The position numbers were made by a program, and so were the translations under genes. A stretch of DNA of 64,000 nt. Source: Camelus ferus. Taxonomy: Eukaryota. Below are positions 1 through 64,000 of this stretch, piece after piece. Location of the stretch: contig NC_045711.1 in assembly GCF_009834535.1 (NCBI RefSeq), forward strand, positions 48,050,001-48,114,000. The letters run 5' to 3'. The first letter of the stretch is position 1; every line of letters begins with the position of its first letter. The notes beneath the pieces were generated by a model. That model made no database searches, was not told the origin of the DNA, and saw nothing but the letters and a program-made list of their open reading frames with translations.

Positions 1-3000
1 ACGGAAGCTGGGCTGGATACAAAAAAGGAGAAAAGTCCTTGCAGCCCTGATGCTGCATTTCCCAGCTGAAGCTGAGAGCACCCCACGATCATCCCGTGAC
101 CATCCGTTCATAGTAGCTATGACTGATTGGGATGTGCCAGGCTCAGTCTTCACAGGAGCCTCACAAAGCAGATGTGATTGCCCCTGGAAATTACGAACCC
201 CATCATCAGAGGCTCAGACAAGTCCTGTGGCTCCTTCCTTTCTCAGCCAGAGCTCGAATTCAAATCTAAAGTTCTTTGTGCTCAGCTCTTCTGCCTGTTG
301 TGTTTGCAAAAATTACTTTTATTTACACTATCTCACTGATATCCATCGTGGTCCCTCCTCTTCCTGACCCTGGCCTGAGGAATGCTGAGGCAGCAGGAAT
401 AATACGCTCCCCCTGGGAATTTGTGGAGGTGCAGCCACTGTCTATGCCTTTAAGCCAGCCTCCAAGGTGGCCGACTGACTAGGCCAGGGTAGGGCTGGTG
501 TTGCCCCTGGAGGAGTGAGAAACTGTAACCCTGGGTGACAGGAAGGGAGGGAGAGGTCTCATGCTCCAGCCCTGAGTCATAGGCAGCCTGGGTGTGGAGG
601 GCAAGATACTAGGCTGTAGGCACATTGACCCGAAGTTCCACCACATTCCCTCACCCAGAGCTGTGAGCAGGCCGCTTCCCCTACCTCCATAGTGATTCTA
701 TAGAGGTGGGCTGGCCCAAGCCTTGCCCAAGTGCCAGGGATCTTGCTTCTGTCCCCATCAGCCTCTGTTTACCTTTCTGTGGAGTGGGTTGTAGCTTTGG
801 AGCTGCAGGCAAGGGAGACCTGAGGATGAGGCTGGAGCCTAGGGTCTGGATTTTTGTGAATAGGGAAACAGTGGACTTCAACAGCAACAGGAAGGATTCC
901 AGTTGCATGCCTCAAGGTGTCCTTTGCTCCCTGAGTCCTGAGTCCCAGGAATGCTTCTCTGAAATCTTACCTGTGTCCTCCAAGAAAGGGAGGACTCTTG
1001 CCCTGGGACAGGGCTCATGGGACAGGGGAAAGAGGCAGACAGAGGGTCATTGTGGGCTTGTATTGACTTATTTCCCTGACTGTGTCCTTCACCAGACTCG
1101 ACTTGAGACAGGGATGGTTTTTTTTTTTTTTCTTTTTCATTTGGGGTCCCTTTGGGGTGCCCGGCCCAGGCTTGGCCCACAGGGGCTGTTGAGTGACTTG
1201 CCATCTTCTACCCTGGCTCCACCCCCCCTGCCCCACACTTTCCTACCCCAAAGAGGACACAGTGGCAGTAGCTGCTGGATTCTCCTCAACCTTGGAGCCC
1301 TCCTCCACAGAGGGGAGGGAAGGAAATGACGGGGAGCAGCTAGTGGTGCCAGGCTTGGAGCCTGTATCATCTCGTTACTCCTCCCAGCATCTCTGTGCGA
1401 TCATGGTTTTAGCCCCACTTGACAAATACAGAGACCGAGTTCCATAGTTACCTTGAGGACACTCAGTCCACCCTCTTTTTCATTATTCTGCTCCTGAATC
1501 CTTTGTAAGAGAATAGCTGACCACTGCCCCAGCCGCTAACCTGTCTAACTGAGAGCAAGGGATGTCTGGGGGTGAGGTGGGAAAGAGCTCCTGATGGAAA
1601 TGGACACCACCCCCATGTATGGGGTCCCCCCTCCTCCAAATGGCAGCTGGGAGGGGTCTTGTGGAACCCCTGGATGGGCTGTTGGCCCTGTACCCTAGTC
1701 TGGTCAGTGTGTTCTGCCCTCCTTCCCAAGGGACTTGACTCCAGGGTGGGGACCTGGCCCTTTGCTCGGGTAGAGGTGTCAATGTCTCTCCCTTTGTCTC
1801 CTCCAAGTCAGCCGGGGCAGCTCTGGAGGTCCCCAGTCCTAGGACAGTGTGTATTCCTGCCTATGTGTGTGTGTGAAAGTGGGTCATGGTCTGGATTCCA
1901 GAGAATGTTTTTCCTGGCAGGGCCCTGCGGGGGTAGGGGGAGGCGGGGGCCCAGGCAGGGGCATGTGCAGCTGAGCAGGCAGAGGCCAGCAGACTGGGTG
2001 GTGACAGGGCCGGGGCGCTCTGCCAGCGCCTCCCAGGCACTAGGGGAGGGAGGGAGAGGGGCTTTCACTTAGGGGGCTGATGGGGGCAGGGACGACCCTG
2101 TTCTAGTTTTCCAAAGGTGGGTTGTATGCATGGGCTTTTGCATCTGGAGGAGTCTGGGCTGGGCTCTGGGATAGGCCCAGATTGGGGTGGGGGCCAGGCT
2201 TACACCAGCCATCCCTTTGCTGCCAGACTTCCCGCTGGCCTGCTTCCCAAAGAGTGGTTCTCCTGTCGCTTCATTTACTGTTCCACCACTGGAGTGTCCT
2301 TTGGGTCTCCTTGATAGGGAAAATACCCTGTTAGACGGTGATTACCCCCCAAATTATCTCACGGTCTCTGGTTGGAGTGGGTCAGAGTGAGGGAGGTGAA
2401 ATCCCAACCTCTCAGCTTCCCTGTTTCTGTCCCCTTCTCCGAAGCATCGTAGAAGCACCCCTTGGCTGGGAAACACGTTTTGAAAAGCACCACCTTGGGG
2501 GAATTTTTTGACAGGTGGCCAAGAATCAGGAGTGTGCCAGGCACTTCGGAAGTCTCCCTGGGCCCTTCCCTGGCTTCTGGCCTCTTTCTTTGAGAGATCA
2601 GGAGTGTCTCTCTTGACTGCTGGGAGATGGGGCAGGGACAAGCCGGCTGGGTCACCCCAGCAGCTCTCGATTTCCAGGTCCTGGAAGTTGGACTCCTGGT
2701 GGGTGCTGATCCCAGGGCCTCATCGGGGCGGATTTCTCTCATTTGCATGGATTTGCCTGAGCATCAGTGTTTCTTAGGATGGGGTCACCTCTGCTGCATC
2801 CTGCAGTTCCCCTGCCCTCATGGTCTTCCACCCTGTTCCTATCCCTCAGCTGCCCTGGACTGGTCCTTGCTTGGTTCTGGGTCCCTGGGCTTTGCTGGAG
2901 TCTTCCCTGTCACTCATGCTCAGTCACACACATTGTAGCTGTGGTTGGGCACAGTAGAGCCCCATCTGCACCCCAGCACACGCACGTGCGCGCACACACA

Positions 3001-3059
3001 CACACCCTCCCGTGCAAGCTGCTGAGGTTCGTCCTTGCTGCGCCCAGCACCTGACATTC

Positions 3060-3235
3060 ACTACTTAGAGGTGCCAGGTGCTGTGCTGAGGGCTTGGTAG
3101 GTCATTTCTTATTTAATCCTCAACGATCCCAAGAGGGATGTGTACTATGATTTGCATTCTATAGACACTGAAATGGCTCCAAGGTGTGGATCCTGACCAA
3201 AGCCACCCAGCTAGTCAGGGTGGGGCTTTGATGTC
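3060..3235 (-). mobile_element. MIR
   Basis: GTGCCAGGTGCTGTGCTGAG...TTTAATCCTCAAC...GACCAAAGCCACCCAGCTAGT. Confidence 0.7.
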
Positions 3236-3856
3236 CACTACGGGGATGGGGGTCCACCCCCAAGCAGAGCTCTTTAGTGCATCAGAGGGAGACCAGCCCA
3301 AGGGTGGGAGAAGAGGGAGGGAAGGGTAGGAAGAGTGTGGGTGTGGTGACTAGAGCCTGGGTACCCACCCCTACTGTGGGTGAGGGTCCCTCAGGATGGG
3401 GAGGCATCAGGGCCTGTGTGTTGCTCAGGCCGAGGCGTGTCTCAAGGCCCTGGTGTAGGGGTATGAGGGCCTGGGTGTGTAGAGGCTGGGCTGTCCTCTT
3501 CTCTAGGCCTTGTCAAGGCCAAGGAGCTACCCAGCACGTTCAGCAGCGGCTTCTTAGCAACCCTGGCGCAGCTTTGCATAAGCAATGAGGCTTCTCCTGC
3601 TCAGGCAGTGGAGTGGTCTAGGGTAGGGTGGAGCTGACCCTTCTCTGCCTTCTCCCCCTCCTGACAGCTCCACTGGCTGACTGGTGAGGGGTGGGACCAG
3701 GGAGGGCAGTGTCCCCAGCTGCCAGAGCCTGTGACCTGAGATGTCCCCGGGGGCATGTCTGTGCTCCAGTCTCAAGGGTGGAGCGCTCCTTCCTAGGGCC
3801 TGAGCCCCGCTCCTGACTCCTAGTGTCTGATGGGTGTTCTCTGCCTCTGTCCCCAG

Positions 3857-3951
3857 TTCTGGCATAAAGCATGCTTCCATTGCGAAACCTGCAAGATGAC
3901 ACTCAACATGAAGAACTACAAGGGCTATGAGAAGAAGCCCTACTGCAACGC
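3857..3951 (+). CDS. LASP1: LASP1 coding exon 2 (LIM domain, C-terminal part)
   Basis: cccAG|TTC TGG CAT AAA GCA TGC TTC CAT TGC... = [32 protein letters not shown]; ends GC|GTGAGT; 95 nt, phase 0-2. Confidence 0.98.
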
Positions 3952-6900
3952 GTGAGTCCTGCCTCAGGGCGGGGGCTGGGGGCGCCTGGGCTGCCTCCCC
4001 GTCCTTCCCTCCATTCTGATACCCCCTCCAGGTGACCTGGCCCCATTTGATTCCCATTTTACAGAGAAGGCAACTGAGGCTTGAGGAGGGGAAGGGACTT
4101 TCCCAAGAGGCTAGTGGGAGGCTACTTCAAACCCAGGAGAGCAAGCTTGTTCTTTCCACTGCTCCCTGCTGTGAAGGAGGGTTCCAGCAAGGTCTTTCAG
4201 GAAAAAGTGGCCTCCCCTGTTTCCGCTCAGTTGTGTTCTCTGCTTGGCCTCCCGCATTTCTCTCTCCATAACAGCAGCTGCCTCCTCTCACCTGCCCAGT
4301 TGCAGAGGCTCTGGGCACTAGGCCTGGGGGCTCCTGGCTGCAGCCCTTTCTCATCATTTCTTGACAAGTGGGGGCAACGTGAAGGCATGATAGCTTTCTT
4401 CCCTGTCTGGTGAGGGGACTGCCAAGACCCGGTGTCTTTTCCAGTGGAACTGGTTTGGGATCTGTTCCTTCCCTACTGGGACCTGCAGCCTGGTCCGCTG
4501 CGGGGAGGTAGATAGAGGTGGGGGTCCCCCATCCCAGAAGGATCCCTCTATCCCATCCCATGCATTTATAGAAAATGCAACACCTTCTGAATTCAGGTTG
4601 ACCACATGTGGGTCACGACATACACAGGACCTCAGCCACCCTACTAGGTGGGAGCTTCAGAAGGTCAAGTCACTTGAAGTAGGTGGCAAGATCCGTATTT
4701 GAGAAACTTCAGGATCTGACTTTGAGTCCTTTTTTTTTTTTTTTAATATATATTCTCAGTCAGGAGGCTTTCTGCAGCTGAAGTTCACCTAGAAGAGGAA
4801 CTCTGGGATTTGTCTAGAAGGGGATGGGACCGTAAATCCCCCTCGCTGTACTCCCCTCCCCTGCTAATACCACAGCCTCATCTCCTTGGAGGTTGGAGGA
4901 TTCATCAGGCACTGATTGCCTAGGGGCTGCTCGATGCCCACCTGTGCCAGGTGCTTCGAAAACAGATTTCCACATTGCCGAGAAAATCTTAAGCTGGAGA
5001 AGCTCCCTGAATGTCCCTGAATGTCGTCTCTTCTGGGAAGTTTGCCTGGGGTGGAGGGAGGGTCATAGCTCTCTCCTGGCTCCTCCCTCAGCTGCCCCTT
5101 CTCTCTTAACTTCCACTCATCCTCCTTCCCCTACCAACCCCTCCCACCCCCCCAAGGGAAATGGGACATTCTTCAAATTCTTAAGAGCTCAGACAAGCCT
5201 TGATTCTCTGCCACTTCCTCCCTCTGTTGGGGAGTGGGGTGGGGTTCAGCAAAGCCAGAGGCCGGGGCAGTTAACCTCTTGACTGCTGGACCACTTCACG
5301 CTAGATTCTGGGCATCCAGGCTCCTTTGGGGGCCATTTTGGAGACTCCACCCATCCAGGCAGGAGTCTGGCTGAGCCTGGAACCCAGGGGGTAGTAGGGA
5401 CTGAGGCTTCTTCACTGCTCTTCCTAAGACACCAGTAGCCTAGAAAGCAGCGAGCACTGGGAGTTGGAGAAAGAAATCTGAGGTTTGTCCTTGTTTTCTT
5501 GATGTTTTCTCAGCCTAGTGCCAAAGTCCCAGCTTACTTTTCTTGCCCTCTTCTGGGGAGACTGCAGCAGGTGGGGGTGGGGAACTCCAGCAGGGGTTGG
5601 GGGGCTTCCAGGGAAGGTGGAAGATGCTGTTTCCAACCCACCCAGTCTCTCTTCTGGCTTCCAGCCAGAGAAGCAGGTTGACCCCTCACCATTCCCTCGG
5701 ACTTTCCAGCCCTAGCCTCTGCCATGCTGAGTTGACCTTTGACCCAGCTGGGAAGGACCCTGGATAAGGGGCTGAAGACTTGGGGGATTTGTGGCCCAGC
5801 TGTGTTTCATTCCAGCTGCGGTAGCACCTTGCCCAAGGCAGCCACACTCCCTCAGCCAGTGTCTGCTGAGTGGTTAGTCTGTGCCAGTGGGCCAGATATG
5901 GGGATTCCGGGATAACCCAGATGTGGGCCCGGCTTGCAAGGGGAGCCCTCTGAGCCTTGACTTTCCTGTGGTTAAAAGTCCCTACTCAGGGATGTTGGAC
6001 CCTGGACCAAAAAGTTTTGAATCCCTGCTGTGTGCCAGGCGCTGTGCTGAGTGTTCATGCTCATCTCTTCCTGTTTTCTTCCTGCCTTTGGCTCCATCCC
6101 CCAGTAACATTCAGGTTTTTGAATCCTGGGGTTTCCAGGGTAGAGCTTTGCCCCAATTCCCAGCCTGGTCTTGCTTTGTGAAGCTCAGGCCTGGCTTTTC
6201 AACACCTGCCGCTCAAGACCCACAGGGGCAGGTGATCGCTTCTGGCCCTTTGCCCGGGAGTTGAGCCCACCCAGTGAGTGAGTGCACGAGTTTGGTGTGC
6301 AGGAGGCCTCTACACTCTGTCTATTTCTGGCTTGTCCCTGAGCTGGGATCTCGCAGTGGGGCAGGCACGAGAGAAGGAAGCTGTCTGTCTCTCCCTGGTG
6401 GCTTCTCAGGACTGCGATTTAAGTTCTGAAAAGTGACTGTAAGCAGCAAAAAGGCCTCTTCTATTTCTCTCCTTGCACCAGACTTGTTTGGGGTGAGGTG
6501 GGGGAGAGAACACAGGCCAGAGCCCACAGCCGGCCTCCTGGGTGGTAGTGGGCCCCCAAGGACATGCATTTGTGCACGTGCCTGTGCGTATCCAGACACA
6601 CACATGCCGCAGGCTGTGGGACCAGGGAAGAATGCCTAGGGGTCGAACTGAATAGACAGTGTTTGTGTCCATGCTTCCCAGACCATGGCCACTGAGCATT
6701 GCTACAGCAAGGTAGAGGTGAATATGCCTGCTTTTGCGCAGTAGCCAATGATGGATTAACCACTGTTAATCAAATTTTTTTCTTGAAGCTTCTAGGTAGG
6801 TGGGGTGAGCCAGTTCCCTTGGTTAGAGGAATATGTATGCTCTTTGTGATTTGTTTTGTAAATTACATTTTCCAAAAGTGGGGCCGACCTGTCCACACGT

Positions 6901-9900
6901 ACAAACTGTCTCCTTTGTCTCCATGCAAATAGTTGAGGAGCCTGGAGGTCACAGCAGGGTGGAGGGTGAGGAGGAATGTTCCTTCCCCCTTGGGGGCCAT
7001 GAAGCAATGGAGGCTGCAGGCCCGAGACAGAGTTGCAGCCAGGGGACCCAGCTTTTGGGGTGTCAAGTGAGGAACAGACATGGGCTGGAAAAGAAAGAGG
7101 GGAGACTCAGTTGTACCTCGCCCCTCTCTACTGGCTGCAGATATTTGAGTTCTGTCCTTCGCTTGTCTTGAACTGTGGGCTGAGGAGCTGAGGAGGGTGG
7201 AGGTGTCCCTGGTTCTGCTCCTTCCCCTAAGCCTCAAAGAGTGGGGTGGGGCCTGCACTGGTGGGGCTGGGCTGCTCGGAGTGTCTCTATCCTAGCAAAC
7301 TGTCTTGAATCCAGCTGCTCTTTGGGGGTGGGGCGGTGGTGGGCAGATCCAGGACTGGGGTCTGGGGCTTTTCTGCCTCTTCAGAGTTCTCTGCCCCTGA
7401 CTGGGAAAAACGGGATCAGATCTCTTGGGGAGCTGGAGGTAGCACCAGGAGAGAGAGTGGGAGGGGTGTGTGTGGTGTGTTTGGGATGGAGGAGTTCACA
7501 AAGGGGCATCCACAGTGACCAGTGTGGCCTCTAGGAAGCCCCCACCTCACTCTCACCCCCCTAATCCTTACACTCAAATGTCAGGGCCTCAAGGAACCTC
7601 AAGGATCACTTTGCTTCCTAACACCCCATTTCATAGATGAGGAAACTGAGGCCCAGTGTTCCCATGCCTTACAAACTTGGCAGGATCATTTCTCTTTATG
7701 TAGTGCCATTGGCTTTGATTTTTCATTTTGTCTATGACCCCTGAGGGCTGGTAGGTCCTTCTTCATGTCTAGCTTTGATCTTTTGGGCTGCTCATTTTTT
7801 TCCTCTGGTCAAACAATGCCTCTTTGTTGCTTCCTGTTTCCATCATTTCAGCCCTTTAGGCCTGGGGAACTGGTGAGAAACTGGGTTAGAATGGATCCCC
7901 CCCACCGCTTGCCCATGGGCAGTGCTCCCAGCAGGGGAATCAGTAGCTCCTTCCAGAGGCAGGATGTAGGGGCTGTGGGGTTTTTTTTCCCCCTTTTGGT
8001 AAAACCAAAGGCTCCTTGTTGCTTTTGTTGATGTATTTTTGTTCCTCCTTGAACAAAAAGCTGTGGTTTTTGAAGGGGTCTAAGGCTGGAAGCAGCAAGG
8101 TTGCCTGTAGAAGGGGGAGCTAGGCTTCCTGGATATCTGGTCTGTTCTTGTTCTGCTTCTGAAATGCAGCAAGTGGTAGGGCTGGGAGTGGGGCTTTGCC
8201 CTGCAAGCTGTCCCTGTCACCAGGAAGCCCCAGCAGGAGCCTTGCAGCTTCTCAGCATCCTTCCTGTCCTCATCGTCCCTCCAAGCAGGAAGGTGATGCA
8301 GAGGTCCTCAGGGATAATCCTGAGGGGCAGAGGCACCCCTTCTCCTGCACCCCCATTGGTCATTGTCTGGACTCTTGAGATCCTGCTTTAGACATGTTTT
8401 AAGGAGTAGGCGGCTGCTGACTGGGAGTGGCTGACAGACCCCAGAGGAGTCTCTCATAATAGCCAAGCTTGGAAACCGGTTGTGTTTGAAAGGGGAAGTA
8501 CTTTGTTCTACATACACCCAAGCAAGCAAATCTTTGTCTTGAGTAGGGAGTGAGCTGGGGTCCACTTGAGAGAGGGATGTCAGCCTGCCCTTACGGGCAT
8601 TTGTGGTGTGGGGGAGAGTGCATTGGGTCAGGTCTCTCTGTCCTTGACACTCAGCCTCAGTTTCTTTATCTGTAAAACGGGCACAGTGACATTGCCTGCC
8701 TTTTCTAGCCCACAGCCTTGCGGCAGGTTTCAAGAGAGAATGTGCGCAGGATACAATATATCAAGAAGTTGCTTTGTGTGCCTCTAAGTTCTCCTAGAAG
8801 CCTAGGCTACTGCGGACAGCTGCCTGATGGCCCTGTCCGTCCCTGTGCTTGCCCTAATGGATGCTGGTTCCCGTCCCCTGCCCCCCCCAGGCTTCCTGTC
8901 CTCGTGGGCTCTCCATGCCTGTCTCTTCCTCAGAGCAGCTGATGCTGCTGTGGAGGGCGGGGAGGGGCATCCGCAGAGGGCCCACCGCTTGGAATGACTA
9001 ACAAGGGGCCGGGTGCAGACTGGCCCACAGAAGGGACAAAGAACAGCTGTGCTCTGGACCCAGCTTCAGGCCAGAGCTGGGACGCCCAGTTCTCCCCACC
9101 CTGGCCCCTCGTTCCTTCACCATGGCCCAGTCTGTTGGTGGGGCTGGCTGGGACAGGGGGTCCCCCTCTTCTGTCTTAGCGCCTACATTGGGATACACAG
9201 GCATCCATTCATCTTGACTGGGATCTGAGGGTAATGGGTGGGGGAGCTTCAACCTGAGGATAGAGAAGAGGGGGAAAGGTAGAATTCCCAGCAGTTGTTT
9301 CTGGAAGGAGGTCAAATCCTGGAGCCCTCTTGGAAGGCAGTCATGTTGGTGGGAGAGGGACACAGCACCGGTCTTCTTGTGTCCTGCCTTCTATAAGCAA
9401 ACCTGGGGCACCCGTCTTCCTCCCCGAAATTGTCTACAAGGATCCTGCAGACACAGTCTTCTGGTTTTGCCCTCATGGGCTCCTCTGCAGTTGAGGACAC
9501 CCGTGCTGTCTGTCTCTTCCCCCACCCCCACAGTCTCTGTCTGCCCGCTCTCGCCCTGCTGCTCTCCTGCCTGGAGCTGAGGATGAGGTTGCCATGGGAA
9601 CCCAAAGCGCAGTGAGCAGGGGAAGGAAAGGCAGAGTTGTCTCGCCAGGGCTGGGGGCAGTGGGGAGGGGACAGGGTTGACCCAGCAGGAGGAATATAGC
9701 TGGTGCTCATGTCTGCCTGCCTTCCTCTGGCCTGGGGTCGGGGTTTAGGGGGCAGAGGTAAGAGACTGGAGGCTCTGGAGCCCCTCTTTAATCTGTTTTA
9801 ATCTGATACAGGCTTAAAATCCCCCTCCTCCTCCCACCAGATTAAGCTGAGTCAACATCTAGGCTGGGCCCCCTTTCCCTTCTGATGGAATTAGTGTTCT

Positions 9901-11501
9901 GGCGGTGGGGGGCTGAGATCTGGGGGTCATGATGGCTCCAAAGAGAGGATGAAATACCTGCCAACCCCATCCAGAGGCACCCGCTGCCCGTTGGGCGTGC
10001 TCCTGAGACCCTCCTGAGACCCTCCTGGTGGAGTGTAGGAGCTGTGTGAATGTGGACCTGCTGGCCGCGGTGTCTGGGAGACATGCGTCGCTGCAGAAGA
10101 CCTGTGTATATATTCGTGTGTGAGGAACCACACTGAGTGTGTGGGAGCCTTGGAATTGTGGTGTGGGGGCGCGTCAGGTGCGCATGTCTGGCTGACCTTG
10201 GGCTGCTGGAGCTGGCACTCCGTTTTAACCCTGTACGTTCAGGCAAATAGGAAACCCTGCGTGTGCAGGCTGGCTCCCGTGTGCATGTGTTTGCTGAGCC
10301 TGGCAGGCACACTTCCCCACCAAATGCTAACCAGTGCAATCTTCTCAGAACTGACCCTTCAGGTTCTGGGCCAGAGCTTCCCTGAAGGTCTCCTCTGTCG
10401 CTCTGCTTCAGGACCTAACCTCCCTTTTGTGCCACATGAATCTCTATTTACAGATGCTCACCACACTCCCCTACCCCCCAACCCTTGATGCCTTCATAAT
10501 GTCTCTGATTTGGTGAGAGTCACCCCCCCTAGCCCTGCCTCCTAGGACCTCAGGGCCAGCCAGTTCTGCTAGAGATCTTACTTAGATCCCTCCTGCTGTT
10601 CTCTTTCTAGTCTCCAGGAACAGACTCCCGGTTGGTCCTCCGTTTCCCTGGAACTGCTCAGGACTTTTGAATGCAGCTCCTCAGCAGTGGGTGGAGCTGG
10701 ACCAAGCCTGGGGACTGGACCCACAGCCTAGGCCCCACATTCATCCATGGGCCATTTCTATTGCCAGCTGCAGGCACCTGTGTTTGCTTTTGCGTCTCTG
10801 CTCTTCCCCCTCCTCTGCTCGGGGAGCCGTGGGCCTGGCTGCTCTGGGAGGTAGGACGCAGTTGGGGCAGTGGAGGCTTGGAGCACAGCTGGAATCCCCT
10901 TGCTGTGATTCTAGTTCCAAGATAGTGGCACCAGCCCAGAGGGTAAAAAGATTTGCCAGAGTCACCCTGTGAGATAGTGGCAGAGCCAGCGTCCTGCACT
11001 GTGCTCTTTATAGTCACATCCCCCTTGGTTGACTTTTCCAGGACCTCAAGTCCTACCCTTGACAGCGGGAAGTTTTGTGGGATTATTGACAGTTCTGGCT
11101 CAGGGCAGGGCAGGCAGCTGGAAAACATGCCAGGCTTGGTGAAGCACACAGAGGGGGGAGGGTGGCTGGAAGTAGGCAATCTGTCTCTTACCTGGGGACA
11201 GCCTGTGAGTCAGGCATCTGCCAGCAGTCACAGTTGTGGTGAGGTGTGGTCACCCAGCGCTAAAAATGGCCAGACCTTGGCCGCTGCCCAGAGAAGCCAC
11301 CCACCAGTCCCTGAAATTGTTGGGGCCCATGTGGGCCCCCGGCCATTTTTTGTACCATCACCTACACACAAACCACAGTGCCTCAGGGCTGACTCTCCTT
11401 TAGCTGGTTTGCTGGGAGACTTTGTGTTGACCCAGTGGGATGTAGGAGACCCGAGTTCTAGTCCTGGCCCAACTAGTAGGACATTTGTTTATTCAACAAA
11501 A

Positions 11502-11588
11502 TTTTTTTTTGTGGTGGAGGTACTGGAGATTGAACCCGGACCTCGCACATGCTAAGCATGCACTCTACCACTGAGCTATACCCTTCCC
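11502..11588 (-). mobile_element. tRNA-Ala-derived SINE (camelid-type) with target-site duplication
   Basis: Reverse complement of GGGTATAGCTCAGTGGTAGAGTGCATGCTTAGCATG...; T-tail; ATTCAACAAA repeated at 11491-11500 and 11593-11602. Confidence 0.9.
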
Positions 11589-11959
11589 TCTCATTCAACA
11601 AATTTATTGAATTAAACACCAGGTACTATTTTGGGAGCTTAGGATCAATCAATGAGCAAGAGACCAAGAACCCCCTCACCTCATAGAGAAACGGAGAGAG
11701 AAAACAATAAACCGATGCAATAAATAATTATGAAGTCAGCTAAGTGCTAAGTGCCTGGCGCCAGCACACCGCTTCCTCCTCTGGGAAATGAGGGGGTTGG
11801 ACCGGATGGTCCTGGAGGTCCCCGCAGGCTTGGCTCTGACAGTTGCCCTGGCTCCTGCTACCGCCAAGCCAGCCCTCTTTTTGGGGGACAGACTATGGTC
11901 TGTCCTGTGTCTGAGACTGGAAGGTTTGATGCAGGGTGCTGGGTCCTGGGAGATTGTTT

Positions 11960-12135
11960 GGGTACAAATCTGGATGTTACCCTTTATTGGCCCTGTGCCT
12001 TGGCCACATTTTTTAACCTTTCCAAGCCGCTGTTCTCCCATCTGTCAAAGGGGAACAATAGGGCGGTTGTGAGAATTTGATGAACTAAGGCATGGGCACC
12101 CAGGGCAAACGGCGACAGTGGTTACAGTATTGTTA
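11960..12135 (+). mobile_element. MIR
   Basis: CAAATCTGG...CCTTGGCCACATTTTTTAACCTTTCCAAGCC..CTCCCATCTGTCAAAGGGG. Confidence 0.65.
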
Positions 12136-12355
12136 TCTGTCACCCGTAGGTGACCTCTTTTCTGGCCTCAAGCTGACCTCCCACCTACCTTCCAGTTAAG
12201 CTGGACCATGTTAGCCCTTTGAAACACCACTCTGGATGTGTGCATTTTTTTCTCTCACTGCCTTTTCCAGGAAGCCTCCCTGGATATGCATGTCACTTTC
12301 CTCTTGACTTCTGTCTCTGTATTCCTCCTGCCCTTCCTCTGCTTGATTGGTCTCT

Positions 12356-12500
12356 CTTTTTTTTAATTTGAAGTGTAGTTGATTTATAATGTTGTGTTAG
12401 TTTCAGGTAGCCAGCAAAATGATTCAGTTACACATATATTTTTTTCAGATTTTTTTCCCATTATAGGATATTACAAGATACTGAATGTTGGTCTCCATCT
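12356..12500 (-). mobile_element. L1 3' end fragment
   Basis: TTTTAATTTGAAGTGTAGTTGATTTATAATGTTGTGTTAGTTTCAGG...CCATTATAGGATATTACAAGATACTGAAT, typical antisense L1 terminus. Confidence 0.8.
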
Positions 12501-12884
12501 CTGGTATCAGCTGAAAGCTTTGTCCTGACCCCGTGGGCATCTTCTCCCCAGTCTGGCTAGGCCCTCCTGGGTACCTGACCTCCTTGACCCTGTGCAGTAG
12601 ACATGGATTATCCCCAAACAAGAGTGATCTGACCCCCTTAGAGAGTGTCCTCCTGGCCTCCCTTTGGAGTTCCTGGTGGCTAGCCCGCCACTCAGGCCTG
12701 ATGTGTCTTCCCAGTTTAGTCCAGGCTGAGTCTGAGAAACGCTTGCTTCCCCTTGTCTATAGGCGGTGGGCACTCTGGTCCTAATGCTGGGGCAGAGGCC
12801 ATCCAAGGATAAGAGGATAAAAAGCCCAGGGGTTCCCACCCTTTCACCCACAGTGACCCCCTACTCTTTTTTTCTGTGCTGCAG

Positions 12885-12969
12885 ACACTACCCCAAGCAG
12901 TCTTTCACCATGGTGGCTGACACCCCGGAAAACCTCCGCCTCAAGCAACAGAGTGAGCTCCAGAGTCAG
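12885..12969 (+). CDS. LASP1: LASP1 coding exon 3 (end of LIM domain, nebulin repeat 1)
   Basis: tgcAG|A CAC TAC CCC AAG = [28 protein letters not shown]; donor CAG|GTGAGG; 85 nt; frame continuous with exon 2. Confidence 0.98.
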
Positions 12970-13844
12970 GTGAGGGGGCAGGGCTGGCACTGGGGCCTGG
13001 CCTGTGTGGGAGGGGTACCCTGGATTTGGTAACCCCTGGATTTGGCAAGGGCTCCTTCCCTCTGGTTACTCAGCAAGGTCAAGGTGCTGAAATCCTAGCA
13101 CCTGCCTAGTCTCCCCAACCCAGCTCCCACCCCGTGTGACTTCAGATTTCCTGACTTCATCAGAGGTATGGGTGAGGTAGGCAGGTATTCCACCATCACC
13201 CCCCTGCCCCGCTTCCTACCTAAAATAGGGCCCCTAAAGCCCACCTCCTCCAGGAAGCTGGTCTCCTCTCCCTCCTCTCTACTCACACCCACCCTTAAAG
13301 GAGGGCACTCGCCTCTCCAGGCTCAAGCTAGTCCGAGTTTATATGGTCTACCCTCTACTCCGAGGGCAGGCTGAGAAGAGGGCCTGGCTCCGGGGGTCTT
13401 GTCCTGCCTGTGTCTCCTTGGGCCTGATTTTCCTGAGCGCCTGCCAGGTGGGGAGCAGTGCACACCACTGCCGCAGGGGAGGAGACAGGATTCCTGTCCC
13501 AGGGAGAACTCTGGGGACACTGGGGGGTAAGCAAAAGGTCTGGAGTTTTTAGACTAGAACGACTGATCCTGCCTGGGGCTCTGAGAGGGCTTCTGGGACA
13601 AGCCTGGCCTGGACTGTTGGTGGCGGGGTAGGTAGGGGTTTAGCAAAGACTCCTTGGGGAACTTAACTAGGTAGCCAGGGTGCCCAGGGCCGGGAAAACG
13701 TCTTGGAGGATACACCTGGGCCTCAGAGGGGGATCTCTCCTGATCCCTCCAGAGTGGGCGTCTGCTGCCTGATCTTGTTGTGACTTCTCTGGGTCCCTGT
13801 CTCCCAGGGGGTCACATGAGGGAGGAGCAGCCCTGGGTCATCTA

Positions 13845-14160
13845 GGGCTTTCCATGTATTCTCTCACTTAATCCTCCCAGCAACCCTGTGAGGAAGGTGC
13901 TGATTTTCCCACTGTATGGATGAGGAAACTGAGGCTCAGGGATGGTAAGGGACTTGCTAAGATCACACAGGTAGCAGCAGAGGTAATCATCATAGTAATA
14001 GCTGACATATGGAGTGCTCAATGCCCTGGCGCCTCCAGTCCTCCCGGCAGCTCTGTGCAGCCCTGGGCAGGATCGGTCTCACTTTACGGAAGAGGAAATA
14101 AATGCTGATGGCTGAGTGCCGGTTTGTCTAACTCTGAGACTTGTGTTCTTTCCAGTTTTC
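13845..14160 (-). mobile_element. Two tandem MIR fragments
   Basis: TTAATCCTCCCAGCAACCCTGTGAGG...GATGAGGAAACTGAGGCTCAGG...GATCACACAG, followed by a second MIR-like stretch. Confidence 0.75.
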
Positions 14161-16564
14161 CACCCAGCTCCCTCAGGAGAACTATCTGTAGCGTAACAAT
14201 AAACACCAGACTTCCTTACGCTGGTGAGAACTTTTGTAGCTTAGCAAGCACTTCAGTTACTTTTTAGTTATTTCGTCTCATTTATCCTTGACCCGATTCC
14301 AGTGGTCAGACGAGGGAACCAAGGTGCTAGAGGCACCCTACTTTGCCTGTTGACACACACCCAGAGTGAGGTTTCAGGATCTGCTGTATTTTTCATTCCT
14401 GAGTACAGTGACCTTGACCTCTCCCATGTGTCCCATGGTGATGGGGAGTGAGCTGGGGAAGCAGCAGCTCCCATCTGCCAGCCCAGACCCCACCCCGCTG
14501 TGGTATGAAAGCCACAGTCACTCGGGGAGCCCGCGTGGGTACCAGACCCCTGCCAACTGAGGAGGACTGGTGGCCTAGCTGGCAGGAAGTTTTGAGACAG
14601 TTCTGGGGCCGGGGCCTGGTCTGCACAGGGAAGATTCTGGCCAGACTCTCACCAGGCCCTGATGCCTCCCTGGCCTCCCCATCCTGTAGGGAGCCCACTG
14701 GGGCCAGAGGTGGAGGGGGCTTCAAGGGGCAGGCAGACCAGAGCATCGTGGGGTAACTGTACTCACCACACAGCTTGAGAGGAGTGTGGGAGTGTGTGCA
14801 TACACTCAGGCAGAGGCAAGGTGGACACACGCACACACACACACACCCCTACTCTCAGGAGAAATTCAAACCCTGCTAATTCCCTCAGCCTTTGTTGTTC
14901 CTACAAAAGCTGGGCTGCAGCTCTTTTGGCCCCTGGAACCTGATCCCTGAGGGGCGGGGTCTGGGTCTGTAGGAGGAAGCACCCCTGCCAGGGTCTGAAG
15001 GCCCCTCCGCCCCACCTGTGCCCCTGGTCCCCCTGGGCCCTGGCCCGCTGCTCACCTCCTGGGTCCTGGGTTCCTGTCTCTCTAGTGTGTGTTGGGGCGG
15101 TGGGGTGGGGGTAGAATCCTGAGAATGGCTGTCACTCTTAAGTAGGTCCTCGGGGGCGGGGTGGTGGGGAGTCAGGCCAGACCTCATTTAATCCTCACAA
15201 CCACCTGATGAAGGAGGGACTCTTGTCCCCATGGTGCAGAAGGGGACACTGGATAGAGAGGCAATGCCCTTTGCCAGAGCCCCATGACAGGAGGCAGAAG
15301 TGAAGCCCTTTGCTCTTAGCTCTTCTGCAGCCTGCTGTGGCTCTCAGCCTGGTGCTTTCACCCACAATATGCACCAGTTACGGAGGTAGGGGTGGGGTTC
15401 AGGTTGTAGAATGCAGAATCTTAGGCCCCACCCAAGGGGCTTGTGGTTGGCAGTTCTGCGCAGGGCCCTGGAATCTGCATTTTGGCTGCCCTGGTGATTC
15501 TGGTGAGAGATTTCAGTCCCCCAGCCATGCTTTGAGAGGCTTGGAGCCAGGCTCTGGGGTAGGGAGGGAACTGCTGGGAGGGGTGTGAGTTAGGGCTCTG
15601 CATTGAGGCCACAGCTCTCATCCTCTGCAGTTGGGCTCCTGGAGGCTGGGGCTGGAGGCTGGGATAGGCAGAGGGTAGAGACTTGGACTCCTGCTCTCTT
15701 TATAAGCCGGGTTCTGTCTCCCCTTTCCCCCCAGCTACATTCTCTGAGTCTGGCCCCTTGCCTCTCAGAGCTTTTTTTCCCTGCCTGGTAAAGTAGGGAC
15801 AGCAAGCCCAGTAGCCTAGAGGTTGAGGGGTACTGGGCCCGATGCTCTGAGGCTTGGAAGGGCTGAGTGGGCCTGGCTGGGGGTGGTGATGTTCTGGTTC
15901 CTGTGGGCCCCAGGGCTGGCTGGCAAGGCCTGTGGCTGGCGAGAAGGGAAGTGGGAGCCTCCTCTGCCTACCCTGCCCCACCCCACCCGGGTGTCAGCTG
16001 GTCTCTTTCCAGGCTCTTTCCTGGGCCTGAACTGGTGTGTCTCTTCTCAGTCTCTGGGAAGTTGCCTGTGCTATTTCAACTTTGTTTGTTTTCCTGTCTC
16101 TAGATTGGTTCCCAAAGTGGTACTTTGGGTGTCTGAGACACCTGGAGCCTTCCCTGTGGGGGCGGTAACCACAAAGCTGACCAGAAATGACCCTCTGGGT
16201 GGTCCTGCCCAGGCCTGCCTGAGGCAGGGTGCCGGTGGCTGGGGCTGAGCCACCCCTGACCCCACCCCTCCCCTGTGGGGCAGCTCTCCCACCCCCAGCC
16301 CTGGGGCTGAGTAGAGGCAGCAGCTTGGGTAGGACTGACCTGGGGGTGTGTGCGGCCCTGGCAGAAGTGCGAGGAAAAGGTCTCTCATTTTTCCCTCATC
16401 ATCATGCCTCCATGGTGCCGTGCATTTGAAATGCCACAGGAGACAGGAGAGTGTAGCAGAGCCCCATACCCTGCCCTGCTTTCGGCAGGGTTCCCACTCT
16501 TATCTTGAATCTTGTGACCAACAAGGCAGGCAGCATACCTTGTCACTCTTACCTGGGCCAGCTG

Positions 16565-16760
16565 AAGGTCAAATCCTGGATCTGCCATCACTAGCTATGT
16601 GACCTTGGGCAAGTTATTTAACCTCTCTGAGCCTTAGTGCCTTCATTTATAAAGTGCGGAGAACCCCTGTCCAAAGGTTTTTGTGAGGATGTTAGTATAT
16701 ATTAGGCATTTAGAACAGTTCCTGACATACAGTCAACACTCGATAAATGTTCACTGTTAC
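16565..16760 (+). mobile_element. MIR
   Basis: CAAATCCTGGATCTGCCATCACTAGCTATGTGACCTTGGGCAAGTTATTTAACCTCTCTGAGCC. Confidence 0.85.
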
Positions 16761-17939
16761 TCTTCTCCCAGAAACAAGAAGAAATGGAACTCGGGTGTAA
16801 TAAAGCTGAGAAATACTAGACCTTTTGATGATTGCTTCCAGAACTGATCTTTTTCATTAGCTCTCCTCCCACTTGTGTGTGCCTAATTTTAAAACTGATT
16901 TCTTTTTTGTTAGAAGGGGGTGGGTAACAGAGTACGTGGGTCCAGTACATAGTAGGCACATAAGAAGTGGAAATTGTTGGTATCATTTTTTTTCAATAAT
17001 TTTTTTTTAAAGTCATGATGTTTCCTATTATGTTGGGTCAGCAAGGCAGTTATTTTCCAAATTATACAGCCTGTTTGCAGATTCTGTGTCTACATTCAGT
17101 TTATTCATCATTCACCCAACAAACACTTACTTGTACCTACTGTTTGCTGGCGTGAGTGATGAACAAGATAGATCCTGGGAGAATAATTAATAAATCTGTG
17201 TAGAAAAGGTAGAGTTTTGTGGGCGGTGGTTGTTCAGGCCTGTGGAGCCTCAGGCATCATCCTGGCCCTGCCTGGGGAGTTTCCAGAATGGGAGGCTCTG
17301 GCAGCTCCCAGGCAACAGTCATCAAGCAGTAGTGCTAAATGCCAACCCTACCTACAAAACAGGTTGAGTAACCTTGGGCAGGTAATGTCCCTCCTCAGAG
17401 AACCCCGTTGGTCCTGGTGATGTAGCCCTAATGGGCTCCAGGCAGAAACCTCCTCACACTCCTGGTTCCCCACCTTTTAACTCTGCAACCCACTCCAGCT
17501 CCAAACAGCCTCTCGGAGAATCTTCACCTTGATTCTCCTTAGTCAGGACCTGCAGGTGCTTAAAAATGGTCACAAACTCCAGAGCTGGGAGGGATTTTAG
17601 AGATCAGCTGGCCAGCCCCTGTCAGGGGACCCAGAGAGGGGGACTGACTTGCCCAGGAACACACAGCAAAGTAGTGCTGAGCCCAGGCCTCCATCCTTTC
17701 TTGGCCCCCACTCCTCCCAGCCCCACCCTCTCTGGGCCGCCTGTGCCAGGAGTGAAATGAATTATCCTTCCCAAGCAGGGAGGGAGAGGCAGTTCCTAAG
17801 CCTGGGAACCAGCTGATGTCATTGTAGTGTCGCCATGGCAATTATTCCCCTGTACTAGGGGCCTGACCCTCGAGAGGCCAGGAAGTGGAGGAAGGAGTGA
17901 GGGACTGGCGTTTGTTCAGCACTTTAATGTTGACGAAGC

Positions 17940-18150
17940 ATTTCCACACTTACCCTTATCAGTATGCATTGAGCCGTGCCATGTGTTTGCTGCTTAGAGC
18001 CACTGTCTGTAATCTGTACCGTTGATAAGAATGGGTGTATCATGATCCGCACTTTTTAGATGTGGAAACTGAGGTCTGAGAGGTTACGTCAGTTGTCCAA
18101 GGTCACTTAGCCGGTGGGAGACTGACCCTGGGTTCATATCAACTCCAGCT
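17940..18150 (-). mobile_element. MIR
   Basis: TTTTAGATGTGGAAACTGAGGTCTGAGAGGTTACGTCAGTTGTCCAAGGTCACTTAGC. Confidence 0.8.
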
Positions 18151-19374
18151 GGCTCTTTGCCCGTGTTTGGTGATAGGAAGCCCCCTCCCCATATTTTAAC
18201 TGATTCCCATGACAACCCTTTTACAGGTGAGGAAACCAAGGCCTCGGGCTTCTGCATCTGGAGCTACATTTTTTTTAACTCTAAGTGCCTTCCCTTCCCT
18301 GATGCCCCCTTCCCAGAGGGTTCTCCCCACCCCCTCACCCCCAACACTAAGAGTTGCTCTGCTGGCCCAGGCCTTCCTGGAAAAGCTGATGCTGGGCAGT
18401 TCTGGGCCCTGGGGGTGGGTCGGTACCTGTACCCTCTGTGTTAACTTTCTGTCTGATAGGAACTAGCACATCCAAATCGTTGTTTTTAGTCTGGATAAGA
18501 AAAAAGGAGGTTCCAGAACTTTTTAGGAACAAGAACCCCATGGATAGGTGAGCTGGGGGTCCAGCTGACAAAAAAGGGCCCCTGGGGGATGTGCAGGGGA
18601 ACCCACAGGTATGCATTGCCTATTGGGTCACAGTGCAGCTCAGCCCTGTGGCCAGATGATTCTACGCCTGGGAGCTGCCTGGAAATTCCCAAGGTCCTGG
18701 GCCTCATGTCCTGGGCTGACCTTCCTCCAGGACAGTGTAGCCCCCGTGGAGGGAATCCAGGCAGCTGTCAGGGCTTGAAACAGCTGGCTACCGAGGTAGA
18801 CAGTGAAAACTCTGAAAGCCAAGAACAGTTCTCTGTCCCATGGGCATTTCCAGCCTCCATACTGTTCTACAGAACCCCCAGGGGAGGACAAGATAGTTTT
18901 CATATTTTAGTTCCTTTACTGCTCAGGAAGTCCTTTCTGCTGTCTGACTTGAGTCCCTCTAGTACTCAGGTTTCCATGGAATTCTCAGAAGAAGCGGGGC
19001 GAGGTGGGGGGTGGGGCAGCAGTAGAGTGGTAGGGGTCTATCCCAGAGCTTGGAAATGCATTCTGAAGTGCTGTCTGTCCCCCACTAATTTCATCCCCTC
19101 CTGTGGTGCTGACCTCAGAAGCCAGCCTGGCAGGCTCCGGGAAGCTGCTGGGGCCTGTCAAAGGCTCATTGATTGAGTCTTCAGAGTGGCTGTCTTACCG
19201 CCCTCCTTTCTGGGCACCAACTTTGTCCCTTGACACAGCCCTCACTCAGCTAGTCACTCAGAAACTCCCCCGGACTCTCGGCGGGTAGGGCCACATCCTG
19301 GCAAGGGTGAGGGCTGGGGCAGTCTTTGGAACTCTGCATAGAACCTTCTTCCTCTAGCCTTCAGGCAGGACGGG

Positions 19375-19590
19375 CCAGTGGTAAAGGGTCAGGAGTCAGG
19401 CAGATGAGGGTTTCATCCTGCTGCCTCTGGACATGTAGCTGTGTGACCTTGGGCCTGGGTCTTTGCCTCTCTGTGGCTCAGTTTCCTTGTCTGTAAAATG
19501 GAGCTAATAGTTAAGACTTAAGTGAGATAGTTCATGTAAAGGACTTGGCACTCAGGATACATTGAATACACATTAATGAATTATTATCAT
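19375..19590 (+). mobile_element. MIR
   Basis: TAGCTGTGTGACCTTGGGC...CTCAGTTTCCTTGTCTGTAAAATGGAG. Confidence 0.8.
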
Positions 19591-19774
19591 TAGTCTAACA
19601 CTTTCTAGCCAAGGCTTCTGCTATGAGTTGGGGGGTGAGGTGGATGTCACTGCAAGAGGATTTCTGGTCAGGATTGTTCTCTTGGCTGGCTGCTGCCTCA
19701 GGTGGCTGCAGCCTGGGGCCCTCTGTGCTCCTTCTGCCTTGACTCCAATCCCTCTCCACCCCTCGGTCCTCCAG

Positions 19775-19882
19775 GTGCGCTACAAGGAAGAGTTTGAGAA
19801 GAACAAGGGCAAAGGCTTCAGCGTGGTGGCAGACACACCCGAACTCCAGAGAATCAAGAAGACCCAGGACCAGATCAGTAAT
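19775..19882 (+). CDS. LASP1: LASP1 coding exon 4 (nebulin repeat 2)
   Basis: ccAG|GTG CGC TAC = [36 protein letters not shown]; donor AAT|GTAAGC; 108 nt, phase 0-0. Confidence 0.98.
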
Positions 19883-21977
19883 GTAAGCGCCCTGCTTCCC
19901 GTGGTACCACCCTGACCCCTGCCCTCCCTTCTCGCCCTCTCCCTGCCCGTCTGGCAGACACGAATGAGGCCAGTTCTCTGCTGCCCCTGCTGTCCTGGGC
20001 GGGCCTGGCTATGGTGGCTCCTGCAGCAGAAGGAAGGGAAGGGTTTGGGATTCCCAGTTACCTTTTCTCTGTGCGCCCCCAGATTCCCCTTTTGATACCC
20101 TCTGCCCACATAGTATTTCTGCCTTGAAAGGACTGTACTTTGGGGGGATGTGCAGTGAGGGGCCTATGTGCTAAATCATCCCTGACTCCCCCAACTCTCT
20201 CTGGAGCTTTTTAATTTTTATTCCTGGCTATGGTGGGTGTTGGGGTCTAGACTGGCTGTTTTGTCTGAGCTCAAAGGTCAGAGCTGGGTGGCAGAGGTGG
20301 GGAGGGGCCGGCCTCCCCCTTGTCTGCCTCTGGGTGCTGACATAGCAGTCATTTCCGCCTCCTCCCCCTCCTCAGCTTGCTCTTCCTTCCTGTGTAAAAA
20401 CCCCAGCCAGTTTTGCCCCGCTGGCTCTGCACCCCCTGGCCTGGCCCTCCTGGGCCTGGAGCGGACAGCTGTGTCTGGCTGTGGTAGGGCTGTGTGTGGT
20501 TAAGTGGGCAGCAGGGCCGCATGGCACCTGTGGCTGGGAAACAGGCCTCAGTTTCCTGTTTGGTGGAACCAAAGACCTGCAGTTTGTATGGCTCTGGGCT
20601 TGTGGGAAGGCTGCCGAGGGGTGTTTGGGCAATGTAGGGGTGGTGCACTATTGTGAGCCACAAGCATAGAGCATGGGCCACAGACCCATGCTGCACAAGG
20701 TCCTACAAAGGAAGGCCTGGGCAAGCTGTCTAGAACAGGAAGGGGCTGGCAAGTTGCCCAGTGGCACTCTAGGCCGAGGAACTGGGGATAGAGGCTGCAG
20801 GGGCCTCGGTTATAGGTGGTCCAGCCAGCAACTACCCCCTGGGCTCCACATCCCTCCCCAGCCCTCCACCGGACCTCCTCGGCGTGCGGCACTCATTCTA
20901 GAAGTTGGCTGGGCCTTGCTTAGGGAGGCTGTCAGAAGCCAGGACCCCAGCCACGCCCAAGACTCTGGCTTTGAAACTTTGACAGCAACCTACAGTCTGA
21001 AATACATTCTGTGACCCACCGAATAGGCATGCTGATTTCTTTAGAGAGAAACAGAATCAAAACTTTCCGGAAAGGGGGCTTACTACTTAAAGGGCATGCG
21101 GATATTGTCTGTTCTATTTTAGTTTGTTGAAGATGCTGGTTGCAGACTTAACTGAATGGGTTTTGCAACTAAGTTGTTGACCTGCAGCTTAAAATTCATG
21201 GCTTGAGGAAACGGAGTGCTTCCCTAGGGCTAGGATGCCTACGAGGGCTGTAATCCTGTCTCAGTTGCTTCTTTATAAACCAGGGCCTGGCCTCATACCA
21301 GAGAGCATCCCTGAGACCTCCAAAGGCTAAAGCAGGAGGTGTGGGTCTCAGCCCTCCACACAGAAAGTGGGAAGAAGGGAAAGCCTTGGGTAACAGGGCA
21401 GGGAGGCTTGGATGGCTCACAAAGCTGGAATCTTGAGTTTTCAGCTTCTGTGGCTTCAGAAAGACTATCTGTCGTGGACACGCGCTCCCTGCCTCCAACT
21501 CAACCCCCCAGCACATTCACTCATTATTTCCAGCCTGTCGATTTTAGAAGAGGAGAGACAGCAAGCCCAGTCATCCCTACCTCCCTTTCTGGAAGGCTTC
21601 CAGAATACTCCACGCCCGGCCTGTTGTACCTGCATGTCTCCCTGCCCCGCTCCCCTCAGCTAGTTATTGGAGGTGTTAATGTCTCAGGAGCCTTGGTAGC
21701 AGAACTCACTCTGGCCAAGATATCCACACCTGAGGCGATAACGATCTTATCAGTAACCACAGGGCTGCAATTAGCTGATTGTCCTCTGCTCTGAGGTGGG
21801 GGAGGTGACTTGAGCCTGACCTGCTTCTGCTTTTGCAGCGTTAGCTGGGACCTGTGAGTTGTGACCGCAGAGCTGGAAGACTCTTGGTTTTAGTGAATGC
21901 AGTTAGAGCCTGTCAACTGTGGGCCTCCAAACAGCTGTATTAGAATCACTCAAAAAGGTTGATTGAAACCGTGGGGT

Positions 21978-22096
21978 GGGGTGGGCATAGCTCAGTGGTA
22001 GAGCGCGTGCTTAGCATGCGCAAGATCCCAGGTTCAACCCCCAGTACCTCCATTAAAAATACATATAATAAATAAAAATTAAAAAAAAAAAGAAAA
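21978..22096 (+). mobile_element. tRNA-Ala-derived SINE
   Basis: GGGCATAGCTCAGTGGTAGAGCGCGTGCTTAGCATGCG...GGTTCAACCCCCAGTACCTCCATTAAAAA plus A-rich tail. Confidence 0.92.
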
Positions 22097-22194
22097 TGTA
22101 GGTTCACAGGCCTCCTCCTTAGGTTGCCTGAATCAGCATCTCTGAGAGTGGTGCCCAGGAAGCAGCACTTTATTTCTAAAGTTGTTTCTGTTGC

Positions 22195-22330
22195 TTTTCT
22201 CTCTGTTTCACTGAGATATAATTGACATGGCACTTGTAAGTTGAAGGTGTCCAGCACAATGCTTTGCCTTACATACGTCATGAAATGATGACCGCAGTAA
22301 GTTAGTGAACCCCTATCATCTCATTTTAAA
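22195..22330 (-). mobile_element. L1 3' end fragment
   Basis: GAGATATAATTGACATGGCACTTGTAAGTTGAAGGTGT...ATGATGACCGCAGTAAGTTAG. Confidence 0.7.
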
Positions 22331-22740
22331 AATTGAAGAAATAAAATTTAAAAATTAATTTAAAAATTACAAAATTAAAGAAATACAAAAGAATTTTTTT
22401 TCCCCCTCAGGAACCACCATTTTAAATACATACCCTGAGTTACCTGAAGTTTGAGAACCATCACCCAAAGTCTAAAAAGGCTTCCTCAAGGATGCCAGGC
22501 CTAGCTGCATCCCAGATCCCCCAGGGAACTTTAAACCCCGCTTGGAGCCACTGTTAACTGGTCCCTCCTCCAGAAGAGTTCTGGGGAAGATGGCGTTAAG
22601 AGCCACGCCTTTTGTTTTGTATCCAAAATAGTGTTCCTGTATTTAACTTTTCCATTTTCACTTTGCAGATTAGCACCAAATGACTTTTAGCTGTTTCCAG
22701 AGGTCAAGTCATTTTGCAAAGAGCTATGCAAATTTGGCAG

Positions 22741-22856
22741 AGAGGGTATAGCTCAGTGGTGGACTGGGTGCTTAGCATGCACGAGGTCCTGGGTCCAGTC
22801 TCCAGTAGGTCCGTTAAACAAACAACCTAACTACCACGCTCCCCCCCCCCCCAAAA
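22741..22856 (+). mobile_element. tRNA-Ala-derived SINE, longer form with C-run tail
   Basis: AGAGGGTATAGCTCAGTGG...CTTAGCATGCACGAGGTCCTGGG...AAACAACCTAACTACC..CCCCCCC AAAA; AAAGAGCTATG occurs on both sides. Confidence 0.88.
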
Positions 22857-24210
22857 GAGCTATGAAGATGCCTCCCTGGAGAATGTGCTGGAGCATTTAC
22901 CAGCCACAGCATTTTCAAAACAAATGTCTGGTCTCCCCAGGTGGTACTTAAAGGTTTTGGATGTGTGCCGTCTGTCGTCAGTCCAGCTGAGAGGTGAGAT
23001 GGTGAGGTGGGAAGAGAAAGTGAGAGTGGGAGTCCCAGCTTCTGTCATAGAATGACTGGGCAGGGCCCCCTGAGCCTCTGTTTCCTCATCTGTAAAAACG
23101 AGGACCCTGGTTCCTACCTTAAAAGGCGATTGTGAGATTGTGAGGAAAATGTCAAGAATAGGGTATGACGTGTTGTCAATTATTATTCATTTAAAGGCAG
23201 ACTTGTCTGCTTGCTACTTTGTAGCTAAGAACTGAATAGTTTGGCTGAAAAGTTGGGCTGCTATCTGCCATTGAGAATGTGTGGAAAATTTGGGGGCAAG
23301 GTGCTAGTAAGTTAGACATCTGTGGTGAGTAATTGTGTCTTTGTGAAAGGCATCTGAAGGGGTGAGAGGCCAGGGCCACGTGCTGTGAGCCTACATTTAT
23401 CCTGACCTTTGGATTGAGGTCTGTTGGCGGTAATGGATGGAAGCCTCTAATTGCTAAGGTCCCTTTATGGGAGCCACTGCCTTCAACTAGGGAAGCTTTC
23501 ATTTACCTACGTATCTACTTATATATTGATTTTTTTTTTTTTTTTGTATACAGTTTTAAGTCTTTTAACTTTTCCATTTTCTGCCAGTAGCCTACAGTAA
23601 ACACCTGTGTGTGTATTCACCATGCAAATCAAGAAACAGCATGACTGCACCCCTGGCAAAGTAGTTTTCAAAGTGTTAAAAAAAAAACATAACTCAATGT
23701 CATGAGCATCTATCCTATAATTAACTTAATTATGAGGAACCAGCTGGAGAATGTGATAGGCAGAGGTGATGCTTAGTCTGTGAAGGAAAGAACTAGATAC
23801 AATTAGCTACAGAACTGCTTAGTGTGCTGCCCTTAGCCTCAGAACTAGTTAATGTCCTACAGGACCATAAAACCATAAACTTTCAAGATACCCTTGCTAC
23901 AGGCAGAAATCCTTTGCATTTCTTTCAGTCAGAAATAATTAGCAGCTTATATTTCTTAAGTTAGCGTCAGTCCTTTAGTCTGGAACTCCTTAGTAGTAAA
24001 TAGTAAAGTCAGAGAAAATTCCACCCCCAGAGTCAGATGGCACGGAGTTGGGCGTGTTAGACAACTCTGTAGTTTAATATTTGAAAGTGTGTGCTATTTC
24101 TTTCTTTATAATTTTAATAATATGTAACTATGCATTTCTGAACACTATAGTTTTTCCTGATTTTGAACATACAGTATCTATTCTTTTGTATCGTGACTCC
24201 TTTGGGAAAC

Positions 24211-24400
24211 TTTTTTTTTTAATTGAAGTATAGTCAGTTACAATGTGTCAATTTCTGGTGTACAGCATAATGTCCCAGCCATGCATATATATACATATAT
24301 TCATTTCCATATTCTTTTTCATTAAAGGTTATTACAAGATGTTGACTATAGTTCTCTGTGCTCTACAGAAGAAAATTTTTTTAAATTTATTTTTACATAT
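24211..24400 (-). mobile_element. Young L1 3' end inserted in an older L1M fragment (about 23550-24790)
   Basis: T-run then AATTGAAGTATAGTCAGTTACAATGTGTCAATTTCTGGTGTACAGC, the antisense of the element at 50855; flanks carry L1M-type motifs (GTGGAATTGCTGGATC, GAGAGTTCCCATTGCTCTACATCC). Confidence 0.8.
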
Positions 24401-27400
24401 AACATTGGGTTTAAAGATTTATCTACATGTTTGCATGCAGCTGTAGTTTATTCTTTTTTGTTGTCATATAGCATTCCATGTAATGCTTATACCATATTTT
24501 ATTGATTCTGGTGTTGACGGGCATCTCGATTGCTTCCATGGCTGTGGACAGCTTCATACATATCTCCTAGTGTTAATGTGGAGTGGAATTGCTGGATCTT
24601 AGAGTGTGTGTTTCTTCAACCTCACCAGATGATGCTGAACTACTTTTCAAGCAGCTGTACTGATTTACCCTCTCGCCAGCAGTGATGAGAGTTCCCATTG
24701 CTCTACATCCTTAGACCTGTTTATTTTAGCCATTTTGATTCTGTGCAGTGGTATCCCATGGTTTTAACTGGCATTTCTCTGATTATAGATTTGTATCTGT
24801 TTTAAAAACAAAATAGTATTATTCTCTAATAGGGAGCACAGCATTACATGGTGGTTGAGAACCCAGGATCTGATGTTGGGACTCACGTTCCCACCCCTTA
24901 CCTACTCTCCTGAGCCTTGGTGTCCCCATCTGTAAAATGGGGATGATAATGATAACCTGTTCTTGGGCTGGCTGAGAAAAGGAAGTGAGTAGTGCAAGTC
25001 AGGGCACAACAGCAGCCCTCAACAAATGGAAACATTGTTGTAAAAAACAGACCCTGGCTGGTGAGTTGATTATTCCGTTCAAAGCCTGATGTTCCATTTT
25101 TGGCTGTGATGTGGAATCACAGGGGAACAAGTGTGGAGTCATACCTTTGTTTTCCACCACAATTGGGAGAGCAGGAGTTCAGAAAACAGAACATCAGAGA
25201 AAATGTGTTTTCTTTAGTTTTGAAATGGACCCTCAACCTATCATCCTGGAGTCTTGGCTGACAGGGCCCTGGATGAGTAGGGAGGGTTCTTGGGCCTGGG
25301 CCCCTCCACCCACATGCCCTTGGACCTTGGGCAGAGTGTGGCGTCCTTCTATGGGGCCCAAGACAGTTTTTTGGCTGGGGCTCTGTGGACCTTTCTGAGC
25401 TTATGATGACCCCTTTTCAGGGCACTTAGACGATTAGAACTTTGCTGGGCTTAGAAGAGAGATCAGCCAGGGCCTTGGCCTCTAGAAAATGTTTCTTTCC
25501 CTTCTGGATATACTAACGCCTTTTAAGGTGCCTATTTTCTTCTCAAGCCATTAGGTCGATGAGCCAAGTAATAACACCATTTCCTCATTTGCTGAGCAGA
25601 GGAGAGAGAGGAAGTGGAGAGGACTGAAATTTTATCAGGTGGGCGCAGGCAGACGGGAGCTGCAGCCTCACTCATCTTAGTCCATGATCCCCTCTGTGCT
25701 GCCTCTCCTGAGTTCAGTGCCTGTTGTGCCTGTCTCAAAGTTAGGGTGACCTTAGGATTGTCATCGCTTTTGAGAGGGAAAGGAGGTGCTATTCATATTT
25801 TTCCAGAACAGAAGACATGAGCTAGGACTCAGGGCAGATTTGGGCATGTGGTCACTCTGCCCCAGGAAAGGGCCTGTCCAGCCATGGCTTTGTCCTTGTG
25901 TCACCAGCCTCAGCCCTTACTGAATAATGAAGGTCATTTAACTTCAGAGCCTCATTTAACTTTGGTAAAACGGGAATTAAAGTGTACCTATCCAACTTAC
26001 TTTTTCGAGTGGTTATTGTCAGGGCTGAGGGCTAGTATAGATGACCTATATGAGCTCAGTGTGAAGAGCTGAGCGAATGTCAAGGTTCTTACTATTAATA
26101 GTAACAGGTGGTACCTGAATCAGTGGTGAGGAAGGTTCTTTTCCATTCAGGCTGCCACTGCATTGTCCTCCTGGGTCAGCTGGCCCTAATTTTACCCACA
26201 TATAGTGGCTTTTCAAGGAGCAAGATGGATTCCATCAGCCACTGTGTCTTTGAAACACACACATGTCCGTATTTGCTTTTAGCGCTGGAGTTTACTGGGT
26301 TCCTAGAGGTGGCTGGGAGCCTCAGGGCCACCTGGGAGCAGATGAGGAAACGGAGGCCCAGAGGGGAAGGGACTCTTCCAGGTTTACATGAGCAAGTGAA
26401 GGGTTCGTGGCTTCTGGGACGAGGTTTGGGAGGGATGCCACCACCCATGATGAAGGATGGAGACTTGGCTCCTTGGCACAGGAAGGAGCTGGAACCCAGA
26501 CATGTCTTCTTCCTCAGAGTCACCCCTTCACCGGTGCAGACAGAGCCACACCCAGAGGAGTGGGCTATCAGCCAGTATAGCTGAGCCCCGGCATCAGAGC
26601 CCTCTGCCCCTCAGCCCACCTCCTGGCTCCCTCAGGGCCTGGCGCAGGCCTCATCCGCCTCCATGTGTGTGCTTGCCCTCCCCTGGTCAGCAGCTCCTGG
26701 GGTCAGGCCTCTTTTCATTAACAGAAAGTAAACATGGGAAGCTGACCTTTTCCCACCCCTGGACAAAAGTCGGAAGGCCAGTTGCCTTGGGAGCCTAGAG
26801 GCCTCTCCTTGTCCCCAACCCCACCCCTCGCCAGTGGATGGGGCTCACAGAGAGTGGGGCTGGGGGAGACTCACTTTTTGCCCTTGTCTTAGGAGTCTGA
26901 GATCAGGACGCTGGCCCTGTGTCTTTGAACTTCACCCCTGGGTGCTCTTCTGTGTGGGAGTTCGGGGACCTGATGGGTTGCAGTCTGACCGGGGCTGCCT
27001 CCTCCCCTTCAGTTTATTTCACCGTGTGGGTGTGAGTCCCTGCTTGGGCGGGAGGGGAGGGGGCCCTAAGTGAGACACTCTGCCTCCAGATGGGGCCCAT
27101 CCTGGGCTTTGCTGTGGCCCTGCCTGTTCCTCCAACCCAGGCTGCAGTGGGAAACCATCCAACCACAGCAGAGAAGAGAGCGTTGCAGGTGTTCCCAGTT
27201 GACCACACTTGCAGACCTTTAGCCCAACAACTCCTGTATAAGCCCTCCCTGGCCAGGTGTTAGCTCTTGCCCTCCTTGAAAAGCGGATGCGAAGGAGGGG
27301 TGAGGAGACAGCAGAAAAAGTGGGAGGGGATGGCCAGTGGGGGCTGCCTGGCCTGGGGCAGCTTGATTGGGGTTTCTGGGCACAGGGTCACTCCTTCCTC

Positions 27401-28018
27401 TGCTCCTGGAAACAGGGCAGGCTTTGCCCTGGCTCCTTTCCCTGTCCCCTCTCCCTGACCCCATTTTCCACTGGGAGAAGCACAGGGCAGGATCCTGGTG
27501 AACAGGAAGTGAGAACCCACTTCCAGTCACGTGGTCCGAGGCCTGGCGAGAATTCAGGCCCGGGTCTGCTCGGGACAGGACCAGTTTTCTCTTGGTGTCC
27601 TGCTTTCCGAGGCTCCTCTGAGGGGTGAGGGGGAACTATTGTCATTCTCTGCCCCAATTCCTCCCCCAGCCTCCGTCCAGCCCAGTGCTCCTGGAACATT
27701 CAAACCGTGGTCCGTAGGCCTCTCCTTGGTTGCTTCCTCCTTACCAGTTTCCTCTCCAAAAGCTAAATAGACCCCCAAGGTGGGGTGTGGGCCACGTGCC
27801 ACTGAGAGTGCAGAGAGAAAGCCCTAGAACTCCTGGCTCTGGTTCTTCTTCATCTCATACTTTGTTTTATTCATATTCTTGTGTGTGAGTTTTACAGTAG
27901 ACATTTCGTATTTGTAAAGTGACATTTGTGTGTACTTAATAAAATAGATGCAATTTGGGAGGATTGTGCTAAAACAGATTTTACCCACAGGAATATGCAG
28001 TCAGTGTATTTGGGCAAG

Positions 28019-28360
28019 CAGGGGTCAGCGAGCTTTTTCTGTAAAGAGCCAGATAGTAAATATTTTAGGTTTTGGGGGTCCCAGGGCCCCTGTCGCAGCT
28101 ACTCTGCATCACAGCTCTGCAGTGATGGAATGAAAGCAGCCAGAGATAATAAACAGGTAAATGAATGGTGTGACTGCACCAGTAAACTTTTATTCTGGAT
28201 ACCAAAATCTGAATTTCATAGGAATTTCATGTGTCACCAGTCTTATTCCTCTTAATTCTGCCCACCCCAAACATTAAAAAATGTGGAAACCATTCTTAGC
28301 TCATGGGTCGTGAGCAAACGGGCTGTGGGCCCATGCATCAGAATTTGCCAGCCTCTACTC
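28019..28360. mobile_element. MER58-type hAT-Charlie DNA transposon remnant
   Basis: CAGGGGTCAGCGAGCTTTTTCTGTAAAGAGCCAGATAGTAAATATTTTAGG...GAATTTGCCAGCCTCT. Confidence 0.85.
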
Positions 28361-28550
28361 TAAAGGGTTCTCAAACTCGAGCCTGCTTCAGACTCAGCTG
28401 GCTAGCTTTTAAAAGTGCATATTCCTAAACCCCAGTTCTGATTTTGTGGAGTCTCTGGATGGCCCTGGAACCTGCATTCTAACAAGCAGCTCAGGCCTGT
28501 TAGAATCTAGTCTGGAAACCAGATTTTAAGAACATAGCTCTGGAGGATCT
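28361..28550. mobile_element. MER5A-like remnant
   Basis: GTTCTCAAACT...CCTGGAACCTGCATTCTAACAAGC; a similar fragment lies at about 22100-22190. Confidence 0.6.
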
Positions 28551-29019
28551 CCAGGGTCCTGGTGTGTTCAGTTCAGCTAGCCCTTGCTAGGTGCTCAGTG
28601 GGACATGTGATTTCTCCAGACCTCTTTTTGCTCATTTTTGATACCTGAGAAGAGAAGGAACCCATCTTGCGGATAAGGACTTACCCTCAGGGCATTTCTT
28701 ATCCCCATAGGCTGGGGTCCTCAACACAGACTCTAGAATCTCCTTGATCTTGAGTAACTCACTCTGCTTGTCAGTGCCTTAGTTTCCTTCTAGTCTGTTA
28801 AATGGTGACTGTACTGGACCCCTTTGTACATACTGCCAAGGTAAAATGAGCCCGAGATGCAGGACACCTAGCATGGTGCCTGGCACGTAGTAGGTGCTCA
28901 GTAAACAGGAAATTGACTGCTGCTATTTTATCAGCGGGAAATTTATCAGCTGCTAGTGCTGCTGTGGATTAGGGGGGAAGCAGGGCAGCCCCAGCCCCAA
29001 CCACAAGCACATAAAAATG

Positions 29020-29200
29020 ATTGCTTACATTTGTCTGGTGCTTTAGTTTACATGGCCCTTTTACACCCATCATCCCATTGCATCCTCTAGCAACCCCTGA
29101 GGGAGACACTGATGTCTCATTTTACAGAAGTGGAAACTGAGGCTTAGCAAAAGTTAAGTGCTCGTCCAAGGGCACATGACTGGTGGACCCCCGATGAGAA
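29020..29200 (-). mobile_element. MIR just upstream of LASP1 exon 5
   Basis: CATTTTACAGAAGTGGAAACTGAGGCTTAGCAAAAGTTAAGTGCTCGTCCAAGGGCACATGAC. Confidence 0.8.
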
Positions 29201-29324
29201 CCCAGCTGTCTCTGCATGGAGACCTCCAGGAGTCTCTCCCATCCCAGAATCTTGAGTGGCAACGGAAGGAGAGCTTTGGTTGGTTTGCTCTGGGTCCTTC
29301 ACTCAGCGCTTTCTGCTCCTACAG

Positions 29325-29472
29325 ATAAAATACCATGAGGAGTTTGAGAAGAGCCGCATGGGTCCCAGCGGGGGTGAGGGCATGGAGCCCGAGCGCCGAG
29401 ATCCCCAGGACAGCAGCTACCGGCGACCCCAGGAGCAGCAGCAGCCTCACCACATCCCGACCAGCACCCCAG
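29325..29472 (+). CDS. LASP1: LASP1 coding exon 5 (linker)
   Basis: acAG|ATA AAA TAC = [49 protein letters not shown]; donor G|GTGAGT; 148 nt. Confidence 0.98.
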
Positions 29473-29689
29473 GTGAGTGTGAGGGTCCCATCCCCACCGA
29501 GGGTGTGAGCACCAGGGTTAGGGCCTAAGCTGGGCTCCCGGTGCGATGGGGCACTCAGCCTCTGCTGCCAAATTCCCAACACCAGCCGGTGTGCACACCG
29601 AGACAGGAGCCTTGGGGAAGTGGGAACTGAACAAGCTTGTGGCGGGGTGGAAATACATGAATTGGGCTTCGTGGAGGAAGGGAGGGGCT

Positions 29690-29747
29690 CTGGGAAGGGC
29701 TGGGTTTGGCAAGACAGTTTCTGAGTCCATCTCCTGCCGTCTTCCAG
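29690..29747 (+). ncRNA. Mirtron-like hairpin at the 3' end of LASP1 intron 5 (positional counterpart of human MIR6779)
   Basis: G-rich arm CTGGGAAGGGCTGGGTTTGGC can pair with ...CTCCTGCCGTCTTCCAG, which ends at the acceptor AG. The 5' arm resembles hsa-miR-6779-5p as recalled. Expression is unknown. Confidence 0.5.
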
Positions 29748-29851
29748 TTTACCAGCAGCCCCAGCAGCAGCAGGCAGCCCAGTCCTACGGCGGCTACAAG
29801 GAGCCTGCAGCCCCGGTCTCCGTACAGCGCAGCGCCCCGGGCGGGGGCGGG
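29748..29851 (+). CDS. LASP1: LASP1 coding exon 6 (linker)
   Basis: ccAG|TT TAC CAG = [35 protein letters not shown]; donor GGG|GTGAGC; 104 nt. Confidence 0.98.
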
Positions 29852-30040
29852 GTGAGCAGCCCTGGTGGAGGTGGGACAGGGAGGCAGGCGGGCGGCCTGA
29901 GGAGGCCAGGGGTGGGTGGGCCTTCTCTAGGACATAGTTCTTGGACTCTCTTTAGAAAACCCACACAGGAGGCCTGGCTTCCTCTGACCTTTGACTCCAG
30001 CTTGGTTTCCATGTGCAGGTGACAGGGGTCTCAGCCTCTT

Positions 30041-30147
30041 TTAAAAAAAAAAAATTTTGTTTTTTAATGGAGGTCCAGGGGAACTGAACCCAGAACCTCG
30101 GGCATCCTAAGCATGTGCTCTACCACTGAGCTATACCCTCCTTCCAA
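30041..30147 (-). mobile_element. tRNA-Ala-derived SINE with 13-bp target-site duplication
   Basis: ...CTAAGCATGTGCTCTACCACTGAGCTATACCCTCC; GTCTCAGCCTCTT at 30028-30040 and 30148-30160. Confidence 0.92.
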
Positions 30148-30989
30148 GTCTCAGCCTCTTGAGCAGAGGGGAAGTGTGGTGAGTGGGCAGAGCCCTGGGC
30201 TGGAACTGGGGCCCTGTGGTCCGCCTGAAACTATACCTTGGGCGAGTCACATCTCCCCACCCCCGGCCCAAGTTTCCTTACTTCAGTGAATGGGGAGCAT
30301 GCGAAGCACTTTTCTGCTTGGGGCCTTCCAGACTGGGCCCTGCAACCCCACTCTCCGTGAGGATGACCCTCCGTGTCCTTCAGATCCCAGCTTCCTCCTG
30401 CCTCTGAGGGGCCTCCCAAACCACCCCATGTCAAGTGGGTCTCCTCTGGCATTTCTGTCACTCCACCCCACTGGTTTCCTTCAGAACATGTTTTCCAACT
30501 GAAAACAGTTCTCTGGATTTGTCATCTCTGTCTGTGTGTGTTGTCCCCCCCACCTCGCCCCCAGACTTGACACTCTCTGTGGATAGGGCAGCGTCCCTTT
30601 GGTTCACCTACTCTTGAGCCAGGCACAGAGCAGGCACTCATCAACTTTGGTGATGAAACAAACTAGCAAACTAGGAGGTGGGGTTGAAGTTCGGTCTGTA
30701 AGTCCTGCTGCTTTACTCTGCTGACAGGTGGAGCCAAGCTCAGCTCCTCTGCTGGGTACCTTGGATTTCAGAGTAGCTCATGTAGGATGGACAAGACTCA
30801 GAGAAATAAAATAGCCTCACATAAGTGGCCTGCCAGAGCCTCAAGCTCTGGACACACAAACGAGGGACTGTCAGTGCTATCTGGGGTCTCAGGTGGGCCC
30901 AAGAGGTCACCTGAAGGATAAGGTTCCAGATAGACCAGCCAGTCTTTCAGATTCTCACTAAGCCTCTCCTGAACATGAAGGATTTGGCT

Positions 30990-31870
30990 CTGAATAAAAG
31001 TCTACCTTCCTGCCCTCTTGGAGCTTACATTCCAGTCAGAGAGACAAACACAAGCAATAAATAAGTAGATATATAACCAAAGGTCAGAGAGTGGCACAGG
31101 CTGTGTAGAAAATGACAGCAGAGTGAGGAGAGAAGAGAGCAGCAGAGTTTTCAGGAAAAGAGTAAGTGATGCAAGAACAGCAAGTGCAAAGGTCCTGAGG
31201 CAATAATAGTCTAGGAAAGTTCAAGGATCAGCAGGCAGGCTCAAGTGACTAGAGGGCAAGAGGGTAGGGATTAAGATCCTATCATGCAGGGATTTATAGG
31301 CCACAGGAAGGCCTTTGGGACTGGTAAGCTGTGCTGAGTAAGGGGTTTGACTTGTGCTTTTAAAAGATGGCTTCTGTGCTGAGAAGTGGCAGGAGAGGGT
31401 TGAGGGTGAAAGCAGTGAGATGAGTTAAGCGGCTGTTGCAAGATGCAGGCATAGATGTTGGTGACTTGGCCCAAGAGGAGTTGGTGATAAAAGTGAGAGA
31501 TCCCTTCAGTCACTCAGAGAGGGGTGTTATTTCTTAATCCCATAGCCTTTGGGGCTGATGCAGCTGGTTTCTGCTGCTTGAAAAAAAAAGAGAGCTTGAA
31601 ATTCTGTGCTAAAGAGGATAGGGGGCCTCTGAAGGATTTAAAGCCAGGGAGTAACATCATCAGGTTTGCTTTTTGGAAACTTCCCCCTAAGATCACAATG
31701 GATGAACAGTTGGAGGAGGCAGGCCAGAGGCTGGAAACAGAAGGTTTGAACAGGGGTCCTGGCGGTGGGGTGGGGCTGTGGGGGCAGATCCTGGAGGTTT
31801 CTGATGGACCCACATAGATCCCAGGGCCTGGCCTGGGGGGCCACAGAGGCTGAGCTGCCCCCCAAAGACA
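30990..31870. mobile_element. L2 fragment in LASP1 intron 6
   Basis: CCTGCCCTCTTGGAGCTTACATTCCAGT...GCAAGTGCAAAGGTCCTGAGGC...GATTTAAAGCCAGGGAGTAACATCATCAGGTTTGC..AAGATCAC. Confidence 0.75.
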
Positions 31871-32408
31871 AGTCGATGTCAAGGGCAGTCAGGGTCAGAG
31901 GATGTTAGAATCTTGCCCACCTCCAAGATCACAGTTGGATTTCAAGTGCTTTTACTGGACATTTCCCAGAGCCGGAGCTGAAGCATGAGACCTTGGCCGA
32001 GGTAAGAAGGTGGAGCCTGATAGTTAACCTCTTGTGTCACCTGGAGGTTTTTCTCCCAGGAATTGGTCTTTGTCCTGAACTTGGGAACCAGATCATCAAC
32101 AGCTTCAAAAAAAAAAAAAAAAAAAAAAATGACTGATGCTTAATACAGGCATGTCAGATTTTTAAACTCTACCTGCCATGGTGGCCATCAGACCTCACGG
32201 AACAGGGCTATTGTAACCTCAGTCCCTGTCTTGTGTGTGGCCCTTAGTAGATACATTGTTAAAGAGGGGATGCTCTCAGAAAGTGAGGCACAGGGGTGAG
32301 AAAATTTATGGCAGGGTCCAGCCTTTGGTCGTCTCCCAGTCCTGGTCCATTGCTCACCCGGACTCTGCCTGGGGTCCCCCCTGACTGACCGTGCCCCCAC
32401 CCCTGCAG

Positions 32409-32582
32409 AAGCGGTACCGTGCTGTGTACGACTACAGTGCCGCCGACGAGGATGAGGTCTCCTTCCAGGATGGGGACACCATCGTCAATGTGCAGCAGAT
32501 CGATGACGGCTGGATGTACGGGACCGTGGAGCGCACCGGCGACACGGGGATGCTGCCCGCCAACTACGTGGAGGCCATCTGA
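32409..32582 (+). CDS. LASP1: LASP1 coding exon 7 (SH3 domain) to stop codon
   Basis: tgcAG|AAG CGG TAC = [57 protein letters not shown]. Exons 2-7 total 714 nt; with the expected 69-nt exon 1 (outside the window) this gives 260 aa. Confidence 0.99.
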
Positions 32583-35050
32583 GCCCACTGGGCACCGCCC
32601 TGCCCCATCCATCTTCAGTGCATTCCACCGCATTGCATCTGTCCTGGGCGTGACCTGTCCACCCTTCAGTGTCTCTGTTTTTTAAAATCTGCGACAGCTT
32701 GTCTATTCTCCCCCTCTTCCAGCTTCTTTTGCCAACTGAAGCCTTGTTCTGCCACTTTCATGGCTCCTTCCTCCGGCAGGTTTTCCCATTGACCAACTTT
32801 GTGATTTTCTCTCTGGATGGATCAGGTGTGGGCCGCTCTTGGGAGGGGAGGGGGCGAGGCCCATGGAGCTGGTCTGGGTGGGAGACCAGTCGGCTCTAAG
32901 TCCTCTGCCTTCTCTCTTTTCTGCCCCCTCAGTCCCTCCTGTCCACCCACCCAGACATTCCAGGGCCCCAGGACTCCCAGGGGAGGGGCTCCACATATTC
33001 CCAGAAGTGGACCCCACCGCCCTTGCTCCTGGAACGGGGATGGGGGTGTGGAGAGGGTGCTGCCATTGTGCAGGGCTGCTGGCCCTCCAAGGTTCCCCTC
33101 ACCACCCTCTCCCCCTCTCAAGGGCAACAGGAGAGGGTAAAGTTCCTGCTTGGGGATTCATTCACCCCCTCCCCTCACAGTTCCTTGTCACACTGTGATT
33201 TTGCTCTCCCGCCCACGCGGGCCTGGTGTGGGCCAGGAGCTCCCCAGGAAGCACGGCTTGCGTCCGGTTCTCGCCTTTCTTCAGGGACAGCTGTGGGGAC
33301 GAGGAAAACGAGGTGTTCTCTCTGCAGCCCTTTTCCCTCACTCCCACCCCAGTCTCCAGGGTCCCTGGCTTGCCTCCTCGGCTGGAAGTCATGGTTCTGA
33401 AAGGTAGAATGAGGAACGCTTGGTGCTTGTTTCGCAGCACATATACTTAAAAAAAGAGGAAGGCTTGGGCCTCCCAGCCTGCACAGCCCAGCCCCTGAGA
33501 TCTGGTTACCCGCCTCACCTCCCCCCTCCTCCTGGGAAGATGTCTCTGGCCTTCCATGGCCCCCCAACCCCCCAACTCCGGCCCGACACCAGGTGGACTG
33601 GACTGTGCGAAGCCACAGGCCCCTCTGTATCTCCAGGACCTCATGGGAGTGGGGGAGGAGTGCATGTCTGCAGGTGTCTGTGACAGGCTGGAGTGAGTGT
33701 AAGCACGAGAGAAGCGGGTGGGGTGCAGCCCATGTGAGGGTGCACGGAACTGCCTTCTCTGTTTTCCTCAAACCCACAATGAGAGGGGTGGCCCTGGGGG
33801 AGAGAATTCCTTATGTTTTCTTGGGAGTGAAAAATCCCACCTTTTGCTTGTGGCCCCAGATGGGGAAGCCCACCATCCCCCTTTCCAATGGGCAGGGCAG
33901 AAGTGAGAGGTGATTGCGTATTTGGGGGCTGATGTTGGGGCCTTTAGCTTGCTGGGGAGGGGATGAGGGCAAAAGTTTGTGGCTCCAGGCATACTCTTCC
34001 CCCATCTCTGTGTCCTGGGCTGCAGAGTAGGGGACCAGAGGACCCTGTGTCCCTTACACTGTGTTCTCTGCCCCCAGGCCTCCCCCTCATTTACCTAAAG
34101 CCTCGCTGAAGCAGAGAGAGAGGGTCCCAGGGCTACAAAACTGGAAGCACAGAGCCGGGATGAAAGAGGGAAAGATGGTGCTATCTCCTAGTCCCTCTTC
34201 TCGCTCGTTGGTGGGTATGATGACCTTGCCTGGCTTTAGTCATCTCTGGGCTTGCTTGTCACCCTCCTGGGTGTCCCCCTCCCATCTTCACCATGGGTCC
34301 ACTCGGGCCCCACAGTTGACATCTTTGCATCCTTGTGTCCTGCAGGAGAGGGAGGGGCCCATGGGCATATTAAATAATCAAGTCCTCACTGCTTGTGAGT
34401 TGACTTGGGAATATTTACCCCAAATCAGAGGGTTGAAACCCCTGCCTGACCAATCCTTTTTCCTCCTTGGCTGCAGCCGAGGTGAGGGCAGGTGGAGTGT
34501 CTTATATTGAGCAATTAGGGGGATGAGGGAGGCAAAGAGGGAACAATTTGGGGAGCCTTAGGGCAGAGACTGGTCCATTCTGTTTCCTCTTGACCTCAAA
34601 GCACAATGTGGATTCTGGGACCAAAGGTCAGAGACACATCCTGTTGGAGAACCTGCGGTTGGGAGGGTGGTGAGAGGGCCAGAGGCGGGGCCTGGAGGAG
34701 CAAGCAGCAGCCTGTTTTCACTCAGCTTAATTTTCCTTCCAAAACAAGGCAAAACAGCCACTGGAATCTTGCTGCCAGCCCTCTGCTCCTCCCACCCTAA
34801 AAATAGGGGAACTTTTCTTACACACCCCCAGAGAGAGGAGGGACTGTCACACTGGTGCTGAGGGACCCAGGAGCTGCTAGGAGTCCTTATTCCTTTCCAG
34901 AACCATCCATCCCTAGAAGAGCACAGAATCTCAAGGACTGGGCCAAGTCTCAGTCTTTTCTTACAGTTCACAGAGGGTTTTTAGCCAGTCTAATCCCAGG
35001 AAAGAAGATGCATCAAAGCTAGAATGTGAATATAACTTTAGTGGACCAAT

Positions 35051-35056
35051 AATAAA
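35051..35056 (+). terminator. Candidate proximal LASP1 polyadenylation signal
   Basis: ccaatAATAAAgtac inside the 3'UTR; use not demonstrable from sequence. Confidence 0.4.
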
Positions 35057-35459
35057 GTACAAGGAGCCCAATGGGGAGAAAAGTGAATTCTCTCAATATT
35101 GCTTCTGGTTTTCTTCCTCATGTCCCTCCAGGGAAAACTACTTATTGCTTAATTTCTGCCTTTTTCCCCTCACATATGCACTTTTGGGCCTTTTTTTTTT
35201 TTTTTAATAGCTGGAAAAAAATACCACCCCACAAACCTGTATTTAAACAGAAATGACCATGTGAAATTTGCCTCTGTCCGAACATTTCATCCGTGTGTGT
35301 GAAGCCGTCCGTTCATGTTTTTCTATGGGGTGGTTGTCTTTTCTTGGTCTGTTTTGGTCCCCTCCCTCGTGGGCTTTGCTTGGGATCAAATCTTTCTGGC
35401 CTGTTATGATTTTGAACATTTGACTTGGACCACAAGTGAATCTTTCTCCTGGTGACTCA

Positions 35460-35465
35460 AATAAA
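35460..35465 (+). terminator. LASP1 distal polyadenylation signal AATAAA
   Basis: ctcaAATAAAagtat with a (TG)n GU-rich tract about 55 nt downstream. Confidence 0.75.
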
Positions 35466-35516
35466 AGTATAATTTTTACCTGCAGACTTGATTATCTCTC
35501 TGGCTCTGAGGCACTG

Positions 35517-35517
<1 letters not shown>

Positions 35518-35551
<34 letters not shown>
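35518..35551. repeat. (TG)n microsatellite, about 17 units
   Basis: Directly visible TG run. Confidence 0.97.
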
Positions 35552-35552
<1 letters not shown>

Positions 35553-37524
35553 CCTGTCTGCTTGGGGGCATTGGCCCATCACCCTCCTGGGAGCCCCTCC
35601 GCCCTTCAGCGGGAGAAGGACCACTCTGGAAGCCATCATTCTGGGAGAAAGGAAACGGTGGTGTACCTGCTCTCTGATGGGGGCCTTGGCACCTACTTCC
35701 TTCTGGAGAACTCACCAACTTGCTCCTGGCTACATCCCTCTGCCCAGCTTGGTGACACGCTCAGAAGCTTCCTTGAGCCCCCATATTCTCCTCTCATTGT
35801 CCTACTTTGCTGGGTACCTGTCCCCCTCAGTAGCCAGTGCACTCATGGGGCAGGTAATGGAGCTAATTCATTTTTCCAACCCCACTGCCTGCCCAGGGCC
35901 AGGCACAGAGCTGCTCAACCAATATTTGTTGAATTAATGAAAGCTCAGCTGGGAGGACAGTTTGTGCTCTGCCTGCCCCGTAGGTGGAGCTTGGCGCATG
36001 TTTGAGGAATAAAATGACAGGGCCTGGGATAGTCGACAGTGGGGTAAGACGTGGATGACGCCATCTACAAGGTGGTCTGGCAACCCAAAGCAGCACTCAA
36101 CAATGCCTTATGAATGTGATCTTCAACACATTTTTTCCCCTTTGACCTTATTAACAGCCTTGGGAGAGGAGTAGCATCTGTGTGTTGTCCATCACACAGA
36201 TGGGGTTCATTGAAGCCCAGAAAGGCAGTGGTTTTGTGGAAGTTGCACAGCCAGTGGCAGGGTCTGAGCAGCCCGGTGTGATGCTCCCAGCCCCCCATGA
36301 CCTTGCCACAGCAACAGTGCACCCATGCCCTTTGCCCCCCTCCCACTGGTATCTCCCATGCTCTGTTCTTTGCTGCAGGTGCCCTGGGTCTGACCTCTGA
36401 CCAGAAGGCCAGGCAGCCTCCCCTTTTCTGTGGGGTTGGGAAGAGGACAATGGTAGAGAGGGAATCCAGACCTTTTTGGCCCCAACTTGGGATCAGCAAT
36501 CAGCCTCAGGTGCCGTGGCTTTGGAGGGAGGGGCATTTCCTGCTTGGGGTTCAGTATGGTCTTAATTCTGGCTTCAGGATGGCAGCAGAGTGGAGAAGAG
36601 GGCTTTCCCCAAACTGAGCCTTTGTAGTCAGGGAATGACACGGCTGCCTCAGTGGGGCTGGAGCAGGCTAAGGAGTGTCTGAGGCAGCGCTGGGTGGGAT
36701 AATTAAACAGTACTGACACCTGCTCCCCCACCGAAGGCTGAAGGCACAGGCTGCCTAATATTTATCCAATTGAAGGGGATGAGCCAAATCTTGCCTCCTG
36801 GAGGCCTGTCTCCTTTGTCTGCGGAGCTGCAGCCCCCTCTCCCCAGGAGGCTTCATTTACCTCCAGAGTGATTTCAGGGGCGGTCTGCTTGGGAGGGAAC
36901 CAGCAAGTCCCCACTCCCTGCTCACAAGCAAGCTCTGTGCCCTGCCTCCCGGCACCAGCCAATGCCAAGAGTTTCTAGACCCCCTTCTAGAAGTGGCCTA
37001 AGTTCCTGAGGCTTAGCATGAGAAAGCAGCCCCCATCCTTCCAAGGAACTAGTCAGGCTGGAGCCAAGGATACCAGGTCTCAGAGGTGTTGCAGGGAGTT
37101 GCTGTTTTTTAAATGTAATAGGAAATAAGACTTAGAAAAAGGCATAAAAACAACAGAAGACGTAAGTGAGTACCCGCCACCCAGCTTAAACTATAAAATG
37201 TCAATTCTCCTTTCCCCTCAGAAGAAGCCACTTAAGTTTGCATTTCTACTTACCGCACAGGGATGGGCGTAACCGAGAGTTCTTTTAGTGCCCTCTCTGG
37301 GTATAACACTGCGCTGAGCTCCGAAGAGGATACAAAAGAGGACAAGGATGTGGGAGACGACCACAAAGAGATAAGGAATCATTGGAGGAGAGACCTGTGG
37401 TGTTCCCACTGTAAATGGAGCAATCTGAGCAAAATGCATCACAAACTGAGAAGTGCAGGTGGGGCTGGGTGGGGGGCGCATTTCAGACTAACATGGTGGG
37501 CCAGTCTGGGGCAAGAGAAGAATG

Positions 37525-37710
37525 TGGACTCCGGGGTGGGCAAGCCTAGTTTTGACTCTTGGTCTCTGCTCTTTCCAAGGAAGCGTTAGGTAAGTTCATG
37601 ACCATCTCTGAGCCTCATCTATAAAAGACTTGTGGAGAAGTTGAAATGACACCATGTGTGCCATGTGTGACACAGTATAGGAATCCCATAAGTGTTAGCT
37701 CCATCCCCAG
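37525..37710 (+). mobile_element. MIR
   Basis: GGTAAGTTCATGACCATCTCTGAGCCTCATCTATAAAAG. Confidence 0.6.
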
Positions 37711-38034
37711 AGACGCATCTGAGACTCACTTGAGACTTTCATCCCTGTCCCTCCACAATGTGACTTTACCACATACCAATGACCCACCCAACCCCCAACC
37801 ATCAGTTTCTGAGTTCATTTGCCAGGGATGTGTGAGAGGGAAAAGGAGGAGGAAAGGCGCTCAGGAGGATTCATTCCCAGGGCATCTGGATACAGATCAG
37901 ATCTCCTCCTACTTCCATAACATGCAGACTCCATTTAGATACAAAGGGGTAGGATTGGGTTCCTGGGGAGAAATTGAGCCTCTTCACTTCTGCCTGGTCT
38001 AAATCGAGCAGTTCCTTGGTAACAGGCTCCAGGG

Positions 38035-38170
38035 TTTTGTGATTGGCTAGCTGTGGAGGGAGTGGGAGGAGGGAAGTAAAGCTGCTGATGGAGCTGCAGC
38101 ATCCCTGAGTCTCAGGCCGTGGGAGGGGGAGGGGAAGAGGAGGGCTGAGCAGTGGAGGGAAGAGGGAGCC
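38035..38170 (+). promoter_or_regulatory. Candidate promoter of the microprotein gene
   Basis: Inverted CCAAT box (GATTGG, 38041-38046) followed by G-rich Sp/KLF/MAZ-type runs (GGGAGTGGGAGGAGGG, GGGAGGGGGAGGGG), 100-200 nt upstream of the ATG. Confidence 0.4.
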
Positions 38171-38251
38171 ATTTCTCTCCATTGACTGCAACCTCCGTGC
38201 TCACCACTCACATTTTCCTGGAATCCAGAGGCCTCCGTGGCCAAGGGCTCC

Positions 38252-38332
<81 letters not shown>

Positions 38333-41300
38333 GGGCCTGCAGCTACGGCATGGAGCCTGCAGGAGAACAGCTCAGGGCGGAAGGATGAAGCTGACTGGCC
38401 GAGCATCCTGCCTGCTGACGCACCGGTGGATTTTTGCTTCTGGTCATTTCGGGTATTGATTCAAATCCAAAATTAAAAGAGATCTTGCTTTCCTAATTTT
38501 TCCCTCAGATGCATTGATGTAGCATTTCCCAGACCACTCTGAAAAGATTAGGAAATGCCAACTTCTTGCTTTGAAACCTAATTTAAAGAAACAATTTTTT
38601 AAGCGAAAAATAAAACCCACAATGTGAAGGATTTTTAGGCCGAATGGGTTGGGAGTGGTGTGCATGACGGGAGGGACTATTAGTTCCTAGTTTTTTCTTC
38701 AAGTTAGGTGCTCAAACTCCAAGTTGTCCATTTTCTCCTGGTAATTAAAGGTAAAACCCCTCTTTATATGGCAGCAGAGTGGTTTATAATTATGCCAGGA
38801 TAATTGCATTAATTAATTAACTAATGACTCATTCTGACTTGAGGATGAGATAGCAAATGAAATTTACTTGGGAATGGGCTTTTGGGGGAGATGTCAATTC
38901 TTCTCCAACTGTGGGCTTGGCAGAGAGGAGGGAGGGATTCCTAACTCTTGCCTTAGTTCTTGGGCAGTATCGGGAGCTGATACTTTTGCTGCTGTTCCCA
39001 TCTGAGACTTCTTGTTTCTGGGTTTCCTACAGCTCCTGGACTCCAGTCCAACAAGAGGCCTCTTATCAACAGCAGCAGTCCTGCTGCCCAGCAGACCTCT
39101 CCCAGAGCCTTCCGGATATGGTTAACCCCTGTCAAGCAAGGGGTTTTTTGAACTCAGAGGCAGAGCCACTCAGCTGGGACATCAGGAAAGCAGCATGGCT
39201 GGCAGATGCTGCATGCGTTTAAGTTGGAAGTAGAGGGTTGTCGAGAACACAGAGAGCTCCAGTGTAGGCTTGTTAAAGTTACTGTGGAGAACTGCTTAAA
39301 AATTCATTTTGATAGCCATTCCTTAGGTCTAAATGCACCTGCATATTATGCTAGAATACATTCTTTCCTTTCTCCCTCACAGGGGTTCCCTTGTAAGTTC
39401 AAAAGTCTGTTGTCTCTTCATCTATGAAGCAATCACTTTATCACTGTCTTTAAAGATTGCACAATCTGGAGTTGTGTGGTTTCCCGTGTCTCACTCTCTG
39501 GAAGGAACTTGTCATTTGAGTTTTTAGATTTTTCATATCTTCCCCACTCCATATCTCTTGTGCTCCAGCTTCTCATTTAAAGAGAGAAACAGTTACACAG
39601 TCCTCATTCTTTTTGCCTAGCTGAATTATAAATTACTGAAACAAGATGTCTTTATTTATCTTACTTGTTATTTGGGAAAAATCTCTCTCTTACACTCAAA
39701 TAAATGGGTTTTTATATTGTCAAATGTTCCTTTTCTTAAACAAAAAATTTCAACATATTTCTGTTAGATGTTGAAGAAACCATTAATTTGGCAGGCCAGA
39801 ATAGACTAGGGTGTTGAATCTGTGGTATCTATTCCTTTGAGTAGTCCATTGTGATAGTTCTACATTCGATTTTTCTTTCTACTTAAAAATAAACAAGGAG
39901 AAGGATTAATTTAAGAGTTTTTATTCATAACATTGTGTTCAATTTCCATGCTTTAAAAAGAAAATGGAGGCAGTATATGTCACAATTGAAATGGAAAACT
40001 TTTCTTTTAAAATTCTAGCCAAGAAAAAACAAAGTTCTAGAAGCTTGTCTTGGCAACAAATTATGTGACCTTCAATAATCCGTTTAACCTTCAGTGCTTC
40101 AGTTTATTCTGACAAATGAAGTCACTGGATGAGAAAACTGTTAATGTCCCTTTCCATTTTAAAATTCTACAATTCTGGGATGTATTATCTTTGGAAACTA
40201 CATCTTTGAGAACAAAATTCCCATGGAACAAACTCTTCATATCTTACTAATAGTCTGATTTTTGCTCTCTCCAAATGACATTTTATATCAACTCAGCAGC
40301 AAAATTCTTTTTTGGCTCCCACAGCCACATTGTGAGGAGAAAATGAAAATATTTATTTACCCCAAACATATATCAGTGATAATTTGCCTAAGCTGTTTAG
40401 GGAATATTAACAAGCACAATACTACATGGTGGTACGTAACAAAAAGAGGTCATTGGACAGATACACTAATGCAAGAAGCATGGCTCTGATCATTAATATA
40501 TTCAGGGATGGTCTTCAGTTGTCTGTGGAGTCCTTGACGTTACATTTCCCACTAAAACATTCCTCTGACTCTTTGGTATAACTTGTGCTTCAAATTAAAA
40601 CTTTGCACTTTCAGTCAAGATAGCGGCTCTTATGTCCTTACCTAGGTAATTAGGGCAAGTGTCAGTATACTGGAGGGTTCGAGTTAATACAGTTAATTAT
40701 GGGGCTATAGATCTTCATGGTACGGTCTCCAGCCGAGCTCGCTCTGAAGTCTTTAACCAGGTCAAGGCTCTTATGTCTGTATCCATACACAGTTGAAATG
40801 ACTAATCAATTCAGTGAAAACAATCGGCTAATTTCAGCTACACACCAGTGATATATGCCACTGGTATTGGGCACAATATAAAGACAGAAAGATTACCCAT
40901 ATTTTCAGTTACTTGTGAAATATTATGGTTTTAAAAAATAAATAATTGCATTTTGGAAGAAATTTTGTGGCTTTTTGCCTACATCCATGGTATACATATG
41001 CCACTTTATAAGAGTTTCACTTTGTTCATGTCAATAAAATTTTTCTAATTTTCTCATTTAGACTATTTGTATATTCCCATCCTAAAATGCTGAAAAAGTT
41101 ACCTCTGTAATATAGAGTTTTGTGTAAACTTTACAAATCTGTGTCTTAGGGCAAGCATGTCCTATAAAATGGGGGTTATACTTTGCCCACATCAATGTAG
41201 TAAAAACATCAGTTAAAAATTATAGATTACTTAGGAAAAATTTAATGTAGCATAATGCTAAGAATCACTATATTAATATCTGCTTTCTTGATAAAAGAAA

Positions 41301-44300
41301 ACAAGAGGTTTGTGTGAGAAAATGATATATTTTATTTCAGGAGAAAGAGAGTATCTTTAGGGAACATTTTAAATAATGGAAAGATAAATGTCACTAAGTT
41401 GGAACCACCTAAAATTCACTATTCTGGGTGCTTTATATGGAGTTAAATCCATACTATCTGAGTTTGAAACTTGGCGTGACATGATTTATTAAATTTCAGA
41501 AAATTTGTTTTCATTTAAAAGACTTAAAATTAGCATTGTTCAAACTTCAAAAATCCCTTAAAAGCATCATTTTGATTTTAGAGTACTAAAAAATAGTGGG
41601 AATTTCCCTTAATAAAGTACTTAAGCATAGTTGAAGTGGAAAATTGTCTTTGTAAATTACATGCTTTGGCTCAATCACAGTTCAAATGTTTGCCAACCCT
41701 AGGATGGCCTCTTCTAAATTAGTTTTGCTCCTATCTGTTTTAAACAAGAATAAAATCAAAGTCATATATAAAGGGGGAAACAAAAAAATCCTTGACACAA
41801 CTTCCATTATAAACTCAAACATGCGAAGGCAGATACATTTTAGAACTATTCAAGAGCTGCTTCATTCTTAGAAAAACACTGTAAGATCTTGCAGTCATGG
41901 GAAATTGCAGGTAATCCATAATACTTAATTACATATTTTGTTTTTTGAAACTGGTGTTAAACTATGATAATTGTAGCATTTACATTTTAGCAGCAATTGG
42001 AATATTAATTGCTTGGGAGTTTTGTCTCTGAATCGAATAGCAGAATATTATAGAATACTGTTCTGCTTAGAGATTATTGTTCAATTTAAGAGTTGTTGCT
42101 AGTAAATGAAATTATTTATACACTATAATATTAAGCATAAATATATATAAATATATAGCTAATTGCAACATTAATTAATATTAAGACATTTAGTTTTCTG
42201 ATCATGGTAGAGCTATAATAAACAGCTTAAATAAAAATAAGTTCCTCCACAAGAAATCATTTAAAGGAATTACATACTCGATGATTTGCATAATGACAAA
42301 CTGAACAACTTAGAAATGTTTCTAATTTTAATTTTATTAATATGAATAAATAACAAATAAAATTTAGCAAATATTAAATATTTAGGTATCAAAAACAGTT
42401 CACCATAAATACAATACTTTAGAAGTAGCAATGCATATTTTTCAGTTTTGTGCACCTTCAAGAAAGCAGTGATATCAGAATATCTATTATTATTACTATT
42501 ATTATGACTGTTAATTTAAAAGCCTTTCAAGAGCTAAACCAAGTTTTTGTTTTTGGTTTTTTTAAGCCTCTAGTTACTTGAGGAATTTTCTGGAGTTATA
42601 TTTGCTTTCTTAATGAAAAAAAAATATGTTCTTAGTCCCTTGGCACTTTTTTATTTAACTTAGAGAAGACTGTCCACTATAGCTATCTTGCAGATCATCT
42701 TTCCTATCTTAATGATGCCACAATAAACCAAAGAGCATTTGTCCAAAGCCTGATTTCTTACAGGTTTCAGAGCTACCTGCTAATGGAATTGGTAAAGAAG
42801 TCACATTGCTAGTAAGGAGTCCAAAAACCAAAGAGACTTCTGTAGTAGCATTGTGTTTTTACCCTTCACAATATCCATTGACATAAAAATCTGTGATCAT
42901 GTAATTGAGTACCACTCACTTAAAGGGGTTAACTCTTGAGTAATTACCACACGAAGAGGCTCATGTTTACTTTTTATTGACATAAGATGGTTCCAGTTGC
43001 ACCTTCTGCTGGGCACCTCATATTTGCTCTAATCTCCGAAGGTGAATAATTATCCCGGAATAAAATCTTTGTTATTAACAGAAGAACTGGAAGCACCAAC
43101 TAAGCCATCAAGGGATGGGTAAAGAGTGAAATAAGCTGCCTGTGGTTCATGCTATGGAGGGCAGCCAGATAAGCAACCCCTTGAGCTTCCCGAATGCTTG
43201 ACCGGCTTCCCAAGTACGGTACCATACTGCCTGCACCGTGAAGACGATAAAGTTGAGGGGTCAGAAGGGCATGAGAAGGAATTATCCAAAAAAGTATTAA
43301 CAATAGATGTTCTATAGTTTCATAAGGTACAGAATATTTATCACAAGGCATAAACTTGTAACATCATTCGTTTATTAGCGCTATTGTGGTGTGGGGTGTG
43401 TGTTTAGAAACAACAGTGAAGATAACTGTAATGGTGTGTTGTTGCGCTTGACTTCTAGTGGAAATAAAAAGCATCCTATAAATCAAAGTCAAAAGAGACT
43501 GAGGAAATCACTACTATCAAAAGATTTAAGAAAAAAAAAGCTAGAAGCCCTGGTCAATCTTCTAGTTTAGAAAGAGGTACAGAGCAAATTATCTGACATA
43601 CTTATTTTATCATGCCTGTTCTAGAGAGAATTAGAAGTGGCCAGTCTCAGTGTTTTTTAGCCTATTCATTTTGCGAATGCTCTTTTTTTGTGGGGCAAGA
43701 TGACTGTCTATACCATCACTTAAACATTAACACCAATAATAATAGTATATGCTTTTTCAAGTTAATATCCCACTTTAAAATTTGATATCATACTTTATTC
43801 CTGATGACAAATGTATTTAGCAAAAAACACCCCTGCCAATTTGGTTTCAAATGTTATTTTTATCTATTAATAATTGAATGAAGAATTCGTCAGTTTGCTT
43901 TTTATTGGTCCCAAGATGACATAATTTATCTACTGCACCTAAAGAATGAATCAGGTTTTTATGTTCCAAATTTCTGAGAAGGATGAGATAATCTCACAAT
44001 TGTCAAGAATAATGAAATAACATGAGTCTTTAAAAATTTACAGCCGCAGTGATGTCAGTGCATGTGTGTAATGAGATTCAAAATCCAAATTAAAAAGTTT
44101 TAAATTTTCTTCTGTAAAGTTTCTAAAAATAACTGCTGTGGAGACTTAGATAGTTCAAGGAATTCAAAGAAACTTAACAATGCCAAATTTCTTTCTCTAA
44201 GGGAATGAAACTTAAATCTATTTAGTAAAATATTTAAGATATTCATTATTTATATTAAAATTTTTATTTTTCCCTTTGTTTTTCTTTTCCCCTGTATAAT

Positions 44301-45302
44301 CTAATAGTCTCAACTTGGAATCACCAGTTTTTTTTGCTAAATAAATGGATTAAGCTTTCCAAAGCATGTATGTGAAAGAGTGCAAGAAGGAAAAGAAAAA
44401 GCTAATTAAAGTGTAACTTTGTACTCTGATATCTGACAACTTTAAATCTTTATAAGTTAGTTATGGGTGAATTCTTAAATTGAAAGGAAGAAAATGAATC
44501 CATGATACAAGCAAGAACTTTGTGCATAAATATGCAAGTACTAAACTCTGGAGAAAAAAAGTCCCACTACTGATGAAATTACATTTGGACAATCCATTAA
44601 AGGCATTTAATTTCTGACCCTCCAAAAATGAGGGTAAGTCTTTTTGCTAGTAAAATGTAATAAAACCTTCTTATCACGATTTATATTTTCTCCACAGTTT
44701 TCACTCTTTCTCAATCCTATTACATCTCTTACTGAGCCCCTCTTGCCAAACTTGAGAATTTCCCACAATTTACACCCTACTTCTGCAGGTAATTTCCATA
44801 TCTTCTAGTGTTCCTTTCCTTCATCAGCTCCAGAGGCGAGTTAAGTCAAGGGCTTAGGAAAAGAAAGTCAGCCTCTGAGAAGTCCAGTGGGAAGGGAAAA
44901 ATGATTAAACTCAAGGAGAAGAAAATGGATCCAGGAGGGCTCCAGGATTATTTCAGCTCATTAGGTACTATCATTTTCTATTTTAATAGTAAGAGTGGTG
45001 GTGGCAGATGCTAGTCAAACTGAAATAGTCCTGGAGCGTCTTGGAATTGATTTACCTGAGTGAAGATAAACCCCACTCTCTCATGGGCTGCTCGAACTAT
45101 CCTTGCTTCCAGTTTCCTTCAAGTCCCACTCTTTAAGATGGGGGAAAAAGCTTTAGGAGGAAGTACAAATTATTTGTGTGTTCTGGCAGCAGAATAGCTA
45201 CTTTCTTTCATTTTATATTTTCCCTTACTTGCAACATTTTACTCCAATCCCTGGGAAAGAATAAAAGATGATTTGATTGTATTAAGACAATATATACCTT
45301 CC

Positions 45303-45308
45303 TTTATT
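45303..45308 (-). terminator. Candidate FBXO47 polyadenylation signal (AATAAA on - strand)
   Basis: TTTATT on the + strand about 660 nt past the stop; the region is AT-rich, so specificity is limited. Confidence 0.4.
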
Positions 45309-45966
45309 TATAGACTTTTCATATGATATGTCTTAAAGATGGAAATACATGTATGTGTGCACGTGTGTATATACACAGAAATACATATGTATATATGGAT
45401 ATGTATACACACGCACACTTAATTCCTTTGGTTTTTGATCTGCAAAATGTGAACCAAATGTAATGTTCATTGTAATCATATGCCAAGAAGGTGTTGAAAA
45501 ATGTGATTTATCTGCACGTTCCAAAACATCATACTACAAATCTCCACAAAATATTTTAGGCTATGTCTACACAAAGTGTCTAAGCACAGTGAACCAATAC
45601 ACACTATCAAGTGGATTTCCACTCTAACTATGTAACAGAATTTTCTCTTCAAAGATCCACACAGGTTGGCCAGCCCCAGATTCTTTAACACTAATGTTCC
45701 TTTAGTTTGGTGTTAGGTTTACCACAATCGGGAGAGACACAACTTGTTTTCTAGAGAAATCTCAATATATTCTTGGGTTTGCCTACAATTTTTATATTAA
45801 TAAAGGTGTAAGCAGTTACTTCTAAAATTCTATGCAGCTTTTGAATTCTTAGGTTACTTAGGTGATAAAAAGTCCCATGGATGCTACTCTTTGAGTGTGG
45901 AGAAGTAGCACTCTTCTAATTGTCAGTTCAGTGAGGTATTCTCTAAATGCAAGGCTTTCTGAGTAT

Positions 45967-46079
45967 TTACGTAGAGAGAGTATTCATGGTCAAATATAGG
46001 ACCTCCTTATGGAAGTTAGCCTGAGCATGCACAAGATAGAACAAATTCAAAAAGCTTCTATTTTCTTCATCACGGTCTT
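45967..46079 (-). CDS. FBXO47: FBXO47 coding exon 10 to stop codon
   Basis: TAG|AA GAC CGT = EDRDEENRSFLNLFYLVHAQANFHKEVLYLTMNTLST*; the ten exons total 1356 nt = 451 aa plus stop. Confidence 0.97.
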
Positions 46080-46239
46080 CTATATGCCACACACAGAAAT
46101 AGACAGTAGGGAAAAGAAAATGACAGTTAAGTTTTTAAATGTATGATTTATTTGAAACATAAGATGTTCCAATTTCCCTAATAATATGTAACAGAAGACT
46201 AGTTAGTGATTTTTACTAAGTCAGATGTTAACCACTGAA

Positions 46240-46400
46240 ATCATGGAACTATATTAAGAGCCCTGAATTAGAAATCAGAAGAAAAAGATGCTAGTCTATG
46301 CCTTATTGCTTCTAACTTCATGAACTTGGGCAAGTCAGGTAATTTCTCTAAGCCTTAGTTTTCCCATCTATAAAATAGGGCTAATTATCAAGTTGGTTAC
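46240..46400 (+). mobile_element. MIR in the last FBXO47 intron
   Basis: TGAACTTGGGCAAGTCAGGTAATTTCTCTAAGCCTTAGTTTTCCCATCTATAAAATAGGG. Confidence 0.75.
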
Positions 46401-46748
46401 CTAACAAAACTGTAATATCATAGATGTATAAGCTATACAAATAAAGGATCTTATTATGGTGATTACGACAGTTGGTAAGTAAGCAAATCAAAATTTTTTG
46501 CTGTGCAGAATTGAAATTGGTTCCTTTCAATGCAGACTCTTCAATTTTATGTTTTCCACTAAAACCAATACCAAATTTAAAAAGTGACAATACCAGGAAC
46601 TAAATATATCTCATGGAAAAACAAATGATGTCTTTTTCTTCTATTCTTGGCTTAGAAATAAGTCTACACAGAATTTTCCCTGTCTTAAGGGGAGACCAGA
46701 ATGCATTGTACTCACACCTGTGCACCATCCACCTACATGCATACTCAC

Positions 46749-46908
46749 CAGACATAATCAATTGCATCATTTCCATTATAACACATGCAAATGCATTTGC
46801 CACACTCTGCAGGAAGTTATTTCTTTCCACTGGAGTGCTAAAGACTGTACAGACTTTTTGCATCATTTTAACTGCCCAATCCATGCAGTATAGTTCTTTC
46901 TCGCACAC
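46749..46908 (-). CDS. FBXO47: FBXO47 coding exon 9
   Basis: CAG|VCEKELYCMDWAVKMMQKVCTVFSTPVERNNFLQSVANAFACVIMEMMQLIMS|GTGAGT; 160 nt. Confidence 0.97.
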
Positions 46909-49203
46909 CTGATTTAGACATAGAAAGCATTTTGGTAAATCTTTATGCAAAGAAAGCTGTAGAATTTGAAAATGGTATTAACAATGACAGTTTATAATTT
47001 TACGTAATTTATTACATACAACATGATGTTGATTCTATAAATGGGAAATGCTCTTATATCTAATATTCCTTTGCTTTCAAAATGGTACAAATTTAGCAGG
47101 AAAAACTGTGAAGTAACTAAAAGCCTGGTTCAAGATTATCATGGAATATTATTTACTAATATAAGAAATAATATTGAAAGTAATTATTAAACTTATGAAA
47201 AATAAGACTCCTGTTCATTCATTCATTTAATAAATATTTATTGAGCACATGCTAACAGCTGGAGATACAATAGTAAGCCATAAAGACAGGGCCTCTATTT
47301 TCAAGGGGTCCAATGAGTGTGACAAACAGGCAATTTCGACAGGGAAGAGAACTCTATGATAACATCAGCTTTCCATCTTGAGAGCTGTAGGGAATATTTC
47401 TCTCTCTATTGTTTAAAAAACAAACGAAGAGTACCTGTTTATAGCTAAAACTGACTGAAAGGAAAAAGGTTTACTTATTAACATTCTAAATGGCCGATTT
47501 AACTCATATAGCCCAATAATATACAGCATGAGAAGAAGCTATATAATAGTGTAACTAAATAGTGTTAATCTGACAGGAAAGATTTATTGATTACTTATTA
47601 CATGTAAAGCACTGTAACAGGAACTACAAAGGAAGTACATAGCAGAGTCCTGGATTTCAAAGCACTTGCAATCTATTTTGGGAGCTGATTTACCCACACA
47701 TACACCATTGGTTGATAAAGACAAATCTGAGGCAATTTAGAGAAAATTAATGATCAGAGTTGAGATGTCAATCAGAGAAGGCTTTCTAGAGAAGGCTTCT
47801 TTTCCACCCCTAGTGGCTTCCTCTCCATTCTTTTTGCTACAGTGCAGCCAAAGTGACTTTCCAAAAATGTAGAACTGATCATGTCTCCCTGCTTCCTAAA
47901 ACCTTTCAGCAGGGCAGCTCCTGTGGTTCAAGCCTCACAGAATGGTCAACAAGGCCCGTCCTTACCGAGCCTCTCTCTTCCTAACTAAAGTCACCACCTC
48001 TTCCTCTTCTGCACATTTTCCCTTTCAGAAAAAATACTGAACTGCTTATAGTTCCCTGAATACAGCCCACAGTCCTAATTCTCTCTCCATTTATTTTTGA
48101 GGGCATCCGTTTATTAAAATAAATATTTACATTGAGAATACAGTTAACTTAGTAGCTTTCTTCACATTTCCACATGTTTAAAAGAGCCACTGAGGTTTCA
48201 CTCATGTTTCAAACAGTTGAGTTGATAAATATCCTATCTCCATTTTGTAGGAAATGGATTATGTTCAATTATTTCTCACAATGGCCAATTGAAGATTATT
48301 CCATTGCTTTTGAAGCAGTGGTTGGGCTGACATCAGTGATGGAAGCCAAATAAATGAGAGTTCTGTGTAACACATGCAGGTACATGCTTGAGTAATCTGA
48401 CCTCTCTATCTGACTGGTGAACTCTTTTATTCATTAAAAAAAAAATGTATATCTGCTGGAATTGGTGAAGCCCCCTCTGTATTCTACACTCATCCAATAT
48501 TAGCTCCTTTCTGCTACTTTTGTTTGTACCCTTCTGTACATATTTTTGCACTTATCACACTGAATTTATTTATATACCCTCTGATATCTCTTAAAAGACT
48601 GTAAGCATCTTTTGGTCAGGGATTTGTTCTATTACTTTTCATAGTCCTAAAATCTCACACAGTGTATGACCCATAGTAAACACTCAGTTTGTGTTAAATG
48701 AATGAATATTAAATATATCATAATGTTTTATTTTGAAAAAGAAAACATTTTAACTATAAAAAAGTAAAGAGAATAGTATTATGAACACCTAGTATCCATT
48801 CCCCAGCTTCAACAATTACCAATCTTGTTTCACTTCTATTACCATTAATTTCCACATTCTCTCTTTGCTGCCCATTGATTATCCTGGAGCAAATCATATG
48901 TGTGCTTTATTCTTTTAATGGAACTTAGGAAAAAAAAAAGAATATAACTTGGCAGAGCCATAGAATGACAATCTAGATATGAGGTGGGGAGAGGTTAATA
49001 CAAGGAATGATTCCAAACATGATAGTTTATCATGTATTTTAAAATTGTTAAGTATGTATAAAGTATATATAAAAATACATACTTAAATACTTATTCTTTC
49101 AAAATGTTCTGTATGTACATATCTCAGTTCCTTCAGGGCAGCTCCCTGGGATGTCAACTATAATGTTAAACAATTTGCTAGAAAAAACTTATTTTTTACT
49201 TAC

Positions 49204-49346
49204 CAATGCCAAAAAGACTATCAACCTTGCCAATTCAATGGCCCGTCCATTCACAGCTTTACTAGCCATGAAAGTAAAGCAGATGTTGTTCCCACTCAGG
49301 ATTAGGAGACGTGCATTATTCTCTAGAAGCCACTCCCGGGGAACCA
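49204..49346 (-). CDS. FBXO47: FBXO47 coding exon 8
   Basis: aaAAG|TG GTT CCC = VVPREWLLENNARLLILSGNNICFTFMASKAVNGRAIELARLIVFLAL|GTAAGT; 143 nt. Confidence 0.96.
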
Positions 49347-50012
49347 CTTTTATTAGAGGAAGAACAGTTATTTAATGAGAAATTATACAGTAACAAAGAA
49401 TAAACATCATTAAATACCTGCAATATTATATCACTTTATACAATTAGTGCCAAGCGAGAAGCTCAGAAAAAACACTTTAGTTTTCCAATTACAAGATTCT
49501 ACTGGGTACAGAGATTATTGCCAAGTCACAGCGGCTCTCACAATGTACTATTAATATAATCAAAGCATTTCTCGTACACATGGATCAACAAAGTGGTCTA
49601 ATCCTTTGTACGGATAGAAACCTTATAAACTTTAGAATCTAAAGGATTATGCAGGAATGGGAAGCATTGTTTCACCTCTCCTGTACCAACAGGAGAGGAC
49701 TTTCTTCTTACCCAACTTTAAGAAGGTGTTTCTGAGAACCTGCAAAATGGGAATAACTGAGCTAATTAAATTATGAAGCGTTCAAATAAAAATAGCAATA
49801 AATACATATTTATAAAATTGGCAAGGAAAATTGAAGGAAAGTAAGCTGATTATATGCATTCTCTTCAAACATAATGCCAAACTTTAAGTCTTTTAGAGCA
49901 TTTAGTGATTTCTATTAGGCAATTCATTTGTTACCTTTAGAGTTAGCCTTACAATTTTATAACTATATTCTAACAATACATTTCTATTAATGTGGTAAAT
50001 AATTTTTTTTAC

Positions 50013-50159
50013 CTGATAGTTCATCTACAAGACTGATAACATCATCTACTGTCCATTCTTTGGTGCCTGTGTCATATAGTAATTTAATGGCATCAGCCAA
50101 ACCTTTCAGACTGGGTTCATCTGTAGGTCCTTCTATCATTTTCTGCCAAACCACCTGTC
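50013..50159 (-). CDS. FBXO47: FBXO47 coding exon 7
   Basis: CAG|GA CAG GTG = GQVVWQKMIEGPTDEPSLKGLADAIKLLYDTGTKEWTVDDVISLVDELS V|GTAAAA; 147 nt. Confidence 0.97.
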
Positions 50160-50724
50160 CTGAATGATAATTGAAAAAAAAAAAAAAAAACTAGGCTGTG
50201 ACAGAATAGCTGGCTTCATGATAAAGACCTCACGGATTGTTTAAAAAGGAAATTGGATTGCATAATGGGATCCATTACTTATATATGCCACTTTCATTCT
50301 AAATTTCATAATGAAAGGTCAATTCTGATAACAGTATAAATTTTAATGTCTCTGACTGATGTGATGAAGCACAGCAACAATAGCTAAATGAAGTAAAGAA
50401 AAGGTAGATTCGCCAAGCAAAACAGTGTTTCTGGTTCAAAGACAATGCTACTCCGCAACAGAAATTGGAATAAACAATTGATGTAATTTCACCAAAATGA
50501 AATAACACCTATTGATATCCTTCCAAGAAAAGAGCATGCTGTACTTGAGAATCTTCCTGACCTTTATATCAAAACAGAGTAATCTGGTCATTTAAAATAT
50601 TTATCTATGACCAATTCTCTTTGTGGATTACACACAACAAAATTTGATCCCAGATTAACTTCCTACTGCTACTCAACACACTTTAAACTGGTTAACTACT
50701 GACACAAGACAGTGTGAACTAAAG

Positions 50725-50854
50725 NNNNNNNNNNNNNNNNNNNNNNNNNNNNNNNNNNNNNNNNNNNNNNNNNNNNNNNNNNNNNNNNNNNNNNNNNNNN
50801 NNNNNNNNNNNNNNNNNNNNNNNNNNNNNNNNNNNNNNNNNNNNNNNNNNNNNN
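50725..50854. other. Assembly gap (130 N)
   Basis: N run. Confidence 1.
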
Positions 50855-51048
50855 TTCGAAATTTGTAGATACTGACAGGCATATGTAGAATAGATAAACA
50901 AGATTATACTGTATAGCACAGGGAAATATATACAAGATCTTGTGGTAGCTCACAGCGAAAAAGAATGTGACAATGAATATATGTATGTTCATGTATAACT
51001 GAAAAATTGTGCTGTACACTGGAAATTGACACAACATTGTAAACTGAC
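50855..51048 (+). mobile_element. Young L1 3' end between two N gaps
   Basis: TACTGTATAGCACAGGGAAATATATACAAGATCTTGTG...GCTGTACACTGGAAATTGACACAACATTGTAAACTGAC. Confidence 0.85.
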
Positions 51049-51204
51049 NNNNNNNNNNNNNNNNNNNNNNNNNNNNNNNNNNNNNNNNNNNNNNNNNNNN
51101 NNNNNNNNNNNNNNNNNNNNNNNNNNNNNNNNNNNNNNNNNNNNNNNNNNNNNNNNNNNNNNNNNNNNNNNNNNNNNNNNNNNNNNNNNNNNNNNNNNNN
51201 NNNN
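51049..51204. other. Assembly gap (156 N)
   Basis: N run. Confidence 1.
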
Positions 51205-51256
51205 CCATTAAATAAATAAATACCTAATTACCTCCCCCCACAAAATGAAAAAAAAA
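51205..51256 (+). mobile_element. 3' tail of the same SINE family (head presumably in the N gap)
   Basis: CCATTAAATAAATAAATACCTAATTACCTCCCCCCACAAAA matches the tail pattern of the copies at 22741 and 54655. Confidence 0.7.
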
Positions 51257-51690
51257 TGCATGTTAATTTTAACATTCATCCAAGCAAAACTTAATTAGAA
51301 ATACCAAAAAGTTGCCCCCTCAAATCATTTTATGTACCCCAAATTAAGTAAAACATCAATTCTGACTACCACTTTGCTTCAGTTGCACTGTTAGTCCCCT
51401 CCAGCAGCATATAAATATAATCTTGAGTTAAATAATGGTTAAAAATGAAATGCAGCTATTTTAGGTAAATTAGGGACAATGAGACTATATTTGGAATTGA
51501 CCTGCAATAGAACAATTTGTCTTGACATTTAAGTGATGCACAAGTTAATGTAGTCTACATCTATGAAATCATGAAATACAGTTTAATTATTCAGAATGAT
51601 GAAACTAAGCAGGTACAAAAAGATATATCTCCTAAAGTAAATGTAATTAACCAGTTTTATAACATACATCCCTAAAAAATGGATGCTCAC

Positions 51691-51867
51691 CATCTTGAGG
51701 AGATATTGGTCCAAAGATGATATACAATAATCTTGCCTGATTCACCATTGGCCATGGTTTTAATATACGTGTCAACCAAAATGCAGAATCACTTCGATGT
51801 GTCCAGTGATCAAGCAGAGCATTTCTACAGAACAGTCTAATCCTTAACTCCAGTTTTCGGGCACTTC
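51691..51867 (-). CDS. FBXO47: FBXO47 coding exon 6
   Basis: TAG|GA AGT = GSARKLELRIRLFCRNALLDHWTHRSDSAFWLTRILKPWPMVNQARLLYIIFGPISPQD G|GTGAGC; 177 nt. Confidence 0.97.
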
Positions 51868-52009
51868 CTATGAAGACAAAAGAATTGTAAACCATTCTTT
51901 CTAGAAAGATTGATATGTATATTGGATAGGCTAAAGACATACATCCTTAATATGCTTTGTACTAAGAGTGTTATTTCAATTTCCTCTGTAAAAATTTTAG
52001 ATCAAGGAA

Positions 52010-53460
52010 CTATTTTTTAAATAACTTTATTAGGATATAATTTACATATCACAATTTACCAATTTAAAGTGTACAGTCAAATCTTTTTTAGTATATTCAG
52101 AGAGCTATGCAGCCATCACTGAATCTATTTTAGAATATTTTCATTACCTCAGAAAGAAACCCTGTTCTTTTAATTGTCACTGTCCTATCCCTCTGTCCTT
52201 TTTCACCCTCAGCACTAAGCACTACTTTTTGTCTCTATAGATTTTCCTATTCTAGACTTTCATATGAAGTCACACAGTTAGGTGGTCTTTGAAACAGACT
52301 TCTTTCACTTAGCATGTTTTCAAGGTTCAACTATATTATGGCATGTATTGATTCCTTTTAATGAACAAATGCTATTCCATTGCATAGATATACCACATTT
52401 TGTTTATCCATTCACCCACTGAGGGATATTTGGGTTGCCTCCACCTTTTGGCTATTACGAGTAACGTTGCTATTAACAATCATGTCCAAGTTTCTGTACG
52501 GACATATATTTTAGTTTNNNNNNNNNNNNNNNNNNNNNNNNNNNNNNNNNNNNNNNNNNNNNNNNNNNNNNNNNNNNNNNNNNNNNNNNNNNNNNNNNNN
52601 NNNNNNNNNNNNNNNNNNNNNNNNNNNNNNNNNNNNNNNNNNNNNNNNNNTCCAATTTTCCCACATTGTCACCAACACTTGTTGTTATCTGACATTTAGG
52701 TTCTAGCCATCCTAGGGGCTATGAAGTGGTATCTTATGTTTTTTTAAAAAATAGTTTTATTGAAATATACATAATTTATGTACCATACAATTTACCCATT
52801 TGAAGTGTGTAATTCAATAGTTTTGATATACTACATAATTTTTAAAGTTGTGGTAAAATATATATAAAATTTGCTATTTTAACGTGCACAATTCAGTGGC
52901 GTCAATTACATTCACAATGTTGTTCAACCATCACCACTGTCTTACTCCAAAACTTTTTATTACCTCAAACAGAAACTCTATAACCTTTAAGCAATAACTC
53001 TCCATTTCCCCTTCACCCAGTTTCTGGTAACCTCTAATCTACTTTCTGTTTTTATGAATTTTCTTGTTCTAGGTACCTCACATACGTGGAAGCATACAAT
53101 ATTTGTCCTTTATGTCTGACTTATTTCACTTATTATAATGTTTTCAGAATTCATCCATGTTGTAGCCTGAATCAAAACTTCACTTCTTTTTATGACTGAA
53201 TAATATTCCATTGTAATATATATGCCACATTCTATCCATTCATCTCTTGATGAACACTTGTGTTGCTTCCAGTTTGGGGCTATTGAAAATAATGTTTCAG
53301 TTAACACTGATGTATAAGTATTTGTCCAAGGTCTTGCTCTCAATTCCTTAGTTATAGTCCCAGGAGTGGAATTGCTAGGTCACGTGATAATTCTATGTTT
53401 AGTTTTTTGACGACTGGCCAACCTGTTTTCCACGGTGGTGGCATCATTATACATTTTATA
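52010..53460 (-). mobile_element. Two adjacent older L1M 3' fragments
   Basis: Two antisense L1 3' starts (about 52015 and 52745: TTTATT..ATATAATTTACATA), plus TATTCCATTG..TATGCCACATT and GGAGTGGAATTGCTAGGTCA motifs. Confidence 0.8.
52518..52650. other. Assembly gap (133 N)
   Basis: N run inside L1. Confidence 1.
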
Positions 53461-54199
53461 TTTTTATACCATTTATGTTCTACTTACTCGCAGATAAGAC
53501 AAGTGCAAATAAAGTCTACCAATGCGCTAAGGCCATATGAAAGTAAGTACCCCTGATGTGTTAAGCCAAGCAACACAGAAGTTTAGAGGAAAGAGATTAT
53601 TGCAGCTCTGGAGAGATCAGGAAAGACTTTACAGAAGAGGACAGGTAAATTTGGTCTTAAAGGATGAAAAGGAGAGATGGTATTTCAGGAAAAGGGAGAA
53701 GGAATAAAATGTATAAGGTAGAAATGTGTAAGAGGTATCTGAGACACAGTGGGTGGAGTTATATGACTATATCAAACTGATATACGGAGTAGTGGGCAAT
53801 AAGTTTAAAAAAGTAGGTTAGCATTAGAATGTGAAGGTCAGTATGAATGGTTTGGATTTTATTTTGAAGATATCAGGGAGGTAATACAACTTTTTGATCA
53901 AGAGAGGGACATGATAGTAATTTTGTTTTAGGCTTCTCTATCTTCCATTTTAAAACAAATCTGCCATAATTTGTTTTATAAAGAAAATTTTCAAGCTGAC
54001 AGCAAAATAGAGATACTATAACAAATACTGTGTACCAATCACCTACCTTTGTCAAGACTTTACTTTTTTGCTATATTTGATTCAGATTTTTAAAAATAAA
54101 TAAAAACATTACTGATACAGTTAAAGCTTCTTTTGTATCACTCCCAATCTCCTTCTTCCCCAGAGGTAATCACCATCTTGAATTGGATTTTGTCCCTCC

Positions 54200-54580
54200 T
54201 GTATAAGTCACCAAACAAAACTAATAGGATGTGTACACACATGAGAATTTGCTCATGTGATTGTGGAAACTTGGCAAGTCCATAATATGCAGGGTAGGCT
54301 GGCAGGCTGCAGACAAGGGAAGAGTTGTAGTTCAAGTTCAAAAGCAGTCTGCTGGTAGAATTCTTTCTTGGATGGGGAGGAAAGTCTTTTTCTCAAGGCC
54401 TTTAAGTGATTAGATGAGGCCCACCCACATTATGGATTGTAATCTGCTTTACTCAGAGTCTACTGATTTAAATGTTAATCTCATCTAAAAAATAATTTCA
54501 AAGAAACATCTACAATAATGTTTGACTAAGTATCTAGGTACCATGGCTTACCCAAGTTAACACACAAAATTAACTATCGT
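54200..54580 (+). mobile_element. MLT2-type (ERVL) solo LTR
   Basis: ATAGGATGTGTA...GCTCATGTGATTGTGG...GCAAGTCC...GATTAGATGAGGCCCACCCACATTATGG...AATGTTAATCTCATCTAAAAA...ACACACAAAATTAACTATC. Confidence 0.85.
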
Positions 54581-54654
54581 ATCTCCTAACTATATTCTTA
54601 TACTTTTTTACATCTGGTTATAACCATAAAGAATAAATAGAATTACTTTGCATG

Positions 54655-54800
54655 TTTTTTTTTTTAAACTTTATTTTCCCTTTTTTGGGGTAGGGAGAGG
54701 TAATTAAGTTTATTTATTTTTTTAGTGGAGGTACTGGGGACTGAACCCAGGACCTTCTGCATGCTAGGCAGGAACTCTACCACTGAGCTATATCCTCCCC
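54655..54800 (-). mobile_element. tRNA-Ala-derived SINE, longer form
   Basis: GGAGGTACTGGGGACTGAACCCAGGACC...CTCTACCACTGAGCTATATCCTCCCC preceded by GAGGTAATTAAGTTTATTTA and a T run. Confidence 0.9.
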
Positions 54801-55426
54801 AACTGCATGCTTTTAATTTGCATATAAATAGTATCATATTGAAAGCATTGTTTACTATCCTTTCTTCTCAAATTATATTTTGAGATTTATCCATATTAAT
54901 ACACATGGCTCTAGTTAATCCACTTTAACTACTAATGGTTTTAATTGTATGAATATGCCACCATTCATTTATCCATTTTCCTAACTACAGGCATTAGGTT
55001 GTTTGCAGCTTTCCCTGCTTACATGCTGCAATGTTCACACTTATACATGTCTCCCTGAGCACACTGTGGGAGTTTCTCAGAGTGAAACTGCTAAATTGTA
55101 GGATTCCATAATTTTTAAAATATGAAATATTCCAGGTGTATATAAAGGTTTATAGAATACTATAATGAACACCTTTGTATCCTCCACCAGCTTAAGGAAT
55201 AAAATATTATGTATATATCTGAAGCCCTCTGAGTACTTCTTTCTCTAATCATGGGATATTTTGGCCTCACTGTGTGATTCAGTGTTCATCATTCCCTTAT
55301 ATCTCTTTGTCCTTTTACTACAAATGAATGCCACAATTTATTTTTAAATACACTTTTGAACTATGCTTTTTTTTTGTATCTGTTTTAATCTCTGTACAAT
55401 GTTATCCCTGAATTGTAGTTCTTTAC

Positions 55427-55535
55427 CTGGTTTGCTGCAGACAACTGCCTGCATCTTGCGGGGGAGATTAGTCAGCTCACATAAGAAGTTATAAACACGA
55501 TGGCACTCCAGTTCATCCCAACCTGCTGTTAAGGT
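55427..55535 (-). CDS. FBXO47: FBXO47 coding exon 5
   Basis: CAG|TLTAGWDELECHRVYNFLCELTNLPRKMQAVVCSKP G|GTAAAG; 109 nt. Confidence 0.97.
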
Positions 55536-56649
55536 CTGAGGATGATAAAATAAAGGAAACATTGCAGATGTTCAAACCATCAAATCAGAACATAAGTCAC
55601 TACTGCCTTATGACTATAACTGTTGTAGCACAAGATGGAGGTGATGTGCAATTTTTATCCACTATTGAACTGTTCAATCTATAAACAAAACCTAAAAATG
55701 CTCCAAAATCCAGTTTCTTTCTGGTTGTATAGGTAGTATCTTTTCAGAGAACTAAATGGTACTGAATCCTGAACTCAGACAGTATGAGGAAAATAACAAA
55801 TGAAGGTCCAAACTCTGGAACACAGCTCTAGACATCTGACTCACAACCCTCCTGTGAGTTACTTTTAGACTATAGTCAAACCACTTTGATCCCCTCTACC
55901 TATCACTTATGATTTTGCTTATAAACGATAATAATCTCATTTTAATGTGACAATTATGAGCATTGACTTAGGACATTTGGATGTGAACAAGCAAAAAAAA
56001 ATCTTTTATTAGGACAGAATTTAATAATCATCTTTGAGCAAACCAGAATGTACAGTTAGACATATATAAAAAGAAAACTCAGATGATACTCTACTATACA
56101 TAGATTTTGAAAAGGTTGACTAATCATAACAATTTTTCTTGAAATAGTTGAGCTGGACTTCAGTAGTTTAAAAATTAATCTTTTCTTTCCAGAAGACATA
56201 CTAGAAACTCCTAACAGCTGTTACTTCTGTTGAAGAAAACTCTGTGAACAAGGAACAGGCCTGGGAGGAGACTTAACATTTCACTTTATACCACTTCATA
56301 CTTTTTGAATTTTACATGATTACATGTGCTCATATTATTTGTCTGAAAGGAAAAAAAAAGAAAAAAAATCTATTTTGGTGAAGGCTAATAGGAGAGCCTA
56401 TGCCCCTGGAATCTGGGCATGCAGATGGTGGCTGGCAGGATGGGATATAAGTAAGATTGTTGTAAACCTCATAAGGTATTTTTTAGAAAGTTAATACATG
56501 TAAACTGCTTAGAATAGTGTAATATATTAATAATATATTATTAATATAGAATAGCATTAAATAATGTTATTATTATCTTCTTTGTTTAGAATAAAAGATG
56601 AGTAAAAAATGTTCTTAAAATCATATAGTTGATTTCTTCACCCCCCAAG

Positions 56650-56790
56650 CTTTATTTAGATATAATTGACATATAACATTGTATAAGTTAAAGGTGTAAA
56701 ATGCAGTTAATTTTTATATGCATATATTGCAAAATGATTGCCACAATAAGGTTAGTTACATCTATTACTTCTTATAGTTACAATTTTTTT
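56650..56790 (-). mobile_element. L1 3' end fragment
   Basis: TTTATTTAGATATAATTGACATATAACATTGTATAAGTTAAAGGTGT. Confidence 0.75.
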
Positions 56791-57151
56791 TCATACAGTT
56801 GATTTCTAAGTTCACATCTTAAAGAACTAGCCTAAAACTTAAAACTCATTACACACACACACATCCTACCCTACAATATTTCTAGTCATTACAATTGGCT
56901 GGAAACTTCAAGGACACTAGTATGGAGTGAGTAAGTGTGAAATATTTCTTACCAGTGAGAAACCCAAGAAGAAAATCTGAGGCGGCAAACAACATTATTA
57001 GATTAACACATTCTCAAATCTTTACAATGCTATTTTGTTTTCTTTTTAGATTATTATTACTTTTATTATCCTATCGAAAGACAGATTACGTGCTCTACTT
57101 GTTAACAGTTCAAAAAGAATTCTTTTTCTTCTTTCATTAAAAAAAATGTAC

Positions 57152-57229
57152 CTGTAAAAACATGCCATAACATGATAATCCTAAACATTGCAATGGAGCT
57201 GCACAGCCACTGAATTTAAAACAGGAAAC
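57152..57229 (-). CDS. FBXO47: FBXO47 coding exon 4
   Basis: ttaCAG|VSCFKFSGCAAPLQCLGLSCYGMFLQ|GTACAT; 78 nt, phase 0-0. Confidence 0.97.
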
Positions 57230-57359
57230 CTGTAAAGAGAACAACTATTAATTCCTTCTTTTCAGTGGAACTGTGCAATGATTTAACATTCAAAGTTAAT
57301 GGAAACATGCAAGTATTTTTTTTCAATCTTAACTGAAAATAACTAAAACATTAAATAAC

Positions 57360-58060
57360 AGATAAGCATCATGTTATATAGGTGGGGATTATGAAAGAAG
57401 TATGAAACAAAGTCTCTGCCTAAGGAGCTCACAATTTATTTAGGGCAATAAGATATACACACATGAAATTAATTTGATGTTTCAGGTTAGAATATAATGC
57501 TAAAATGACCGAATAAACATATCAGACACGATAAAGGCAGGGAAAAGATAACTTTGGGAATGATTTTAAAAGCTTATGAAGGATGTGAAACAAGCAATGT
57601 CTTTAAGTAGGATTCAGAGATAATGAACACATAGGATTGGTGAGGCACACAATTAGGGCAAAATTGTATAGAAGTAAGAATTTAAAAGGTCCATTTGGGA
57701 AGAAAGATATGAGCAGCTTAATTAGGCTCAAAGCAGTAGGAAGTAAGGCTGCACTGTCAGGGGGAACCCTAAATACCAGTTATGGACTTCGGGCCTTATC
57801 TTGCTGAAATTCAGCAGCCAATTAAATATTTTTAAGCAAGAAAATTAACTTGATGAAGATAATTCAGTATACAGAATGTCTTGAGGAGTGAAGAATGAAT
57901 GGCAGGAAGGTTATCTGAGAAGCTGCTGCAATAATATAGATCTGAACTCAGTGCAAATACTGGCATGAAAAAAAGCCAATGAATCAGAAACAGTTTGCAT
58001 ACTACTGAGTGCAGAACTGAATCAGCAGCATTAGATGTATGTTTGCGTTTCTATAGTAAA
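57360..58060. mobile_element. L2 fragment in a FBXO47 intron
   Basis: GTCTCTGCCTAAGGAGCTCACAATTT...AGAAGCTGCTGCAATAATATAG; further L2 pieces at about 11600-11720, 47215-48060 and 53500-53900. Confidence 0.6.
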
Positions 58061-58573
58061 ACTCAATGTCTAACATAGATTATGCCCAGACACACTGATA
58101 CACACTTTCAAGTCATAAATTATCACAAAAAGTTTGTCATTTTATATATTAAAAGTATATACAAACTTTTAAACAGTACAAACTGTTTAATGATACAAAC
58201 ATTTAAACAGTAAGACTTTAACATTTGGAAGTTATTTTCATTTTAATAAAATATCTAAATCACCACTTTAAAACATCCTTAGGATTCCCATATGAGGTAA
58301 AAATACTTTTATAAGGCTGATAAACCTAATAAACTTGAATGATGTTATATATAAAATTATTTTATAATAACTAAAATACTCCTATACTACATTTTGGTGT
58401 TTATAATCTCTGAGTACTTGGTAAAGTATCAGATGATCATCAACCAACTCTTTAGTACTAATTCATGAAATTCCACTAATTAAAGACAGATTTAAAATGA
58501 GTATAAGACATTAGTAATAAAATATTTTTACTGGAAATCAGGATTGTGAACTAATTCAGAAGTATGATCTTAC

Positions 58574-58650
58574 TTCTGCAAGCGTCTTGTGAATATACTT
58601 TAGTCTTTCCTTTGTGGGTAGCAGCAACGTACATCTTTTAAATAGTAGAC
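58574..58650 (-). CDS. FBXO47: FBXO47 coding exon 3
   Basis: CAG|GT CTA CTA TTT AAA = GLLFKRCTLLLPTKERLKYIHKTLAE|GTAAGA; 77 nt. Confidence 0.97.
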
Positions 58651-61370
58651 CTGAGTAAATAGAGAGAGAGGTGAAAAAAATGACATCAATGAATATTAAC
58701 TTAAAAGTATCTATAACACAGCATAATGTTTCCTGAAAGTCAAGTATGGTATATCACAGTGACCATGAGCTGATAGGGTTTTTAAGAGGAAGTTTGGGAG
58801 AAAGGGTGCAAAACATTTATAATACACAATACTTACCAAGTGGCTCTGGTGTCCACCTAAGAGGCAAAGGCATAAAGTCTTACAAAAAATTGTGAAATTG
58901 ATACTATAAAATAGATATGTGAAAGTATTTAGATTTAAAAAGATACAACGATCAGACACAAAATAAAATAGGGAAACTATTGTCTTTATTCCATAGAAAG
59001 CATATTCCAGTCTCTCTTAAAATTAGCCCCATGTTCACAAAGGAAAATGTTTTAAGAGTTGCTAATGGAAAGAATGAGAAAAGAGAATTTGTTTTCCCTT
59101 TTCCAAATACAAAAATTTAACGTCCTAAGTACTTAAAATTTCAGAGATTGGAAGTCATGTTTTTTTCTCACAGAAAGTATCCAGCTTGGATGAAATATCT
59201 CTCTTCCTTCAAAGATATCCTTTTATGGGGCTTGCATGTTAAGAATGTATAGAATTTTGTGTTTAGATATTTTAAAAAGAAGAAAAAAACCCTGTAATTT
59301 CCCGTGGCAGGAAGTATATGATTTGCTTCCTCTAACTTTAAGCATTCTGTTTTCCTAAAATGGCAATACACTGTTAACATTCCTATTAGGGCAAATGTCC
59401 TCAAACTAAAAATAAGATACATGGTAGGAAAATATATACCTGAATATCATAACTTCCCTTAGTTTTCACCTTCTCTGCATTTACTTCTTAACATAATGTA
59501 ATAACTAATTTATATAATTCTGTAGACTCAATGGGAATTGAATTTATTTTTAGAAGTTGCTATGTTTGGGTAACACATGACTAAAATTGCTTTTTAAACA
59601 GAAACCGTCCTTATTTTTGAACATAAAAAGACATTTTCAGTGTTTGGTTTTTAGGCTGAGTTCTTTTCCTTTCATGTTTTGGCATCCAGTCCCGAGGCAT
59701 ATCATAGCTGGGGCATTGTAAGCTATAATTGTATGTTGGTTAATTTTCTAATGAAAAACTCCAATTTTTTAAAAATTGAAGTTTTGTTAATTTACAATGT
59801 TGTGTTAGTTCTCGAGTACAGGAAAAATTTCTATTTTTAACGGTTGCAATTTACCATAAAAACCAATACTGGCTGACTTTATTTTTTTAACACAGGTGCT
59901 CTCCTATATATCCTTTAGAAACCAACTTCTTTAATTTCTTCCCACTAAAATAGAGTCAGATGTAATGTTCTTTCCACACTGGCCATCTGCTCTGTTTTGC
60001 GTGAAGAAGCAAATTAAAATGTATAATCCTCAGAATGCAGAATTCTGAAAATGTTATTTTAATGTCTAAAAACAAGAACAGATCAGACAGGAATGGCAAC
60101 ATGAGAAAATGGTGAGTACATCAAACATTTATCTAAAGAATAAGTCATAAGCTAGGTGTCTGCACCAAATTTAAATGGAAGGTTGAAATTATTACATGAG
60201 TAACACCATTTTTAAAAGCTAGCTTTTAAAATCTAGCTTTTAAAATCAGTACATACCTGTATTTTTAACTGAATTACCCATATAATTGTCTAAATGCTTT
60301 TTTGTTTGTTTATGCAATTGAGCCTGGTCAGGGAGAAAACATTTTTTCAAACTAAAACCAAAGAATAAGCTTTTTCCAAATACCACTTTCTCCACAATAG
60401 ATGATGTTTGAAAAAAGATATTTCCAATGAACAGTAGCAAAAAAATAATCGCTGTACTCTGTTACAGGCTTTACTAAGCCTAATCATAAAAACTGAAATC
60501 AGCAACACTGTAACCAGTTACATACCTTCCATTTAGTCTTATTAAGCATACTTGTCAAATATACTTTGATATATTTACACATCTATATAGTCTTATTTTA
60601 CTATCTTAAAGCTAGGCATCCTTGAGCTACTAAAAGGTAATATTCACTTACTCTGATGCTTTTATTTACATCTCACCATCACTCTGATATTTAGTTCTAC
60701 TGCCATGTTTTGGTTAATTATAAGGTAGCTTCATAATTAAATTGATGTCATTAGTCAAGTCAAAATGAGAATTTATTTCAGCACTCTTGGGGAGAATGAA
60801 ATCAATGAATGGGGTGAAAGGTATAAAAGATTACAAATCAAAGGGAAGAACTCGTACAGAATTTCTTTTGATAAGATTAATTTAATGACAGTATAATGGT
60901 TTATTAGAAAATGTGTAGCATGCTTTAAAAAAAGTTGTTTCTGATAAGAGAATAAGTGATTTTCCACAATAATATGTTTAAAATTTTTTTTTTCTATTTT
61001 AAGAACTAGATTATGATTGAAAGGGAAAAGAAGCATAAAGATAAAACACATTAGATCCACAGGAAGTAAAGCATAGAAAATACATCAATTTCTTAAACTG
61101 GTAAGCCACCTAGACAGTAAGCATAGGTGACACTGTAGCTACATGAAATCACAAGGACTGACACATTACATTAAAGTGTATCCTCTGATCTTTAAAGATA
61201 AGTGTAAGGGACTGTTGTTTAGGGAAAGTCCTCATATTGAAGCGTAAAAGCATCATAGAAACAGGAAATATTTCACTTCCCAAGGGCCTTACAGAATTGT
61301 ATAATAAAATCCCTCTAATTAAGCATAGTTCTTTACATGTTAACAATTCTCATTACATTACATAAATTAC

Positions 61371-61541
61371 CTAGAGACCTGTAGTGTTCCAATATAGTGG
61401 AGTNNNNNNNNNNNNNNNNNNNNNNNNNNNNNNNNNNNNNNNNNNNNNNNNNNNNNNNNNNNNNNNNNNNNNNNNNNNNNNNNNNNNNNNNNNNNNNNNN
61501 NNNNNNNNNNNNNNNNNNNNNNNNNNNNNNNNNNNCCTTCA
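61371..61541 (-). CDS. FBXO47: FBXO47 coding exon 2 (mostly N gap)
   Basis: ttgcTAG|TG AAG G (VK..), 132 N, then ..STILEHYRSL G|GTAATT; 171 nt keeps the frame. Confidence 0.9.
61404..61535. other. Assembly gap (132 N) inside FBXO47 coding exon 2
   Basis: N run. Confidence 1.
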
Positions 61542-61965
61542 CTAGCAAAAGAAGTACATATACACACACATATATAAACAGTTTAACTACAAGAACATTA
61601 CTATTACCACAATCTATTAACTTATAAGTTAGCTCATTAATAATAACACTAAAGAATACTAAAAATAAATAATAATATTGGGGAAAAAAGAGGAAAATCT
61701 TAAAATTATTTTAAATCCAGTTCTCAGTGAATTAGAAATATTTGGGGATGTATCATGTCATTAAAATCAGAAGCATGTTTTAAAGAGTTTGAGTATCATA
61801 TTTTCTCTTCATATCCCTTACCTAACAATGATGAAACTTTAGAAAATAAACTTAATGTGAACACAATTAACATTCTAGCAGGGCCTAAGATGACAAGCTA
61901 CATCTTGAAGAAAATAAAATATTCGAGTGTGTCCATGTAGCCTACTCATAGTCTCCAAATCTCAC

Positions 61966-62146
61966 CTGACAAATATCTTAAGATCATATGGAATATTTCC
62001 AATGGCAAGGCTTTAAAATTTCCAAGCGTTGATAAGAGTTGAGAATCTGTGATAACAGTGTTGGAAAAATAGCTGGATCGACGATTACTACGTCGATGAT
62101 TCTTGTTGGGAATCAAAGTGAAACTGGAATTTACTCTGGATGCCAT
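61966..62146 (-). CDS. FBXO47: FBXO47 coding exon 1 (start codon, N-terminal half of F-box)
   Basis: AgaATGG; MASRVNSSFTLIPNKNHRRSNRRSSYFSNTVITDSQLLSTLGNFKALPLEIFHMILRYLS; donor G|GTGAGA; 181 nt; exon acceptor (CAG) lies upstream at 62173. Confidence 0.97.
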
Positions 62147-64000
62147 TCTTTTTCTTATCTCATGAATTTGTCCTGGTTAGAAAACAAGAGACAAAGTACA
62201 AGAGACAAAGGAGAAATAAAATTATATTGATAAAGAGCTGTTGTATTTTTAAATGGAGATTTTCATACTTTGATGGACAACAGCTGTCTCTCTATACTTA
62301 TAAAACTTTTAATATGCTGTCCAACTTACGTAATTTCCACCTGTAGAGACTATTTACTCATCTCAGCGTGATATGAAATACTTAAAAATATTTTCCCTCT
62401 TAGCCAAATATTCTAGATGGAGTTTTAGTAGAAAATGAGATGTATTTGGATGAGATATATTCTAAGAAAAGAAGTATGTGACCTTTTTAAAAAGTAAAAG
62501 ATTCAACACAAAAAAATAACAAATTCAATACATTCAATATTTGTCAATTAGTACATTGCTTTTACAATCTTTACATTATTTTAAAAAATCACAGTATTAA
62601 TGTAGAATTAAAAATTTGTAGTAATGTTTTTCTGTTTCTTTAAAACTGAGTACTGACATGTTCTTTGGTTAGAGAGATTAAAAAATAAAGATTTTAGTTT
62701 ACAGCTTTTGAAATTTTACTCTCTCTAACAGATTAAGATGGTTTCATTACAATTACCAATTATGTGAAATCAAAGTTTTGTAAAATTAATAAGACTAAAA
62801 TAAATAAATAATAACTTTCCCCCTCAATTCCACTTTTGGTTAATAATAGTTACTGATAAGTCACAGGAAGGGCCTACACAACTTATTTTAAAATGAACAT
62901 TTCCTAGAAGGAACTTTATTAAAATCACTGATAATTTACTCACACTGAACAATAATTCTTTAAAAAAAAATTATTCATCACACACACTGACTTTGTGTCA
63001 ATCCTCTTCCAACTCAGAAAACATTGTCTTTTGTATATATAAATGTATATGTACATATGCATAACTATAACTCCAATCCAAGTCTCCTTGTTTCTAAAGT
63101 AACAACTAAGATGTTTCAGCCGAGTTACAAATACATCCGACCAAAATGCATTTTCTCATTTTGTAGCAAAATTGCTAAAAATCATATTGTTACTTATTCA
63201 TCTAAAAGGTTACAAATCAACTTATATTAACTTAAAATCAGTTATATATTTGAAAATGTGGCCAAGAAATTTAGTGCTTAGTGGAAAGCATACTATGAAT
63301 CTCCTTTATAACCATACCATACATAGCACTTTGCTTCAGCATTCAATGAGCATTTAAATTAGTGTATCTTTTTAAATAATCATTAAAATTATACAAGTAA
63401 CCTACGTGCATTGTCAAGAAGTTTACAAAATACAGCAAAATAAAAAGAGGAAAATTAAATTCATTTGGTTTTTAACATTTAAAATTAAGCAGTGTGGTTT
63501 ATATCACTCCAGAATTTTACATCTATATTCCTTTTTACAGAAAAGGGAATCGCTGTTCATATTATTTTGTAATCCGCTTTTTCAATTGTAATTAAAATTG
63601 TAATTTCTTTCCATGCCAATAGACAAACTTCTCCAAGTATATATAAAGACTTCATGTGATTCCACCAAATGGAAGAATCTTGATTTATTTAATCCATAAG
63701 ATTTTTTTAAAACTTTTTACAGTAGGCATGTTAAAGAATTTTCATTATAGTAAAATCTGGCCTAAGACTTGTTCTGTTTCTCTGAGGAATGTGTAATCTG
63801 GGACTTGGGTGGAGTCTGTGGGCTCTTCAGAGACTCACTGACACCTAATACCCAGGAGACTTTAGTGTGTAAACCACACACTACATATATTTTTAAACCT
63901 CTGAGAGGATTAAAACACAGTGACCCAAATTCTTTTGAAACTGGTCTCTTACAATTCCTTATTTTCCTCACTCTGACCTGAACGTTTTGGGGGAGATAGC

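Follow-up and report, generated by a model that had tools for sequence, protein, structure and literature searches.

In human LASP1, Ser146 is phosphorylated by both PKA and PKG, a modification that reduces its binding to F-actin, zyxin and LPP while permitting relocation of the protein and its ZO-2-dependent nuclear import (PMC2359764, PMC4381576, PMC9361040). The mouse uses Thr156, with forskolin-induced relocation alike and 'no functional difference' reported (PMC2359764, PMC4381576, PMC9361040). Rabbit lasp-1 is phosphorylated by PKA at Ser99 and Ser146 (reviewed in PMC4381576), and mutation of both residues suppresses cAMP-dependent translocation in parietal cells (PMC2359764, PMC4381576, PMC9361040). 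The human and mouse sites given in the initial annotation of the camel locus described here agree with this literature (PMC2359764, PMC4381576). The Ser146 switch underlies much of the work on human LASP1, including F-actin release, zyxin/LPP dissociation and ZO-2-dependent nuclear import. A full-text literature search for LASP1 phosphorylation in any cetartiodactyl returned nothing relevant.

The window, a 64,000-nt stretch of Camelus ferus DNA, contains exons 2 to 7 of camelid LASP1 on the + strand, as located by motif searches and inspection of splice sites. Exon 2 (3857–3951) encodes residues 24–55, the second half of the LIM domain, and matches the camelid RefSeq protein P0027; exon 3 (12885–12969) encodes nebulin repeat 1, with NLRLKQQ inside it, both exons being defined by AG/GT borders and translation. 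Nebulin repeat 2 is encoded by exon 4 (19775–19882), in which GKGFS lies at 19808–19822 and the Ser99 codon at 19820–19822. Exon 5 (29325–29472), bounded by an AG acceptor and a GT donor, comprises 49 in-frame codons for residues 120–168 of the linker plus the first base of codon 169. The remainder of the linker is provided by exon 6 (29748–29851), including the codon for Tyr170, equivalent to human Tyr171, at 29750–29752, and the SH3 domain by exon 7 (32409–32582), which ends in a TGA stop codon at 32580–32582. No match to MNPNC was found anywhere in the window, exon 1 and with it the first half of the LIM domain being located upstream.

Spliced exons 2 to 7 yield 237 residues that are 100% identical to residues 24–260 of P0027, the RefSeq LASP1 common to Camelus dromedarius, C. 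bactrianus, C. ferus and Vicugna pacos, and the 348 nt surrounding exon 5 (29225–29572) are identical to L009 (CM020783.1, GCA_009834535.1). Because P0027 has exactly 23 residues ahead of FWHK, the residue numbers Ser99, Pro146, Gln155 and Tyr170 hold. The exons translate in the order LIM, two nebulin repeats, linker and C-terminal SH3, and P0027 carries precomputed Pfam matches to PF00412 (LIM), PF00880 (Nebulin) and PF00018/PF14604 (SH3). The closest matches are all LASP1 and nebulette-like fish proteins score far lower, which identifies the gene as an orthologue of LASP1 and not of LASP2/nebulette. On the basis of domain order and complete identity to annotated camelid LASP1, the gene is a normal, already annotated camelid LASP1 and belongs fully among the LASP1 orthologues; the initial annotation had named it LASP1 from the letters alone.

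The linker exon encodes R143 R144 D145 P146 at 29394–29405 (CGC CGA GAT CCC), the Pro146 codon CCC occupying 29403–29405, where human LASP1 has Ser146. The next basic motif, R152 R153 P154 Q155 (RRPQ), is encoded by CGG CGA CCC CAG at 29421–29432, with Gln155 falling in the column of mouse Thr156 (RRPT), the offset resulting from a one-codon deletion. Both motifs had been read correctly, base for base, in the initial annotation, and the placement of proline at residue 146 is confirmed by the 23 residues that precede FWHK. At position 146, two residues past R143 R144, camelids have Pro in place of the Ser or Thr of a human-type switch, and two residues past the second arginine pair, where a mouse-type switch would have Thr or Ser, they have the Gln of RRPQ. 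Ser99 is retained in its KGKGFS context, as in rabbit, and the Abl/Src tyrosine is retained as Tyr170 in PVYQQ, which is encoded across the exon 5/6 junction; the retention of both residues had been noted previously and is substantiated by the codon positions given above.

Comparison with human LASP1 (LASP1_HUMAN, P0184) indicated the same gene with a seven-exon layout as far as the window shows, identical or nearly identical LIM, nebulin and SH3 parts, and common possession of R143 R144, D145, Ser99 and the Abl/Src tyrosine (Y171 in human, Y170 in camelids). The camelid protein differs from the human in having Pro146 in place of Ser, RRPQ in place of RRPL, a Ser run one codon shorter (DSSY versus human DGSSY) and no RRxS/T motif at any position. 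Mouse LASP1 resembles the camelid protein in lacking Ser146 (RREA) and in conserving the second basic pair; however, the mouse has gained a Thr after RRP whereas camelids keep the ancestral Gln and therefore have no replacement acceptor of the mouse kind. Rabbit lasp-1 shares Ser99 in KGKGFS but, unlike the camelid protein, keeps RRDS. Bovine LASP1 (LASP1_BOVIN, P0183) and the other cetartiodactyl proteins match the camelid in RRDP at 143–146, the CCC codon, RRPQ, the one-codon deletion and a length of 260 residues, with Bos differing at a few linker positions (L139, C141, E148 and A164 in Bos). The deletion maps to 29409–29417 (D148 S149 S150), where all cetartiodactyl sequences are one codon short in the Ser run after D148, DSSSY becoming DSSY, ESSY, DTGY or DTSY. 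A 3-bp deletion adjoining the S146P change is common to these sequences, as seen against L001, L002, L005 and L007; a comparable but independent shortening of the Ser run is present in cats.

A regular-expression scan of all 260 residues of P0027 detected no [RK][RK]x[S/T] or Rxx[S/T] motif, and a hidden canonical PKA motif elsewhere in camelid LASP1 was rejected on this whole-protein scan. Related elements were confined to KxxS, at Ser78 and at Ser99, and the RCS of residue 9. LASP1 from Bos, Ursus and Sciurus is likewise without RRxS/T or RxxS/T, KxxS at S78 and S99 being the only such matches. Rfam and tandem-repeat scans around exon 5 returned nothing relevant.

The distribution of residue 146 was surveyed in named LASP1 sequences from 58 placental taxa, one marsupial, one monotreme and many sauropsids and amphibians. 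The exon 5 peptide, compared with representatives clustered at 50% identity, matched mostly fragments and read-through ORFs and served as the entry point to full-length protein; pig LASP1 found in this way was used as the query of a large protein collection, and the members of ten clusters were then listed. Nearly every tetrapod sequence retrieved from outside placentals carries Ser146, as RRNS, RRSS or RRGS, with a single exception (RRNC in P0134), and this near-invariance outside placentals indicates that Ser146 is ancestral. Among the 58 placental rows, residue 146 is Ser in 24, Thr in 4, Pro in 14, Ala in 14 and Val in 2, and the listed LASP1 sequences of 29 of these rows contain no [RK][RK]x[S/T] motif. 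Ser146 has also been lost in arctoid carnivores (Ala/Thr), shrews (Val/Ala) and lemurs (Ala), and all rodents sampled are without it, having Ala, Pro, Thr or Val. Thr146 is found in mustelids, naked mole-rat and pocket gopher. As judged from these proteins, position 146 is evolutionarily labile in placentals: the serine was lost several times independently, and an acceptor was in some cases regained as Thr. At least four placental groups besides Cetartiodactyla have undergone similar losses, and the camelid state accordingly exemplifies ordinary phosphosite turnover.

The arctoid sequences (bears, panda, pinnipeds and mustelids; P0209, P0212, P0214, P0216, P0218) additionally have an 8–10-residue linker deletion that takes out DSSSYRRP, including the second arginine pair. 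Bears, panda and pinnipeds have Ala at residue 146. In mustelids the residue is Thr, so that RRDT constitutes a canonical PKA motif, and RRDS persists in dog and feliforms.

The second basic motif occurs as RRPQ in Afrotheria, Xenarthra, one marsupial, horse, pangolins, bats, feliforms, dog and shrews, so that Gln is the ancestral placental residue. The human residue in the column of mouse Thr156 is Leu (RRPL), and Thr (RRPT) occurs only in murid-type sequences, Thr156 on this distribution being a murid novelty. The initial annotation had described the LASP1 linker as lacking both known PKA/PKG sites. This is accurate in that neither linker acceptor is present, but RRPQ is not a second loss, since Gln is the ancestral placental state. 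The motif reads RRTQ in Muntiacus (muntjac, P0191) and RRSQ in Sousa (humpback dolphin, P0157), each with a new Thr or Ser directly after the arginine pair on a Pro146 background.

Replacement of the PKA/PKG Ser146 (RRDS) by Pro corresponds to a single TCC to CCC transition, as the initial annotation had suggested, TCC being the codon in the outgroups, two Equus assemblies, Pteropus (flying fox) and one elephant. That one T to C change suffices for Pro146 could also be cited in favour of a private polymorphism or of an error in sequencing or assembly; nevertheless, CCC is identical in four independent camelid assemblies (L008–L011), drawn from Camelus and Vicugna at least, and recurs in other cetartiodactyl groups, namely two Bos/Bison assemblies and Physeter (sperm whale). 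Error or polymorphism is refuted by this agreement, and we give this reading practically no credence. The same codons bear on a camelid-specific, possibly adaptive loss, which has nothing in its favour except that Pro146 lies in the window, and against which stand the CCC codon in cattle/bison and sperm whale and RRDP in every ruminant and cetacean sequence sampled. Pro146 being common to Tylopoda, Ruminantia and Cetacea, a change specific to camelids is refuted as well, and we regard it as very unlikely. The initial annotation had attributed Pro146 to the lineage of the sequenced animal and had itself set a wide mammalian distribution against its reading. Pro146 did prove widespread, being shared by all camelids, ruminants and cetaceans sampled, RRDP being found in 12 of 12 rows of Tylopoda, Ruminantia and Cetacea, including Swiss-Prot LASP1_BOVIN, and both Suina rows (Sus/Phacochoerus and Catagonus, pigs and a peccary) having RRDA. 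Tylopoda are usually placed as the earliest cetartiodactyl branch. By parsimony, a single Ser to Pro change along the stem of the cetartiodactyls most likely removed Ser146, and we infer from protein sequences and parsimony only that Pro to Ala came later in Suina (pigs, peccaries). An old, cetartiodactyl-wide loss of Ser146 is, in our assessment, almost certain as the evolutionary part of the explanation; the explanation as a whole, in which ordinary phosphosite turnover in LASP1 is combined with a linker switch that is most likely absent, we consider likely.

Regarding function, the human- or mouse-type linker switch, that is, the phosphorylation which lowers F-actin, zyxin and LPP binding and permits relocation, would most likely be absent from camelids, ruminants, whales and pigs, judging from sequence. 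Any remaining cAMP control would be exerted via Ser99, retained in nebulin repeat 2, the KGKGFS context of which is a non-canonical PKA site. Ser99 is reported by Butt et al. 2003 not to be a major site in human LASP1, and this, if true, would weaken it as a substitute. We lean towards a linker that is no PKA/PKG substrate in these four groups, with leftover cAMP sensitivity passing through Ser99. Kinases also use non-consensus sites, and the switch could instead have been kept if PKA/PKG or a different basophilic kinase phosphorylated a non-consensus linker acceptor, Ser149/Ser150 or Thr165/Ser166/Thr167, and actin binding and localisation were affected in the same way, in parallel to the mouse shift to Thr156. 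The mouse acceptor moved 10 residues with no functional difference reported. Selection for a phospho-acceptor close to the basic pairs is hinted at by Thr146 having been regained in mustelids, naked mole-rat and pocket gopher, and by the Ser or Thr right after the second arginine pair in Sousa and Muntiacus. Camelids, however, have no Ser or Thr directly after that pair, nor at +2 or +3 from either pair, Ser149/Ser150 are 5–7 residues from R143/R144, and the 29 of 58 placental rows without a canonical motif fit dispensability better than universal compensation. We consider retention of the switch through another linker acceptor improbable. Absence of the linker switch remains the reading we prefer.

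Pro146 is a real observation but an ordinary one, cetartiodactyl-wide and, by its distribution, about as old as Cetartiodactyla. Public records contain it as well: the exact protein is in RefSeq and UniProt for camelids, and RRDP is in the reviewed bovine entry. Judging from the placental sequences, many mammals can evidently dispense with the Ser146 switch or replace it. A broader proposition, to which we assign slightly less than an even chance, is that the switch is no general mammalian mechanism. On this view, placentals gave up the tetrapod-ancestral serine on five or more occasions (Cetartiodactyla, arctoid carnivores, shrews, lemurs, rodents), and an acceptor was restored in only some cases, either at residue 146 (Thr146 in mustelids, naked mole-rat and pocket gopher) or as the Thr156 of murids. 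If this is true, cetartiodactyl LASP1 would represent a natural, non-phosphorylatable 'S146 mutant', and cattle, pig and camel cells would be ready-made systems for asking what the Ser146 switch is needed for, with bovine, porcine and camelid LASP1 as natural controls for the role of Ser146. For LASP1 specialists there is a caution in these data: half of the placental rows sampled, the main livestock species among them, have neither the site nor a canonical substitute for it, and results from human or mouse cells are therefore not transferable untested to bovine, porcine or camelid cells.

Several further features of the protein and the window were observed. Exon 1, outside the window, encodes residue 9, which belongs to the LIM domain's first zinc-finger knuckle (CARC-x-K) and is Gly in 80 of 89 LASP1 sequences starting with MNPNCARC. 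It is Ser in camelids (AGC; L008–L011 at 301–369, P0027) and sheep, and also at the elephant locus. Cattle, bison and deer have Cys here (TGC) and manatee has Asp, so that Bos and camelids differ at this position, Cys versus Ser. The camelid Ser9 creates the sole R-x-S motif of the protein.

ARAGORN detected four tRNA-like elements, at 11512–11585 (-), 21981–22052 (+), 30068–30141 (-) and 54725–54798 (-), of which two were confirmed by the Rfam tRNA model; three of the four are intronic in LASP1, one of them being in intron 6 just past the linker exons. These elements probably represent SINEs of tRNA origin or pseudogenes, not genes. Downstream of LASP1, G+C content falls sharply from ∼0.52 to ∼0.30 (window positions ∼39000–64000), and this low-G+C part contains four runs of N at 50725–50854, 51049–51204, 52518–52650 and 61404–61535.
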